Translations under genes and position numbers: made by a program
The notes under the pieces: generated by a model
The model's database searches: none
What the model saw: only the letters and a program-made list of their open reading frames with translations
Told to the model about the DNA's origin: nothing
DNA from: Euprymna scolopes
Taxonomy: Eukaryota
Direction: 5' to 3' (one strand)
DNA length: 64,000 nucleotides
NCBI GenBank assembly: GCA_053919585.1
Contig: CM132783.1
In this document: positions 1 through 64,000 of the stretch, piece by piece
Layout of the letters: each line of letters starts with the position of its first letter
Position numbering within the stretch: the first letter of the stretch is position 1

Positions 1-1415
1 ATATGGAATTCTAAGCGACATACACAATATGGGAATAAGAGAAAATATTTATACAAAACTTCCCGTCTCAAAGATATTACAAAGTATGACAAGGAAACAC
101 ACTATCAGATCAATACGAGCAAGAAGCAGGAGTGCCACAAGGTAGTATATTATCCACCACCTTATTCTTAATTAAAATAAATGAAATTACACACATTGTC
201 GACACACAATTTGAAAGATCATTATTTGTAGATGACTTTTCAATTGCATATTTTTCATTAAATATAACAATTGAAAGAAAGATGCAGCAATGCTTAAACA
301 AAATAGAAAACTGGATCGATAAAAATGGATTCAAGTTGGCACAAAACAAAACTGTCTGTATTCATTTCTGCAGAAAACAAAAATATCATCTAGACCCACA
401 ACTACAAATACAAGGAAACCCAATCCCAATAGCATAACACACGAAATTTCTAGGTATTACACTGGACAATAAACTTAATTTCAATATGCATATTACTAAC
501 TTAAAGCAAAAATTCCAAAAAGCAATGAAAATTTTAAAAGTAATATCAAAAACAGACTGGATAGCAGACCAAGACACAATGTTAAAAATATACCAGGCAC
601 ACATAAGGTCAAAATTAGATTATGGATACATCACATATAGCTCCACCCATAAATCCTATCTCCAAAAGTTAATACCCATACAAAATCAAGGATTAAGACT
701 CAGTCTGGGAGCATATCAAACATCACCCATGGAAAGCCTATACATAGAAGCCAATAAACCCCCTCTACATTTAAGATAGCAGAAATTAATAACACAATAC
801 GCAATAAAACTACAAAGTGATCCAAACAACCCAATACACGAAAAAACCTTCAACCTACAATATACACACTTTTACACCAGCAAACCAAAAAACATACCTT
901 CTTTCGGATATCGCATCAAAGAAATATTAACTCAAATTAACGAAAACCCTAATAACATAGTCACACACACAGTAAGCAACAAACCACCATGGACTTTGAA
1001 AGATCCAAGCACTGATCTGACTCTTACTAAATACCAAAAAAACAATACCAACAACTTAATAAATAAAAGCTCCTTCGGCAAACTCAGAGAAAAGTACCTA
1101 CAACACAAAGAAATATACACTGATGGAGCCAAAACAAAAAAGGAACAGGTGCGGCATGTACAGATGGAAAGAACCATCTCCAAATAAGACTTCCCATCGA
1201 TACATCAATATACACAGCAGAACTACAAGCAATCAAAATGGCACTTGAATTAATTAAGAACAACAATAAGAAAAAATTCATTATATATACCGATTCTTTG
1301 TCATGCATCTTAGCTCTAAAAGGAGAAGAACTAGAGCATCCTTATATATTAAATATAATGAACAAATACAATGAAATTATTGAAAAAGGTAAAGAAATAA
1401 TCTTAGCCTGGATAT

Positions 1416-1555
1416 TGTAATATCCCTAACCCCTCATCCCTTGAATGAACTCTTCCGTTAACTATAAAGGCTGCGTAATTAACGCTATTTGTGACTTGCT
1501 TTCTTTAGTGAATAAAACCTTTACAAAGGTATTCGGCTCTTCATTTTTCACTACA
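1416..1555 (+). repeat. 5' LTR of the Gypsy element
   Basis: Direct repeat of 5207-5346; TATAAA at 1463-1468, AATAAA at 1511. Confidence 0.96.
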
Positions 1556-1573
1556 ATTTTATTCACAAAAGAA

Positions 1574-4500
1574 ATAGACCAAGTACTTCGTCCCGAACGA
1601 TTCGACACCGAGTCTACAGCCTTCAATGCAGAAAAAAAGTACAAACACTGGAAACTCACGTTTATGAATTACTTACATACGGTTAACGGCACTGAAGAAA
1701 CTGGAAACACCCAAACTGACTTCTATGCTTTGATAAATAGCATATCGGCTGATGTATACGAAATAATCAGTGACACAAGCGACTATGCATCTGCCATGAG
1801 AGCTCTGGACGCGGCATACATCAGGCCTACTAATATCGTTTACAACCGACACCAACTTATTACCATGAAACAACAACCAGCGCAAACAGTGGATTCTTTC
1901 AGGCTACAGTTGGAAAACCTCGCTAAGACATGCAACTTCCAAGCCGTGAGTGCTGAAACAAATAAAAGCCAATATATGCGGGAGGCTTTTATTAGCGGTA
2001 TCTCCTCCTCCTCAATTCGGCAACAACTTCTCGAGAAATCCTCGCTAACTTTTCGGGAAGCATACGAGATGGCAAGATCTCTGGAACAAGCAGAAAAACA
2101 CTCTGCGTGTTACAACCAGGAGAGTGTGATTTCTGCGCCAATAATCGCTTCAGGAGAAAATACGAGTCTAGCTGCAACACAAAAAAAACGAGGCCAAAGG
2201 AAATTTGTTTTTCTGCAGGAATTCTTGTCATTCGCGTCGCCTTTGTCCAGCACGGGACTCGAACTGCAATAAGTGTTCAAAAAAAAAAGGACACTGGGCC
2301 AAAGTCTGCAAATCTTCCATGTCAGCGGTGTTAAATGAAGACACTGATTTCCCGAGTCTCGCATGTCTAGGAAGGAAAAAAGACATTACTTTTACTAAGT
2401 GTAAAATAAATAGATTCACTGTCCATGCCATGATAGATTCTGGTAGTGTGGGGACTTTCATTAACGACAATATTGCAAAAAAAATGAACCTCGAAATTAT
2501 TCCCAAACACAAAGAAATATCATTAGCCGACCCTAAAATGTGTGCGAAAATTGTGGGAGAAACTAAAGTCGATATCTCTCTAAATAATAATGTACACTCT
2601 AACATAATTGTGGAGGTCATTAAAAATTTATTTGTCGACTTAATCTTAGGAAAAGATATTCTCGGCAGATACAAGATGGTAACTTTCAAATTCGATGGAC
2701 TGGAGGAAGAACTTATTATCGGAGCAGTCACCAAGAATACCTTTTTTTCATCCATGAACGTTTCTCCTCCCCCATTATTTTCTCATCTCTCTACGAAAAC
2801 AACACCAATCAGCACTAAGTCACGTCGCCACACAATTGCTGATAGCAAATTTATAAGAGCAGAGACTGCAAAATTGTTGGAGGAAAACGTTATAGAACCC
2901 TCAATTTCACCTTGGCGAGCACAAGTTCTAGTACAAGTTCTAGTAACATTGAATGAAAACCGAAAAAAAAGAATGGTGATTGATTATAGCGACACAATCA
3001 ACAGATTTACTGAATTAGACGCTTATCCGATACCAAGTATATCAAAGATTGTCGAGGAAGTAGCCAGGTATAATGTTTTCACTACGCTTGATCTTAAATC
3101 AGCATACCATCAAATCCCCATCAGTAAAGAGGATCGTAAATTTACAGCATTCGAGGCGAATGGTAAATTATACCAGTTTACTCGCCTACCGTTCGGGGTT
3201 ACTAATGGAGTAAGTGCCTTCCAAAGGACCATTGACGGCATTGTCAGCAAAGAGCAATTAGTAGATACTTTTGTCTATGTGGATAATGTTACTATCTGTG
3301 GAAAAACCCAAAAAGAGCATGACTATAATCTTCAAAGATTTTATGAGGTTGCTAAACAGTACAACATCACGCTTAATAAAAAAAAAAGCATCGTTTCAGT
3401 CTCAACGATAACATTACTTGGGTACACTATCAAAAACAACCTGATATCACCCGACTAAGAACGTCTTAAACCTCTACTTGAGATGCCACCTCCTTTAAAT
3501 CTAAAATCACAAAGACGGATTATTGGGATGTTCTCCTACTACAGCAAATTTATCCAGAATTTTTCAGAGAAAATATTAGCACTAAACCGCAACAGAGAAT
3601 TCTCGTTATCTTCTGCGGCGTTGGACTCTTTTATAAGACTGAAAAACGACTTGAAAGATGCTATGCTGGTAACGGTTGATCCAGAAAAAGAATTTATAGT
3701 AGAAACAGATGCTAGTAACAACTGTATTGCAGTTACCCTTAATCAAGAGAATCGTCCGGTTGCATTCTATTCCAGAACACTAAGCCCTAGTGAAACGAAA
3801 CATCACGCGGTAGAAAAAGAAGCAGCTGCTATTGTTGAAGCACTACGTAAGTGGCGACATTTTCTCCTTGGTAAACACTTTACTGTAATTACGGACCAAA
3901 AAAGTATTAGCTTCATGTTTGATAATACCAGGAAATCAAAAATAAAAAATGACAAAATATGCCGTTGGCGCATTGAACTGTCACAATTTAAGTTTAGCAT
4001 CGTCTACCGTCCTGGTAGAGAAAATATTGTCGCTGATACGTTTTCCCGAATATCTGCTCTCACTTATTCCTTACAAGATCTTCGGGACCTACACTGTAAA
4101 TTATGCCATCCAGGCATTACCCGACTCTTCCATTTTTGCAAAGAAAGAAACTTTCCTTTCTCCCTCGATCAAATAAAAGGAGTAACTAATTCGTGCTCGT
4201 CTTGCCAGTATTTAAAACCCAAATTCTTCACCGGTAACGAGGGAACTCTCATAAAAACAATATTACCATTTCAGCAATTAAACATGGATTTCAAGGGCCT
4301 ACGTTCACACATGGTAACAAATACCTACTTACGATAATCGACGAATACTTGCGTTTTCCTTTTGCATTTCCATGTAAAGATATGACAAGCTCAACAATCA
4401 CACAATGCCTGAATCAACTATTTGCGATATTTGGTATGCCCGATATGATTCACACAGATAGAGCGAATGATTTTCTGTCGGAAGAAACGATCAATTACTT

Positions 4501-5088
4501 ACATGGGAAAGGCATTGCGACTTCGAAAACGAGTAGATATCACCCGGAAGGCAATGGTCAAATTGAGAAACTAAATGGCACACTATGGAAGGCCATACAA
4601 ATAACCTTACATTCTCGTAAAATGAGACTATCTTGCTGGGAAAATATTCTACCTGATGCTCTACATTCTATTCGATCATTGCTCTCTGCACAGCTACGAA
4701 TGCGACCCCTCATGATAGACTATTTAAGTACAGCCATAAATCCACTTCTGGTACTTCTATTCCCCTGTGGGCAAAACCAGGCCAAGTATACGTCAGAGAT
4801 CATATTAGGTCGAGTAAAAATGACCCCCCGGTTACACCTGTGACGTTACTGGAGATCAACCCTCATCATGCCCAAGTACGACTACCTTCAGGCATCGAAA
4901 CTACCGTCAACGTCTGAGATTTGGCTCCCAACACAATTAATGGAGACAACACATTAGAGAATGGTTGCATGCCACCTGTGAGTAAGCCAGGAAGTGAAAA
5001 CGAATGTATAATGCCAACCGAGTCGCTGCGTAGATCTGGCAGGATACTGAAATTTCCTGAGAAATACAAGGACTTCATTACTAAGTAA
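1574..5088 (+). pseudogene. Gypsy gag-pol, broken by frameshifts and a stop
   Basis: Gag LRPERFD and zinc knuckles (CNKCSKKKGHWAKVC); protease IDSGS; RT SPWRAQV, LDLKSAYHQ, LPFG, YVDN; RNase H ETDAS/EKEA; integrase HPGI..CSSC, IHTDR, GNGQIEK. Confidence 0.92.
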
Positions 5089-5206
5089 GGCACAAAAAAA
5101 AAGTTTAAATTATAGGCAAAAAAAAAAAAAAAAAGTTAGAGAAAAAAAATAATGAAAAAAAAAATATAAATAAAATAATAACAAAAAAAAAACTTGAAGG
5201 GGAAAG

Positions 5207-5346
5207 TGTAATATCCCTAACCCCTCATCCCTTGAATGAACTCTTCCGTTAACTATAAATGCTGCGTAATTAACGCTATTTGTGACTTGCTTTCTTTTGT
5301 GAATAAAACCTTTATGAAGGTATTCGGCTCTTCGTTTTTCACAACA
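5207..5346 (+). repeat. 3' LTR of the Gypsy element
   Basis: Direct repeat of 1416-1555, preceded by the polypurine tract. Confidence 0.96.
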
Positions 5347-7576
5347 GATACCAAGTTATGTTGGTATTCCAGGCAATGAAGAAATTGACAAATTGGCCAA
5401 AGAAGCCATTAGCAAAAATATAACAAACATCAAAATACCATACACAGATTTCGGCAGAAAAATAAGGGAATATAACAAAAATAAATGGCAAACAGAATGG
5501 GACACATATACCCAAAACAAACTACACGAGCACCAACCCATATTAAAACACAAAAACAAAACAACAATAAAAGGACGAAGAGAAAATATCGTTCTAAACA
5601 GAATCAGACATACCAAATTAACACACGCACACCTAATCGAAGCAACAGAAAAACCAAAATGCACTTTCTGCGACAAACAGATGACAATAAAACATTAACA
5701 GAATGTCAAAAATACGAAACTACCACAAATAAATATTATACAGTAAACGAAATCAAAGAATTGTTTCAGAAGGTAACACCACACCAAATCATCAAATACT
5801 TAAAAAAAATACAACTCTTCAAATCACTTTAAACCGTAAAAACTAAAAAATTTTAAAAACAAACTCTGACAATAATAATAAAAAAACAACAAAAACTATC
5901 TCAACTAAATACATAGCTTGGCACTAAATGGCCCACAGTGGTTGATATGCCGTGAGGCCCCAATAAACCAACCAACCTGTTGGCCATAAGTAGCGACCTG
6001 TAATACCATAAGGATGGACTCCTGGTGGTTGAGGGACTTGGAGGTCAGGTTTTAACACCCTCACTTCCCAACACACCACTTTGGCCTTTACTAGGCTAGG
6101 CTACTGGGCAGTCAGAAGGGCCCAATCCGATCAATCGGCTAGTCATGTCAAGCCCCGCCATATATAGCCCACTCCAAAAACCCACCATTAACACAACATG
6201 CTCATCCCTTTCCCACAAATAACACCTATTGTCTAATATATGGTGGAAAGCGGTGGCTGGGGGTCAATCGACTAAGTGAAAATATCTATGATATGGCTGC
6301 AAACCCTTTAAATTACTACATATCTCATAGTATCATCAAATGAAAACAGGTGCTCATGAAAGATATCACTAAAATTGAGTATATCATCCTTGTAGCCTTG
6401 TTGAGCCTGAATGGGTTATCCCTCAGGCACTTTCCATATAGGGCTTCGAGGTAGGTGGGGAACAACGATGATGAAAAAACAATCACGATTATGGTTTTTA
6501 TCCCCCCCCCCCCAAAAAAAAAGCTTTTCATATATTTCCAACATTTCAAGTTCAGAGGATGAACAGAAATGCTCAATCAAAGAAAACTCAACAATATTTT
6601 TAGTAATGGAAACACTTGAAAAAAATGAAATAAATAAAATTTCACCTTTTACAATGGAAAAAATTTTCTCAAAAAATAAAACCCAAAATGATAAAAAGAC
6701 TGCAAAACAACACCATACTTATCGAATTGAAACAAAAAACACAAGCTAAAGAAATTCTCAAATGGCAAACCTTTAACAATATCAAAATTAAAACTTATTC
6801 CCACCCATACCTAAACTCCTCAAAAGGAGTCATTAGATGCAGTGAACTATCAAATTGCTCGACTGAGGAAATATTATGTAATTTATCATCCCAAAGTGTT
6901 ACAGAAGTAAAAAGAATAAGCATAAAACGAAATGGAGAAACTATATTGACAAATACATATATACTCTCCTTTGACTCAACAAATCCCCCAAATGAGATTA
7001 AAATTGGATACCTAAAAGTAAACGGTGGAGAATACATCCCAAACCTTTAAGGTTCTACAATTATCAACAATTTGGACATCACCAATCCAAATGCACCAAA
7101 TCATCAATCTGTGTAAGATGTGGCGAAAACCCAAAGCATAGTGACTGCAAAAAAGACTAGAAATGCACAAACTGTAATGAAAATCATTCAGCTGATTTTG
7201 AAGGATGCAAAACATAGCTAAAAGAAAAAGAAATAACAACAATAAAGTACACAAAAAATATAACTTTCCCGGAAGCCAGAAAAAATTATGAACTCAGAAA
7301 GCTGAAATAAACACAAATCAAAGTAGTCAAAAATATACAAAACAACCTCCAGAAATAAAAACTGAAGAACTATCTCAATTGATAAGAGATAAAAGACCTA
7401 ATGAAATAAATCAAAACACTAATCCTGAGCACTGGAAATAATCAATAATCAATCTACAAAAGAAAGTATAACAAAAAAACACAACCAACAAACTAAAAAA
7501 CCCAAATTAAACCAAATAAAGAAAAAGAAAAAGCTCACCAAGTGAAAACAATCCTTATAAACAAACGAAATCAGAG

Positions 7577-7850
7577 TGAGTTCTTTTGGTTTTTCTGGGT
7601 TTTTTAATTATTAGATCCAGGTATAGTTGATTAGTTTTTCATCTTTCTTGCTTCCCACCCTCCTTGGAGCCCAAATGTGGCAAATGTAAGGGGGGAAACC
7701 CATTCGCTATTTCATCCCAAGGATACAAAAAAGATACTCAATCGGTTGAGTTTGTGCCATTGCTTCTCGATTTCTCCTTTAGTCTCAGTTTCCCAGTTTA
7801 ATAGAAACATTGGGTAGGGAACTGCTGTGTGGTGTTATCTCATTAAGTGA
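7577..7850 (-). mobile_element. Inverted fragment of a related LINE 5' UTR inserted in LINE B
   Basis: Reverse complement (gagtat..ttgtatcc..gaatgggtttccccc..gggctcc..gggtgggaagcaa) resembles 12100-12200. Confidence 0.6.
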
Positions 7851-10216
7851 CCAAAACCAAGTTCCAAAGAACAAAATAGAATCTGATCAACAAAAACTAC
7901 AAATAAACCAACGTGAAAGATCCAAGTCACAAACAAGGACAAAAGTAGACATTGAACACACAATATCAAGAAAGATGGAAGCAGAACAGGGAAACACAAA
8001 ATCCTCTTCCAAAAACCAAAATAAACAAAAAAACAGAAACAATATTAATTGAAAACGAAAATAAATTTGAATTAATCGAGATTGAGAAAGACACATAAGA
8101 CAGAGCAAATCAAAAAGCCTCAAACCAAAACCTAAAAAAAAACTTAGAAAGATTACTCAGCTGAGACACAGATACTAACAAGAGACACCCCGTCTACATC
8201 CAAAGAGATGAAGATAAATGAGAACTAAAAAAAGATAACTAAACCTGGAACACCCAATCAACAAACTAAAATACAAAACATGACACACAGAATCATACCG
8301 GACAGAAAAAAGGCAAATAATATAATCCACTGGAATTGTCATGGTTTAAAGGCAAACCTAAATCAGCTCACTATTCTACTCGGTAAATTACTCCCAGTAG
8401 TAGTCTGTCTCCAAGAAACCTTTATGAAATCGGATGACAATATAAAAATTAAAAACTACAATCAGTATAACTATATACACAATACTGGATTCAGAGCCTC
8501 TGGAGATACATCAATTCTTATTAAAAATGACATACCCCAAAGTTAAATACAACTTAATACTAAACTGCAGGCTACTGCAATAAAAGCAACACTCCACAAA
8601 ACCATCAACATTTGCTCACTATACATACCCCCTAATGAAAGCATCATAGAAACAAATTTGAGCAAACTAATACAGCAACTTCCAAAGCCATACATCCTTA
8701 TGGGAGACTTAAACAGCTATAATGAAATATGGGGACGTGAAAAAACAAGCAAAGGGGGAAAAACTACAGAAAATATAATGAATAACGAAAACCTATATCT
8801 CTTTAATGATAAAACACACATTTATTTACACCTAGGAACTGGTACATTCACATTAATTGATTTAACATTATATGATCCAACACTTGCCTTGGATTACAAA
8901 TGGAATGTACTAGAAGATTCATATGGAAGTGACCACTTTCCCATTACACTTGAAAACAATGATCCAATGCTCGAAAACAAAATACCCCAATGGAACTCAC
9001 AGAAGGCTGATTGGAAAAAAATTCCAAAATTTATGCCGGACTAAACTAACATCGGATAATAATCCAAACCAAAATAATATCACATATTTTACTAATAGAC
9101 TCAATAATATTACTAAGGAATGCATTCCAAAAGCTCTACCTCTCCAAAACATAATAAACCCTGGTTTGACGAAAACTGCAAAGTAGCCATCAGAAATCGT
9201 CAAGCTATACTAAGGAAATTCAAAAAAGAACCAACTAAAAAAAATCTTGATAAATATAAAAACAGTAGAGTTAAAGCTCACAAAACCATTAAAGAATCGA
9301 AGCGAACATCATGGAAAAACTATGTGACAAAAATAAATACAAATACAAAAAGTAAAAAGGTCTGGGACATGATCCGAAAAATCTCAGGGAAAAGTAACAT
9401 CAACCCTACTAAACACCTGATCTATAATAACCAAAAAATTACTAACAAAAAAGAAATGGTAGATTGTCTTGCTGAAACTTTTGCAAAAAACTCCTCCTCC
9501 AAAAACTCTAACAAAAAATTCCAAATTATTAAGGAAAAGCGGAAAAGGAAAAACTCCAGTTTCAGACAAATAGACAGAAAAATACCAGCCATTCTCTAAA
9601 AATGAATAGAAAGTATCCCTAAGCAAACGTCATGACTCAGCTGTTGGCCCTGATCAAATCCACTATCAAGTTATAAAACAACTTCCTAATATGTCGACAG
9701 ATTACCTACTACAAATATTTAATGATATTTGGGAAAGCGGCAACGTCCCTGAAATATGGAGGCAGGCCATTGTAATCCCTATACCTAAATCATCAAAGGA
9801 CTCTACAAATCCCATAAATTACCGACCATAGCACTCACTAGCTGTATTTCCAAAATAATGGAAAGAATGATTAACAGCAGATTAGTATGGTACCTTGAGA
9901 CAAATAATCTGATTACAGATTATCAGTCAGGATTTAGGAATGAAAGAAACCCCATGGACCACCTGATTCAGCAAAAAACCTTCATCAGAGAAACCTTTAT
10001 CAAGAAAGAACTTCTAACAGCAGTCTTTTTCAATATTGAAAAAGCATACAACTCAGCTTGGAGGCATGGCATTATAAAAGATTGACAAGAGCTAGAATTA
10101 AAAGGCAGAATGTCCATTTTTATCACAAATTTTATAAATGATAGACAATTTAATGTACGATTAGGTGATATCTTATCCATCAGTAAAAAACAAGAAACAG
10201 GGGTACCACAAGGAAG

Positions 10217-10582
10217 TGTACTGACCAAAGATTTAGGTCAGAAAACCAAAACCACTACTACCATCCTCTTAAGCACTATTTTAAACCTTCCTCTTCCCTA
10301 CAGTGTAAAAAAACAATTCTCACTCTTCCTTACACCTAGTTACCCTGCTTACTGACTCCTCCCCTACCAGCCTGCTGCTACCATCCAAGTAGAGCATGCT
10401 GGTGCCTTTTCAATGAGAACGAGGCAGAGTTCACTGAGTTGACGTCCAGTACACACGTGTTTTGACGACTGGTATACTCATGTCATCTTACCATGTTTGC
10501 AGTGTTAACAGAAAATAAAATAATCCTTCAAATTAGTATTTGTGTTGTGTCTTATTCAAACGAGATAACAGCAAATATTACA
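10217..10582 (+). mobile_element. Solo LTR (366 bp) inserted in the RT of LINE B
   Basis: TGTA..TACA termini, 4-bp TSD GAAG (10213-10216 and 10583-10586), internal AATAAA; removing it restores GVPQGSILSVTLF. Confidence 0.85.
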
Positions 10583-11632
10583 GAAGCATCTTATCTGTCA
10601 CTCTTTTTAGTATTAAATTAAATAACATCATTAAAAATATAAATGTAGGAACAGAATGTGCCCTCTATGTAGATGATTTCCTGATATGCTTTCGATCAAA
10701 ATATATTCCAAGAATAGAACGCTATTTACAACTTTGTCTAAACAAAAATGAATGGACAACAAAAAATGCGTTTGAATTCTCCAAAGAAAAAACAAAAGCC
10801 ATCCATTTCTGCCAAATCCGGAAAATGCACCATGACCCAATATTTAAACTGGACAATGAAATTATATCTGTAGTTGATCAATATAAATATTTGGGCATCA
10901 TATTTGATAAAAAGCTAACATTCAATCCTCATATTAAATACCTCAAACAAAAATGCAACAAAGCCATCCAACTCTTAAAGTAGTAGCTCACACAGACTGG
11001 GGCACAGATAAAGACTCAATAATTAAATTATACAGATCCCTTGTCAGATCTAAGTTGGATTATGGATGCTATATCTATGGATCCGCACGAAAGTCTTTCG
11101 TAAAGGAATTAGACACAATACATCACCAAGGATTAAGATTGGCTCTAGGAGCCTTCCCCACCTCTCCAGTGTCAAGCTTATATGTAGAAACAGACGAACC
11201 GTCATTGTCACTTAGAAGAGAAAAACTAGGACTACAATATTATACTTAATTATCTTAAAACAAAAACCAATTCAGTCATATATCAGGAAAAATTCCAAAT
11301 AATTAAACTGGTGCAACCAGATCAGGCTGTCAGATGATGACTCCCTGACACAAATGCACCTACGTTAACACCTTTCTGTTTTTGTTTTTTTCCTTGTTAA
11401 TTTTTGCACAACTAACGCATGTTCTGCAAAACCCAAAACAAAAACAGCCCCCTCCCCTTTCTCCCCCATCCCTTTTTTTTTTCTCTCTCACCCCCACTTC
11501 CTTACTGGCTTCCTAATTAAAACATACCAACCTAAGTAATAAAAACAACCAAACTATAATCTAGAAATAATTTTTTAAAAAGACAAACAACTTGAAGCAC
11601 TAAAAGTTTTTTCCTATCAATCAATCACACTA

Positions 11633-14600
11633 GACCCTGTCGGCAGGGCATCAGAATATGCCGACTTCCCCCTTGCAGAGAGTAAAAGTCCCCCAATGGG
11701 GCTACCTGTTGGCTGTAGGTAGCAACCCGTAATACCATTAGAACGGGATCCTGGTGGTTGAGGGACTTGGAGGTCAGGATTTAGCACCCCCACTTCCCAA
11801 CACACCACTTTGGCCCTTACTAGGCTAGACGGGCAGTCGGAAGGGCCTGATCCGATCAATCGTTGGTCATGTCAAGCCCCACCATATATTGCCCACTCCA
11901 AAAATCCGCTATTAATACAACACGTCTATCCCTTTCCCACATATAACACCTACTCCCTAATATATGGCGGAAAGCAGTGGCTGAGGGTCAATCGACTAAG
12001 TGAAAATATCAATGACATGGCTGCAAACCCCTTAAATTTACTACATATCCCATAGTAACATCAAAGGAAGACAGGTGCTCATTATAGTATCACTAAAATC
12101 GAGTATATCATCCTTGTATCCCTGTTGAGGCTGGGCGCATGGGTTTCCCCCCCAAGGCACTTTCCATATAGGGCTCTGAGGCGGGTGGGGAGCAAAGATG
12201 ATGGAAAAAACAAAATCATAATATGGCTTATTCCCCCCAAAACCACCCACACCGATGTCTCTGACACCAATAGGTATGAAGAAGAGTCAAGAAAACTGAG
12301 GAATTCCCCAACATTTATAATAATAGAATCAATAGAGGAAACTCCTTTGAGCCAATTATCACCCTTTAAAATTGAAAAAATTTAAAAACTTTAAAACCCA
12401 AATCTATTTAAAAAAAAACAATTTAACGGCAGCCTATTAATTATGATCTATAACGAAGAACAAACCAAGAAAATATTGAAATTAAAAATATTTGAAAATA
12501 TTAAAATTAAATGCTACAGACATCCGATTCTAAATACCTGCAAAGGAATTGTGAAAAGTCACGAACTTTCACTTTGTCCTTTGGAGGAGACCAAGACAAA
12601 CCTACAGAAACAGAATGTGTTAGATGTTTGTAGAGTCCAAATCAAGAAAAACAATGAGAAAATCAATACCAACACATACATACTAACTTTTGATTCCCAC
12701 ACCATACTCAAAGAAGTTTAAGTTGGATATATGAAAATATATGTAGAAACCTACATCCCAAACCCACTCCAATGCTTTAAGTGCCAGAAGTTTGGACACC
12801 ATCAAGATCAGTGCATGCATTCACTAGTGTGTAGAAGATGTGGGGAAAGCAGTCCCCACATTGACTGCAGAAAAGATTTTAAATGTGCCAACTGCTTTGG
12901 AAACCATGACGCTGGCTCTAGATACTGTGAAATATGGAAAAAAGAAAAAGTGACCAAACTAAAATATACAAAGAACATATTCTATCCCGAGGCCAGGAAA
13001 ATGATTGAAACTAAAGCATACGAAGATGACACCAAAAAAACTACTCCAATCAACAATGAAAATGGTCACATACATGAAACAGATACAACTGACAACAAAC
13101 TCGATGTCTTAAGCAAATTAATAAAGGAAATGAAAGAACTATTAGAAGAAATGAGGAAAATGAATAGTGCAACAGTTGGAACCAATCGAAAAATAATCAT
13201 AAGTAAAGACACTGCTGAACCAAAAAAAGAAATAAGATCACAAACCATTTCTACAAAAACAACTGAGCAACCATCAAACACATCACAAGCCAGAAAAGGA
13301 TCAAAAATCCTTTCAAACAAAAAAAAAAAAAAAAACAGGAAAAGAGAGATCCCGATCCACATCCCAAACAAGGATTCCAACTGAAAATAGATTTGAAGGA
13401 TTGGAGGCAATGGAAGTAGAACACAACTCCAAATGACTAACAAAATACTACAATGTAACATCAGAGGGACAAAAGCAAACCTAAATGAACTCTTATTATT
13501 GATAAAAAACGTAAGTCCAGCAATTTTCTGCCTATAGGAGACCTTCCTGAAAGAAAATAATACTATCAACATAAAGTACTTCACATCTTACAACTATATA
13601 AATAAAGATACGGACAGAGCTTCTGGAGGTACATCAATACTCATGAAGAATGAAGTCCCCCAAAGACAAACAAACACAAACTTGCAAGCAATTGCAGTTT
13701 CAGTAACTCTACATAGAACCATAACATTTTGCTCAATCTATCCCCCCCCCCCACCCACAAAAAAAAGATACAATCAATGAAACTGAATTAACTCAATTAA
13801 TAAAACAACTCCCTAAACCATTTATTCTGCTGGGAGACCTCAACAGTCACAATGTAATATGGGGAAGTAAAGAGACAAATAAAAAAGGAAAAGAAATAGA
13901 AAACATAATAAACAAAAATAATCTATGCCTCCTTAATAATCAAAACTATACCTATATGTACTCGGCAACAGATACTTTCACCGCCATCGACCTTACCCTG
14001 TGTGATCCTTCCATATATATGGACTATGATGAGAGAGTACATGATGACACCTGTGGGAGTGATCATGACTCCATCATTCTGGAAAGTCTAAGTACTGAAC
14101 AAAAAGCACCCAAATGGAACCTACATAAAGCAGATTGGGAAGACTTCCAGGAACAGTGCAAAAACCAATTAATTATCGAAAAGAATGATGAAGATGACCA
14201 TTTGAACTACTTCATTAAAACACTCACAAACATAGCAAATAATACCATACCGAAAACCAAACCCAACATTCACAACAAACCTTGGTTCACAAAAGACAGA
14301 AAAGCGATCAGAGCTCGATGAGCTGCCTTAAGAAAATTCAAAAAGAACCCAACAAGCGAAAATCTGGATTTCTTCAAAAACAACAGAGCAAAAGCCAGAC
14401 AAATCATAAAGGAATCCAAAAGAACAACATGAAGAAATTATGTACCCAAAATTAATGTGAATACCAAGGAAAAAACGGTTTGGAATATGATGAGGAAAAT
14501 AGAAGGAAAGTGTAGTAATACACCAATATCTCACATCTCTAAAGACAACAAAATATTCACAGATCAAAAAGACATTTTCAATCCCAATCAAGTAACGCTT

Positions 14601-16880
14601 CAAATCCATCGAATTTCAGACCAATAGTCCTAACAAGCTGCATTTGTAAAACCATGGAAAGGATTATAAACAGAAGACAAATCTGGTTCCTCGAAACAGA
14701 GAACCTTATCACTGAATTTCAATCAAGATTCAGGAAAAATCGAAGCTCAATAGACCATCAATTCAGACTGGAAACCTTCATTAGAGAGGCCTTTCTAATG
14801 AAGGAACATCTAACAGCAGTGTTCTTTGACATGGAAAAAGCCTATGATACTGTGTGGAAGTATGGTGTTACAACAGATCTGAAGGAGCTTGGACTAAAGG
14901 GCAGAATGCCAATTTTTATTGAAAATTAAAAAAAAAAAAAAAAAGACTGTTCAGAGTAAAAGTTGGCATAACCCTCTCGGACTAGAAGGAACAAGAAACT
15001 GGAGTACCTCAAGGGAGTATACTATCAGTGACCCTGTTCAGTATTCAAATAAATAACATTGTAAAAAACCTTAATCCTGGGGTAGACTGCTCCCTATATG
15101 TGAATGACTTTCTAACATGTTGCAGATCGAAATATATACCTATAATTGAAAGGAAACTTCAATTGTAAACAAAATAATGAAATGGATGGAAGAAAATGGA
15201 TTTAAATTCTCAAGGAAAAAAACGAAAGGCATGCATTTCTGCAAACTAGAACATGCACAATGATCCTGTCCTAACCATGGAAGGAACGCCTATACCCGTT
15301 ACTGACCAGCACAAATTCTTGGGGATTGTTTTGATAAAAAGTTGACCCTCATCCCACACATAAATTATCTAAAAAAAAAAAAAAAAAAAATGTAACAAAG
15401 CTTTAAACCTTCTGAGAGTAGTAGCACATACTGATTGGAGTGCAGACAGGGAAACACTACTTAAACTTTACAGAGCACTAGTCCGCTCAAAGCTAGACTA
15501 TGGTTGTTTCATATATGGATCAACTCGAACATCATATATGAAAAGCCTAGACCCTATATACCATACAGTACCTCCCCCGTGAACAGTCTATACTCAGAAG
15601 CACACGAATTCCATTTAGACCTAAGGCGAGAAAAGTTAGGTCTTTAAGACTTAAACTCAAATCCTGCCCAAACAACCCTACATACCAATGTACCTTCTAT
15701 CCAAAATATGAAGAACTCTTCAACATGAGAGAAAAAAACCATCAAAATTTTTGGTCTCCGAATGAAGGAAAGCATGGAAGAATCTAAAATACCAATCTCC
15801 AGCATTCACAACTTCATACTACCTAAAACGCCCTCATGGACCATGAAACAAGCAGAAATAAAACTGAATCTAAACAAAAAGCCTATTGAATAACATGATG
15901 AACTTCAGCATTTAAACGACACTAGACTACACCTTTCTCTATGCAGATGGGTCCAAAAGCAACAATCACATTGGATGTGCAGCAACTTACCATAATACCA
16001 CAATGAAGAAAAAACTTAAAAACGAAGTATCTATATTTACTGCAGAGACTATAGCTATCGACCTAGCACTTGACATAATTTCAGAGGAAACTACCAAAAA
16101 CTTCATCCTCACCGATTTTCTATCCACTAACAATAAAGTTACTAGAAAAAATCAATATCCTCTCAACCACCAAAAACATCATTTTTGTCTGGATCACAAA
16201 TCATGTGAGAATCAAAGACAATGACAGGGCAGATACAGCTGCAAAAAAATGTGAGAATCAAAGACAATGACAGGGCAGATACAGCTGCAAAAAAATCTTC
16301 ACACCTCCCAATTATAAGATTCCTCATACTGACCTTATACCTCAGATAAAAGCACACATACAAAGAAAATAGGAACTACGATGGAATCAACATGAAAGCA
16401 GCAAACTATACTCCATAAAACCTAAACTTAAGAAACGATGTCCAAACACCAAAAGATCACGCTGAGAAAATATAATACTGACTCGACTACGTATAGGACA
16501 CACCAATATAACCCATTCATATATACTTAATGAAGAATCGGCACTAGAATGCATCCCATGCCAAGAGAGGCTCACAGTGGAACACATCCTAGTTAAATGT
16601 ACTGACCTTGCTCCAACCAGAAAACTGTACTATGTCGAAAACAATATGGAGGACCTTTTTGAAAAAGTCAACCCAATGACTATCCTATCATACTTAAAAA
16701 GAGTAAATCTATATATGAAAATCTAAGAAAATTTAAAGACATTCATATATACATATTCAACTATAAATACAACATCTGAAATATGCACACAACTAATTTC
16801 TTTTGAAAAACTCTTCTGACTTTTAATGACAAAAAAAAAAAAAGCGGAAAAAGTTGTTAAACCCATTCAATCCAATCCAA
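11633..16880 (+). mobile_element. I-group LINE C, apparently complete 5' end, with internal deletions
   Basis: About 620-nt GC-richer 5' UTR; ORF1 with three zinc knuckles (CFKCQKFGHHQDQC, CRRCG, CANCFGNH); decayed APE, RT, RNase H and C-terminal zinc finger; (CCAAT)n tail. Confidence 0.9.
16203..16295 (+). repeat. 46-bp tandem duplication inside the RNase H region of LINE C
   Basis: atgtgagaatcaaagacaatgacagggcagatacagctgcaaaaaa occurs twice. Confidence 0.9.
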
Positions 16881-19800
16881 GAAATAAAAATAGCTTACAA
16901 GAAACTAAGAGTCGAAACATACATCCCCAACCCACTCCATTGCTTTAACTGTCAAGAATTTGGTCACTATCAGGACTGATGCATATGCCAGCCAGTGTGT
17001 GGAAGGTGTGGAGAAAGTGACAATCATACCAACTGTCAAAAAAACTATAAATGTGCCAACTGTAAAGAAAATCACAGTGCCTACTCCAAAAACTGTGAAA
17101 TCTGGAAAAAAGAAAAGGAAATTGTAAAAATTAAACACTCATTAAACAAAGAAGCAAGGAAAAGAGCAGTAACAGCTAAATATTCAGAAATAACAAAAAA
17201 GAATACTCCCAACACCAATAAACACACAACAATTATTGCACAACAAACCTTGATATTAAAATCCAAGATCTCACCAACCAAATCAAAATATTGATAAATA
17301 CAATAGAGGAAATAAAAAAACAAAACAAATATGAATAAAACCTCACTAGAACCAAAAATCCAAATACCACACCTAATAGAACCAACCTCTCTATCAGAAA
17401 AAGAAAAAAAAAAAGCAAATGCCAAAAAATATATGAGGAGAAAAAAAGAAACAAAATGGCACCCAATAATGAAAAAAAACAAAAAAACAAAAACAAAAAT
17501 ACAACAGGCAGATCACGTTCACTCTCTGGGCCAGGAGCCGTGGCCCAGGGTGTCTCGGAAGAGATGGACATACTGGGGGAATCCCTGGAAAGTGGAGGCC
17601 GGCGGACAAGCAAAGCAACCTATACGGCGCATGAACCCAAACCTCCCAATACACCACAATCATGATCCAAAGGTAGAAGTAAACAAGAAAATACTAAGCC
17701 CGCAAGACGCAAATACCTGCAAGTCATGGAAACTGAGGAACTAGAACGAAACACTCCCAACCAAAACTCCCCAGAAACAATAGAACCCAATTACAAATCC
17801 TATAATGCATAATGACTAACAAACCTACAACACCTAACAGAATCCTACAGTGGAACATCAGCTGTAAATGCAAACCACCAAGAATTACTAATCCTCATTT
17901 CTACATGACTACCATCAGTAATTTGTTTATAAGAAACTCCCCTAAAAGAAAATAACGCCATAAAATAAAAAACTACATATCCTACAATTACAAACATACC
18001 CACAACCTCAGAGCATCTGGTGGCACATCAATATTAATCAACAACAATATTCCACAAAGACAAAGCAAAATAAACAACCATACAAGCAACTGCTGTATCT
18101 GCATCCCTACATGAAAACCTAACAATATGTTCAATTTACATACCACCCAATGAAACATCCCATGAAACTGAACTTAAAAACCTAATACACCAGATTCCAA
18201 AACCATACATCCTCCTGGGAGATCTAAACAGTTACAATACCTTGTGGGGCAGTAATAAAACCAACAAAAAGGTATCATTATTGAAAACCTAATTCACAAA
18301 GAAAATCTATACCTCTTCAACAACCAATCACCTGTTTATTTACACCCAGGAACTGGCGCCTACTCAGCTATCGATATAACAATTGAGGATCCTTCATTGG
18401 CTCTCAAATACAAATGGCAATTCACAATGAACCATGTGGAAATGACCATTTTCCAATCATTTTGGAAGAATTCGGCACTGAACCTGAGGAAAAAAAAAAA
18501 AAAACAGGATGGAACTTAAGTCAAACTTGACAAAATTCAAACAATTATGCCAAAATAAACTAATCCCAGACACAAATACTGATCAGGAAGACTACACCTC
18601 CCATTTCATAAAAACACTCATAGAAATAGCGCAAGAATGCATATTCAAATCTAAATCTCAAACTAAAATAAATAAACCTGGTATACCAATGATTGTAAAG
18701 AAGCAGTCAGGGCCCTCTGCTTAGCACTGCACACCTTCCAAAAAGAACTCACAAATCTAAATTTAATAAAATATAAAAAACAGAGCTCAAACAGAAGAAC
18801 TATAAAAGAGGCCAAAAGAACAACATGGAAGAGTTTTGTTTCCAAACTAAATACTAACACCCAAATAAAAACAGTATGGAAACTGATTCACAGAATAAAT
18901 GGGAAAACAACAGCTACCCATTAAAACACCTCATACAAAATAACACCATGGCAACGACTAAAGAAGAAATTGTAAACCTTCTTGCAGAAAATTTTGCCAA
19001 CATCTCATCCCACCAGAATCATCAATTTTCCAAAGCATAAAAAGAAAGAAGAACATAAAAAAATAAACTTTAAATCCAAAAATGAAGAAGCTTACAACAA
19101 ACCATTCTCTATACATGAACTACAAGAAGCACTTGGAAGATCCCACCATTCAATCGCAGGCCCAGATGAAATACACTATGAATTTCTGAACCAACTCCCA
19201 AAACCATTACTAAAAATCTATAACAATATCTGGACAAGTGGAAAAGTTCCAGTATCATGGAAAACAACAATTCTCATCCCCATACCAAAACCTACTAAAG
19301 ACTACACAAACCCAAATAATTCCCCAAACAACATTAAATCCAACTAATTTCATACTAATAGCTCCAACCAGCTGCATGTGCAAGATGTTCGAAAGAATGA
19401 TCAACCAAAGACTCACATGGTATCTGGAAATAAACAATCTTATCACTAAATTCCAGTCAGGTTTTAGAAACAGAAGAAGCACCATAGACCATCTAATATG
19501 TCTAGAAACGTTGATACAAGAAGCCTTCATAAGGAAGGAATATACAGTGGCAATTTTCTTTGACCTAGAGAAGGCACAATCTGGAGATATGGCATCATGA
19601 AGAATTTGAAAGAACTGCGTCTATTAGGTAGACTACCAATCCTTATAAGCGACTTCATAAACAATAGAAACTTTCAAGTAAAAGTAGGAAGCACCCTATC
19701 AAATATAAAAGCCCAAGAAACAGGAGTTCCACAAGAAAGCATCTCTCAGTAACCCTTTTCAATATAAAGATCAACAATATTGTTAAAAATGTCTCCCTTG

Positions 19801-21324
19801 GAATTGACTGCTCACTGTTCGTTGACGACTTCCTCATTTGTTACAGTTCTAAATATATGAACACAATAGAAAGACAATTATAACTCCACATCAATAAAAT
19901 AAAAAAATGGTCTTCTGGAAATGGTTTCATACTCTCTAAGACCAAAGGTATACACTTCTGCCAACACCGGAAACTACACAAAGACTCCATTCTGAAATTG
20001 GATAACTCTGAAATTCTCATAATCAAGGAACACAATCGATATTATATTATTTTTCATTCCTAATATCAAAAACTTAAAAATCAAATGCGACAAAGGAATA
20101 CAACTACTAAGAGTACTATCCCATACAAACTGGGGCGCAGATAAGAAAACACTGCTCAAACTCTATAGAGCTTTAATTAGATCCAAATTTGATTACGGAT
20201 GCTTCATTTATGAAGCTACATGCAAATCCTACCTCAAGGAACTCGAACCCATTCATTATCAAGGCCTAAGAATAGAATAAATCCGGCAATAATTCATTCA
20301 AATATTATCTCAGAAATACAACCTGTACTACTCAATTTAACCAACCATCCCAAGGATAAAACAAACCCAATCACCTTCCAGGAATAAATACTTCTCATCC
20401 AACAAAAGTACCGAGAACACCACCATATATATACAGATGGATCCAAAATGGGTGACAGAGTAGGATGTGTTGCCACCCTGAATAAATCCAAATTCCAAAA
20501 ACGACTTCCAAACAAAGCATCCATCTACAGTGCAGAAGTCTCAGCAATCGACCTAGCCTTAGACATAATTCCAAACAACAATTCCAAAAAAATTATAATC
20601 TCAGATTCCAAACCTATACTTCTAGCACTGGAAAACCACGACACATATAACCCCCTTATTAACAAATTATTAAAAAAAAATATGACCCAAATAGCAAGAA
20701 CTACAAACCTTATTTTCTGCTGGATCCCGAGCCACACAGGCATCAAAAGTAATGAAAAGGCTGACTCAGCAGCAAAAGAAGCCCTAAAGTTGGAACAATC
20801 CAATACAAAGATCCCTTATACAGATCTCAAACAAACTATTAAAACATTCATAAACACCAAGTGGCAAGAAACATGGAACAACTGCACAAACAATAAACTA
20901 CACCACATATCCACATCGGAAAATGGCCACAGGGATACAGGAAATAGAGAAAGGAAGAGATAACCCTGGCCCGGCTGCGAATAGGCCATACCTTTATTAC
21001 TCACTCCTATCTTTTAAAAGGGGAAGATCCTCCGATATGTATACCTTGCCATGAACCTTTCTCAGTTAAACACATCTTAATTGAGTGCAAGAAATTCGAA
21101 ACAACAAGATCTCAATATTATCAAGTAAGCAACTTAAAAGAACTTTTCAACACTATACAAATAGAAAACAACCTAAACTTCTTGAAAACAATCGACCTAT
21201 ACTGGAAAATTAAAAATAGCTTATAGCAAATAACCCCTATAAAAATTCCAAATAATTCATAAACAACACCTTAGGCACTAAATAAACAGAGAAGTTGATG
21301 TGCCATTAAAAAGCAACCAATCAA
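16877..21324 (+). mobile_element. I-group LINE D, 5'-truncated within ORF1
   Basis: Begins at EIKIAY..ETYIPNPL; APE and RT remnants; RNase H YTDGSK, SAEV, CWIPSHTGIKSNEKAD; stem-loop at 21274-21304 and CAAC/CAAT tail. Confidence 0.9.
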
Positions 21325-21521
21325 ACTATACCTAAAAATATAACATCAAGCCCTTCTAAAAAAACTTTCAATGAAAATAGATAACCTTGTCCCCATCCCC
21401 CTCGCAAAAAAATAAAACTGAACAAACACACTGAATCAAAATAAATCCAAACGATCTTCAGCATTAAATGACCCAACAAAGGTCGATATGCTGGTTAAAT
21501 AAAGCAAGCAACCAACCAACC
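21325..21521 (+). mobile_element. Second LINE 3' tail directly behind LINE D
   Basis: Stem-loop cagcattaaatgacc..ggtcgatatgctg at 21459-21493 followed by (CAAC)n. Confidence 0.75.
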
Positions 21522-22110
21522 TGATGCAATTGCATTCAAGATGGGTATATTTGCTGATAACACCACGCAGTTTTCTCAACACGTAGACAAATCGGATGCG
21601 CACATATCCTTAGAAAATAGTCTCCAATCTATCAAAATTCACAGCTAACATGAATTGGATTAAATACATAGAAGATATTGCTAAATCTGCTGCAAAGAAG
21701 ATGAACTCCCTCTACTGCACTAGAAATCTCACATCTACTAGTTCTCAACATCTCTACAAAGCCACCATTCATCCATGCATGGAGTATTGATGTAACTTCT
21801 GGACTGGTGCACTAAGCACTAGTCTCTTTTTCTTAGGCAAATTCTAGAAAAGAGTCTATAATACTAATTTTCAGTCCCTGTCCCCTATCACTGCAATGTT
21901 GCATCTCTGTGCTTGTTTTAATGAAATGTGTTCGGATGAGCTTGCTGCATTTGTGTAAATACCCTCAACCAACTTGACAAGCCTTAAAATCCTACCATTT
22001 TACTGTAGAGTTCTCTAGATGCCAGAAAGTTTCCTACTTTAATAGCTTCTTTGTTCAAGCCACTTGCTTCTGGAATTCCCTCCCTGTTTCTCCGATTGTA
22101 CCAATATGCA
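21522..22110 (+). mobile_element. Heavily decayed CR1-group (L2/Crack-like) LINE RT 3' fragment
   Basis: Remnants FADNT, LYKATIHPCMEY, NVASL; similar to the better-preserved minus-strand copy at 23470-24505. Confidence 0.65.
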
Positions 22111-22119
22111 GAAAACAGG

Positions 22120-22120
<1 letters not shown>

Positions 22121-22161
<41 letters not shown>

Positions 22162-22173
22162 GCACACACACAC
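22121..22173. repeat. (TA)n(CA)n microsatellite
   Basis: Seen directly. Confidence 0.95.
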
Positions 22174-22239
22174 AAATGAAAATAGATAAACCAGTTCATA
22201 AAAGAAAAAAAATCTGTATTCTCTATTCCATTTTTTCAG

Positions 22240-22326
22240 GGCTTATCTCGAACCAAAGATGGATTGCTGGTGGTCGAGATGGACTTGAATATGTGTCGGC
22301 AAGCTAAAGACAATTGGGGATTTAGA
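22240..22326 (+). CDS. UPB1: Beta-ureidopropionase, penultimate coding exon (GLSRTKDGLLVVEMDLNMCRQAKDNWGFR)
   Basis: Acceptor ttttttcag and donor gtaagt, phase 0/0, 87 nt; peptide matches the recalled UPB1 C-terminal motif GLSR..DGLLV..DLN.C....D.W.F. Confidence 0.92.
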
Positions 22327-22470
22327 GTAAGTATATAAATATTTTTTAAAATTTTATTTACTAATTTACATGCTTCGGATGTTGTACTGTTCAGCCACGT
22401 CCAGATACCCTGTCTTTGAATAACTTATCCCAGTTAATCTTTTAAGAATTTGGAACTGATTCTTTCATTA

Positions 22471-24747
22471 CACTAGTCAACAACAAATTTCTTGTCTGCA
22501 TTTTTTTCAGCTGATTTGTGATAAATCTTATGCGCTGAATCCAAAAATCACATTGGTTTTGCTCAATCAGGTCAAGTTTTTTTTAGCTATGACCACATGT
22601 CAATTTCTTTCTTTTTTTTTTTTTTGGTAACATGTACGCATGTGTAGAGCATATTAAATGTTTGTGAAGGTAAAATGCCATGTTGAATAATTGTTTTGAT
22701 TGAAAATGATTATTTTAATGACAAGAAGTATTCATGTCTGATAGTTCTAGGTGATTGTCAAAAAGGGATCAGTTTGAAGTCATAAAGCCTTCCAAAATTT
22801 GGTACTCAGCATACACAAAGGAGGATTGTCCTGTATAGGAGGAATTAGTGTCTTGCAAAGAAAGGAACATCATCAACAACCCTCTGGCAGACAGACAGAA
22901 TACTCTTCCCACCACTGCACATCAAGTTCTGCTTAATCAAGCAGTTCACCAAGGCTCTGGATAAGTATGGTGACTGCTTCATTTAGTTGTTCCAGACTTT
23001 TCTAGGATTAACCATGGAAAAGTTGAAAGCTGGCATATTTGACGGTCCTTAGATTCGGCAATGAACAAAGTGTAACTGGAAAGCATTTGTTCTGGTAGTG
23101 AAAAACTTGGCAACAATAAGGCCGGAAACTATGCAGAACTTGTCAACAACTTGCTGACTGGTTTCAGAAACTTGGGCTACAAATGAGCATCAAGATACAC
23201 TATCTATTTTCACATATGGATTAATTTCCTGAGAACCTGTTTAATGAGTGACGAGCAGGGGAAGAGATTCCATCAGAATTGACTACTGTTGGAATCTGAA
23301 GAGAGACCTCCCTGCTGCTGAGCATTCCAGGAGTTCAAAGAAATGGCAGTTGAAGCCCTGAAGTTTGGACAATGGTAAAGCAACATACAATTTACATGTA
23401 CTTAACTTTATCAATGCCCAAAATTCAGTTTTTCAGTAATCAATATTTCTATCAGGTAATCAATATATGTTTTTTTTTTGTTTTTTTTTTTTACATAGGC
23501 ATCACCACATTATCAAGGCCAAGAGGCCACTCAAGGATAAGGGTTAAAGAGTGTACAGTAGAAATTGGACAATATAGTAATCATTAGTAATGAAAATTTG
23601 GTAAATTTGATAACTTATATGGAACGGCTCATCAAGAACTTATTTACGTTAGACTTGAACACAACCATATTGTACTCAGCCGGAAAGCAGGAAAACGGAA
23701 GACAATTCCACAGGCGTGCAGTTCTAAGAAGCTTTGTTCATGGAATCTACGTTTAGGTTTAGGCACAGATAAAGAGTGGGGGGAATTATTGATAGTGTTT
23801 ACAGCTAGACGAGTGTTTCTTGTGAAAGTTTGGCGAGGGGGGACCATAGATTGAAGCTCAGTCGAACACTTTCCATGAAAATAACGATACATCAGAGACA
23901 AACTCGCAACATCTCTTCTGTGAGATAGAGGTTGCAAGGAAGAGAAAAGGACATCTCCTACGAGGCTACGAAGTCTATTTTGAACTCTATCAAGGCAGGA
24001 CAAGTCCTTTCTAGCAGCTCCTGCCCAGATGTGGCAACAGTATTCCATCCTTGGACGTACCTGGCTCTTATATAGATAGAGAATAGCATCAGCAGTGAGA
24101 TATTTACGGGATCGATAGAAAGATCCCACCATTTTTCCAGCGGCCTTGGCAACAGATTTGATGTACGTGTTCCATTTAAGATCAGGAGTAATGGTCAAGC
24201 CCAGAAGCTTGTCAAAACTTGAGGCCTCCTGAAGACGAGAGCCATTCATTTCAATTGATGCAAGATGGGGATCAGAATGTTGATGATGTAAAGAGAGAAG
24301 CTTGGTTTTAGATGCATCAAAAGTAACCAGCCACTCCTTTCCCCATTGTACTACGTGCTCAAGATCAGAGGAGAGAGAATTGGAGAGAACTTGGTCATTT
24401 ACTGTGTTAGATGTGCTACCATAAATGGTAGTGTCGTCAGCATAAATGTCTACAAATGATGTAAGGATGTGATTTGGAAGATCATTAATGTAGATCAGGA
24501 AAAGAGTTTTTCTTAAAAACATTTAGGTTTATAGGGTTTGACAAAAATCAGCTGACAACGGCACAAAAATGTAATTGATTTTGTCATAAGATCTGATTGT
24601 TTTCGAATCAGCTTAGCACAAGGACCTGAACTGATGGAGAGAAATGGATGCCATTTCCTGATTCAGCAAAAAAAAAAAAAAAATTCCTAAATCAGTTGTA
24701 GAAATGTAGACAACCTTCAGAAAGTAACAAAATTATTGTTAATGATG
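22471..24747 (+). mobile_element. Chapaev3-type (CMC) DNA transposon relic, interrupted by a CR1-group LINE
   Basis: Starts CACTAGTCAACAAC after TTA; degenerate long TIRs (22471-22580 vs about 24620-24747); transposase remnants LPPLHIK..LIKQFTKAL, KLKAGIFDGP, SDEQG.RFHQ. Confidence 0.75.
23470..24505 (-). mobile_element. 5'-truncated CR1-group (L2/Crack-like) LINE
   Basis: ORF 23644-24522: LFLIYINDL, YADDTT, LYKSQVRPRMEYCCHIW; poly(A) tail appears as T-run at 23470-23492; inserted at a gttttt site in the Chapaev element. Confidence 0.88.
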
Positions 24748-25989
24748 TTTTTTAAACATTTTGTATCTACGTTTTTTTGTACGTTCTTTCACTAGAGATT
24801 GAACTTGTAACCACTAATTCATTAGTGGTTAAGTAGAATTCATTGTTTAGCCTCATGGATAAAGGCATTGGTTATGAGCCTAGTAGGTGCCTAGTTGTGA
24901 CAACCAAGCTGAGGATAGTGGTTGAAAACCTGTAAATAATAATAATATCTACCCTGCTCTTAAAAATACCATTAAATACTTAGTAAAAAATAGTTATTGC
25001 AATTTACACTCGAAAATACAATTTTACATTTTTGTTTGTTTTTGTTTTTTAATAAATAAAGTTTCCATTAATGATAGAAATGGACCAGACTTAAGGTAGA
25101 CGATTTAAAATGATTTGGTGATTTTTATTTTTAGGTGATCATTTTAAATGCTTCAGATTAGCAACTGTCTGACCCAGATTAAGTAATTATAAAAATAAAC
25201 TGTAGCAAAGTATGTTAATATATTGCCAATAATAGGATACAACAATGACAAACAAAAATTGGCTCGTCTAAAACAAATTTTCATTTTAAATGCTATTCTG
25301 GTGAGACTTTGAAAATCTGACAAAATAACAAATGTAAGAATTCATTTTTTTTTAATTAAAAAGTAACAATAATGATAATAATAAACAGCTTCCACTGATG
25401 ATGAAAATAGATTATTTCCAAAATTATTTACTTTTATTTATTTTTGTAAGCATCTTTCATTTTAAAATTGTAATGGCCAAATGTTTATCTTCTGTAAAAA
25501 GCTTTTGGGCCTTTATTGGAGCATCATTATTGGTATTAATTTTATTAATAATATATTCAGCAATCCAAGTGTTCTCTATACTAAATCTACTGTGATTCTA
25601 CTCAATAATTTTAGAGCCTATAAGCAGTTATTACTATTAATATTTATTTTCTATAACAAAATATAGTCTTGGAATAATTTAAATCTTTAAAACTATAATA
25701 ATAAAAAACAACAACAAAACTTATGTCTCAAGCCGCTAATCTTAATGTAGCATTTTTACACTATTAGGACGAAATTTTGTAGTCGATAAATGGAGTTTTC
25801 AGATAAAAACAATGGTTTCTACTGATTTTTTTTTCAATTCTAATAAGTTACAATGGTAGCTTCCAAATAATGCAGTCGAAATTACTTGAATATTACTGAA
25901 TTATTAAAAAAAAAAATTTTAATCGTGTTAGCAGGTGAAAAATTTTGGTGATCTTGTTTCAATCAAAATGTAAAATTACCTCACTATTA

Positions 25990-28900
25990 ATCGCCCTGTT
26001 TGTGGGACTTTAGAATATGCCAATATGACCAATGGCACATTATTGGTCCAAGTAAAACCTCCTAAACTGGACAACTTTCGATGGGATAAAAATAAAAGTT
26101 TACCCACACAAATTTCTTGAACACCTCTAGAGGAGTAGTAAGGTGTGAAGAACTCACACAGTGCACCATAGAAGAAATTAAAATCAATCTAACAAAGCAA
26201 AATGTGTCAGATGTGAGGAGAATGGTCATTAAAAGAAATGATACACACCAACACATATGTATTAACCGTTAACTCAACCAAACTCTCACCAGAAATAGAA
26301 ATTGAGTACACGATGGTCAAGGTGGAAACATACATACCAGGACCACTCCGGTGCTTCAGTTGTCAAAAGTTCGGTCACCACAAAGATCGATGCACCCGAA
26401 CCCCTGTGTGCGGAAGATGTGGTAAAAGCGGACCAGATCATGAAGAAAAAGACTACAAAGAAAAACCAACCTGCACCAATTGTGAGAGAGGACACTCAGC
26501 CAATTCAAGAAAGTGCAAGACGTGGCAAAATGAAAAAGAAATCACTAAAATAAAATATACCATAAATATCTCTTTCCCAGAAGCCAGGAAAATGTATGAA
26601 TCCACCATCCCAACATACTTGGAAATGACAAAAAAAAAAAAACACCACCATAACTAACACCCATAAAGGCCAAAAGTTTGACTCCATCAACAAACCTTCA
26701 GAAATAAAAACTGACGAACTCCCACCCATCATAACAGAACTAAGATCTCTATTAAAAGAGCTGAAAGCTTTTGTGATGGAATTGGGCACAAACTACCACA
26801 CAAGACCAAGACTTCTCCAAGAGCCAGATTCTGCCAAACAGAAAATGAAAATAGAGCAAGCAACACAGACACACAAAATAAGAGACCCTCCCAGGTGACA
26901 TCCCCAATGGAAAAATTCTTCCAGGAACATGGACCTAAACAAAGGTCTCGAAGCAGATCTATGCAACGGTCCAATGACAAACCAAAGGGACAGAATAAGG
27001 GACAAAAAGATGGTCCATCGAAGAAAGAAAAGAATGATGACGAACACCTAAGTAGAGAAAAACCACGGCAACATTCAGGAAAAGAAACTGGAAGTCGTAA
27101 AGACATTCCTGAAACAAAAAAAAAACGAACTGACCGACATGAAAAAATGTGGAGGCAGAGGATAACTCTGAACCTCCTCTTATCCAATGGAACTGCTGAG
27201 GACTTAAGGCAAACATAAACAAATTACTATTGTTAATATCTAACCTACAACCTGCTATCATCTGCCTCCAGGAAACATTTCTGAAGACACACGATAACAT
27301 CACTACAAAAAAATACACCCAATACAACTTTATGCACAATACTGGACAGAGGGCCTCCGAAGGTGTATCGATTCTAGTTAGAAACGACATCCCTCAGAAC
27401 GAAATAACTCTAGACACCACATTGCAAGTAATTGCTGTGAAAACCACTTTACATAAAACTATCAACATTTGCTCCATGTATATCCCACCACATGATCCCA
27501 TAAAAGAAGCCGAAGTCAACAAAATAATAGAACTTCCTAAACCATACAACCTACTAGGAGACTTCAACAACCACAACATCATATGAGGAAGCAATAAAAC
27601 AGATGCAAAAGGTAAAAAACTAGAAATCATCAACAATAACAATCTGTCCCTCATGAACCAAATCTCCAATACATACCTCCACCCTGCCTCAGGTACATAC
27701 TCAGCCATTGATTTGTTGCTATGCGACCCAGCCACATTAATGGACTACAGTTGGCAAGTGTATGATGATTCATGTGGTAGCAATCACTTTCCCATTATAC
27801 TTGAAAACTCAATCCCGATTGAAGATAACCCCCTCAGATGGAAGCTAAACAAAAGCTAACTAGGAAGAATATAAAACCCAATGCAATGCAAAACTAATAG
27901 ACAAAGATGAACCGGAGAACTCTATGGAACACTTTACTGATATCTTGATGTCAATAGCTGGGGAATGTACACCCAAAGGCTCCAAATCCCAAAAATATAA
28001 AAGACCTTGGTTTAATGAAAATTGCCAAAAAGTGGTAAGATTACGTAAAGCTCCACTGCGAAAATTTAAAATTCGACCCACTACCCACAATCTAGACCAA
28101 TTCAAACAAAACCGAACAAAAGCCCATAGAACAATTAAGGAGGCCAAAAGAATGTCATGGAGAGTCTACATCAGCAAACTGAACCCACACCAAAACAAAA
28201 CAAATCTGGAATATGGTTAGAAAGATAGCTGGCAAAAATCAACCAACACCACTAAAACATGTTAAATGATAATACAAAAATAACCAGCAAAAAATATATA
28301 GCAAATGTTCTCGCAAAAACCTTCTCAAAAAACTCCTCTAACGAAAATTATAAACCACAATTAAAAAAAGTCAAACTAGATGCTGAAAGGAACAAACTAA
28401 ACTTCAAGTCAGACAATGTAGAAGACTACAACAAACCTTTCACCCTATCTGAATTAACCGATACCATAAACAGTTCACACAAACTGCAACAGGGTCAGAT
28501 GAGATCCATTATGAGTTCCTGAAACAACTACCTCAAAAATGCTTAATATACCTCCAAAACATCTTCAACGACATCTGGATTAGGGGTAAACTCCCTGACA
28601 TATGGAAACAAGCAACAGTAATTCCCATCCCAAAACCCGATAAAGTTAAGTCTGATCCCAAAAGCTACCGACCCATAGCATTAACAAGTTAAATATGTAA
28701 AACATTCGAAAGAATAGTGAACAAAAGACTAACTTGGTACCTTGAATCAAATAGTCTGTTTACAAACCACCAAAGTGGGCTCCGAAATAAAAGAAGCACC
28801 ATTGATAACCTAATACGCTCAGAAACCTTTATCAGAGAGGGATTCATAAAAAAGGAACATACAACGACCATTTTCTTTGATTTAGAAAAGGCCTATGATA

Positions 28901-30574
28901 CAACGTGGAGATACTGTATCATGAGAGACCTACACAATCTCGGACTAAGGGCAGACTACCCAAATTAATAAAAGATTTTATGTCTGACAGAAACTTTAAG
29001 GTCCATGTGGGATCCACCCTTTCCGACCTCGAAAACCAGGGGGAAGGAGTCCCATAAGGAAGCATACTATCAGTCACTTTATTTAATATTAAAATTAACA
29101 ATATTGCCAAATGCCTAAATCCTGGAATTGACTGCTCCCTATATGTCGATGACTTCTTGATCTGTTATAGATTAAAAAAATGTCCAAACAATAGAGCGAC
29201 AGTTGCAGCTGAACCTAAACAAAATAAACCGGTGAGCCACAGAAAATAGTCTTAAATTTTCTGAGTCTAAAACGAAGTGCATGCATTTCTGTAATATTAA
29301 AAAAATGCACAACGATCCAACCCTCAAACTCGATGGCAAAAAAATTGATATTACTGATCAATATAAATACCTAGGGATCATTTTTGACAAAAAATTGAAT
29401 TTTGAATACTTTAAATATTGATATTTAAAGCAGAAATATCACAAAATACTACATTAAGAGTTGTTGCCAATACAGACTGGGGAGCAGACCAACAAACACT
29501 CCTAAAACTATACAGAACCCTAATCTGCTCGAAACTGGATTATGACTGCTTCATCTATGGCTCCGAAAGGTCTTCCTACATAAATATCCTTGACCTCATT
29601 CACCATGAAGGACTAAGACTAATTTTGGGAGCATATAGAACATCTCCAAAGAAAGTCTATATGCAGAAACCCACAAAGCACCCTTAAAGCTCAGACAGGA
29701 AAAACTTGGCTTACAATATTACTTGAAACTAAAGTCTTGCCCAACAAACCCTGCTTATCAATGCACCTTTGACCCCAACTATAGAAACCTATTTAACAGA
29801 AAAGAAAAAGCCATAAAAACCTTTGGACTTCGAATGGAAACCAGCATAGAAGAATCTCAAATTCCAATAACAAATATCCACGATTCTATAATATCTGAAA
29901 GCCCACCATGGACTATGAGACAAACAGATGTAATGCTCAACTTAAATGAAAATAGAAAATCAAAAACAATACTATGGCTAAGGAGGCACTGAAGTTGGAC
30001 CTTGATGGTCACAGGATCCCATACACAAACATTAAACCCTTAACAGATATATATTTAAAAAAATGGCAAAGTCAGTGGAACGAAAACATAAATAATAAAC
30101 TATACGATATAAAACCCACACTTGGAGAGTGGAGACAGGATAAACATGGGTCCCACAAGGACTGGCCAGACTGCGTATTGGCCATACAAGACTCACACAT
30201 AATTTCCTTCTCACTCAAGATGATGAGCCAAAGTGCACAAATTGTTCAACTCCGCTTACTATAAAGCATATACTGGTAAAGTGTAATGAAAACAAACAAA
30301 TCAGACAACATTATATTAAAGCAGGAAATATGAAAAAAGTCTTCAAAAACAATGATACAAAAGACATCATTTCCTTCCTAAGAGAAACTGGACTATACAA
30401 AAAACTCTGAAGTTGTATACAACGGATACATAAATAACGAACCGTTCTTACCAAAGAAGTCACTCATCTAGACTGACACTATAAAGATTGAAATAAAAAC
30501 ACGACAGCATTAAATGACCATCAAGGTCGAGATGCTGTTAAATTAACCAACCTACCTACCTACCTACCTACCTA
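25990..30574 (+). mobile_element. I-group LINE E with deletions in the 5' UTR/ORF1 and RNase H
   Basis: 5' end resembles 11633-11665; ORF1 CFSCQKFGHHKDRC; APE CLQETF/GDFN/GSNHFPI; RT DLEKAYD, YVDDF; stem-loop at 30504-30538 and (CCTA)n tail. Confidence 0.9.
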
Positions 30575-32101
30575 TCAAACTCTGTGTCTTACGATCATTT
30601 TCATCAAATTCTATTTTTCATTTTCTTTAATAAACATTTGAAATTCAGTATTACAATTTCCGAAATCATCAGTTGTTTACGAAGAACTAATGGCTCCCTA
30701 GAAGTATTGATCAGACACCACCCCTCTCAAAACAAAAGCGTCAGGGGTCCAAATATTAGATCTAGCTTTTTACTTTATCTTGAGTTTTTCCCAACATATT
30801 TTGCTATTAAAAATCTTATACTTACCTGTGTTTGTACTTTCTCAAGAAAAATGTATTATTTATAAAACTACTTTATTTGATTGGATGAACCGATGTTATA
30901 TCGCATATCCCTCTATATTTACATGAATAAACTAGAAAGCAGCAGCTGCGACAGCGACAATAATGGCGACGCTAAGACAAGTCTGTTCGTCGATACAATG
31001 CAAATGAACTCACTAAATACACACAACTTCAAAGTCCATTTCTTCATGTACACACATCAATAGAATAGCTCGCACATACTTCAACCAAGTAAACCGCCAG
31101 AGAAGGCCACACAGCAACAGAAAAACTAAAATACAAAACACAAACATTGTAGTAAACGCATTTCCTGCAGCATATAAACACGAATATCTATTTCACGTAA
31201 CACTGCAACAATACAACACCAACTAGATTACATTCACAACTTTCTTAGCTTTAAAATCGATATAACACATGCAAACAGATGATTCTCTACATTAAAGCAC
31301 AAAAAACAAACAATTAAAAAGCAAAATTCAAACCAGTGATCAAATCTCTCTTTGCCTTCACCTACGTCCGTGCCGTGAAAATAAAAGCGTCAGCCTTCTC
31401 GACAAACGGGCAGTTACGCCAATGTGAGCCGCGCTGTGAACTTCACTCCGTTTAGCAGCTAGTAGTAGCTTACCCCTTTCTACTACGCACCGTCAGCATC
31501 ACCGCCGCCATCTCACAAGTGATTCTAATTCAAGCCCCGAAAACTACCCTTCTTTGCCGCCGCTGGATTATCACCGCTCATTAACCACTCGCTACCGATA
31601 TCAACTACTAAAGATCGCGGCACACACTAAGCCAAATTCCTACCATCACCGCCCTCACCCATCCGAACCAAAACTTAGACCACCGACGAGTTTATCTCAA
31701 CCCCCAACCAGCCTTCATAACGACGACGTCATAAATCTCTGATTTGGTGAGAATAAAATATATATATATATATATAACTTTACTCAGTCGTTTGTATTTT
31801 TCTTGCAACCATACGCTTGTTTATGAAATCGACTTGTGCTACTTTCCCTCCACCCCTCTTCTGCTTATTATTTTAGTTTTATTGAAGTATATTTTATTAT
31901 TAAAACTATTTTATACATTGCACTATATGTAATATTTACATACCTTTACATTTTAGACTACATTTCTTGTATAGTTTTTGATTTGCTCTATTAATTCACT
32001 TTCATTAATTTAATATAACTTAAAAGCTTCAGGATGGAGTGCCATTGCTTTATTTAACTGTTTAAATATTTTAGTCCGATAACAACCTTGTTTAAATCAT
32101 T

Positions 32102-32600
32102 CAGTACTTGTTAAAATAGTCGATAGATCAATTTTTTTTTTTTTTTTAATATGCCGTTTTAAACAAAAACAATATTACGTAAATAATTGCCATGCCAAAA
32201 ATAGTAATATATCTAAAAATTATGAAAAATCATTGAGTAGAAAGTTATTTCTAGTTAAAAGTAATTTTTACAGAAAATTGGGTAAAATCGCATTTTTTCT
32301 TAGGTTTTATAAAGTAAGCAGCAGATGTCTAAACACAGGGGACATAACTCTGGAACAAAATTTTTTTTAGATTACTTGTGTCATGGTTGCAATATTTGTT
32401 GTCTATAGCCATAGACGTTTTTTTTTTTTTTTTTTTTTTTTTACTAAAAACACAATAGCAGTTGTTCTACTTGATGAATGTTCGTAATTTTGGGATATAT
32501 TACTATTATCGACATGACAATTAAGTATGTAATATTGCTTTTGCTTAAAACGATATATTAAAAAAATTGATTTGTTGATAATGGCTTAACAAGCACCAAT
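32102..32600. mobile_element. MITE-like element with about 160-bp degenerate terminal inverted repeats
   Basis: 32102-32265 is an imperfect reverse complement of 32460-32600 (shared cgttttaa..caatattac..aattg.catg..aatagtaatatatc). Confidence 0.65.
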
Positions 32601-33011
32601 CATTCTTTTTACTGAAGTAGCAGAGCTTGGGGTATAAAATCTTAGGGTAAAGAATTATTTTGTATTATTTGGACTGTTCTCATCTTGAGTTTTATTTGCA
32701 CAGTGTTTCAGCCGATGTAACTTCCGACCTTTAAATGTATTTTGTCAATACCTGTCTTGCTATGGGTTGTGATATTTCCTATGCTTTATAGCAGACTATT
32801 GCAATCTTCCGTTTTATAGTTTTATTAATTTTGATTGTTGATAAAGAGAGAAACTGCATAAAACAAGAGGAAGGGGGGGGTCAAACAACACACAGTGGGA
32901 GTAATATACAGAAATTTTGTTTAAAAATGAGTTATTTGGTGAGAAAACTTCAAATACTAATGAGAAAAATTAAGATTGTTTTTTGATAAATAACAATCTC
33001 CAAATCTAATA

Positions 33012-33524
33012 GCGTTATATTAATTTATTTTTATTTCGGACTATTATTCTCATATAGGATAGGAACCTCGAATCTCCTAACTGCATTCTCAGCCATCAGT
33101 AGTTGTTGTCGTCTCACCACATTTTGGCCAAGTAAACCTCTGGCACGCTTTGGGTGGGATTGAAACCGCTATCTTCAGACAATGTTCATCTGGAACTGTA
33201 GAGATTCAACGTCTCTATCAACTGCGCCACGGGCCCCAAGAACATTGTCTGAAGATAGCGGTTTCAATCCCACTCAAAGCGTGCCAGAGGTTTACTTGGC
33301 CAAAATGTGGTGAGACGACAACAACTACGGATGGCAGTGATGGCTGAGAATGCAGTTAGGAGATTCGAAGTTCCTATCCGTCGCGGTTACCACCTGACGA
33401 AGGCCAGAGGAATAGTTGGCCGAAACGTTGTGAATAAACAAACCAATAAAAGATGAAAAAACAACAATTAATAAAGATGAGAATAATAGTCCGAAATAAA
33501 AATAAATTAATATATATAATGCGC
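33012..33524. mobile_element. Palindromic non-autonomous retroelement: head-to-head copies with a tRNA-derived head and a hammerhead motif
   Basis: Arms about 33012-33187 and 33240-33524 are near-perfect inverted repeats except for indels; 52-nt spacer carries the A box on the minus strand. Confidence 0.8.
33391..33432 (+). ncRNA. Minimal type I hammerhead ribozyme motif
   Basis: cac-CTGACGA-a-ggcca..tggcc-GAAAC-gtt-gtg: intact core, stem II, short stem I, palindromic AACGTT in place of stem III as in Penelope pLTR hammerheads. Confidence 0.8.
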
Positions 33525-34905
33525 ATCTCAAAAGTCAATTCCAATTAAGGAATAATATATATATACAAATAGTGTTAATGTGTATTTTGTGTGATTAATA
33601 AAATATATCGGTAAACAAATGTTGATTAACTAGGTTTCAATAAAAACTATGTCGTCTATGGTTAATTTTATTGGCAGTTTAAGTTTTTTTTTAAAGACAT
33701 TAAATAGAATATCAATCTATGTTTTAAGTCTATTATCAAAGTTATAAAATTACATTTTAAGTTTTGCTTTGTAACAGATTTATGTAACCATCTTTTCACC
33801 TGTAAAAACTGAAACAATTTACTATATATAGTTTTTTTTTATTAGGGTATTCATATATGGTACATGTTGATATACAGATTCTCGTTAGATAACTGAAGTG
33901 GTCAGTACCAGATGAGTGACCATTTCGAAATAAAAGACACCGTATGTGGAAAGACAATGAAATCTCCATTTAAAAAAATTTTTTTTAAAATACAACTCTG
34001 AAGTGGCCATTAGCAAATGCTTAAGTATAACCTGCTAATCCACATGTGTTGGGATTGAGTTATGTAATGAAAAAAAATCATGTCCTAATTAGTCATAATT
34101 TTAATTTAATGCCAATCATCCATTTCTTCATGTCTTATTTTCATCCTCTCTCTCTCTAGTGTTTGATACCCCCCCCATTCTTATTTTATATCCATTCTCA
34201 TCATTCTGTTTAACACTCAAAGGTAATAAAATATTAACTACAAAATAAGATCCGAACAGTCCATTATAAGCAATAGAAAAGTTCGCCAGCATTAATACTA
34301 TTCAACCTAAAAATTCCGGGGGGGGGGGGAGACATATAGCAAACAGATGATTTTGGATTTTATCTTCAAATAAACTGGCTTTACTTGAATCAGTGAAAGG
34401 TGAATTCACAATCTAACCCGGGCTCAAAGGGTGACCCAACGGGTTCTTTTCAGGCTATATTGATATTATTAATACTATATTTCTTGGTTCTTGAGCAGAG
34501 TTCCATCATATTAAAGAAAGCAAAAATAAAGAAATCTGTATGATGTTTGTACCCATGGCAAAACAAAAGTATTATATTCCAAAAATCATATAAATTGATC
34601 AAGAAATTTTTTTTGTACATAAAAAAAAAAAATCATTGTACAAGTAACTGAGGAGTAACTATCTTGCCCGCCATTTTGAAAACAAACTCAAGAAACAAAG
34701 GGAGATTTTCGCTATAATGAATTCCCATTAATTGCTTAAAAATTATTTTCTTTATAAAGATTAAAGTATTTGATCAATTTATGTAATTTTTTAAATATAA
34801 TTTTCGTTTTGTCACAGGTAAGTACTTGATCTTTTTTAATATGAGAAAATTCTGGACAAGAACCAATTTCTCTTTGAGTAAATGTTTTCATTATTTTCTT
34901 TATAG

Positions 34906-34989
34906 ATGACTCAACGTTTGGACTTGTATGCAAAATCTCTGGCTGAAGCTATCAAGGAAGATTATGAACCCACAATATTGAAAGAGTAA
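34906..34989 (+). CDS. UPB1: Beta-ureidopropionase, last coding exon (MTQRLDLYAKSLAEAIKEDYEPTILKE*)
   Basis: Acceptor ttttctttatag; splices in frame with 22240-22326; matches the recalled UPB1 terminus MT.R...YA..LAEA....Y.PTI.KE-stop; AATAAA downstream. Confidence 0.92.
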   Translation: MTQRLDLYAKSLAEAIKEDYEPTILKE

Positions 34990-35459
34990 AAGAGAATCAA
35001 AGCATGCACCTTTTTCCTGATTCTCATTTCATACCGGACCTATCTTGCTGCCAATGACATAGTTAATAATTTGAATTATAACTTTATATACGAACAAAAT
35101 CAATTGATCTATTTCAGAAAATGTTTAAACATGATTATTTTTATTCAAGACAATTCTGATTTATTGAAAATGTAGAAAATAAAATTATTAAATACATTTG
35201 AATTAATATTTTTTAATATGCAGTAAAATTTATATACACATTAAAAAAATTGCCTGACAATAAAATTAATACAAGTTTTTATTTGGTGAAATAAAATTTG
35301 ATTTATACAAGCTTTTTTTTTTGTTCATTTAATTTTCATATTATTTCAGTGATATTAAGTGTTCATCTTCCATGTGTAAGTATTCATGATTTCAATCATA
35401 AAATTTTATTTTACTTTTTAATTCCATAGATTTCCTTTTTGATGAACATAGTGATACAC

Positions 35460-36300
35460 TTAGTGACCCCTCCCTTGCTCCCAAGTGCTAGGAAGTAGGA
35501 GAGAAAAGAAAGAGGATATATGACAAAAAGTAAGTTTATCATAGAAAATAGGATATGACAGTAGATAGAAATTTCTTCCTTAATGCAGACAGAGTGAGGG
35601 TGGCTAAGGTGCAGTCACAATTAAAATGATGGGAACAAAAGAAGGAGTGTTGCTAGAGGTGTGTTGTTAAATAGGCTTATCAGGGTAGACAAAAGAAACT
35701 TGAGATAGAATTATTGGTCAAAGGGACAGAACAATGGATAGAGGTATATTTAGTTTTATGACGATGAGGGAACAGTATGCAGAGACTAATGTTGAGAGGT
35801 GGACACAGATTGTAGCTCAGAACAAATGGGGAAATGAATTGTTCAACAAACTGACAAACCCAGCCTCGGCAGGATATATAGATGAGGGCCTTAGCATGTA
35901 GAAGATCCATGGAGACACAAGAGCCACACTGATATGTGTAAAGCTTTGGAGTCTGTTTTCTTTTGTTTTTCTGTGTTTTATTTTATATATTTTTCCAACA
36001 TATAAACAACTGCCATAATAGTATAAAATTCACAATTGAACATTCAACCACGCATATCACATTTTTAGATGTTCTGATAAATATTTCAAGTAATCATATC
36101 ACCACATCTCTACACACAAAACCGACTGATGGACACAATTACCTACATTTCGAAAGTTGCCACCCAATCACAACGAAAAAGTCAATCGTATACAGTCAAT
36201 GTCTGCGCATTAAAAGGATATGCACAGACCCATCCGATTATGACACACAGGTAGGCATCTTAATCAACCACTTCCTTCGCAAAAACTACCCATTCAATGA
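35460..36300. mobile_element. Penelope-like element fragments: RT/thumb region on +, possible inverted decayed 3' part on -
   Basis: IKFTIE..ITFLDV..HTKPTD..YLHFESCHP..KKSIVYSQCLRIKRIC at 35990-36300; the minus-strand part is tentative. Confidence 0.7.
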
Positions 36301-36309
36301 TTTGATGAT

Positions 36310-38656
36310 ACATTGATGGATACCAAATCTGTGACGGAACTATCCAACCTGATCCTGAGCTTTTGGAACCCCTTTTGCAAATGTCTCCTCCTTCGGATTC
36401 AAATTCATTAAAAAGATGCCTTGGTATGTTTTCTTACTATGCGAAATGGATACCTAAGTATTCACACAAAATTCGTCCCCTGGTTGAAAATAAACAATTT
36501 CCTATGCCGCCTATATTTATTACGAGGTTGTATGTTGAGGCAGCCTTTAAGAAATGTTCCAAGTTAGTGTCATGCTCCTCTTGAGTTTTACCGCAAATGG
36601 TAATATCATTAATGTAAGAAAAAGTTCCAAATAACTTATTTTCAGAAATAAAGGAATTCATAAATCATTGAAAGGCAGAAACCCCATTGGTGATACCCAT
36701 GGGTATTCGTTTGAATTGATACAAAAATATGTCGCTGAATCATCTGTAAAGGTTATCGACGATGAACTACCAATTACTATCGAAACCGATGCCTCAGAAA
36801 AGGCTATCGGAGGCACCCTCTTACAGGCTGATAGGCCTGTAGCGTTCTTTTCTCGCTTACTAAACCCATTGGAAATACGACTACACATAGTTGAAAAAGT
36901 GGCTTACGCGATAGTTGAATGTGTCCGAAAATGGAGGGACCTCCTTGCTGGGAAGCACTTCACTATCGTAACAGACAAACAGCCGTATCTTTTATGTATA
37001 AGCCATCTAACCGAGGAAAAATTAAAAACGATAAAATCATTCGGTGGAAAATGGAGCTTCTCCTGGCCTGGTCTCGTACGATATAAAACACTGTCTCAGA
37101 AGTGAAAACATTGTTGCCGATGCTTTATCGAGAGTGCATGGTGCTGCTGCTTCCTCCTTGGAGGAGCTAAGGGCCATACACAGTTCATTAATACACCCTG
37201 GTGTACAGCGTTTTTGGCACTTTATATGATCACAAAATATGCCATACTCAATTGATGAAGTTCAGCATGTGACATCTGAGTGTACAACGTGCGCAAAAAT
37301 AAAGCCCCAATTCTTCAGCCCTACTAACAATACACTGATCCGCGCTACTGCTCCCTTCCAGCGCCTCTCCGTAGACTTCAAGGGGCCTGTCCCGGCATCT
37401 TCGAAAGGATGTTATTACCTATTTACTATCGTGGAGGAGTACAGTCGATTTCCCTTTGTGTTCCCTTGCCGTGATTGTTCTTCTTCGCAGACCGCAATCA
37501 AGTGCCTGACAAATATTTTTTCTATTTTTGGACTCCCCGCTTTCATCCATTCTGATAGAGGAACATCGTTCGTGTTGGAGGAGTTCAGAAATTTCCTGTC
37601 GCAACTTGGGGTTGGGTGCAGTAACACTATTGCATACAACCCAAGAGGAAACAGTCAGTGCGAGCGCTATAACGGCGTTATTTGGCACTCAATATTATTG
37701 GCCCTGGAATCTAAACAGTTACCCCTTAGTGCTTGACAGGACATTCTGATGTTTTAAATTCTATTCACTCCTTACTATGCACTAGTACGAATGCAACTCC
37801 ACACGAACGATTGTTCAAATTTGAAAGGCGTTCTTCTACCGGTACTGCCTTACCTGTTTGGCTCTGCGAACCTGGGGAGGTACTATTGAAACAGTTTGGC
37901 AACTGGAGCAAGTACAACCCGATCGTCGAGGTAGTGGAACTCCTCGAGGCCAACTCTACACATGCGAGAATACGGCATAATTATGGCAGGGAGGATTCAG
38001 TAGCGCTAAGACATTTGGCTCGTTTTCCGCGCTCTGATGGACCTCAGGGTCCTGCTGAGAATACTCGACCCAACCTTGCAAATGCAGACCCGGCCCATTT
38101 GATTGAAACAAGTCCAATTGACAATACACCTAATGCAGAAAATATAGAGAATTCGCAGAGACCTGCCAGTCCTTTGAATATTGAACTGCTTCCACGCCGG
38201 TCTAGCCAAATCCATAAACCAGTCCAGCGACTGAACTTATAAATAAAACACATCACCACTTTTAAAGATAACTCTGTACTTTGAAAAAAAAAAATCTATA
38301 CCTTGCAATCTCTCTTACTAGTGTGGGGGGGGGGAGATTGCTATATTTCCGTTAAAGTAACAGTTTCTATAGCATGTGATTTTGCACACGTTCCTTTTCC
38401 CTTTTAAAAGGGCTGAGTTTTTTTCTTCTTCAACATTTCGTTACTAACTGTTCTTGGCCTTTTGGTGTCTAACTCTGTCCCGTGGGGAGGCATAGTAAAT
38501 AGGTACTAACAGCTCTTGCATTTACTTCTGCTACCTGCTCTTTACTATTTGCTCTTACTTTTACTATTTGCGCTTACGTTTATTATTGGCTGTGAAATTA
38601 GTTCGGTAAAGCCTAGTAAAGAGGTTTTGCTCTGTCTTCCGTTCTATGATAAAACA
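36310..38656 (+). mobile_element. Partial Gypsy element (same broad lineage as 1416-5346): RT remnant, RNase H, integrase, PPT and probable 3' LTR
   Basis: LGMFSYYAKW, ETDAS, HPGV..CTTC, VDFKGP, IHSDRG, GNSQCERYN; G-run PPT at 38325-38337; LTR candidate 38339-38656. Confidence 0.85.
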
Positions 38657-38699
38657 CCACAATCAAGCATCCTACAAGCACCGTATTTCAAAGGGGAGG

Positions 38700-38960
38700 T
38701 GTTATAGCGATCAAAAGTTAAAGGGAAAATAACTCTAATAAAGGAAGTAAGAGTTATTGTCCTTAGATATATGAAAAGAAAACGACTAAAGAGTTCCAGG
38801 AAGAATGGACAAGATGACGGCTGCGCTAACACGTGCATATTGCGCTGTAAATATAATTTGTGTTTCAACTGTAATAAATAGTATTCAACCTAAAATGAGC
38901 TTGTTTACTTTTCATTCAAATATTCCATGACTCCGACAACTCATTTCTACGGACACAACA
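38700..38960 (+). repeat. Probable LTR of another element, preceded by its own PPT
   Basis: aaaggggagg followed by TGTT..AACA, internal AATAAA. Confidence 0.5.
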
Positions 38961-39889
38961 ATAACGATATGTCTTTGTCACATTATATAATAACCAAGCA
39001 CATCTTAATTCTACATTAACCACCCAACCTAACACTGGTCTCTGAGGCAGTTGAGGAGCATGGACGTATATAGTTCTCTCCCACTACAAGAACTGTGACA
39101 CCAGGGTTGGAAAGTGGGATCGAGAAGTCAGCACTCCCGAGGAGGGATACTCTGACCTGCAAAAAGTGCCTGGGCAGCCCTATCAGCATTCAAGGTGCCT
39201 CAGGCGATTAGCAATAAACTAACCCCTTCTCACATAGAGAAGGCAAGGCCTGGAAAGGTAGACCTCCTAGAACTGCACAGAACTAAAAAAAATCAACAGG
39301 GGCTGGATCATTGCAAGAATGGTCTAATTTCTGTTTATTTTGGAAGCACAGGATAAAGATCCTTAGCGAAGTTGAGGAGCATTGATAACAAAGAAAATAA
39401 AAACAATAAATGACTACAAAAAAAGAAACAAAACAAAAAAAAGATTGCATAAAAATAACTCAGGACGGAAACAATAATAAAGAATAATTTCCACGATTCA
39501 TAGTACTAAATCAGTTAAAGAAATACAAAAAGAAATGATCCCAAAAGTTACTGACCACAGGTTTAAAAAATGAAAATGAAACATTGCTATCAAAATAGAA
39601 AATCAAAAACATGCAAATCAATATAATTGTAAAATTCTGGACTGTCCACCCATCCTTTCTCGCATCTTGTCTTCGACAATTATGCAATTCCATCTTATAA
39701 AAACGGACGACAGGTGATTTTATATATCAATAAATGGCTAAGGAATGAGGAGAATTGTATGTTTGGTTTTGATTCTAGCTGATGTTAGGATTCTAGCTGA
39801 CTAAAGTTATATATTTTTTAAAATTTTGATTTTACAACCAAATACGAGGTTCAATATAATAAGCAATAGAGAATTGTCACTATAACAGT

Positions 39890-42800
39890 AAATATGTGAT
39901 CTGAATTAATTAAAATATATATCAAAAACATCCCGACAACACCAAAATATGACTACCTTCTCAGCCTAATAAGAAGAATGGAGGAACTTACTAGGAAGAT
40001 GTGCTGGAATGCCTACTTCTTCCTTAAGGACAAAAATTCTATAAATACCACCGAATATTATGGATTCAGCAACAAGAGCACAGCTCCACACATAGAGCAA
40101 TTGGCGAAATTTGAAACAGATCTTACGGACATTATAAACAACATATCCTTCTGTAAACACAAAAACCAGTTCCAACAACATTTAGACAAAATAAAAAAGA
40201 TATTAATACATCCAAACTAATATATGTTAAGGCGGATAAATCTCAAAATTTTTATAAGATCTCCAAACAGAGATACACAAAACTCCTAAACAACAAGCTC
40301 ACAGCCACATATAAAAAATCCGATATAAAGGATATAAATTTGGACAGTAAAACCATTACAGACACCCTAAACTTGAGCGATAGAGCCTCTAAGCTCAAAA
40401 CAAAAAGTGCATACCTCCTCCTTAGAGACCACAAAGAACACTTCAAGACTAAACCTCAAACCTAGACTTATTAACCCCACCAAACCGGAAATCGGAAAAA
40501 TAAGTAAATCCTCGAAAGAATTAACAACCAGATAAAAAAGAAATTTAACCTTACCCAATGGGTCAACACTGAGGATACGATTAACTGGTTTAACAGGATA
40601 CCCAACAAGAGCAAGGCTGCGTTTATCCAGTTTGATATTGTCAGTTACTATCCGTCCATAACAAAAAAACCTTTTCAACATAGCTTTGGACTTCGCATCC
40701 ACTTTCTCGGACATACAAACCTTTGAAATTGAAATAATTAAAAAATGCCGAAAAACGGTATTAATAAACCAAGACACCCAATGGACTAAGAAAGAACAAC
40801 CTACCCCTTTCGACATTGCGATGGGGGCTTTTGACTCAGCGGAGGCCACTGACCTGGTGGGCCTATTCATCCTCTACAATCTAACAAATCACATCACCAA
40901 CAATAACGTGGGAATTTATAGAGATGACAGCCTAATACTAGTGGAAAACTCCAACGGCCCAAAATGTGAAAGCATCAAGAAAAAACTGATTAAGGAAATG
41001 AAGAAACTGGACCTGAAAATTGAGGTGACTTCTAATATAAAAATTGTTAATTTTCTCGATGTTACCTTTAACCTATCCAATGATACCTATGAAGCCTATA
41101 CAAAAAACACCATGTATCCCCTATATATATACACCCCAGGTCCAACCACCCCAAACACGTAATTAACTATATACCCAAATCTATAGAAAAAAGACTAAGC
41201 ACTAACTCCTCCAACTCTACTATATTTCATAAACACAAACCATTCTACGAGAGCGCTTTAAAAAAATGTGGCTACCCCAATACTACATTAACATATTTGG
41301 AACCTAACATCCCAAATAACAATACTACTAATATTAAGAAGAAAAAGAATAGAACCCGCAAAGTCCTCTGGTTCAATCCTCCTTACAATAATATGGTAAA
41401 ATCTAAACTAGGTAAAAAAATTTTCATGTTAATTAAAAAGCACTTCCCCCCCAATAATATTTTGCATAAAATCTTCAATAACAACACTATCAAATTAAGT
41501 TACAGTTGCACCAATAACCTTGAAAATATAATCAAAAAACACAACAACAAAATACTAAATAACAACAACAATAAAATTAACAATAAGAGCAAATGTAACT
41601 GCATTATTAAATCCCGATGCCCACTCCAACAAAACTGCCTCGCAACAAACGTAGTATATAAAGCAACTATTACTCCCACAGAATACCCTAATAATAAAAA
41701 ATTTTATATAGGCATCCCAAGTACCCCCTTTAAGGAAAGATTCAGGGTCCACAAATGCTCCATAAACAACACTAATCATCCAAACAAAACTTCACTCACC
41801 AACCACTACCTACAGCTAACCAGAAACCACCTCACCCCAAATATCACCTGGGAAATCCTAAAAAAATCCAGCACTTGCAAATCAATTACCTCCCCATGTC
41901 ATCTTTGTTTATATGAAAAACTATTTATCACAAATTTTAAAGACAGGAATAAACTTTTAAATAAAAAATACGAAACATCAATAAATTGCAAACACTACAA
42001 ACAATATCTACTTAGTAATTTTACTCCATTCCAAATATAAAAACTAGCATAACCGAAATACCCTACCCACTACCTCTTGGATACAACCAATAACCTTTAC
42101 CTACTACTTTTCTATTTAATTATCTATCCTCACCTCTACCGCCCATTAACCGAGTTACATATATCTAATAACCTCACCAATTAATATTATCCAACTCATT
42201 AACCAATAATAATTCTACTCTTCCCATCTTTACTATCATCAATAATCATTCTCAATCCGCCTACCTATCTATATTATCCGAACCTGCCCCCCTTCTTTTT
42301 CTTTTTTCAACATATATTATCCTTAATAACAACGTCTACAAAATATAAATACCGCATTAATTGCACTTTCCCCCTTCCCCCTCCAGGTCTATGTCGAACC
42401 CCCCCTTCCTACTTTCCATCTTCTTACTATCACCAATAATCAACTTTAATCCGCTTACCTATCTATATTATCCGAACCGCCCCCCCTGCTCTTTTTTTCT
42501 CTTTCTTTTCTCAACAACGTCTACAAAACGTAAATACCACATTAAATGTATTCCCCCCTCCTCTTCTTCCCCCCCAGGTATATGTCGACCCCCTTCCTAC
42601 CCTTCACCCCCCCCCCCAGCATCCGCATCCCTCTCGAATTATATAATTATATGATTTAATTTATGCAGGAATAAATAACGCCTCCAAAGGATCGCCCTAA
42701 AATCCGGCGTCCTCATAAAAAATACGTTGCCATGGTGACAATATTTACCAACTGCTATGGTGGCTACTGATTACTTACTCCCATTCCCTCTTAAACAACA

Positions 42801-43016
42801 ACAGATACCATGACGCAAAAAACCTCTACTCCCACTACTCCCCCTAAGTACTTTTCAAACTTTAACGTCTCCTTTTCTTTCTTTTTTCAAACGTATCCAA
42901 TAGACGCTCTTTAGCGTTTTTTCACAACTGAAATTCAACTATAAAACCTCCTCACACGACCTCCCTCTCTATTTAATACCCCCCCCCAAATAACCTTCTA
43001 TCCATTTCTGTAAGTT
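39890..43016 (+). mobile_element. Penelope-like element (RT plus C-terminal GIY-YIG), frameshifted; probably Hydra-type clade; 3' end continues after the BEL insertion to about 50272
   Basis: KADK, FDIVSYYPSI, MGAFDSAE, GIYRDD, NFLDVTFNL, WFNPPY, CPL..NC..NVVYKA..YIG..FKERF..H..CHLCLYEK. Confidence 0.88.
42220..42605 (+). repeat. Imperfect tandem duplication (period about 190 bp) in the Penelope 3' region
   Basis: atccgc.tacctatctatattatccgaacc and caacgtctacaaaa each occur twice. Confidence 0.8.
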
Positions 43017-46000
43017 TATAAAAAAAAGTAGTTACCTCCCTTTGTTCAAACTAATTATATCGACCACTTCTCCTTTCTGAAAGCCCTATTTTGATTGGCT
43101 AGGATGAAGCTCCTTGGCCAATCAACAAACATTTAATATAAGCAGAATTCTGGAAAAACAGATTCGCGCTCTTTTTGAATCAATCGTCGGCCTATAGACA
43201 ACTATGGAAAATCTCTCCTAAATTTGCCGCCGAATTTTTATTGAACTTTTTCAGGGAACCGTCCAAGACTTTTGGACGATAAAGAACTTTTTATTGGACT
43301 TCTAAAGCCGCAAACACAATTAGTTTTGCAAGAACCTTTTCTTTGTAATATTTTCAATTTAATATACATAATTTTCTCCAATTCTTGTGCGAGTTCAGCA
43401 ATCTTTATTTCTGTATTTCCCACTTCCTACTTCAACAAGACACCAGCTCCCGGCAATCGCCATATTTTGCAAAACTAAATAACGTTTAGCAGCTTGTTGT
43501 GAAGAAAAAAAAAATAAAAGGGAAGAGAAGATTTGAACTCCTGAGGATATTTGCAAGGAAAATGGAAAAAGGAATACCAATTTGAGAAGTCCCTCTTAAA
43601 AAAAAAAAATTTATTTCGTTTCCAAAAAAAAAAAAAACGAATAAATAGTATTTCTGCCTTTGTTAAAGGTTTAAAATTCAATGAACATTTTAAAAGAAAA
43701 AAAAAAATTTATTTCGTTTCCCAAAAAAACAAAACGAACAAATAATATAATATTTCCTGTTGTATTATTAAAAGTTTGAAACTTTCTACCGACTGAAGTT
43801 CGCGTAAAGCAGGCATCATTCGTTCAAGAGCGTGGCGTCGTACATACGAATGTAAATAAACATGGCCTCCTTATATAAGGGCGATAACTCCACTTATGCA
43901 AACTACCGTCCAAGGGCCATAACTCCATTTATACTAAGTTCCGTCCAAGGGCCATAACTCTTCTCGGCCTATACACAGACATTATCAACAATACTCCCAC
44001 AAAATTTAACTTGTTTAAAAAAAAAAAACAACTTAAAACCATCATCCTTTCCCAAAACAAAACAACTGTAAAATGGATGATTTCCGGACCTTGAAGGGTG
44101 TTAGGGCGCTCATGGACTCCAGAAACGTGTTAAAGGAAGATATTTCCCTTAACACGGACATGTTGGAAGAACGCGAAGGTTTGAGAAAAAAAACCTTCCA
44201 GAAGGAAGAAGCTATAATTAAGGAGTTGCAGATTGAGGTCCGCTCCTTAAATGATAAAATTAAAGGGCTGTGTATAAAAGCAGAACTTGATTTAAGGGAG
44301 TGTGGATTTGTTGAGGAGCAAAGGAGGGAAATTGGCTTTCGAGCTAATATTAATGATCGCCTTGCCGACATTGAAAATTCTATTGAAAACCCCACTACAT
44401 CACGGAAAAATGAACCTACCTCTGTACCTTTGCTTTCTGTCCCCAAGTTGCAGTGTGCCACCTTTAGTGGAATCAATCCTTCCAAATTTGAATATAAAAA
44501 TTTTATTGCTCAATTCAAAAACTGTACTGAGTCTATTGATTCCGGTAGGGCAAAATTAGCCTTATTGAAAGGGTATTTGAGTGACTATGCCTTGCAATTG
44601 GTTTCCCATCTGACCTTGGAGGATGGTAATTACGATGTAGCGGTGGATTTGCTGACCAAGGAATTCCTGGATGTCCCCTTTATAATAAGTGAGATCTTCA
44701 AGCAGATCATTTCTACTTCTCCTCAATATGACCCTGAATTTGTGGCTGTGAAGCGATACCTTGCTGAGGTGAGAGCGGATTTATCCGAATTGAGGACTTC
44801 ATATCTGATAGATTTTTTTGAGGAGAACTCCCCCGGATTTTTGCTGGTCAGCCATATTATATACGAAAAGTTGCCAGTTGCCTTGAGAAGGGAAATTAAC
44901 CACAGAGTGGGCACGAGTTACCCGTCTCTAACACAAATTTTTGAAAATTACAATGAGGCAGTTCGTGCTCTGTCTCGAAATAAAAAACTTTTTCGGGTTA
45001 TGGAAAACCCCTCGAAGAATGATAAAGGGCAGGTCAAGACCTATGAAAAAAAGAATGGTGATGCTGCTCTACAGAATTTCACTACAAGCTCTTCTGGGGC
45101 ATATTGCAAACTTTGCACATCACGTGGCCACACTATGCTAAAATGTACCAAGTTTGCATCTTATGAAGCCAGAGTTGAGAGGTGCAAGCAACTGAAACTG
45201 TGTACAGGATGTTCCAGCTTAAAACATAAAAGTGAGAATTGTCCTGGACTCCAGAGCAAATCACCCCTCACGTGCAGCTTATGCCTTTCAAAGGCGCATA
45301 TTGCACCCCTGTGCAACACTAAGAGAGTGGTTTCTCTATTCTCTCACGTTTATGAAAACGAAATCATATTGCCTGTTGTAGCTATTTCTTTAAATTATGG
45401 ATCTGAGAAAGCTACTATTAACTGCCTATTGGACACAGGGAGTCAGCGTTCATATTTTTCTAAGAAAATATTAAAGGAGCTGAAGTATCCTGATGGAAAT
45501 TCTGATCCAACCGATTATCAAATGAAGACCTATGCGGGTGTGACTATGAAGCGATTTGAACAGGTTGTCTTGAACGTTACCATGGGAAAGAGGAAACAAC
45601 TCCCTATTCCTGTTTTAATCGATGATAGATTCAATATGCAGTTTGAGTTCGCCAGCTTTGGCCAAGTGAAGTCCAACCTGAATGAGTTAAAACACATATT
45701 GGTATTTTCAAATGAAAAACAGGATGATTCCATAACAATTCAGGGTATCCTGGGAGTTGACATATTTCAGTTCATGGAGGGTTCCAGAATCATTAAATGT
45801 ATGAATGGACAGGCCTGGGATTTGCCTCAAGGGATTGCCCCATTTGGTAATGTACAACACTTTTTGTATCCTCATCAAGTCAGTCCTGTGAGATGTGGAA
45901 TTTCCAAAACAATTGTCAATTATCATACTACAATATCCAAATATGCCCATTGCCCTGAACGACAGTTGAATTCCATATTGGAACCCAAGTCTTCCTACCC

Positions 46001-49000
46001 GGATCCGTTTCCAGATGTATTTGAGAATTCCAACGTGGAACGGAATTTGGAAAGAATGTTTGCTGTGGACTCAGCTGCTGCTTCCCATGACGAAGAACTA
46101 ATTGGTGATTATGACAGAAATAGGATTGAAAACTTCAGGAAGTCTATCGAATTCAGGGACAATTCTTATTTCGTGGATCTACCTTGGCATAAGGACAAAA
46201 TCGATTCCGTTCCCTCTAACTATCAAGTCGCTCTTAAAGTGCTTGACAGAACAATGCTTTCATTGGAGAAAAGGGACTTGGATAAGACCTATACTGATAT
46301 TTTTCTTCAGCAAGAGAGCGAAGGGATTATCGAGAGAATTGAAGTCGCCCCACAAGATTTCTGCAAATACATTTGGATACCCCATCGACCGGTCTTTAAG
46401 TCGGATCAACAGGTAACCACTAAAATCAGGCCTGTTTTTAACTGTTTGTTGAAGACCGGGGGTGGTTACTCCCTCAATGAAGCATCTTATCCAGGTGTGA
46501 ACATGATGAATAACATGCTTGAACTGTTGCTCTTATTTCTTACTAACAAATATGTATTATTGGGAGACATAAGAAAGGCATTTCTTATGATCAAACTCCG
46601 GTCGGTTGAGGACAAAAACAGATTTTGTTTTTTCGTAAAAGATGGAGACAATTTGCTTTGCTTCCGATATTGTACATTGATATTTGGCTTCAATGCCAGC
46701 CCATTCATTTTAAATTACGTTCTCAAACACCATGTCAGCCGTTTTCCGAATGATGCATGTACTGAGATGCTGAAAAATCGATTTTATGTCGACAATTTAT
46801 GTATGACCAGCAATTCTTCTGAGGAAATAATCAGTCTTTATAAGAGTGCCGTGCCTCGTCTGCAGACAGGAAATTTCCAGTTGAGATCGTGTAACTCCAA
46901 CTATGAGCCTCTTCGAGACATTATAACGGAGGATGACAGAATCGTACAGCATGGTTGCGAGTACGAAAAGGTCTTGGGATATAAATATCACCCTGAATTG
47001 GATACTATTAGCATTGTTAACACTATGGTTCAGAGGAACATACTCTCAAAAAGGGATATTTTGGCCCAGACAGCAAAAATATTTGACCCACTGTCACTAT
47101 GTGCCCCGGTTACAATTAGGGCAAAAATACTTCTCCGAAGATTGTGGTTGCTCAAGTTGGGTTGGGATGAAAAGGTTCCTACTGACATAATGACTACCTG
47201 GTCGAATTTGGCCGAGGACCTTTCTGGTCTAGGTGATCTATTTTTTACAAGACATGCTATAGACACTGGTAGCCAACTGAAATTATATTTGTTCTGTGAT
47301 GCGTCACCACAGGCATATGGATTTGTCATATATGGCGTGCAAAATGGGAAGTCTCACATAATATTTTCTAAGGTTAAAGTGGCCCCGATGAGAACAAAGA
47401 CATTACCTATGATGGAGTTGCTTGCAGTATATATTGCATTCAAGGCTTTAACTATGATACTGAGATCCTTCTCTGGTGTCAACATAGAGGACGTTTTTGT
47501 TTCTGTGGATGCGCAAGTTGTTTTGTCATGGTTGCTCACCGAGAATATAAAGGCAAAGAGTCTGTATACCAGAAACAGAATTAAAGATATTCGAGAAATG
47601 AAGGAGAAGTTGAGTGAGGAATTTGGGTTGGGCATTCATTACAAATATGTTCCTTCTGCCGACAACCCGGCTGACCTTCTTTCTCGTGGTATCACTCTGG
47701 AAAAGTTTAAACAGGGACTGGACTACTGGACATGCGGACCTGCGTGGCTTGTTGAGCAACCTGAGAAATGGCCTACGAGTACTTTGAGCTGTCTGAGCCC
47801 GGAAAATAAGTGTCATGTGGAAAGTGTTTTCCATAATACATTGAGTGAAGCTGTTAGGGAACCACTGATTCCATTTGACAGGTTCTCGGACTTCAACAAG
47901 TTGTGTCGATCAACTGCTTTCGTATTCAAGTTTGTGCATCGATGCAGAAAAGTGAAGGAACATTCAGATCCAAAACAGACAGCCACGAATTACCTGATAA
48001 AGATGATGCAATTGCAATCGTTTGAAAAGGAAATTGCTTATTTGAAGAATCCTCTTGACAGGGAAATCCCAGTGCTGGTGAAGAATCTTAACGTTTTCAT
48101 CGATTCTGATGGGATTTTGAGAGTGGATGGTAGAATTGCCAATTCGACAAGATATGACTACAATTTAATCTATCCAATATTGCTTGCAAAACATCACTCT
48201 CTTACAAAATTACTGATTATGGATAGCCATAATCGATGCAGGCATTTGGGTATTGGTACGACAGTGACCAAATTGCGTTATCCGGATACTGGGTCCCACA
48301 GGCAAGACAGTCTGTGAAGACTGTGATTTCTAACTGCAATACCTGTAGGAAATTCAACAGCCTAGCCTTCAAATACCCCAAATTGACAAATTTGCCAAAA
48401 CACCGTGTTAGATTAATCAATCCTTTCCAACACACAGGCATAGACTACACAGGTCACATCTGGGTACAAAGAGATGGGAAGTCTCATAAAATGTATTTAT
48501 TAATTTTCACATGTATGAACGTGAGGGCTGTTCACATTGAACTTGTACCTGATATGAGCACACAAGCCTTCATTCAAGCCTTGATTCGGTTTTCAAATAC
48601 CTATGGAGTTCCCAGTCACATATACAGTGACAATGCACGTTCCTTTAATGCAGCCTTAGGTGGTGATGTAATTAAACATCACATAAACAGTAATGAGTTC
48701 TGTAACTCATATTCAAGCGCTGGCATTAAACACATAAAAATACCCTTATACTCCCCTTGGGTTGGAAGTACTTGGGAAAGAATGATCAGAGTGATAAAGT
48801 CATGCCTATTCAAAACACTTGGCCGATCTAAAATCAGTTATTTTAACCTTCTAACCCTTCTATCAGACATCAAAAGAGCCGTGAACTCTCGACCTCTGAC
48901 CTACAGATGCTCTACCGATATTGATCTGCTTCCCTTAACACCCAACTGCTTCACTCATCCAAATATAAACTGTAAGCTCTCCTTCCAATCTGACACACCC

Positions 49001-50146
49001 AGTTTGGTTGAGACAGAACCAATAACTAGGTCTCTCCTTGTGAGTACCTTGGAAAGCAGAGAGGAATTAATATCTAAATTCAAAGAGATGTGGCACGATG
49101 AGTATTTGCTAAGTCTGAGGGATTTACACGAAATCGAATTTCACAATAAATAAATATCAACGACGTAATACTCGTCAAGAATCCGGCCAAGTCCAGGCCC
49201 TTCTGGAAGCTGGGCAGAGTTATTGAGCTATTTAGTGGCAACGATGGCAAGGTTCGTTCTGCTTGAATAAAAAGAGGTGATGGTGCAGTGGAAACACATA
49301 GCCTCAAACATTTATATCCATTGGAGTTATCACTCACTCATAACCACTTTCCTGACACCCCAGCAGATGAGGAATCTGATGAATTTGCATCCCACCCTAT
49401 AGAAGAATGTAGGGACCCATCGGAACCTTCAGAAGAAATGGCCAATTACAGGCCTAAAAGGATCAAGAAATCCACATCTAATCCTGAATACATTTATTAT
49501 TAAAAAAAAAAAAATTTTCCATTGTAAATGGGCCATAATAATGCCCAACACATTAAGCTGTTAAATATTTCTATTAAACAGAATATTCTGTACAATTTAA
49601 TTTAAACACTTTACGTAGCAATCACAAATATTGTAACTGATTGCCTTTATATAGCATGCAACGATTTCAATCGTCGCATTATTTGTTGTTGTTGGGAGAG
49701 TATAAAAAAAAGTAGTTACCTCCCTTTGTTCAAACTAATTATATCGACCACTTCTCCTTTCTGAAAGCCCTATTTTGATTGGCTAGGATGAAGCTCCTTG
49801 GCCAATCAACAAACATTTAATATAAGCAGAATTCTGGAAAAACAGATTCGCGCTCTTTTTGAATCAATCGTCGGCCTATAGACAACTATGGAAAATCTCT
49901 CCTAAATTTGCCGCCGAATTTTGATTGAACTTTTTCAGGGAGCCGTCCAAGACTTTTGGACGATAAAGAACTTTTTATTGGACTTCTAAAGCCGCAAACA
50001 CAATTAGTTTTGCAAGAACCTTTTCTTTGTAATATTTTCAATTTAATATACATAATTTTCTCCAATTCTTGTGTGAGTTCAGCAATCTTTATTTCTGTAT
50101 TTCCCACTTCCTACTTCAACAAGACACCAGCTCCCGGCAATCGCCA
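43017..50146 (+). mobile_element. Full-length, young BEL/Pao LTR retrotransposon
   Basis: 446-bp LTRs at 43017-43462 and 49701-50146 (3 differences seen); TSD TAAGTT; PPT gggagag at 49694-49700. Confidence 0.96.
44073..49503 (+). pseudogene. BEL/Pao gag-pol polyprotein (1414-aa ORF, frameshift near 48290, further disruption near 49150)
   Basis: Gag with three Cys/His knuckles; protease LLDTGSQRSY; RT TTKIRPVFNC, DIRKAFL, FYVDN; RNase H FCDAS/ELLA/DNPAD; integrase GIDYTG, YSDNA, WERMI; C-terminal HLYPLE. Confidence 0.93.
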
Positions 50147-50169
50147 TAAGTTTAAACTTCAGTCCACCT

Positions 50170-50245
50170 ATAAATTCCGATGAAATTGGTACTCTACCTC
50201 ATCTCCTGGGGTGAAAATCCAATGGAAACAGTAATGTAAATTTAT
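50170..50245 (+). ncRNA. Degenerate type I hammerhead ribozyme in the Penelope 3' pseudo-LTR
   Basis: Stem I ataaatt/aatttat, core CCGATGA (U4 changed to C), stem II attgg/ccaat, GAAA, stem III ca-gtaa-tg, GTA cleavage triplet at 50236-50238. Confidence 0.65.
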
Positions 50246-50267
50246 TATGGGCTCAATAAAAAATTAA

Positions 50268-50272
<5 letters not shown>

Positions 50273-50312
<40 letters not shown>
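50273..50312. repeat. (TA)n microsatellite
   Basis: Seen directly. Confidence 0.95.
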
Positions 50313-50315
<3 letters not shown>

Positions 50316-53037
50316 ATCAAGCAGACAACCCCCCCCACACTCTCATATCACAATCAGTGGTAGTTAAAGCGATACCAGACAGGATGACCCAGTTTTCCAT
50401 GTTGTTATGGCAACAGTATATCGAGATGACACACCCCCAACTCAGCCTTGAGCGGATGTTATTGATACAACATCCCCATCCCCAACCAGTCTGGAAGCAA
50501 AGAAAAAGCGGGAAATTTGATCAGTCGGACTGAGAGCGCAGACGCGATCACACGTGTGGCGATTCTTCTCTTCAACCTATAGACACCGCGGCCCAGGTCG
50601 CATGGTGAGAAACACCAGTCGACTCACATCGCGCTGATAAGGAAATTATAGATATACCTTGGCACGAGATAGTTGGACTGAGATCACACGGTGAAGAAAA
50701 AAACCCCAGTTGACTCATATCGCGCCGATAAGGAGACAATGTTCATACCTTGCCACGCAATGGTTGGAATTTAAAAGTCAGTCATGAGAATTGCTTATCA
50801 ACAAACAAAAGGGAAAGAAAAACGAAAAGCAAGAAACGAATATTAGTGAAACTTCACGCCGTCGGAATATGGACCAGCAACTCCGGACAAAGGAAAGATA
50901 AGTACACTTTTCAAATTGTCCAACTCCCATCTCGTACAAATAGCTAACTACGTTGAACTATTATGTGCCTCATATAAAAAGAAAAAGAAAGAGATAAAGA
51001 AGCAACTCTCTAAATAATTCTCTCCATCACTTGGCCGGCCCATGAACAATCTAGAAAAAAAAAGTAGTGAAAAGAGACAATCTTTATTTTCTTGAAATTT
51101 CTCATTATAAACCCCCGCCCCTGGAACATTACTCACGCACCTCATTGATTTCCATTTGAAAAAGAAAAGGAAGGAAAAGAGACTAAGAGACGATATTCTT
51201 TAAACAATTATAAGTATCACATATCCCTCCCCCTTTCTTTATCCCATAACATTGTCTGCATGATTTTTTTTTTGTTTGAATTATTGTCTTGTTGTCCTGT
51301 TTTGTTTTCCGTTATTTTCTCTCCAGCCTTGTTTTATAAATAAATTGTCATGTTTATAACACTTATACATAATGGACAGGTGCTATCTCGGCTGAATAAC
51401 TTTCAGCTGGCACCCTATATTTATTTTTTTCAAGGCGTGCTCTCGGTGTCGGAATCTTCTTAGGAGACCCCTACCCAAGGGTACCGTCACAATAGCATAA
51501 CTGGCTACTAATACCAGTGTTGCAGTTTCGATTTTCACCTTTCCTTTCCTTTTTTTACATTCTGATATTCTTGACTTTCAAATGTTATGTAATAATTTTA
51601 CAAGAACACTTTTATTAAAAAAATACAGAAGAATGTTTTTGATGTACATAACAAAAATGTCATATTCAAAAAAAAAAATATATATGTATTGTTTTTATAG
51701 ATTTCTGCCTTTCTGGTAGTAATTTATAAGAATAATTTATTAAAAAATACAATTTACATAGAAATTTATTTCATAAGCTTTTGTGAAGACACTTTCTATA
51801 CTTGTACAAAATAAAACATAATAAGGTAGAGAAAGGGAGAGAGAATAAAGTTCTTTTCTCTCTTTTTTTGTTACCCTTCTCCCTCTGTCAGCTGGAAAAT
51901 GGAATCAGTCTTGGAAGCAGTAGCAGCAATCATCGTCGTCATCGTACAGTGTTACTACTTGATTGTAGTAGGAGTATAGCTATAAATTGCCTGTCCGAGC
52001 GTCGGATGCAGTTTTAAAGGAAGGCAAAGCGGCGACGGCAGATGACAACAACGGCATTCGTGCCTACCGCCACCAAACATCATCCCATTGCTTTTACAAA
52101 GAAAGGGAAAAAGTTTAAGGTTTAAAATCAACTTTTTTCTTTTTACGTAGTAACAGGACTAAAAATTTTCTTATACTTTTTTGTTTTTCTGGTAGCAACT
52201 TATAAAATAATTTATTAAAAAATACAATTTATATTAAATTTTCTTTCGCAAGCTTTTGTGTAGATACTTTCTATACTTGTCATCTCAATGAACACAAATA
52301 TAACATTACATTTTTACAGTTCTTGTGTTGCAATAATAATATTTTTGGTGAAAATCTAAAGTTCAACATATTTAGCAAAAAAAAAATTTTTTAAATTAGA
52401 AAAATCTTAATGATGTACAATGTACATACCCAACACGGAACTAAAACTTTACATAATTTAAGTGGTTATTTTATTTATTTATTTTTTTTCAGAAAATCAT
52501 TTTTTTTTACAATTTTTTGTGATTTAAATAGTAACTCATGATTAATATATGAATTAAGACACTGCTATTTCTGTCATTTTGTTAACAAAAAGTAACAGGA
52601 GTTACTTGTTTGTGAGGTATTTTCAAATTTGAAACTCTAAACAATGTACTTGTTTATTTTTATTACAACTTCAGTTTAAATCTTAATTTAGTCACACAAA
52701 TTATTGCCAATGATAAAAATTAAAAACAAAATGTCAACAATAATCTTTATTCACATATTTATTATTTAAAGAAAAACCTGCTGAACTATTTCCTTTGGCA
52801 AGTTAAAATCGCTGCGAAAGGGATCAAAATTGAAAGAAATTGGAACTTAGCAGACTAATTTAACTTCCCTGGTACACATGCACAAATAAAAGCATATGTT
52901 AATGTTAGTTGAATTTGACTTATTTACATCCAACTTATGTGATAACTGGAGTACTGGAAGTTTTGTTCATCGATTTTGATTCTACCTGATGGCACCGAAA
53001 TCATTTTTTTTTTTTTTTACTTTTAAAAGCACTAATA

Positions 53038-53350
53038 TTCATTGGGTATAATCTCAACTCAAAAGAATTTACGTGACTCATATAGGAATTAATTCCTGCA
53101 AAAAATATCGACTGATCATGAAAACCTATACATTTTACCATAGGATAAATGAACTAATTGATTGAATTGCAACATACATTTCTTTTCATTTAAAACTGCT
53201 TCATTGGGTACACTCTCAACTTGAAAGAATTTATGTGACTCAAATAGAAATTAATTCCTGAAAAAATATTGTTCGATCACGAAAACCTAAATGTTTTGTC
53301 ATTGGGTTACAAACTAATTGATTAAGTTGTGACATATCTTTCTTTTGAAC
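53038..53350 (+). repeat. Two diverged tandem copies of an about 162-bp unit upstream of the Helitron ORF
   Basis: ttcattgggta..tctcaact..aaagaattta.gtgactca..aattaattcctg repeated at 53038 and 53200. Confidence 0.8.
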
Positions 53351-53667
53351 TGATATGGCTATTTTGTTCATCTATTGTTCAAACAAATTTCCCATATATT
53401 TTACCAATTGTGTTTTCACAATTAGTTTGATCGTATTTATTTTAAAAGTTCAGTATGCAAACATATTCATAAAATGATATTTCTAAAAATTTATTTTTTT
53501 AATTAAACATTTTCTTTATCTTTTATTATACCACTCAGGATTTAAAAGAACACTTAAAAAAAACTTTTGGGCCACTTTTATCGGTTAAGAACAATAAATT
53601 TAAACCGTTGCCTCATTTTTATTACAGGGGGGAAAAAAAACAGTTTATAACCAACCAAAATACTACA

Positions 53668-56208
53668 ATGCCAAAAAAGGTCGATCTTCAATCAACCAAT
53701 TATCATCAACCTAAACAGCGGAGAGATCAAAGAAACACATCAGAAAACCATGGGCAACCCAACTTTCAAGACTGGTCTGTTGAAGCGACTGCCACGTCAA
53801 TTAGTGATGGGTGCCTCAATCATTTGATTACAAGTGTTTGTCCTACTGTTGCTTCATTGTGTATTGCAACAGGGATTTCCACAAGTAACTTTTGAATTCT
53901 AGGCTCAAATACTGCCATGCTGCATGATGAACACAAGCTTAGAAAGCACAGAACAAAGCAGATGCATGAGACTAGGAGACAAACTTTCAATGTAAACATC
54001 GTTTGAGAAAAGATGCTGCAGTTAAAGCTACATTTAGAGCTTCTGAAACCGAAGTTCAGCGTAGTATTCGTTTGAAACATGATGCTGAATTAAAGTCTGC
54101 AAGAGCTTTAGAGAATGAAGCACAACGTGCAAACTATTTAGCCAGAGATGCCGTGGCTACAGCTTCTGCACGACAGGGGCAAACGACACGTGATAGAAAT
54201 ATGCGCTTAGATAGCATGTCGCAATATAATGCATATTGATATTTCTAGGGTTGCAAAATCACGTTGGTCTTTGAAAGCTTTCAACTATTTAGTTGACTCC
54301 AATCACTATGATCATCATCTCGATATTCAAATTGGTGGCATGACAAAAATATGTCCAATGTGCCAGGCTAAAAAATGGACAACAGAAACTCTGGGCATAT
54401 GTTGCTCTAATGACAAGGTTCAACTCCCTCCTTTCATGGATATTCCGCAACCATTTAGGCAGCTGCTTACTGGATCTAATGCTGAATCAAGAAGTTTCCT
54501 CAAAGAAATTCAGCACTACAATTTCGCCTTCCAAATGACTTCATTTGATTTGAGTTACAAACATGATGGTGGATTCATGCCAACATTCAACATTCAGGGA
54601 CAAGTATACCACTTGATTGGACCATTGCACCCTGTAAACAATCAAGAAGCAATATACTGCCAAGTCTACTTCATGTCTGATTATCATCAACAGGCAGCAA
54701 GACATATTTTAAGTGCATTCCCTAGTGGAAACAATTCCCTTGAGGCAAACAGCAGATTGAGCCTCCTTCTAGATCTGCAGAATATGTTTCATGAATATAA
54801 CAGCTATGTGCAAAATTTCAAGAATATACTTGAATCTGCTCCACCCTATAACTTCTCAATAGTAATCGATGCTGATGACCAACCGACTAGTAAACACGCT
54901 GGTCGATATAATTCACTTAAAATTAAAAACGAAGTTGCAATTCTTTTATCCGGTGACCAAAACACAAAGCGTGATATTGTCATCAACAGTCGAGACAGCG
55001 GACTTCAAAGAATCTGCAAAACACACAAATCGTATGATGCACCTCAATATCAATTACTTTTTGTTCACGGAGAGGACGGATACCATTTGAATATACCTCA
55101 GATTGGCTCTTCTAATTCCAACAATCCTACGTCCAAGGTAGTATCTTCTAAAAATTTCTATACATTTTGATTCATGATTCAACCTGACTGTCACAATCAC
55201 CTGCATCAGAACAAGACCTATTCAACCAGTTTGCTATTGGTATGTGCGCTAAAATGGAAGTGAACATTTGCTTTACATCAAGTTAAATTAGAAAAACTTG
55301 CGTTCAACAAGCTTCATACATCTTCGTGATGGGCTCAATAACAACATAGATCCCATCAATTTGGGGAAAAGTGTGTATTCTGCCTTCTTCGTTCACAGGC
55401 AGTCCTCGATATATGCATGAAAGGACACAAGATGCGATGACAATTGTGTCACTATGGTAGGCCCAACGTATTCGTATCTTTTACATACAACCCAAACTGG
55501 AAGGAAATTATGTCCAAACTTTTTCCAGGTCAGACTGCAATACATCAACATGATCTGATTGTCAGAGTAATCCATCTAAAATTGCATAAACTTATGGATT
55601 TGATGAAATTAGGTGAAGTTTTTGGGTTTGTTCTATGTGACATGTACACAACTGAATGGCAAAAGAGAGGATTGCCCCATGCTCATATTCTCATTTGGTT
55701 GAAGACAACAATACAGTCCAATGCTATCGATAAAATTACTTCTGCAGTTTCCAGATTCTGCATTAGACAAACATTTATACATGAAAATAAAAACTCCTAA
55801 TGCATGATCCATGCGGACCTGGATTTAAGAGATGCTTTCCTTGTGTCAAGGACAATAAAAGATGCAACAAGAACTACACACGAAAATTCTTTAGTGAAAC
55901 TCGGAAAGCTACCAACTTTACAGATGCCGCTGACCCACAGAAGGAGGTTTCACTGCTAGGATTAAGGATAACGAAGTTGACAATAAATTTGCTGTACCCT
56001 ACAGTCCCCTTCTACTGAGTGCCTTTGATGCTCACATCAATGTAGAATTTTGCAGGTCTGTCAAATGTATAAAATACATTTGTAAATATATTAATAAGGG
56101 CTCTGATGCTGCTTCATTTGCTTTGCAAAAAGGATGAAATTAATGAAGTTAAACCATACCTTGTTGAACGTTATATTAGTAGCAATGAAGCATTTTGGTG
56201 CATCTTTT
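53668..56208 (+). mobile_element. Helitron Rep-helicase pseudogene (N-terminal zinc finger and Rep domain; helicase not seen)
   Basis: CPMCQAKKW..CCS; YNFAFQMTSF; IQGQVYHLIG; FTYNPNWKEI; EWQKRGLPHAHILIW; HINVEFC..KYICKYINKGSD. Confidence 0.92.
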
Positions 56209-56236
56209 AAAGTGTATTTTTTTATTATATAAAACT

Positions 56237-56267
<31 letters not shown>

Positions 56268-56429
56268 GAAAAACAAAAACGCCTCAGGGTGAGTTCCACC
56301 ATGCACTCTAAAGGGATTATATGGATCTCTTTGATGACGTCAGACAACTTATTTGAGAATTTTATTTTTTTATCTTCTCAACCATTAAGCTGTGCAGGAG
56401 CAATGGTGGAGTGTTGGCCTTTTCACCTG

Positions 56430-57240
56430 TTTTTATTTTTTTATTTTTTTTTTTACAAGGTAGTCACCACTTATCAAGGCAGGAAGCCACTCGGGGATAA
56501 GGGTTATTGCATGTACAATATGTTAGTATTGGAGATTTGATAAAGTGTCTTAAGGGGGCGATTCATCAGGAATTTGTTTATGTTGGACTTGAAGACATCC
56601 AGGTGAGAATTGCCAGAGAGGGTCCCAAGACACAAAAGGAGTTGGAACAGGAAATATCAAAAAACCATGGATGGATGAAGAAAGAAGAGTACTGTGGGAA
56701 TGCTTTGTAAGAAGTGGAAGTACCAAATCTGGTGGATATATCCAAAAAGTAAAGGAAGAATGGTAATCGAGAGGAGGAGGAGGAGCTAGAAGTGTCGCGA
56801 GTTTGTTATCCCAGTTAAAACAAATTAAAAATAACCTACTTTCAGTGATTGCAAGAGAAAGAAGAAAACAAGAAGGTTCTCATCTGTCTCCAATATTCTG
56901 GAACGAAGATACTTTCCTTTGGAATAAAAAAGAAGGAAAAGAAATTTCCCAATTTTTCATGAGAACGTCTACAAGTTTTTTTTGTTTATTAATAACAAGA
57001 GAGTCATACGTGAAAAGTTTCACTCCCTGTTAATTAAAAGGACAAAAAAAAAAGACCCTACACATGGAAATCATCTGTTTCAAACTTTTACTTTCATAGC
57101 AAAAAGGCTCCACCAAACAACGTTCAAAAAAGAACCATTTTTATTTAAAGAAGAAAAAAAAGAAAACAGTAGAACCAGAAAGTCCCAGAAGATTAAGAAA
57201 GAGTCTCTCAAAGAGAAAGACTGAAAGGAAGAGGACATTT
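56430..57240 (-). mobile_element. Decayed CR1-group LINE fragment
   Basis: 3' tail (T-run, then tcaccac.tatcaaggc..gccactc..ggataagggtta) matches 23490-23560; weak RT remnants. Confidence 0.6.
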
Positions 57241-58333
57241 GAAGAAAAACAAAACAAAAAAGAAAAATTTAATACTTCTACACGTATTTTTCTTTTCAGC
57301 GTTATTTACAACAAAAATTGTTTCTTATTTTGAGTATTTCATTGTGTTTCTCATGCTTTTTTACCATAGGTATTCAAGTTTCATAAAAACAAATTGAAGT
57401 GGTTAAAATTATGAGAGATAATCGCTTCACATGAAAAATCCAAAACTGTCTGTAGTCCGGTCTTAGGCATAGGCAAACTAGGCAACTGCCTCCAATCAGC
57501 GTTTGACTCTTAAAGAAACTTTTAATGCTTCCCATTGATACTATAAAAGACATCAAGCAACACCTTGCTTCAATCAGTATTGTATTCTAATTCATGTTTG
57601 ATTGGATCATTATGTCAAAAAATGCTGTGTTGGACCACTTCACCAGATAGTGCACACAGACTATTTAAGGTAACTTAAAAAAAGCTTTTCTTTATACATT
57701 GTACATTTAATATGAAACTATAGTTATTTTCGTTGTAAATGCTGTTCGCATTGCGATAATGTTACACAGACATTTGGATAATTATGTTTAGCGCAAATTG
57801 GCTTAATTTTTCAAATAATGAAACAAAAATATATAGCAGTGAAAATCCTCTCAATTTATTATCCATTATATTAATGATATATTTTACTGGCTTCAATGTC
57901 AAAGTTTTCTTCAGCAGCAAATAAATTCCACAACCTTTTTTTATTTTTCGTGTTGTTTTTTTTTTTTTTTTTTTTTGCCAAATGAAATGCTGTCACCCAC
58001 TCATCAGAATTCCTTAATATTTTGTCAATTCTTCATTAAAACAAGAGCTTTGGGGCTTTTTAGCTTCCTCAGAAACCGAGTTATTCAAATTTGGGTTATT
58101 CATACAGGGGAAAAGCTTTGAACTAAAAAATATGTTTATTGTATGTAAAAGTTACGTGTGGTCTTTATCACACATAATCTTTTATGTGCAAAAAGGCAAT
58201 TTACATATACGTAAATTATTGGAAAAAAAATAACGTACGAGGTTTCATATATGAAACATTTAAAAAAAATTTTCAGTTAAAAAACATTGATTTTTTATGT
58301 TTACGTAATTTATTGGACGCCCCTAGTGTATAT

Positions 58334-59972
58334 CACTAGTAGTCCCAGAAATGGCGATAAAAAAAAAATAATCCTCATTGCAATCACATAAACTTGCAAA
58401 TAAAATGCACAAAACTATAAATTTTCATTGTTTTGATGGTGTATTCATGTTATTTATTCAATACACTTTCAAAATAAACCATTAAAGTGCTTTTAAAAAA
58501 ACTTATAAAATTTAATTTCTTGATTAAAAAAAAAAGAAATCATAAAAAACAGCATAGTCACGTTTCCGTAGTGCAATTTTTCACGTAATGAAAAGCATTG
58601 TTTTTAAAATTTTGAAATCCATAAAATCTTTTAAAAATCAATCAAAATTTTTTAATTTGTTCAATTTTTGTGATTTAAATTATTTACCAAAGAAACGTTT
58701 TTCTCAAGTTTTTAAACTTGCTGAAATTTATTTACTTAAAAAATTTGAAGATAGAGCATAAATGAATAAAATGATGTTTTTTTATTTAAAAAAAAATGCT
58801 TGCCGGGGTTCCAAATTAACAGTGAAAAGTGAGAAATTTAAAACCTTGATAAAAAGAAATCTACGATCAATTTTTCACTTTTTCAAAAAGAATTTGAAGG
58901 ATAATACAGAAACAAATATATCTGAAGCAAAAAAAAAAATAAATAAATAAAATTAAAAATTGTAATGTCTCTTAGGGATTATTTTTATATCACCACCCCA
59001 CTAAAAAAAAATTCCCTGCAATTGTTGGTCTTTTTTTTTCTTTTTAAAATTTATCTATATAAAATTTACTTCAAATCTATCTGAAAATCTAGAAATTAAT
59101 TCATTTGGTTATATTTTTTAGAAAATATAATCATTTGTCAATAAACTTTTGATAACATTTTTGATTTAAGGTTTAAAACACTGCCTAATCAATCATCACT
59201 TATTAACAGTCACTGGTTTTATTTGTTTATTCAGCAGCGCTGACAGCAGTCAGTCAACACAGTCACTAGTAGTGATTTGGTTGGGGTGTTAAGGGGAGAT
59301 AATGAAAGGAAATTTCAAAAATAAAAGTTTTCGCTAACAGCTTCTATTTTCTGAAGTTATTATTTTATTTATCCTAAGATATTAATTTTATTTTTGTATG
59401 GGTGCCCCTAACAACAAAAAATTTTTTAATTTCCTTTTTCCAATGTGTTGTTATTGTGTTTAATGATAATTTTTATCAGGTTTGTGTTTCCATACTATGA
59501 ATTTAAAAAAAAAATCTTTAAAATATCTTTAGAAGAGTTATCTGCCCTTTGATGTGTTACGTATTTATTTGGGGGTACCTTTAAGAAAACGGTTTTATTA
59601 AAATAATTCTAATAGATGAAGTCTATTAAGTGAAATTTTTATGTAAATTAAGCATGGGGCTAACTATTGGCAATTAATTTTTTCTGGTGAGTAAATTTTT
59701 GATTTTACTGATATTTTTTAATTTTGAAGTGCACTTTTGAATTTAGTGAAAAGATTCGTTCATTATTTTCATTTTTTTTTTTTAAATTAAAGTATAGTTT
59801 TCTTTTATGCTGTTTAATCAAAACAAAATTTTAATCTTTTCTCGTTTTATTGAAGAAAAAAGTTAAGGATTAAAATAAAAACTCAAGAAGCTACGAGGTT
59901 TTAAAAATTGTCGGTCAGAGAATTTCTAAATTCTTCAGTCGCCATGATTCGCCATTTCTGGGACTACTAGTA
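58334..59972. mobile_element. Non-autonomous CACTA/CMC-type DNA transposon (1.64 kb)
   Basis: 24-bp TIRs cactagtagtcccagaaatggcga / tcgccatttctgggactactagta; 3-bp TSD TAT; no coding capacity. Confidence 0.85.
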
Positions 59973-60613
59973 TATCACACTTAAGATTTTCTGAATCTTT
60001 GTTGAAGAGAGAATTGAGGCAAATTATTATTCATAAGAGCTTTTCTGCATATATTGTTTATCTATTTGGCTCGCTCATACTTTGCCAATCAAGGCTTCAT
60101 ACTCGTTTACATGTAGACCTAAATTTTTCAACTAAAATTTGCATTTGTTCACATTTCCTCGCCATTTTTTTTTTTTTTTACATACAAAGAATTTTATTCT
60201 CTATCCAGTGAGGCAAGGATGCTAATTGTGACTCTATGATCAGTTATTAAACTTTTTATTTATCCAGACTACCGAAAGACCCTTGGCCAAAATGTCGAAA
60301 CATTCTTTTGTGTCTGGAGCACCAAAATACAAACGAAAAATGGAGGCGTTTATTTAAAAACAAAGAGGTGCTATATTAAATTTTGTTACTAGTTAGCTGC
60401 CACATTCGGCAGCATTAACTTCAGATACTCAGCTCCAAAACGAAAAAGATACACAATATTCTTCCCAATCGCTAGCAAGTGGTCAATGTAGTCAGATGAA
60501 TTTGGAAAAAATGGTCAATGAATCGTTTAATTTGCAGGAAGAAGTAATGGACATGGTCAAGAAAGATGGCGATGCAGGTTCATGCGATGTAGTGAGAGCC
60601 AGCAGATCGACTT

Positions 60614-61855
60614 TGTCGTGGGGCAAGAAAAACTATGTTCCCTTTCCCCCCACTCCACTGTTTCATACAACAAAACAGACATGCGACATTCCAGCATGAG
60701 TGAAAGAGAAAGAAGAAGAGAAGAGAGGACGAATAAATCCGCTTAACAACAAACCAAAAGTGAGGCAAGTTGACCTACTTATGTCCCTCTTCTCCAGCAT
60801 TTCTGTTTCATTTGTTTTGCTAAACTACTTGGCGTCAAACACATTAAGACTACAGCATATCATCCTTGTGCCAATGGCCTCATGGAAAGATTCCACCGGA
60901 CACTGAAGGCTTCTCTGACCACGAGACACCCCACCAACAACTGGGTGGACGGGCTACCTTTGATTCTTTTGTTAATCCGAAACTCACTGAAAGAGGACCT
61001 AGGTTGTTCCCCAGCAGAAGTAGTCTTTGGCACAGCACTTTCTCTACCTGGCCAATACTTCCAGGACATCATGCCCAACCTTACTCCGGCAAGTCCCTTC
61101 ACTCAAGAGCTACGCCATAAAATGTCCCAACTCCAGTACTCACAACCCAAGCAACCACCATCACCGATCGTCTACATCCCTCACCAGCTCCAGGACTGTA
61201 AATATATCTCCATACAAAATGATGCAGTAAAGAGACCACTGACACCAACATACCAGGGTCCATTTAAAGTCTTGCAGCATGCTGAGAAACATCTGAGCAT
61301 CAACTGAGAAAATCGAACCGACACCATTTCCATCAACAGGGCTAAACCAGCTTTCCTGGAAAAGACATCACAAGGGACGGAACACATCTTAACTCACCCA
61401 GCCCGCAAGAGACAGACCAAACTCCAGAAGTGTCCAGCCCTCCAACCAGACACACTAGACATGGAAGAAAGGTTACCTTCTCAAGTAGATATAAGACATA
61501 CATCTACTACTAGTGGATTATACCCAAGTATCCAGGGAGAGGGCCTTTGCTGCAAACCATCATATATATACATCCCCTTACTAAGACAGTATGCCACATT
61601 TTTTTTTTTTTTAATTGAGTATGATCAATTATCCAGGGAGAGGGCCTTGTCGTGGGGCAAGAAAAACTGTTTCCTTTTTCCCCACTCCACTGTTTCATAC
61701 AACAAAACAAGACATGCGACATTCCAGCATGAGTGAGAGAGAAAGAAGAGAAGAGAGGACGAATAAATCCGCTTAACAACAAACTGTAAGCGAGGCAAGT
61801 TGACCTACTTATGTCCCTCTTCTCCAGCATTCCTGTTTTATTTGTTTTGCTAAAC
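60614..61855 (+). mobile_element. Internally deleted Gypsy element (CsRn1-like integrase remnant between two LTR segments)
   Basis: About 210-bp direct repeats at 60614-60825 and 61648-61855; TTAYHPCANGLMERFHRTLK..SPAEVVFG..YQGPFKVL; PPT agggagaggg. Confidence 0.85.
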
Positions 61856-62036
61856 AAAATATACATAAAACTTAATTTTTTATGATTAAAATCTAAATGA
61901 CTGTCCTTTTGTTTTAGACGGAATTAATTCAAATACAATTATCAAACTTCTAAACTAAGTTTGATTGTAAAAATTTTGTTTGGAATTAAGATCTTCCTTT
62001 ATTCATTTCCTGAGAGCGACATCACTAGTTGGGCTC

Positions 62037-64000
62037 TGTTGCCATGAAGAAAGCGCTTCTTGGCCAAAAATTTAAATCCGGCTAGGGGGCTAAGAGTCCC
62101 CCGAATTGAGAGATCCAAACACTGCCGAAGGATCTCATGCAGCAGCAGCAATAGTTCCAGCAGCAGTAATTCAAAGAGCCCTTTTCAGGGCTAGCTTCCT
62201 ACGAAAGACCTTCCCCTTTGCTTTACTGCCTGTCAGCTATTGCAACTTCCAGCTTCTACAGCCTCAACTTCCTGCATCTCCTGCCTGCAGCCTTCAGCTT
62301 CCTGCATCTCCTGTGCACAGCCTCAGCTTCCTGCGACTCCTGCCTGCAATACCCAGCCTTCTTCCGATGCAGCTCGGTTCTGCTTTGCAGTCTGCTGCCT
62401 CCCTGTTCCAGTCCCGGACGTCATTCCTAGACCGCTCCAGTGTCTAGGCCCCCGGTTCCTGTCCGATCCAGACCAGGTCAAGACTCTAGACCATCCTAAC
62501 GTCTAGTCTCTAGTTCCTGATGTCCAGCCAATCAATCCAGACTAGGAAGAGGACTCTAGACCACCCTAACATCTAGGTTCTCGTTCCTGATTCCTGATCC
62601 AGACTACCCGTACGGCCAGCTGACTACTCCAACGTCCAGCAGACCAGTTCCTGAGAACAACTCTCATTCAGACCATATTTATTTTCTGACAAATAAAAAG
62701 GTGATCTTTCGTCCTTTAAACGAACATTCTGTGTCTGTCATTCTTCTTTGCCTATTCACTATTTTTCTGCCTGCGTCTGCCTTCATAAAGTTGTTGAATC
62801 GATTGTCTCTGGATGAACGGCCCCACAACAAGTGGTGACCCCAACGTGATCTCCAACATGGGCTGGCAGAAGGCACTGAAGAATCCGAAATCAACTCATC
62901 AGCTCCTTTCATCCAACTACCACCAGGAGTTGGTTCATTCAACTTGAGGCGATATTTGCATCCAGGAGAGTCACACGCCAGGACACTAAATATGCCTCGC
63001 TAGTACAGGCTCTACCTTCAACCGTCATGGAAGAAGTGGAGGACATCCTAATGAACACACCCGAACGTCTCCCATACACCCACCTCAAAGATGCCATCCT
63101 CAAGCGGACAGGCTGCTCAGATGAAGATCTCATCAGAGACCTATTTTCTCACGTGTCTCTGGGTGACAGAACTCCATCCAGCTCTGGCGGCTTATGAAGA
63201 GTCGCCTCGGAAACAACACCATGGCCGAGCCTATCCTCCAAGACCTGTGGATGGATCGGTTTCTCTGAAACATTACACAAGTCCTGGCCCTCGTACCAAT
63301 AGAAACTCCCTGGAAGTGGTGACCGATTCGGCAAACAAGGTTTATTCCCGGGGTCATGAAAGAGTCCACCAAGTGGACAACACCCACGAAAGCGTCCACC
63401 AAGTGGAAAAGACCCACTGAAGAGACCACCAAGGTGACAACAACCCACAAAATCTTGCACAGCGTTTTGAAGAGGAGATGGCTCAGATGAGAGCCAAATT
63501 CCACGACCTGATACTCGCCTTACTCCAGAGGCGACGAAGCGCAGACGCCAATACTCGTGGTCGAAGCCCAGCACCACACAGACATTATAGAAGCCGTACC
63601 CGCAGTTCAAGTCAGGGACGGGGGCTATAACCCTAAAGAATGCTGGTACCATCAACGATTCAGGGACCAAGCCTGCAAGTGTCAACCTCCCTGCACGCAC
63701 CAAAGGACACAGGGAAATGAATAAGCCAGCAGGCAGCGGCAATGACCCCTGCTGGTACACACATGCATAGCCGTCTTTTTTATGTGTGGGACAATAATGG
63801 CCTAAGATTCTTAGGTGACACTGGTGCAGCCATCAGCGTTATACCACCCACCAACAAGTCAACCTTAAGACCCGCCCCATTTCAACTTTGGGCAGCAAAC
63901 GGTTCCATTATAGAAACCTATGGGAACAAAGAATTAACACTAAACATTAACCTCAGGTGTGACCTCAAGTGGTCGTTCACCGTGGCAAATGTCAAGACCC
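62037..64000 (+). mobile_element. 5' part of a CsRn1/Kabuki-like Gypsy element: LTR, tRNA-Trp PBS, frameshifted gag, protease
   Basis: LTR TGTTG..CAACA at 62037-62830 with internal 29-30-bp tandem repeats; gag WFIQLEAIF..TKY..LP; protease FLGDTGAAISVIP. Confidence 0.88.
62833..62850 (+). promoter_or_regulatory. Primer-binding site complementary to the 3' end of tRNA-Trp
   Basis: TGGTGACCCCAACGTGAT, 2 nt after the LTR; matches the recalled TGGTGACCCCGACGTGAT at 17 of 18 positions. Confidence 0.85.

What the first reader, a model, noticed from the sequence alone, without database searches (positions are those of the whole stretch)
1500..1574. Gypsy element with no tRNA PBS: an 18-nt PBS-position sequence is complementary to its own LTR (candidate self-priming)
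Seen: 1 nt after the 5' LTR there is no TGG. Instead TTTTATTCACAAAAGAAA (1557-1574) is the exact reverse complement of TTTCTTTTGTGAATAAAA in the 3' LTR (5291-5308), and 17/18 against the 5' LTR (1500-1517). That LTR segment starts about 32 nt after TATAAA (1463-1468), near the expected transcription start. Known: fission-yeast Tf1 and its chromovirus relatives prime reverse transcription by annealing the mRNA 5' end to the PBS. Inference: this element, which has no visible chromodomain (SPWRAQV/YVDN lineage), primes itself. The leader is also minimal, since the likely gag start (ATA at 1574, probably a mutated ATG) abuts the PBS.
Basis: partly seen in the sequence, partly recalled or inferred. 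Interest (0 to 1): 0.8.

Follow-up and report, generated by a model that had tools for sequence, protein, structure and literature searches.

The report
Self-priming Gypsy retrotransposon lineage in animals
A dead jumping gene in this mollusc genome, and its distant relatives in other sea animals, lack the usual docking site for a host tRNA; the site instead pairs with a stretch of the element's own end, so this animal lineage probably starts copying itself with its own RNA, as shown so far only for a fission-yeast element.

Summary
Confirmed. The window holds a dead 3.9-kb Ty3/Gypsy copy (LTRs 1416-1555 and 5207-5346). One base after the 5' LTR, 1557-1574 is the exact reverse complement of 5291-5308 in the 3' LTR and matches 1500-1517 at 17/18.

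Of 29 other copies fetched, 25 keep the 18/18 pairing, and all 29 have a start codon where the window has ATA. Eight further families are 29-55% identical to one another in PR-RT. They come from marine metagenomes, sequencing runs and a ctenophore genome. Each has its own, different 11-15-nt LTR segment exactly complementary to the sequence 1-2 nt after its LTR. Shuffles (one of 2000 in one family) and internal control windows do not reach this.

No tRNA fits, and the site's letters change with the LTR. There is no chromodomain, and the RT is no nearer to Tf2 than to other Gypsy clades.

Best reading: Tf1-type self-priming in a separate lineage of compact Gypsy elements in animals. Not shown: the transcription start, the RNase H cut, and the primer on cDNA. 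RNA contigs suggest a poly(A) site 17-22 nt after the AATAAA that lies inside the primer arm.

First readers of this scan noted the same signature in other elements of this genome.

The parts
1411..1415 (.). Target-site duplication, left copy (GATAT; the right copy is GATAC at 5347-5351). The host is a degraded non-LTR element.
   Evidence: RNA/DNA contigs of other copies of the host element join 1410 to 5347, with 4 letters that fit both sides (table 5).
1416..1555 (+). 5' LTR, 140 nt, TGTAAT...CTACA
   Evidence: Aligned with 5207-5346, 6 differences.
1463..1468 (+). TATAAA box. It predicts a transcription start near 1493-1494, about 6 nt before the arm.
   Evidence: Sequence; kept in 28 of 29 other copies. 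The spacing rule is general knowledge; the start was not mapped.
1500..1517 (+). LTR arm, the proposed self-primer (17/18 in this copy; 18/18 in 25 of the 29 other copies)
   Evidence: (I6).
1511..1516 (+). AATAAA poly(A) signal, lying inside the arm
   Evidence: Sequence. Contigs of oligo-dT/poly(A) RNA runs end at 5324 and 5329 in the 3' LTR, 17-22 nt after the 3' copy of this signal (table 8).
1518..1529 (+). Small hairpin (CCTT-TACA-AAGG) stacked directly on the arm/PBS duplex
   Evidence: Folds. An ACC..GGT hairpin stands at the same place in L064.
1534..1555 (+). Probable U5, if the poly(A) site is at about 1533 (1538 in another run)
   Evidence: X4 contigs 5202-5324 and 1504-2990 overlap by 30 nt. 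This is a k=31 graph branch at 1533/1534, not a transcript start.
1557..1574 (+). Primer-binding site complementary to the element's own LTR; starts 1 nt after the LTR
   Evidence: I5, I6; intact in 28 of 29 other copies.
1574..5088 (+). gag-PR-RT-RNase H-IN reading frame, broken in this copy: start codon lost, frame changes near 2200 and 4300-4350, in-frame stops at 3456-3458 and 4841-4843
   Evidence: ORF list; Pfam. The best other copies stay open for 446-447 aa from the start codon, so gag and pol share one frame.
5196..5206 (+). Polypurine tract GAAGGGGAAAG, abutting the 3' LTR
   Evidence: Sequence.
5207..5346 (+). 3' LTR
5291..5308 (+). 3' LTR copy of the arm, 18/18 complementary to 1557-1574
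   Evidence: I5.

Best explanation
The window holds a fossil copy of a compact (3.9 kb, 140-nt LTRs, one gag-pol frame), chromodomain-less Ty3/Gypsy family. The family starts reverse transcription with its own RNA, not a tRNA.

Proposed steps:
- Transcription starts a few bases before 1500 (inferred from TATAAA).
- The first ~18-24 nt of the RNA (1500-1517, in R) fold back over a 39-nt loop and pair with 1557-1574, next to U5 (pairing shown in sequence and folds).
- The element's RNase H cuts after the arm, as in Tf1 (inferred by analogy).
- The freed 3' end is extended over 1556-1518, giving a very short strong-stop cDNA (inferred).
- The remaining ~16 nt of R (1518 to about 1533) guide the jump to the 3' R (inferred; the poly(A) site is supported by RNA contigs).
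- Plus-strand synthesis copies the RNA primer back into the site, which keeps the arm and the site matched over time (inferred).

The same design, with different letters, is found in most sampled relatives, so it is a trait of the lineage. Because AATAAA lies inside the arm in four of the nine families, the duplex may also hide the 5' copy of the poly(A) signal.
For: - Window pairing: 18/18 and 17/18, starting 1 nt after the LTR.
- Other copies: 25 of 29 keep 18/18.
- Eight further families (L061, L064-L069, L073) are 29-55% identical to one another in PR-RT. Each has an exact 11-15-nt complement between its own LTR and the sequence 1-2 nt after that LTR.
- Controls: 0-1 of 2000 shuffles reach these lengths, and internal control windows reach at most 8-11 nt.
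- Covariation: all 11 junction-anchored pair positions are Watson-Crick in 9/9 families, with 2-4 pair types each, against 36-39% pairing when the partner is slid.
- Folding: the minimum-energy folds pair the arms in all nine families (16-18 of 18 in the window family, all pairs in the others), z -2.9 to -5.6.
- tRNA: none in the window. No tRNA gene in the genome fits the TGG at the gag start, and the positive control pattern found 2306 tRNA-Thr units. The site's letters differ in every family, unlike a tRNA site.
- Position: the site stays next to the LTR even where gag starts about 340 nt further on (L067). The LTR end marks where minus-strand synthesis starts, so the primer must sit there.
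- RNA: the family is present in oligo-dT/poly(A) RNA runs, with a break 17-22 nt after AATAAA.
- Tf1 mechanism as reviewed in PMC7175516.
Against: - The transcription start is not mapped. The contig start at 1504 is an assembly effect.
- In L068 and L069 the arm lies 93-112 nt before the LTR end and TATA-like boxes are ambiguous, so the arm might lie in U3 there.
- L072 has only 9 pairs with a bulge, and L071 has no clear match (8 nt).
- After the cut only about 16 nt of R would remain for strand transfer.
- All 30 copies of the window family seen are broken.
- There is no biochemical evidence.
- The host's full tRNA set could not be fetched.
Confidence: 0.78

Rival explanations
1. The duplex is an RNA structure with another role, and the true primer is something not yet recognised. 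Possible roles: hiding the cap-proximal AAUAAA so that the 5' LTR is read through, controlling gag translation, or packaging and dimerisation.
For: AATAAA lies inside the arm in the window family, L064, L065 and L066. In the window family the A of the start codon is the last paired base. Strong local folds.
Against: Five of nine families have no AATAAA in the arm. The site follows the LTR end, not the start codon (L067). A structure-only role does not explain the fixed 1-2-nt distance from the LTR end, which is where a primer's 3' end must sit. No other candidate primer site exists between LTR and gag in the window family, because gag abuts the site.
Confidence: 0.12
2. The arm lies in U3, upstream of the transcription start, so only the 3' LTR copy is in the RNA. 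The site then pairs with the 3' end of the same or a second RNA, giving end-to-end cyclisation or priming in trans.
For: Placing AATAAA in U3 is a known way to avoid 5' polyadenylation (general knowledge of some retroviruses). The arm is far from the LTR end in L068 and L069. A T-rich TATTTG-like motif lies 4-10 nt before the arm in 8 of 9 families and could be a weak TATA.
Against: In the window family a canonical TATAAA sits 37 nt (first T) before the arm. In L061 and L067 the arm begins at the A of a TCAGT initiator-like motif. If the arm were in U3, R would be 16 nt or less.
Confidence: 0.05
3. Priming by a host tRNA or tRNA fragment: the 3' end at the TGG of the gag start, an internal part, or a 5' fragment.
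For: Other copies read TGGACCGAG... from 1575. Steamer-like elements of molluscs, also compact with one reading frame and short LTRs, have been assigned a tRNA site (PMC11046912). Another element of this genome was read by the scan as using a tRNA-Phe 5' end (s1-244830).
Against: That TGG is 20 nt beyond the LTR end. No tRNA gene with the matching acceptor stem exists: 0 hits, then 1 non-tRNA hit at about the chance level (control). The 18-mer is 22% G+C, unlike nuclear tRNAs. The best match to the 107 tRNA-like sequences fetched is 7 nt. The site differs in every family while tRNAs are conserved.
Confidence: 0.04
4. Chance inverted repeat in A+T-rich DNA.
For: The region is A+T-rich and the window has many short inverted repeats.
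Against: 0 of 2000 shuffles reach 18 nt, and control windows reach at most 9 nt. The feature recurs at the same place in eight independent families.
Confidence: 0.01

Closest known systems
Tf1/Tf2 of Schizosaccharomyces pombe (self-primed Ty3/Gypsy elements)
   Same: No tRNA site. A sequence right after the 5' LTR pairs with the start of the element's own transcript. One gag-pol reading frame. A small stem-loop beside the duplex. Mechanism as reviewed in PMC7175516.
   Different: Tf1 pairs 11 nt; here the pairing is 11-18 nt. Tf1 carries a chromodomain and belongs to the chromoviruses; none is found here. RT-RNase H is only 25-26% identical to Tf2, no closer than to other Gypsy clades. The LTRs here are 104-140 nt. 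AATAAA lies inside the primer arm in several families. Priming is shown by experiment for Tf1 and is only inferred here.
Other predicted self-primers: Tf1/sushi group of fungi and vertebrates, Tcn1 clade, plant Ty1/copia TAR lineage (PMC6317226, PMC6934838)
   Same: Predicted from the same sequence signature: LTR/PBS complementarity and no tRNA match.
   Different: Those are chromoviruses or copia elements. This is a chromodomain-less Gypsy lineage of animals (ctenophore and mollusc by DNA; insects and a nematode by protein only).
Mag lineage of Gypsy (SURL / C-clade; Steamer-like elements of bivalves)
   Same: Compact elements with one gag-pol frame and short LTRs, abundant in molluscs (PMC6238403). 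The LTR ends (TGTNAT.. / ..AYAACA) resemble the Mag C and Mag A motifs tabulated in PMC3601003.
   Different: Membership was not tested by phylogeny, for lack of named reference sequences. A Steamer-like element was reported with a tRNA-Asn site (PMC11046912), not a self-complementary one.
Retroviral U5-IR / U5-leader stems and the HIV-1 5' poly(A) hairpin (general knowledge)
   Same: R/U5 sequences pair with sequences around the primer site. A hairpin can mask the 5' AAUAAA.
   Different: In retroviruses a tRNA is still the primer and the site begins with TGG.

Membership tests
Ty3/Gypsy (Metaviridae) LTR retrotransposons | LTRs with TG..CA ends, target-site duplication and polypurine tract; domain order PR-RT-RNase H-IN | tested here: met
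   (LTRs, duplication, tract). Pfam RVT_1, RT_RNaseH and rve in that order. The best solved relative is the Ty3 Gag-Pol.
Self-primed LTR retrotransposons (Tf1-type mechanism) | No tRNA-complementary site next to the 5' LTR | tested here: met
   The site's letters differ between families. The full host tRNA set was not available.
Self-primed LTR retrotransposons (Tf1-type mechanism) | The sequence just after the 5' LTR is complementary to a segment of the element's own LTR, kept through compensating changes in relatives | tested here: met
   9 of 11 families, exact 11-18 nt, 1-2 nt after the LTR.
Self-primed LTR retrotransposons (Tf1-type mechanism) | The complementary segment is the very 5' end of the transcript | tested here: inconclusive
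   TATAAA is 37 nt before the arm. A TCAGT initiator-like motif stands at the arm start in L061 and L067. RNA was available only as contigs, which cannot show a start.
Self-primed LTR retrotransposons (Tf1-type mechanism) | RNase H cuts the RNA duplex, and the element's own RNA is found on minus-strand strong-stop cDNA | not testable with these tools
   Needs biochemistry.
Tf1/sushi group (chromoviruses) | Chromodomain at the C-terminus of integrase | tested here: not met
   No PF00385 at E<=0.01 in the window pieces or in 8 intact relatives, which have 130-240 residues after the integrase core. None in the precomputed Pfam lists of the 120 relatives listed.
Tf1/sushi group (chromoviruses) | RT groups with Tf1/sushi in a phylogeny | tested here: inconclusive
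   No tree with named references was possible. By fold alignment, RT-RNase H is 25-26% identical to Tf2, 30% to 297/17.6 and 26-27% to gypsy, 412, opus and Ty3, so there is no special affinity.
Mag lineage (A/B/C clades, SURL-like) | RT/IN phylogeny with SURL, Mag and Jule; short LTRs with TGTNATRT / AYANAACA-like ends | tested here: inconclusive
   The LTR ends match 6-8 of 8 positions of the motifs in PMC3601003 Table 3. Phylogeny was not done.

The most novel reading that the evidence does not exclude
An old and widespread lineage of compact, chromodomain-less Gypsy elements in animals, perhaps the Mag lineage or part of it, primes itself as a rule. It either came to this independently of Tf1/sushi or kept it from an early LTR element. 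In part of the lineage the primer arm carries the poly(A) signal, so one duplex both makes the primer and silences the 5' poly(A) site.
Probability: 0.45. Interest if true: 0.65.

Novelty: new member of a known kind. Interest (0 to 1): 0.55.

Why it matters
- Scope: self-priming has been shown by experiment only in Tf1 and predicted mainly for chromoviruses and one plant copia lineage (PMC6317226). Here the same signature, with compensating changes, marks a separate lineage found from a ctenophore to a mollusc. tRNA-independent priming may therefore be common in animal genomes.
- Annotation: pipelines that require a tRNA-type site (for example the 12-nt tRNA search in PMC13524379) will call such elements 'PBS-less' or assign weak tRNA matches.
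- Host defence: elements that do not use a tRNA should escape defences aimed at the tRNA site, such as 3'-tRNA fragments (abstract of PMC7472051).
- Origin: the finding bears on the proposal that the first LTR elements were hairpin-primed and that tRNA priming came later (PMC3601003).
- The window copy itself is an ordinary dead insertion.

Tried and rejected
- Covariation inside the family: the copies are 95-98% alike and differ only by scattered single changes, so they are uninformative.
- Host tRNA set: the Rfam tRNA search of the genome returned only one huge tRNA-Thr-like tandem array. The tRNA test therefore rests on pattern searches and on the argument from variable site letters.
- Transcription start from public RNA: all runs are kept as contigs. 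The contig start at 1504 overlaps the contig ending at 5324 by exactly 30 nt, so it is a k=31 graph branch and not a start. I use it only as a hint for the poly(A) site.
- The TGG at the gag start as a tRNA site: rejected (20 nt from the LTR, no matching tRNA gene).
- TGGCG motifs just before gag in L061, L067 and L068: noted, but they lie 20-345 nt from the LTR end and their continuations differ, so they are not primer sites.
- L071 (about 30% identity): an LTR of about 404 nt and only an 8-nt match. L072: 9 pairs with one bulge. Both count as not showing the trait.
- Rfam: nothing. The bacterial promoter/terminator scan is irrelevant here.
- The original Levin and Lin & Levin papers are not held. 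The Tf1 mechanism is cited from a review.
Consensus lines printed by the alignment tools were ignored.

Full report
**What is there.** Positions 1416-1555 and 5207-5346 are two 140-nt LTRs (TG..CA ends, 6 differences). They are flanked by a GATA(T/C) duplication, with the polypurine tract GAAGGGGAAAG abutting the 3' LTR. Between them lies one gag-PR-RT-RNase H-IN frame of about 1170 codons, in Ty3/Gypsy order and with no chromodomain. The element is only 3.9 kb. It sits inside the RNase H region of a degraded non-LTR element, and contigs of other copies of that host element join 1410 directly to 5347. This copy is dead: its start codon is lost and it has several frame changes and stops.

**The observation.** 1557-1574 pairs with 5291-5308 at 18/18 and with 1500-1517 at 17/18 (I5 and I6). 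The site begins one base after the LTR. None of 2000 shuffles of the LTR reaches 18 nt. Other 22-nt windows of the same element reach at most 9 nt against the LTR.

**Other copies in the genome.** The genome (5.9 Gb; the RNA runs that hold the element are labelled mollusc) has at least 40 copies at 95-98% identity. I compared 29 of them with the window.
- 25 keep the 18/18 pairing.
- All 29 read a start codon where the window has ATA, so gag abuts the site.
- All are broken. The longest stay open for 446-447 codons from the start, so gag and pol share one frame.
- They also show a TGG at 1575-1577 that the window copy has lost, and I treated this as a rival primer site. It lies 20 nt beyond the LTR end.
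- A pattern for a tRNA gene with the matching acceptor stem finds nothing. A looser pattern finds one non-tRNA hit, about what chance predicts. The same kind of pattern finds 2306 tRNA-Thr units as a control.

**Diverged relatives.** An exhaustive protein search with the PR-RT piece gave many polyproteins of about 1200 residues at 33-44% identity. I fetched DNA for ten of them. Eight families showed the trait. They are 29-55% identical to one another in PR-RT. In each, the sequence 1-2 nt after the LTR end is an exact complement of a segment of that family's own LTR.

| Family | Length of complement (nt) |
|---|---|
| L061 | 14 |
| L064 | 12 |
| L065 | 14 |
| L066 | 12 |
| L067 | 12 |
| L068 | 13 |
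| L069 | 15 |
| L073 (ctenophore genome; two identical 104-nt LTRs) | 11 |

- The letters differ from family to family.
- Shuffles reach these lengths 0-1 times in 2000, and about 300 control windows per element reach at most 8-11 nt.
- Anchored at the junction, all 11 pair positions are Watson-Crick in all nine families, with 2-4 pair types each. Sliding the partner drops pairing to 36-39%.
- Minimum-energy folds pair the arms in every family (z -2.9 to -5.6).
- Two further families do not show the trait clearly: L072 has 9 pairs with a bulge, and L071 has 8 nt only.

**Why a primer site and not just a hairpin.** The LTR end marks where minus-strand synthesis begins, so the 3' end of the primer must sit within a couple of bases of it. 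That is where the complementary block starts in all nine families. This holds even in L067, where gag begins about 340 nt further on. A tRNA site would be conserved between families. This one changes together with the LTR.

**RNA.** The family is present in oligo-dT and poly(A) RNA libraries from several studies, but only as assembled contigs. In run X4 the contigs tile 1504-5109 and 5202-5324. The 30-nt overlap between the piece ending at 5324 (= 1533) and the piece starting at 1504 is a graph branch at 1533/1534. Run X10 breaks at 5329 (= 1538). Both breaks lie 17-22 nt after AATAAA, which suggests the poly(A) site and places the arm in R, if transcription starts about 30 nt after TATAAA (1463-1468). 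The start itself remains unmapped. After a Tf1-like cut at 1517/1518, about 16 nt of R would remain for strand transfer.

[quoted passage not shown] Similar signatures have been predicted for the Tf1/sushi and Tcn1 chromoviruses and for the plant copia TAR lineage (PMC6317226; PMC6934838). The present lineage differs in several ways.
- It lacks a chromodomain in eight intact members and in the 120 relatives listed.
- Its RT-RNase H fold is no closer to Tf2 (25-26% identity) than to 297/17.6 (30%) or to gypsy, 412 and Ty3 (26-27%).
- Its LTR ends resemble the Mag A and Mag C motifs of PMC3601003. I could not test that membership by phylogeny.
- I found no paper in the held library that reports self-priming for such animal elements. 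A Steamer-like mollusc element was assigned a tRNA-Asn site.

**Earlier notes of this scan.** First readers flagged the same LTR/PBS signature in several other Gypsy families of this genome, and follow-up agents in two BEL/Pao families. I did not test those. They agree with the view that the trait is common here.

**Verdict.** The best reading is Tf1-type self-priming in a separate, widespread lineage of compact Gypsy elements in animals (confidence 0.78). It is a new member of a known kind of system. The priming step, the RNase H cut and the transcription start remain inferred.

Noticed in passing
G000:C11:1.68-2.17 Mb (loci L031-L060): More than 2300 tandem 144-bp units, each holding a tRNA-Thr(TGT/AGT)-like gene. 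Some have the anticodon changed to Lys- or Ser-type. It is in effect a tRNA-gene satellite.
   Followed up: partly
window 1-1415 and 5347-5900: The Gypsy copy is nested in a degraded non-LTR (LINE-like) element with an RT region and an RNase H reading frame. RNA/DNA contigs of public runs hold the uninterrupted form (joint 1410->5347).
   Followed up: partly
window 3277-3288 (RT active-site box) and relatives P0018, P0109, P0159: The RT catalytic box reads Y-x-D-N instead of Y-x-D-D in the window copy and in 111 of 176 box matches among the 268 relatives fetched. These include intact polyproteins and the ctenophore copy with identical LTRs.
   Followed up: partly
L067:256-440: Four to five tandem 37-nt repeats in the long leader between the self-complementary site and gag.
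   Followed up: no
window 1485-1493 and the equivalent place in L061, L064-L067, L069, L073: A T-rich motif (TATTTG / TTTGT) lies 4-10 nt upstream of the LTR arm in 8 of 9 families, and the arm ends in AA-3' in 8 of 9. It may be a core-promoter or cleavage signal.
   Followed up: no
window 5089-5195: An A-rich, low-complexity spacer of about 105 nt lies between the end of pol and the polypurine tract. RNA contigs break or diverge there.
   Followed up: no
L061:745-756, L067:529-540, L068:~75-90: A TGGCG motif lies shortly before the gag start in three families. It is too far from the LTR end to be the primer site, and its continuations differ.
   Followed up: partly

What the first reader, a model, noticed from the sequence alone, without database searches (positions are those of the whole stretch)
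43320..43478. BEL/Pao element also lacks a tRNA PBS and has a self-complementary PBS
Seen: after the 5' LTR comes ta-TTTTGCAAAACTAA (43465-43478), with no TGG. It can pair with TTAGTTTTGCAAGA inside the LTR (43320-43333): 12 bp Watson-Crick, 14 with one G-U. The LTR segment starts with an initiator-like TTAGT. The LTRs are about 99% identical, so PBS decay is an unlikely explanation. Known: BEL/Pao elements are generally described as tRNA-primed. Inference: self-priming may have arisen independently in a second LTR superfamily. The Gypsy at 62833 with a normal tRNA-Trp PBS is an internal control.
Basis: partly seen in the sequence, partly recalled or inferred. Interest (0 to 1): 0.8.

Follow-up and report, generated by a model that had tools for sequence, protein, structure and literature searches.

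The report
BEL/Pao retrotransposon with self-complementary primer site
A young jumping gene of the BEL/Pao type has no docking site for a host tRNA; the sequence in that position pairs perfectly with 12 bases of its own terminal repeat, and so do its relatives' sites, which suggests it starts copying itself with its own RNA, as some yeast elements do.

Summary
The BEL/Pao element has 448-bp LTRs at 43017-43464 and 49701-50148, with 3 mismatches. Its 5' LTR is followed by TT and then TTGCAAAACTAA (43467-43478). That 12-mer is the perfect complement of TTAGTTTTGCAA inside the LTR (43320-43331). There is no TGG for 99 nt. Shuffling gives P of about 0.001.

The 2-nt spacer matches the tRNA-Trp-primed Gypsy control in the same window. 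It also matches the 2 nt between the polypurine tract and the LTR start.

Five other families of the same RT clade, from marine metagenomes (39-52% aa identity), show 11-16-nt perfect complements starting 2 nt after the LTR end. Every sequence is different, and each has P of 0.0003-0.01. Distant BEL/Pao relatives carry ordinary TGG tRNA sites and no LTR complement. One relative (L065) does not fit: its complement starts 9 nt after the LTR end.

Tf1-like self-priming is the best reading (about 0.65). A CCAAT/TATA-like promoter suggests a start near 43165 instead, which would put the primer inside R.

I found no paper describing self-priming in BEL/Pao. It is already predicted in copia as well as gypsy, so this would be the third superfamily, not the second.

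The scan has noted the same thing on other DNA of this genome (s1-244822, s1-288422).

The parts
43013..43016 (.). Target-site duplication AGTT, 5' copy
   Evidence: the same 4 nt follow the 3' LTR at 50149-50152.
43017..43464 (+). 5' LTR, 448 bp, termini TAT..ATA
   Evidence: 99.3% identical to 49701-50148.
43094..43142 (+). ATTGG (43094-98), CCAAT (43118-22) and TATA-like TAATATAAG (43134-42). This is a candidate Pol II promoter that would put the start site near 43165.
   Evidence: Read directly. Function is inferred only.
43320..43331 (+). LTR-internal segment TTAGTTTTGCAA, the candidate self-primer. Pairing extends to 43333 with one G-U.
   Evidence: Unchanged in all 29 copies compared. 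The surrounding block 43294-43339 also occurs in other RNA-library contigs.
43362..43367 (+). AATATA, a variant poly(A)-signal-like hexamer between the primer segment and the LTR end
   Evidence: Inferred only.
43465..43466 (+). 2-nt spacer TT between the LTR end and the PBS-position sequence
   Evidence: The control Gypsy has the same spacing (ACA|AG|TGG..), and so do the relatives.
43467..43478 (+). PBS-position sequence TTGCAAAACTAA, the perfect complement of 43320-43331
   Evidence: Two of the 29 copies carry a single substitution here.
44073..48317 (+). gag-pol open frame of 1414 aa (DUF1759 weak match, Peptidase_A17/Pao)
48236..49153 (+). Integrase frame (Integrase_H2C2 and rve, weak matches) in a different frame. 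The pol frame of this copy is interrupted within 48236-48317.
   Evidence: Other copies have open frames of up to 1610 aa.
49694..49700 (+). Short polypurine tract GGGAGAG abutting the 3' LTR
   Evidence: GGGAG-type tracts sit at the same place in relatives.
49701..50148 (+). 3' LTR
50149..50152 (.). Target-site duplication AGTT, 3' copy

Best explanation
The element is a young, multicopy BEL/Pao LTR retrotransposon. Its minus-strand primer-binding site (43467-43478) is complementary not to a host tRNA but to 12 nt of its own LTR transcript (43320-43331).

Proposed mechanism, by analogy with Tf1:
1. The R/U5 part of the genomic RNA folds back so that 43320-31 pairs with the PBS.
2. The element's RNase H cuts just 3' of the paired segment.
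3. The freed 3'-OH is extended across TT, U5 and R. This gives a minus-strand strong-stop DNA of about 135 nt, which jumps to the 3' R.
4. Plus-strand strong-stop DNA later copies the RNA primer. This rewrites the PBS from the LTR sequence in every cycle, which would explain why primer and PBS stay complementary while drifting between families.

Shown here: the complementarity, its exact position, the absence of a tRNA site, and recurrence in relatives. Inferred: the fold-back, the cleavage, and which RNA end serves as primer.
For: (1) A 12-nt perfect complement starts 2 nt after the LTR end, with P of about 0.001.

(2) The spacing is canonical. The tRNA-Trp-primed Gypsy in the same window has ACA|AG|TGG.., and distant tRNA-primed BEL elements have the LTR end, 3 nt, then TGGTGCC... 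No other primer has room next to U5.

(3) It meets the published in-silico criterion for self-priming: a complement of at least 10 nt starting 0-5 nt after the 5' LTR (PMC6317226).

(4) Five further families of the same RT clade show perfect complements starting 2 nt after the LTR end: L062 (15 nt), L067 (16), L095 (15), L066 (12) and L074 (11). All sequences are unrelated to each other, and P = 0.0003-0.01 each. The clade is separated from the others by a branch with SH-aLRT 100. For the four circular assemblies, a PPT-adjacent terminal inverted repeat supports the LTR ends. L073 (14 nt) and L061 (12 nt) look the same.

(5) A test that ignores LTR ends finds the longest inverted repeat in ten non-coding regions to exceed shuffles, with combined P = 4e-5.

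(6) The tRNA-primed controls L079 and L084 have no LTR complement of 6 nt or more.

(7) If the RNA starts at 43320, the MFE and centroid folds close R-U5 with this 14-bp duplex, z = -3.5.

(8) The genome holds no tRNA-like hairpin with this arm: 0 exact matches, and 37 one-mismatch matches against 86 for the reversed-pattern control.
Against: - The transcription start is unknown. The RNA data were assembled contigs that cannot show RNA ends and may contain DNA.
- A CCAAT/TATA-like promoter about 180 nt upstream suggests a start near 43165. With that longer RNA, the duplex is not in the predicted fold (z = -0.5).
- LTR ends in four relatives were inferred with the complement already known, so that check is partly circular.
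- In L062 the LTR end is ambiguous over about 10 nt and there is no target-site duplication.
- In L065A and L065B the complement starts 9 nt after an LTR end that a target-site duplication supports. Simple priming does not allow this.
- Five relatives could not be resolved.
- All genomic copies of this family are near-identical, so the family itself shows no covariation.
- No biochemical evidence exists for any BEL/Pao element.
Confidence: 0.65

Rival explanations
1. The LTR-leader complementarity is a long-range RNA helix with another role, such as packaging, dimerisation, translation control or presentation of the PBS (like retroviral U5-leader stems). The true primer is then something else, still unidentified.
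For: In L065A and L065B the helix sits 9 nt away from the LTR end and extends through a bulge. Retroviruses do have U5-leader stems (general knowledge). The duplex is not in the predicted fold of the longer RNA.
Against: In the window element and five relatives the complement starts exactly 2 nt after the LTR, leaving no room for any other PBS. A structural helix has no reason to keep that register. No TGG or GC-rich tRNA-like site lies anywhere near the LTR end.
Confidence: 0.15
2. A host RNA other than a tRNA 3' end primes synthesis, for example a 5' tRNA half cut in the anticodon loop, as in copia. The joined arms would look like a tRNA-Cys-type anticodon arm.
For: Half-tRNA priming exists in Ty1/copia lineages (PMC6317226). 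The two arms together form the palindrome TTAGTTTTGCAAAACTAA, which has the shape of a 5-bp stem with a TTGCAAA loop.
Against: The genome has no exact copy of that hairpin and no excess of one-mismatch copies (37 against 86 for the control). ARAGORN finds no tRNA in the window. This idea would not explain why the LTR itself carries the same 12-mer. It would also not explain why each related family has a different PBS that matches its own LTR.
Confidence: 0.07
3. The match is a chance event in an AT-rich, partly palindromic sequence (TTGCAA core), picked out because many elements were inspected.
For: The scan looks at thousands of LTR elements, so a 1-in-1000 event will turn up. The sequence is 75% A+T and contains a 6-nt palindrome.
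Against: Dinucleotide-preserving shuffles already allow for composition. The same design recurs in at least five independent families at the same offset. It is absent from the tRNA-primed controls.
Confidence: 0.03

Closest known systems
Tf1/Tf2 (S. pombe), Tj1 (S. japonicus) and the Tf1/sushi group of Ty3/gypsy chromoviruses; the Tcn1 clade in plants
   Same: There is no tRNA PBS. A PBS of about 11 nt just downstream of the 5' LTR is complementary to a segment of the element's own LTR transcript. Fold-back and RNase H cleavage were shown for Tf1 and are proposed for Tj1 (PMC4600332). The window element meets the same in-silico criterion (PMC6317226).
   Different: This is a different superfamily: BEL/Pao, with a Peptidase_A17 protease and no chromodomain. 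In Tf1 the primer is the first 11 nt of the mRNA. Here it is unknown whether 43320 is the RNA 5' end, and an upstream CCAAT/TATA-like promoter suggests it may be internal to R. The loop between primer and PBS is 135 nt here. No biochemistry exists.
TAR lineage of Ty1/copia (Houba, Osr-1), predicted to be self-priming
   Same: Self-priming is inferred purely from LTR/PBS complementarity in a superfamily otherwise primed by tRNA (PMC6317226).
   Different: These are plant copia elements, unrelated in sequence. Their existence means BEL/Pao would be the third superfamily with this trait, not the second.
Canonical BEL/Pao elements (Belpaoviridae, Semotivirus)
   Same: The window element shares the gag-pol organisation, the Pao peptidase, integrase with DUF5641 in relatives, LTRs and a 4-5-bp target-site duplication.
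   Different: The ICTV profile describes an 18-nt PBS complementary to host tRNA-Arg or tRNA-Gly, and replication primed by a host tRNA (PMC8742986). The distant relatives L079 and L084 have TGGTGCC.. sites. The window element and its clade have none.
Half-tRNA priming of copia, Osser and Bianca elements
   Same: The PBS does not begin with TGG.
   Different: Those PBSs match the anticodon region of tRNA-Met or tRNA-Ile. Here no tRNA-like source was found, and the match is to the element's own LTR.

Membership tests
BEL/Pao LTR retrotransposon (Belpaoviridae) | Pao-type aspartic peptidase (Pfam Peptidase_A17) within pol | tested here: met
   PF05380, E = 7e-35, 120.8 bits against a cut-off of 22.3.
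BEL/Pao LTR retrotransposon (Belpaoviridae) | gag (DUF1759) upstream and integrase downstream of RT/RNase H; nearest relatives are BEL/Pao polyproteins | tested here: met
   DUF1759 scores 24.4 bits, just under its cut-off, and rve and Integrase_H2C2 are weak matches; 327 homologues, all carrying PF05380 plus DUF5641 or Integrase_H2C2.
BEL/Pao LTR retrotransposon (Belpaoviridae) | LTR pair with a 4-6-bp target-site duplication and a polypurine tract | tested here: met
   448-bp LTRs, target-site duplication AGTT, and GGGAGAG before the 3' LTR.
BEL/Pao LTR retrotransposon (Belpaoviridae) | [quoted passage not shown] | tested here: not met
   no TGG within 99 nt of the LTR end and no GC-rich TGG site in the leader. 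This feature is descriptive rather than definitional, so membership stands on the proteins.
Tf1-type self-priming (a mechanism, not a phylogenetic family) | No tRNA PBS, and a sequence of at least 10 nt starting 0-5 nt after the 5' LTR that is complementary to the LTR | tested here: met
   12 nt at offset 2, P of about 0.001.
Tf1-type self-priming (a mechanism, not a phylogenetic family) | The complementary LTR segment is the 5' end of the genomic mRNA (the start of R) | tested here: inconclusive
   only assembled contigs were available, and they do not show RNA ends; the region around -30 is only T-rich, and an upstream CCAAT/TATA-like promoter suggests a start near 43165.
Tf1-type self-priming (a mechanism, not a phylogenetic family) | RNase H cleavage of the primer-PBS duplex and extension from the cut end | not testable with these tools
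   This needs cDNA or particle biochemistry.
Tf1-type self-priming (a mechanism, not a phylogenetic family) | Primer and PBS co-vary among related elements | tested here: met
   five to seven related families have unrelated sequences but perfect 11-16-nt complements at the same offset. L065A against L065B shows partial covariation. Caveat: some LTR ends were inferred, and L065 is offset by 9 nt.
Tf1/sushi chromoviruses (Ty3/gypsy) | Phylogenetic membership (gypsy-type RT and protease, chromodomain integrase) | tested here: not met
   Pao peptidase and BEL/Pao homologues only. The resemblance is in mechanism, not ancestry.

The most novel reading that the evidence does not exclude
Self-priming is the ancestral and general priming mode of a large BEL/Pao clade spread through marine invertebrates. 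The self-primer is copied into the PBS at every replication cycle, so the pair drifts freely between families. This would be a third, independent origin of tRNA-free priming among LTR retroelements, or a retained ancestral state. In this family the primer may be an internal R segment released by RNase H rather than the mRNA 5' end.
Probability: 0.45. Interest if true: 0.72.

Novelty: new variant of a known kind. Interest (0 to 1): 0.6.

Why it matters
Reference descriptions (the ICTV profile) present BEL/Pao elements as tRNA-primed, and their replication has barely been studied.

If a whole clade primes itself, three things follow:
- PBS-based annotation tools that look for tRNA complements will systematically miss or misjudge these elements.
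- tRNA-fragment-based host defence against LTR elements would not touch them.
- Self-priming would be shown to evolve repeatedly, or to be ancient, across all three LTR superfamilies.

The family is abundant (more than 250 near-identical copies in a 5.9-Gb genome), so the prediction can be tested directly with 5'-end RNA data.

Tried and rejected
- **Sister families in the same genome.** I did not try to get round this.
- **Transcription start.** All RNA runs were Logan contigs. Contigs stop at the LTR end or run into flanks, so no start or end of an RNA could be read, and DNA carry-over cannot be excluded.
- **IMG/VR scan.** It found no relatives.
- **tRNA complementarity.** There are no tRNA genes in the window. 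No tRNA-like hairpin with the joined arms exists in the genome.
- **Folding from the alternative start.** The fold of 43165-43560 gave no support for the duplex.
- **L063 and L097.** Their 13-nt repeats are at non-homologous places, and one lies upstream of the polypurine tract, so they were not counted.
- **L064, L071, L069, L070 and L096.** They are unresolved because the contigs lack a complete LTR or a convincing end.
- **TATA-like and poly(A)-like motifs near the arms.** They are present in some relatives but are too common in AT-rich DNA to count as evidence.
- **Literature.** Searches for self-priming in BEL/Pao found nothing. The main BEL/Pao survey and the Sinbad paper do not discuss PBSs at all.

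Full report
**What is there.**
The window holds a complete BEL/Pao LTR retrotransposon. Its two LTRs are 43017-43464 and 49701-50148. They are 448 bp long and differ at three positions, 43239, 43258 and 43390. The target-site duplication is AGTT (or AAGTT, which would shift the LTR end by 1 nt), the LTR termini are TAT..ATA, and a short polypurine tract GGGAGAG abuts the 3' LTR.

The long open frame 44073-48317 carries the Pao peptidase (PF05380, E = 7e-35) and a weak DUF1759 gag match. The integrase lies in a second frame, 48236-49153. The pol frame of this copy is interrupted within 48236-48317. Other copies have open frames of up to 1610 aa.

The genome is 5.9 Gb and holds at least 254 candidate copies. 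The 40 that were scored are 95-100% identical over the LTR-leader junction. Forty-six chromosome-sized pieces and RNA holders labelled mollusc or invertebrate metagenome suggest a cephalopod. This is inference only.

**The observation.**
After ..GCCATA, the LTR end, come TT and then TTGCAAAACTAA (43467-78). This is the exact reverse complement of TTAGTTTTGCAA at 43320-31, which lies 145 nt before the LTR end. With one G-U the pairing reaches 14 bp and abuts the LTR. No TGG occurs for 99 nt.

Dinucleotide-preserving shuffles give P = 0.0007-0.0013 for a complement of 12 nt or more starting within 5-6 nt of the LTR end.

**Geometry.**
Minus-strand synthesis must start next to U5, so the primer has to anneal within a few nucleotides of the LTR end. 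The Gypsy control in the same window reads ACA|AG|TGGTGACCCCAACGTGA, a tRNA-Trp-type PBS after a 2-nt spacer. Two distant BEL-like elements from metagenomes read LTR end, 3 nt, then TGGTGCC...

The window element has the same 2-nt spacer (TT) before its 12-mer. It also has a 2-nt interval between the GGGAG core of the polypurine tract and the LTR start. So 43467-78 sits exactly where a PBS belongs, and nothing else fits there. It meets the published in-silico criterion for self-priming: a complement of at least 10 nt starting 0-5 nt downstream of the 5' LTR (PMC6317226).

**Relatives.**
All genomic copies of this family are too similar to show covariation. The LTR motif is unchanged in all 29 copies compared, and the post-LTR motif is unchanged in 27 of them. 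Sister families in the genome could not be fetched. I therefore took homologous polyproteins (39-52% identity over RT-RNase H) and their contigs from marine metagenomes.

An RT tree splits them by a branch with SH-aLRT 100. One side is a 19-member clade containing the window element. The other side is a distant group that includes the tRNA-primed L079.

| Element | How the LTR end was set | Complement | Start after LTR end | P |
|---|---|---|---|---|
| Window | LTR pair | 12 nt | 2 nt | 0.0013 |
| L062 | LTR pair; end ambiguous over about 10 nt; no target-site duplication | 15 nt | 2 nt, with the end I set | 0.0003 |
| L067 | PPT plus terminal inverted repeat | 16 nt | 2 nt | 0.0003 |
| L095 | PPT plus terminal inverted repeat | 15 nt | 2 nt | 0.0003 |
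| L066 | PPT plus terminal inverted repeat | 12 nt | 2 nt | 0.0033 |
| L074 | PPT plus terminal inverted repeat | 11 nt | 2 nt | 0.0103 |

- All the complementary sequences are unrelated to each other.
- L067, L095, L066 and L074 are circular assemblies. A terminal inverted repeat lying directly after a GGGAG-type polypurine tract supports their LTR ends.
- L073 (14 nt, after ..ACATA|A) and L061 (12 nt) look the same.
- The arms of L073 and L074 differ by one base on each side, which keeps the pairing perfect, although their LTRs do not otherwise align.
- A test that ignores LTR ends (the longest inverted repeat in each non-coding region against shuffles) gives combined P = 4e-5 over ten elements.
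- The tRNA-primed controls L079 and L084 have no LTR complement of 6 nt or more at that place.
- No member of the clade has a GC-rich TGG site next to an LTR end.

**Exceptions and limits.**
- In L065A a target-site duplication (ATAG) fixes the LTR end, and the 11-nt complement starts 9 nt further on. Its diverged neighbour L065B has 13 nt, gained through changes on both sides. Simple priming cannot leave such a spacer out of the 3' LTR. That lineage either works differently or the helix has another role there.
- L063, L097, L069, L070, L096, L064 and L071 could not be resolved.
- For the circular assemblies, the LTR end was sought with the complement already known, so that check is partly circular.

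**Where the RNA starts.**
I could not test this. Every RNA run holding the family is stored as assembled contigs. These contigs break at the LTR end or run into flanks, and they may contain DNA. They show only two things. The family is present in poly(A) libraries of two studies. The 46-nt block 43294-43339 around the primer segment also occurs in other, otherwise different contigs.

If the RNA starts at 43320, the predicted fold closes R-U5 with the 14-bp duplex (z = -3.5). The LTR also carries ATTGG, CCAAT and TAATATAAG at 43094-43142, a classical promoter layout that would start RNA near 43165. From that start, the duplex is not in the predicted fold.

A start upstream of the segment does not refute self-priming. 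RNase H cleavage 3' of 43331 would still free a primer end, and the strong-stop DNA would still share 43332 to the poly(A) site with the 3' R. It would, however, differ from Tf1, whose primer is the first 11 nt of the mRNA (PMC4600332). Several relatives have a TATA-like motif about 30 nt before their segment (L061, L095 and L067). Such motifs are common in AT-rich DNA.

**Other primers.**
ARAGORN finds no tRNA in the window. Joined, the two arms would form a tRNA-Cys-like anticodon arm, so I searched the genome for that 18-mer. There were no exact matches. One-mismatch matches numbered 37, against 86 for the reversed-pattern control. A half-tRNA primer would also not explain why each family's PBS matches its own LTR.

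**Known and new.**
Self-priming was demonstrated for Tf1 and is proposed for Tj1 and the Tf1/sushi group. It is predicted for the plant Tcn1 clade and for the TAR lineage of Ty1/copia. The ICTV profile describes Belpaoviridae as primed by host tRNA-Arg or tRNA-Gly. The BEL/Pao survey and the Sinbad paper do not treat PBSs. My searches found no report of self-priming in this superfamily.

So this is a new variant of a known kind. It would be the third superfamily with the trait, not the second.

Earlier notes of this scan reached the same idea on other pieces of this genome (s1-244822, s1-288422 and s1-279927). I used them only as leads. The comparison above was made independently.

**Verdict.**
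Self-priming is the best-supported mechanism (about 0.65). The exact primer end and the start site remain open.

Noticed in passing
window 1499-1575: A second element has CTTTCTTTAGTGAATAAAA and, about 40 nt downstream, TTTTATTCACAAAAGAAA. These are complementary at 17 of 18 positions. It is the Gypsy self-priming candidate noted as s1-280699. I did not determine its LTR boundaries.
   Followed up: no
window 62820-62850: The Gypsy element's LTR end ACA is followed by AG and TGGTGACCCCAACGTGA, a tRNA-Trp-type PBS. It was used here as the internal control for spacing.
   Followed up: partly
window 43294-43339: This 46-nt block around the candidate primer also occurs in contigs of three RNA-library runs that otherwise do not match this LTR. 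It may be a core shared with sister LTR families.
   Followed up: partly
window 37239-37682: A weak integrase-like match (25% identity, E = 3e-7) to the BEL integrase frame. It is probably a fragment of another retroelement.
   Followed up: no
window 60713-60825 and 61743-61855: A 113-nt direct repeat, 95% identical, 1030 nt apart, upstream of the Gypsy PBS.
   Followed up: no
L096:672-720: A related BEL/Pao element from a marine metagenome has a near-perfect 29-nt hairpin palindrome at about its LTR end. It is followed by ATTATCATCA, which is complementary to positions 36-45 of the same LTR. The contig lacks a complete 3' LTR.
   Followed up: partly
L079:267-290 and L084:1971-1995: Distant BEL/Pao-like elements (26-30% identity) carry TGGTGCCGTGACC.. 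and TGGTGCCGAGACC.. 3 nt after their LTRs. The canonical tRNA-primed design therefore coexists in marine metagenomes with the LTR-complementary design.
   Followed up: partly
window 43597-43640: A-rich tracts in the leader vary in length between RNA-library contigs (insertions or deletions of 1-3 A).
   Followed up: no
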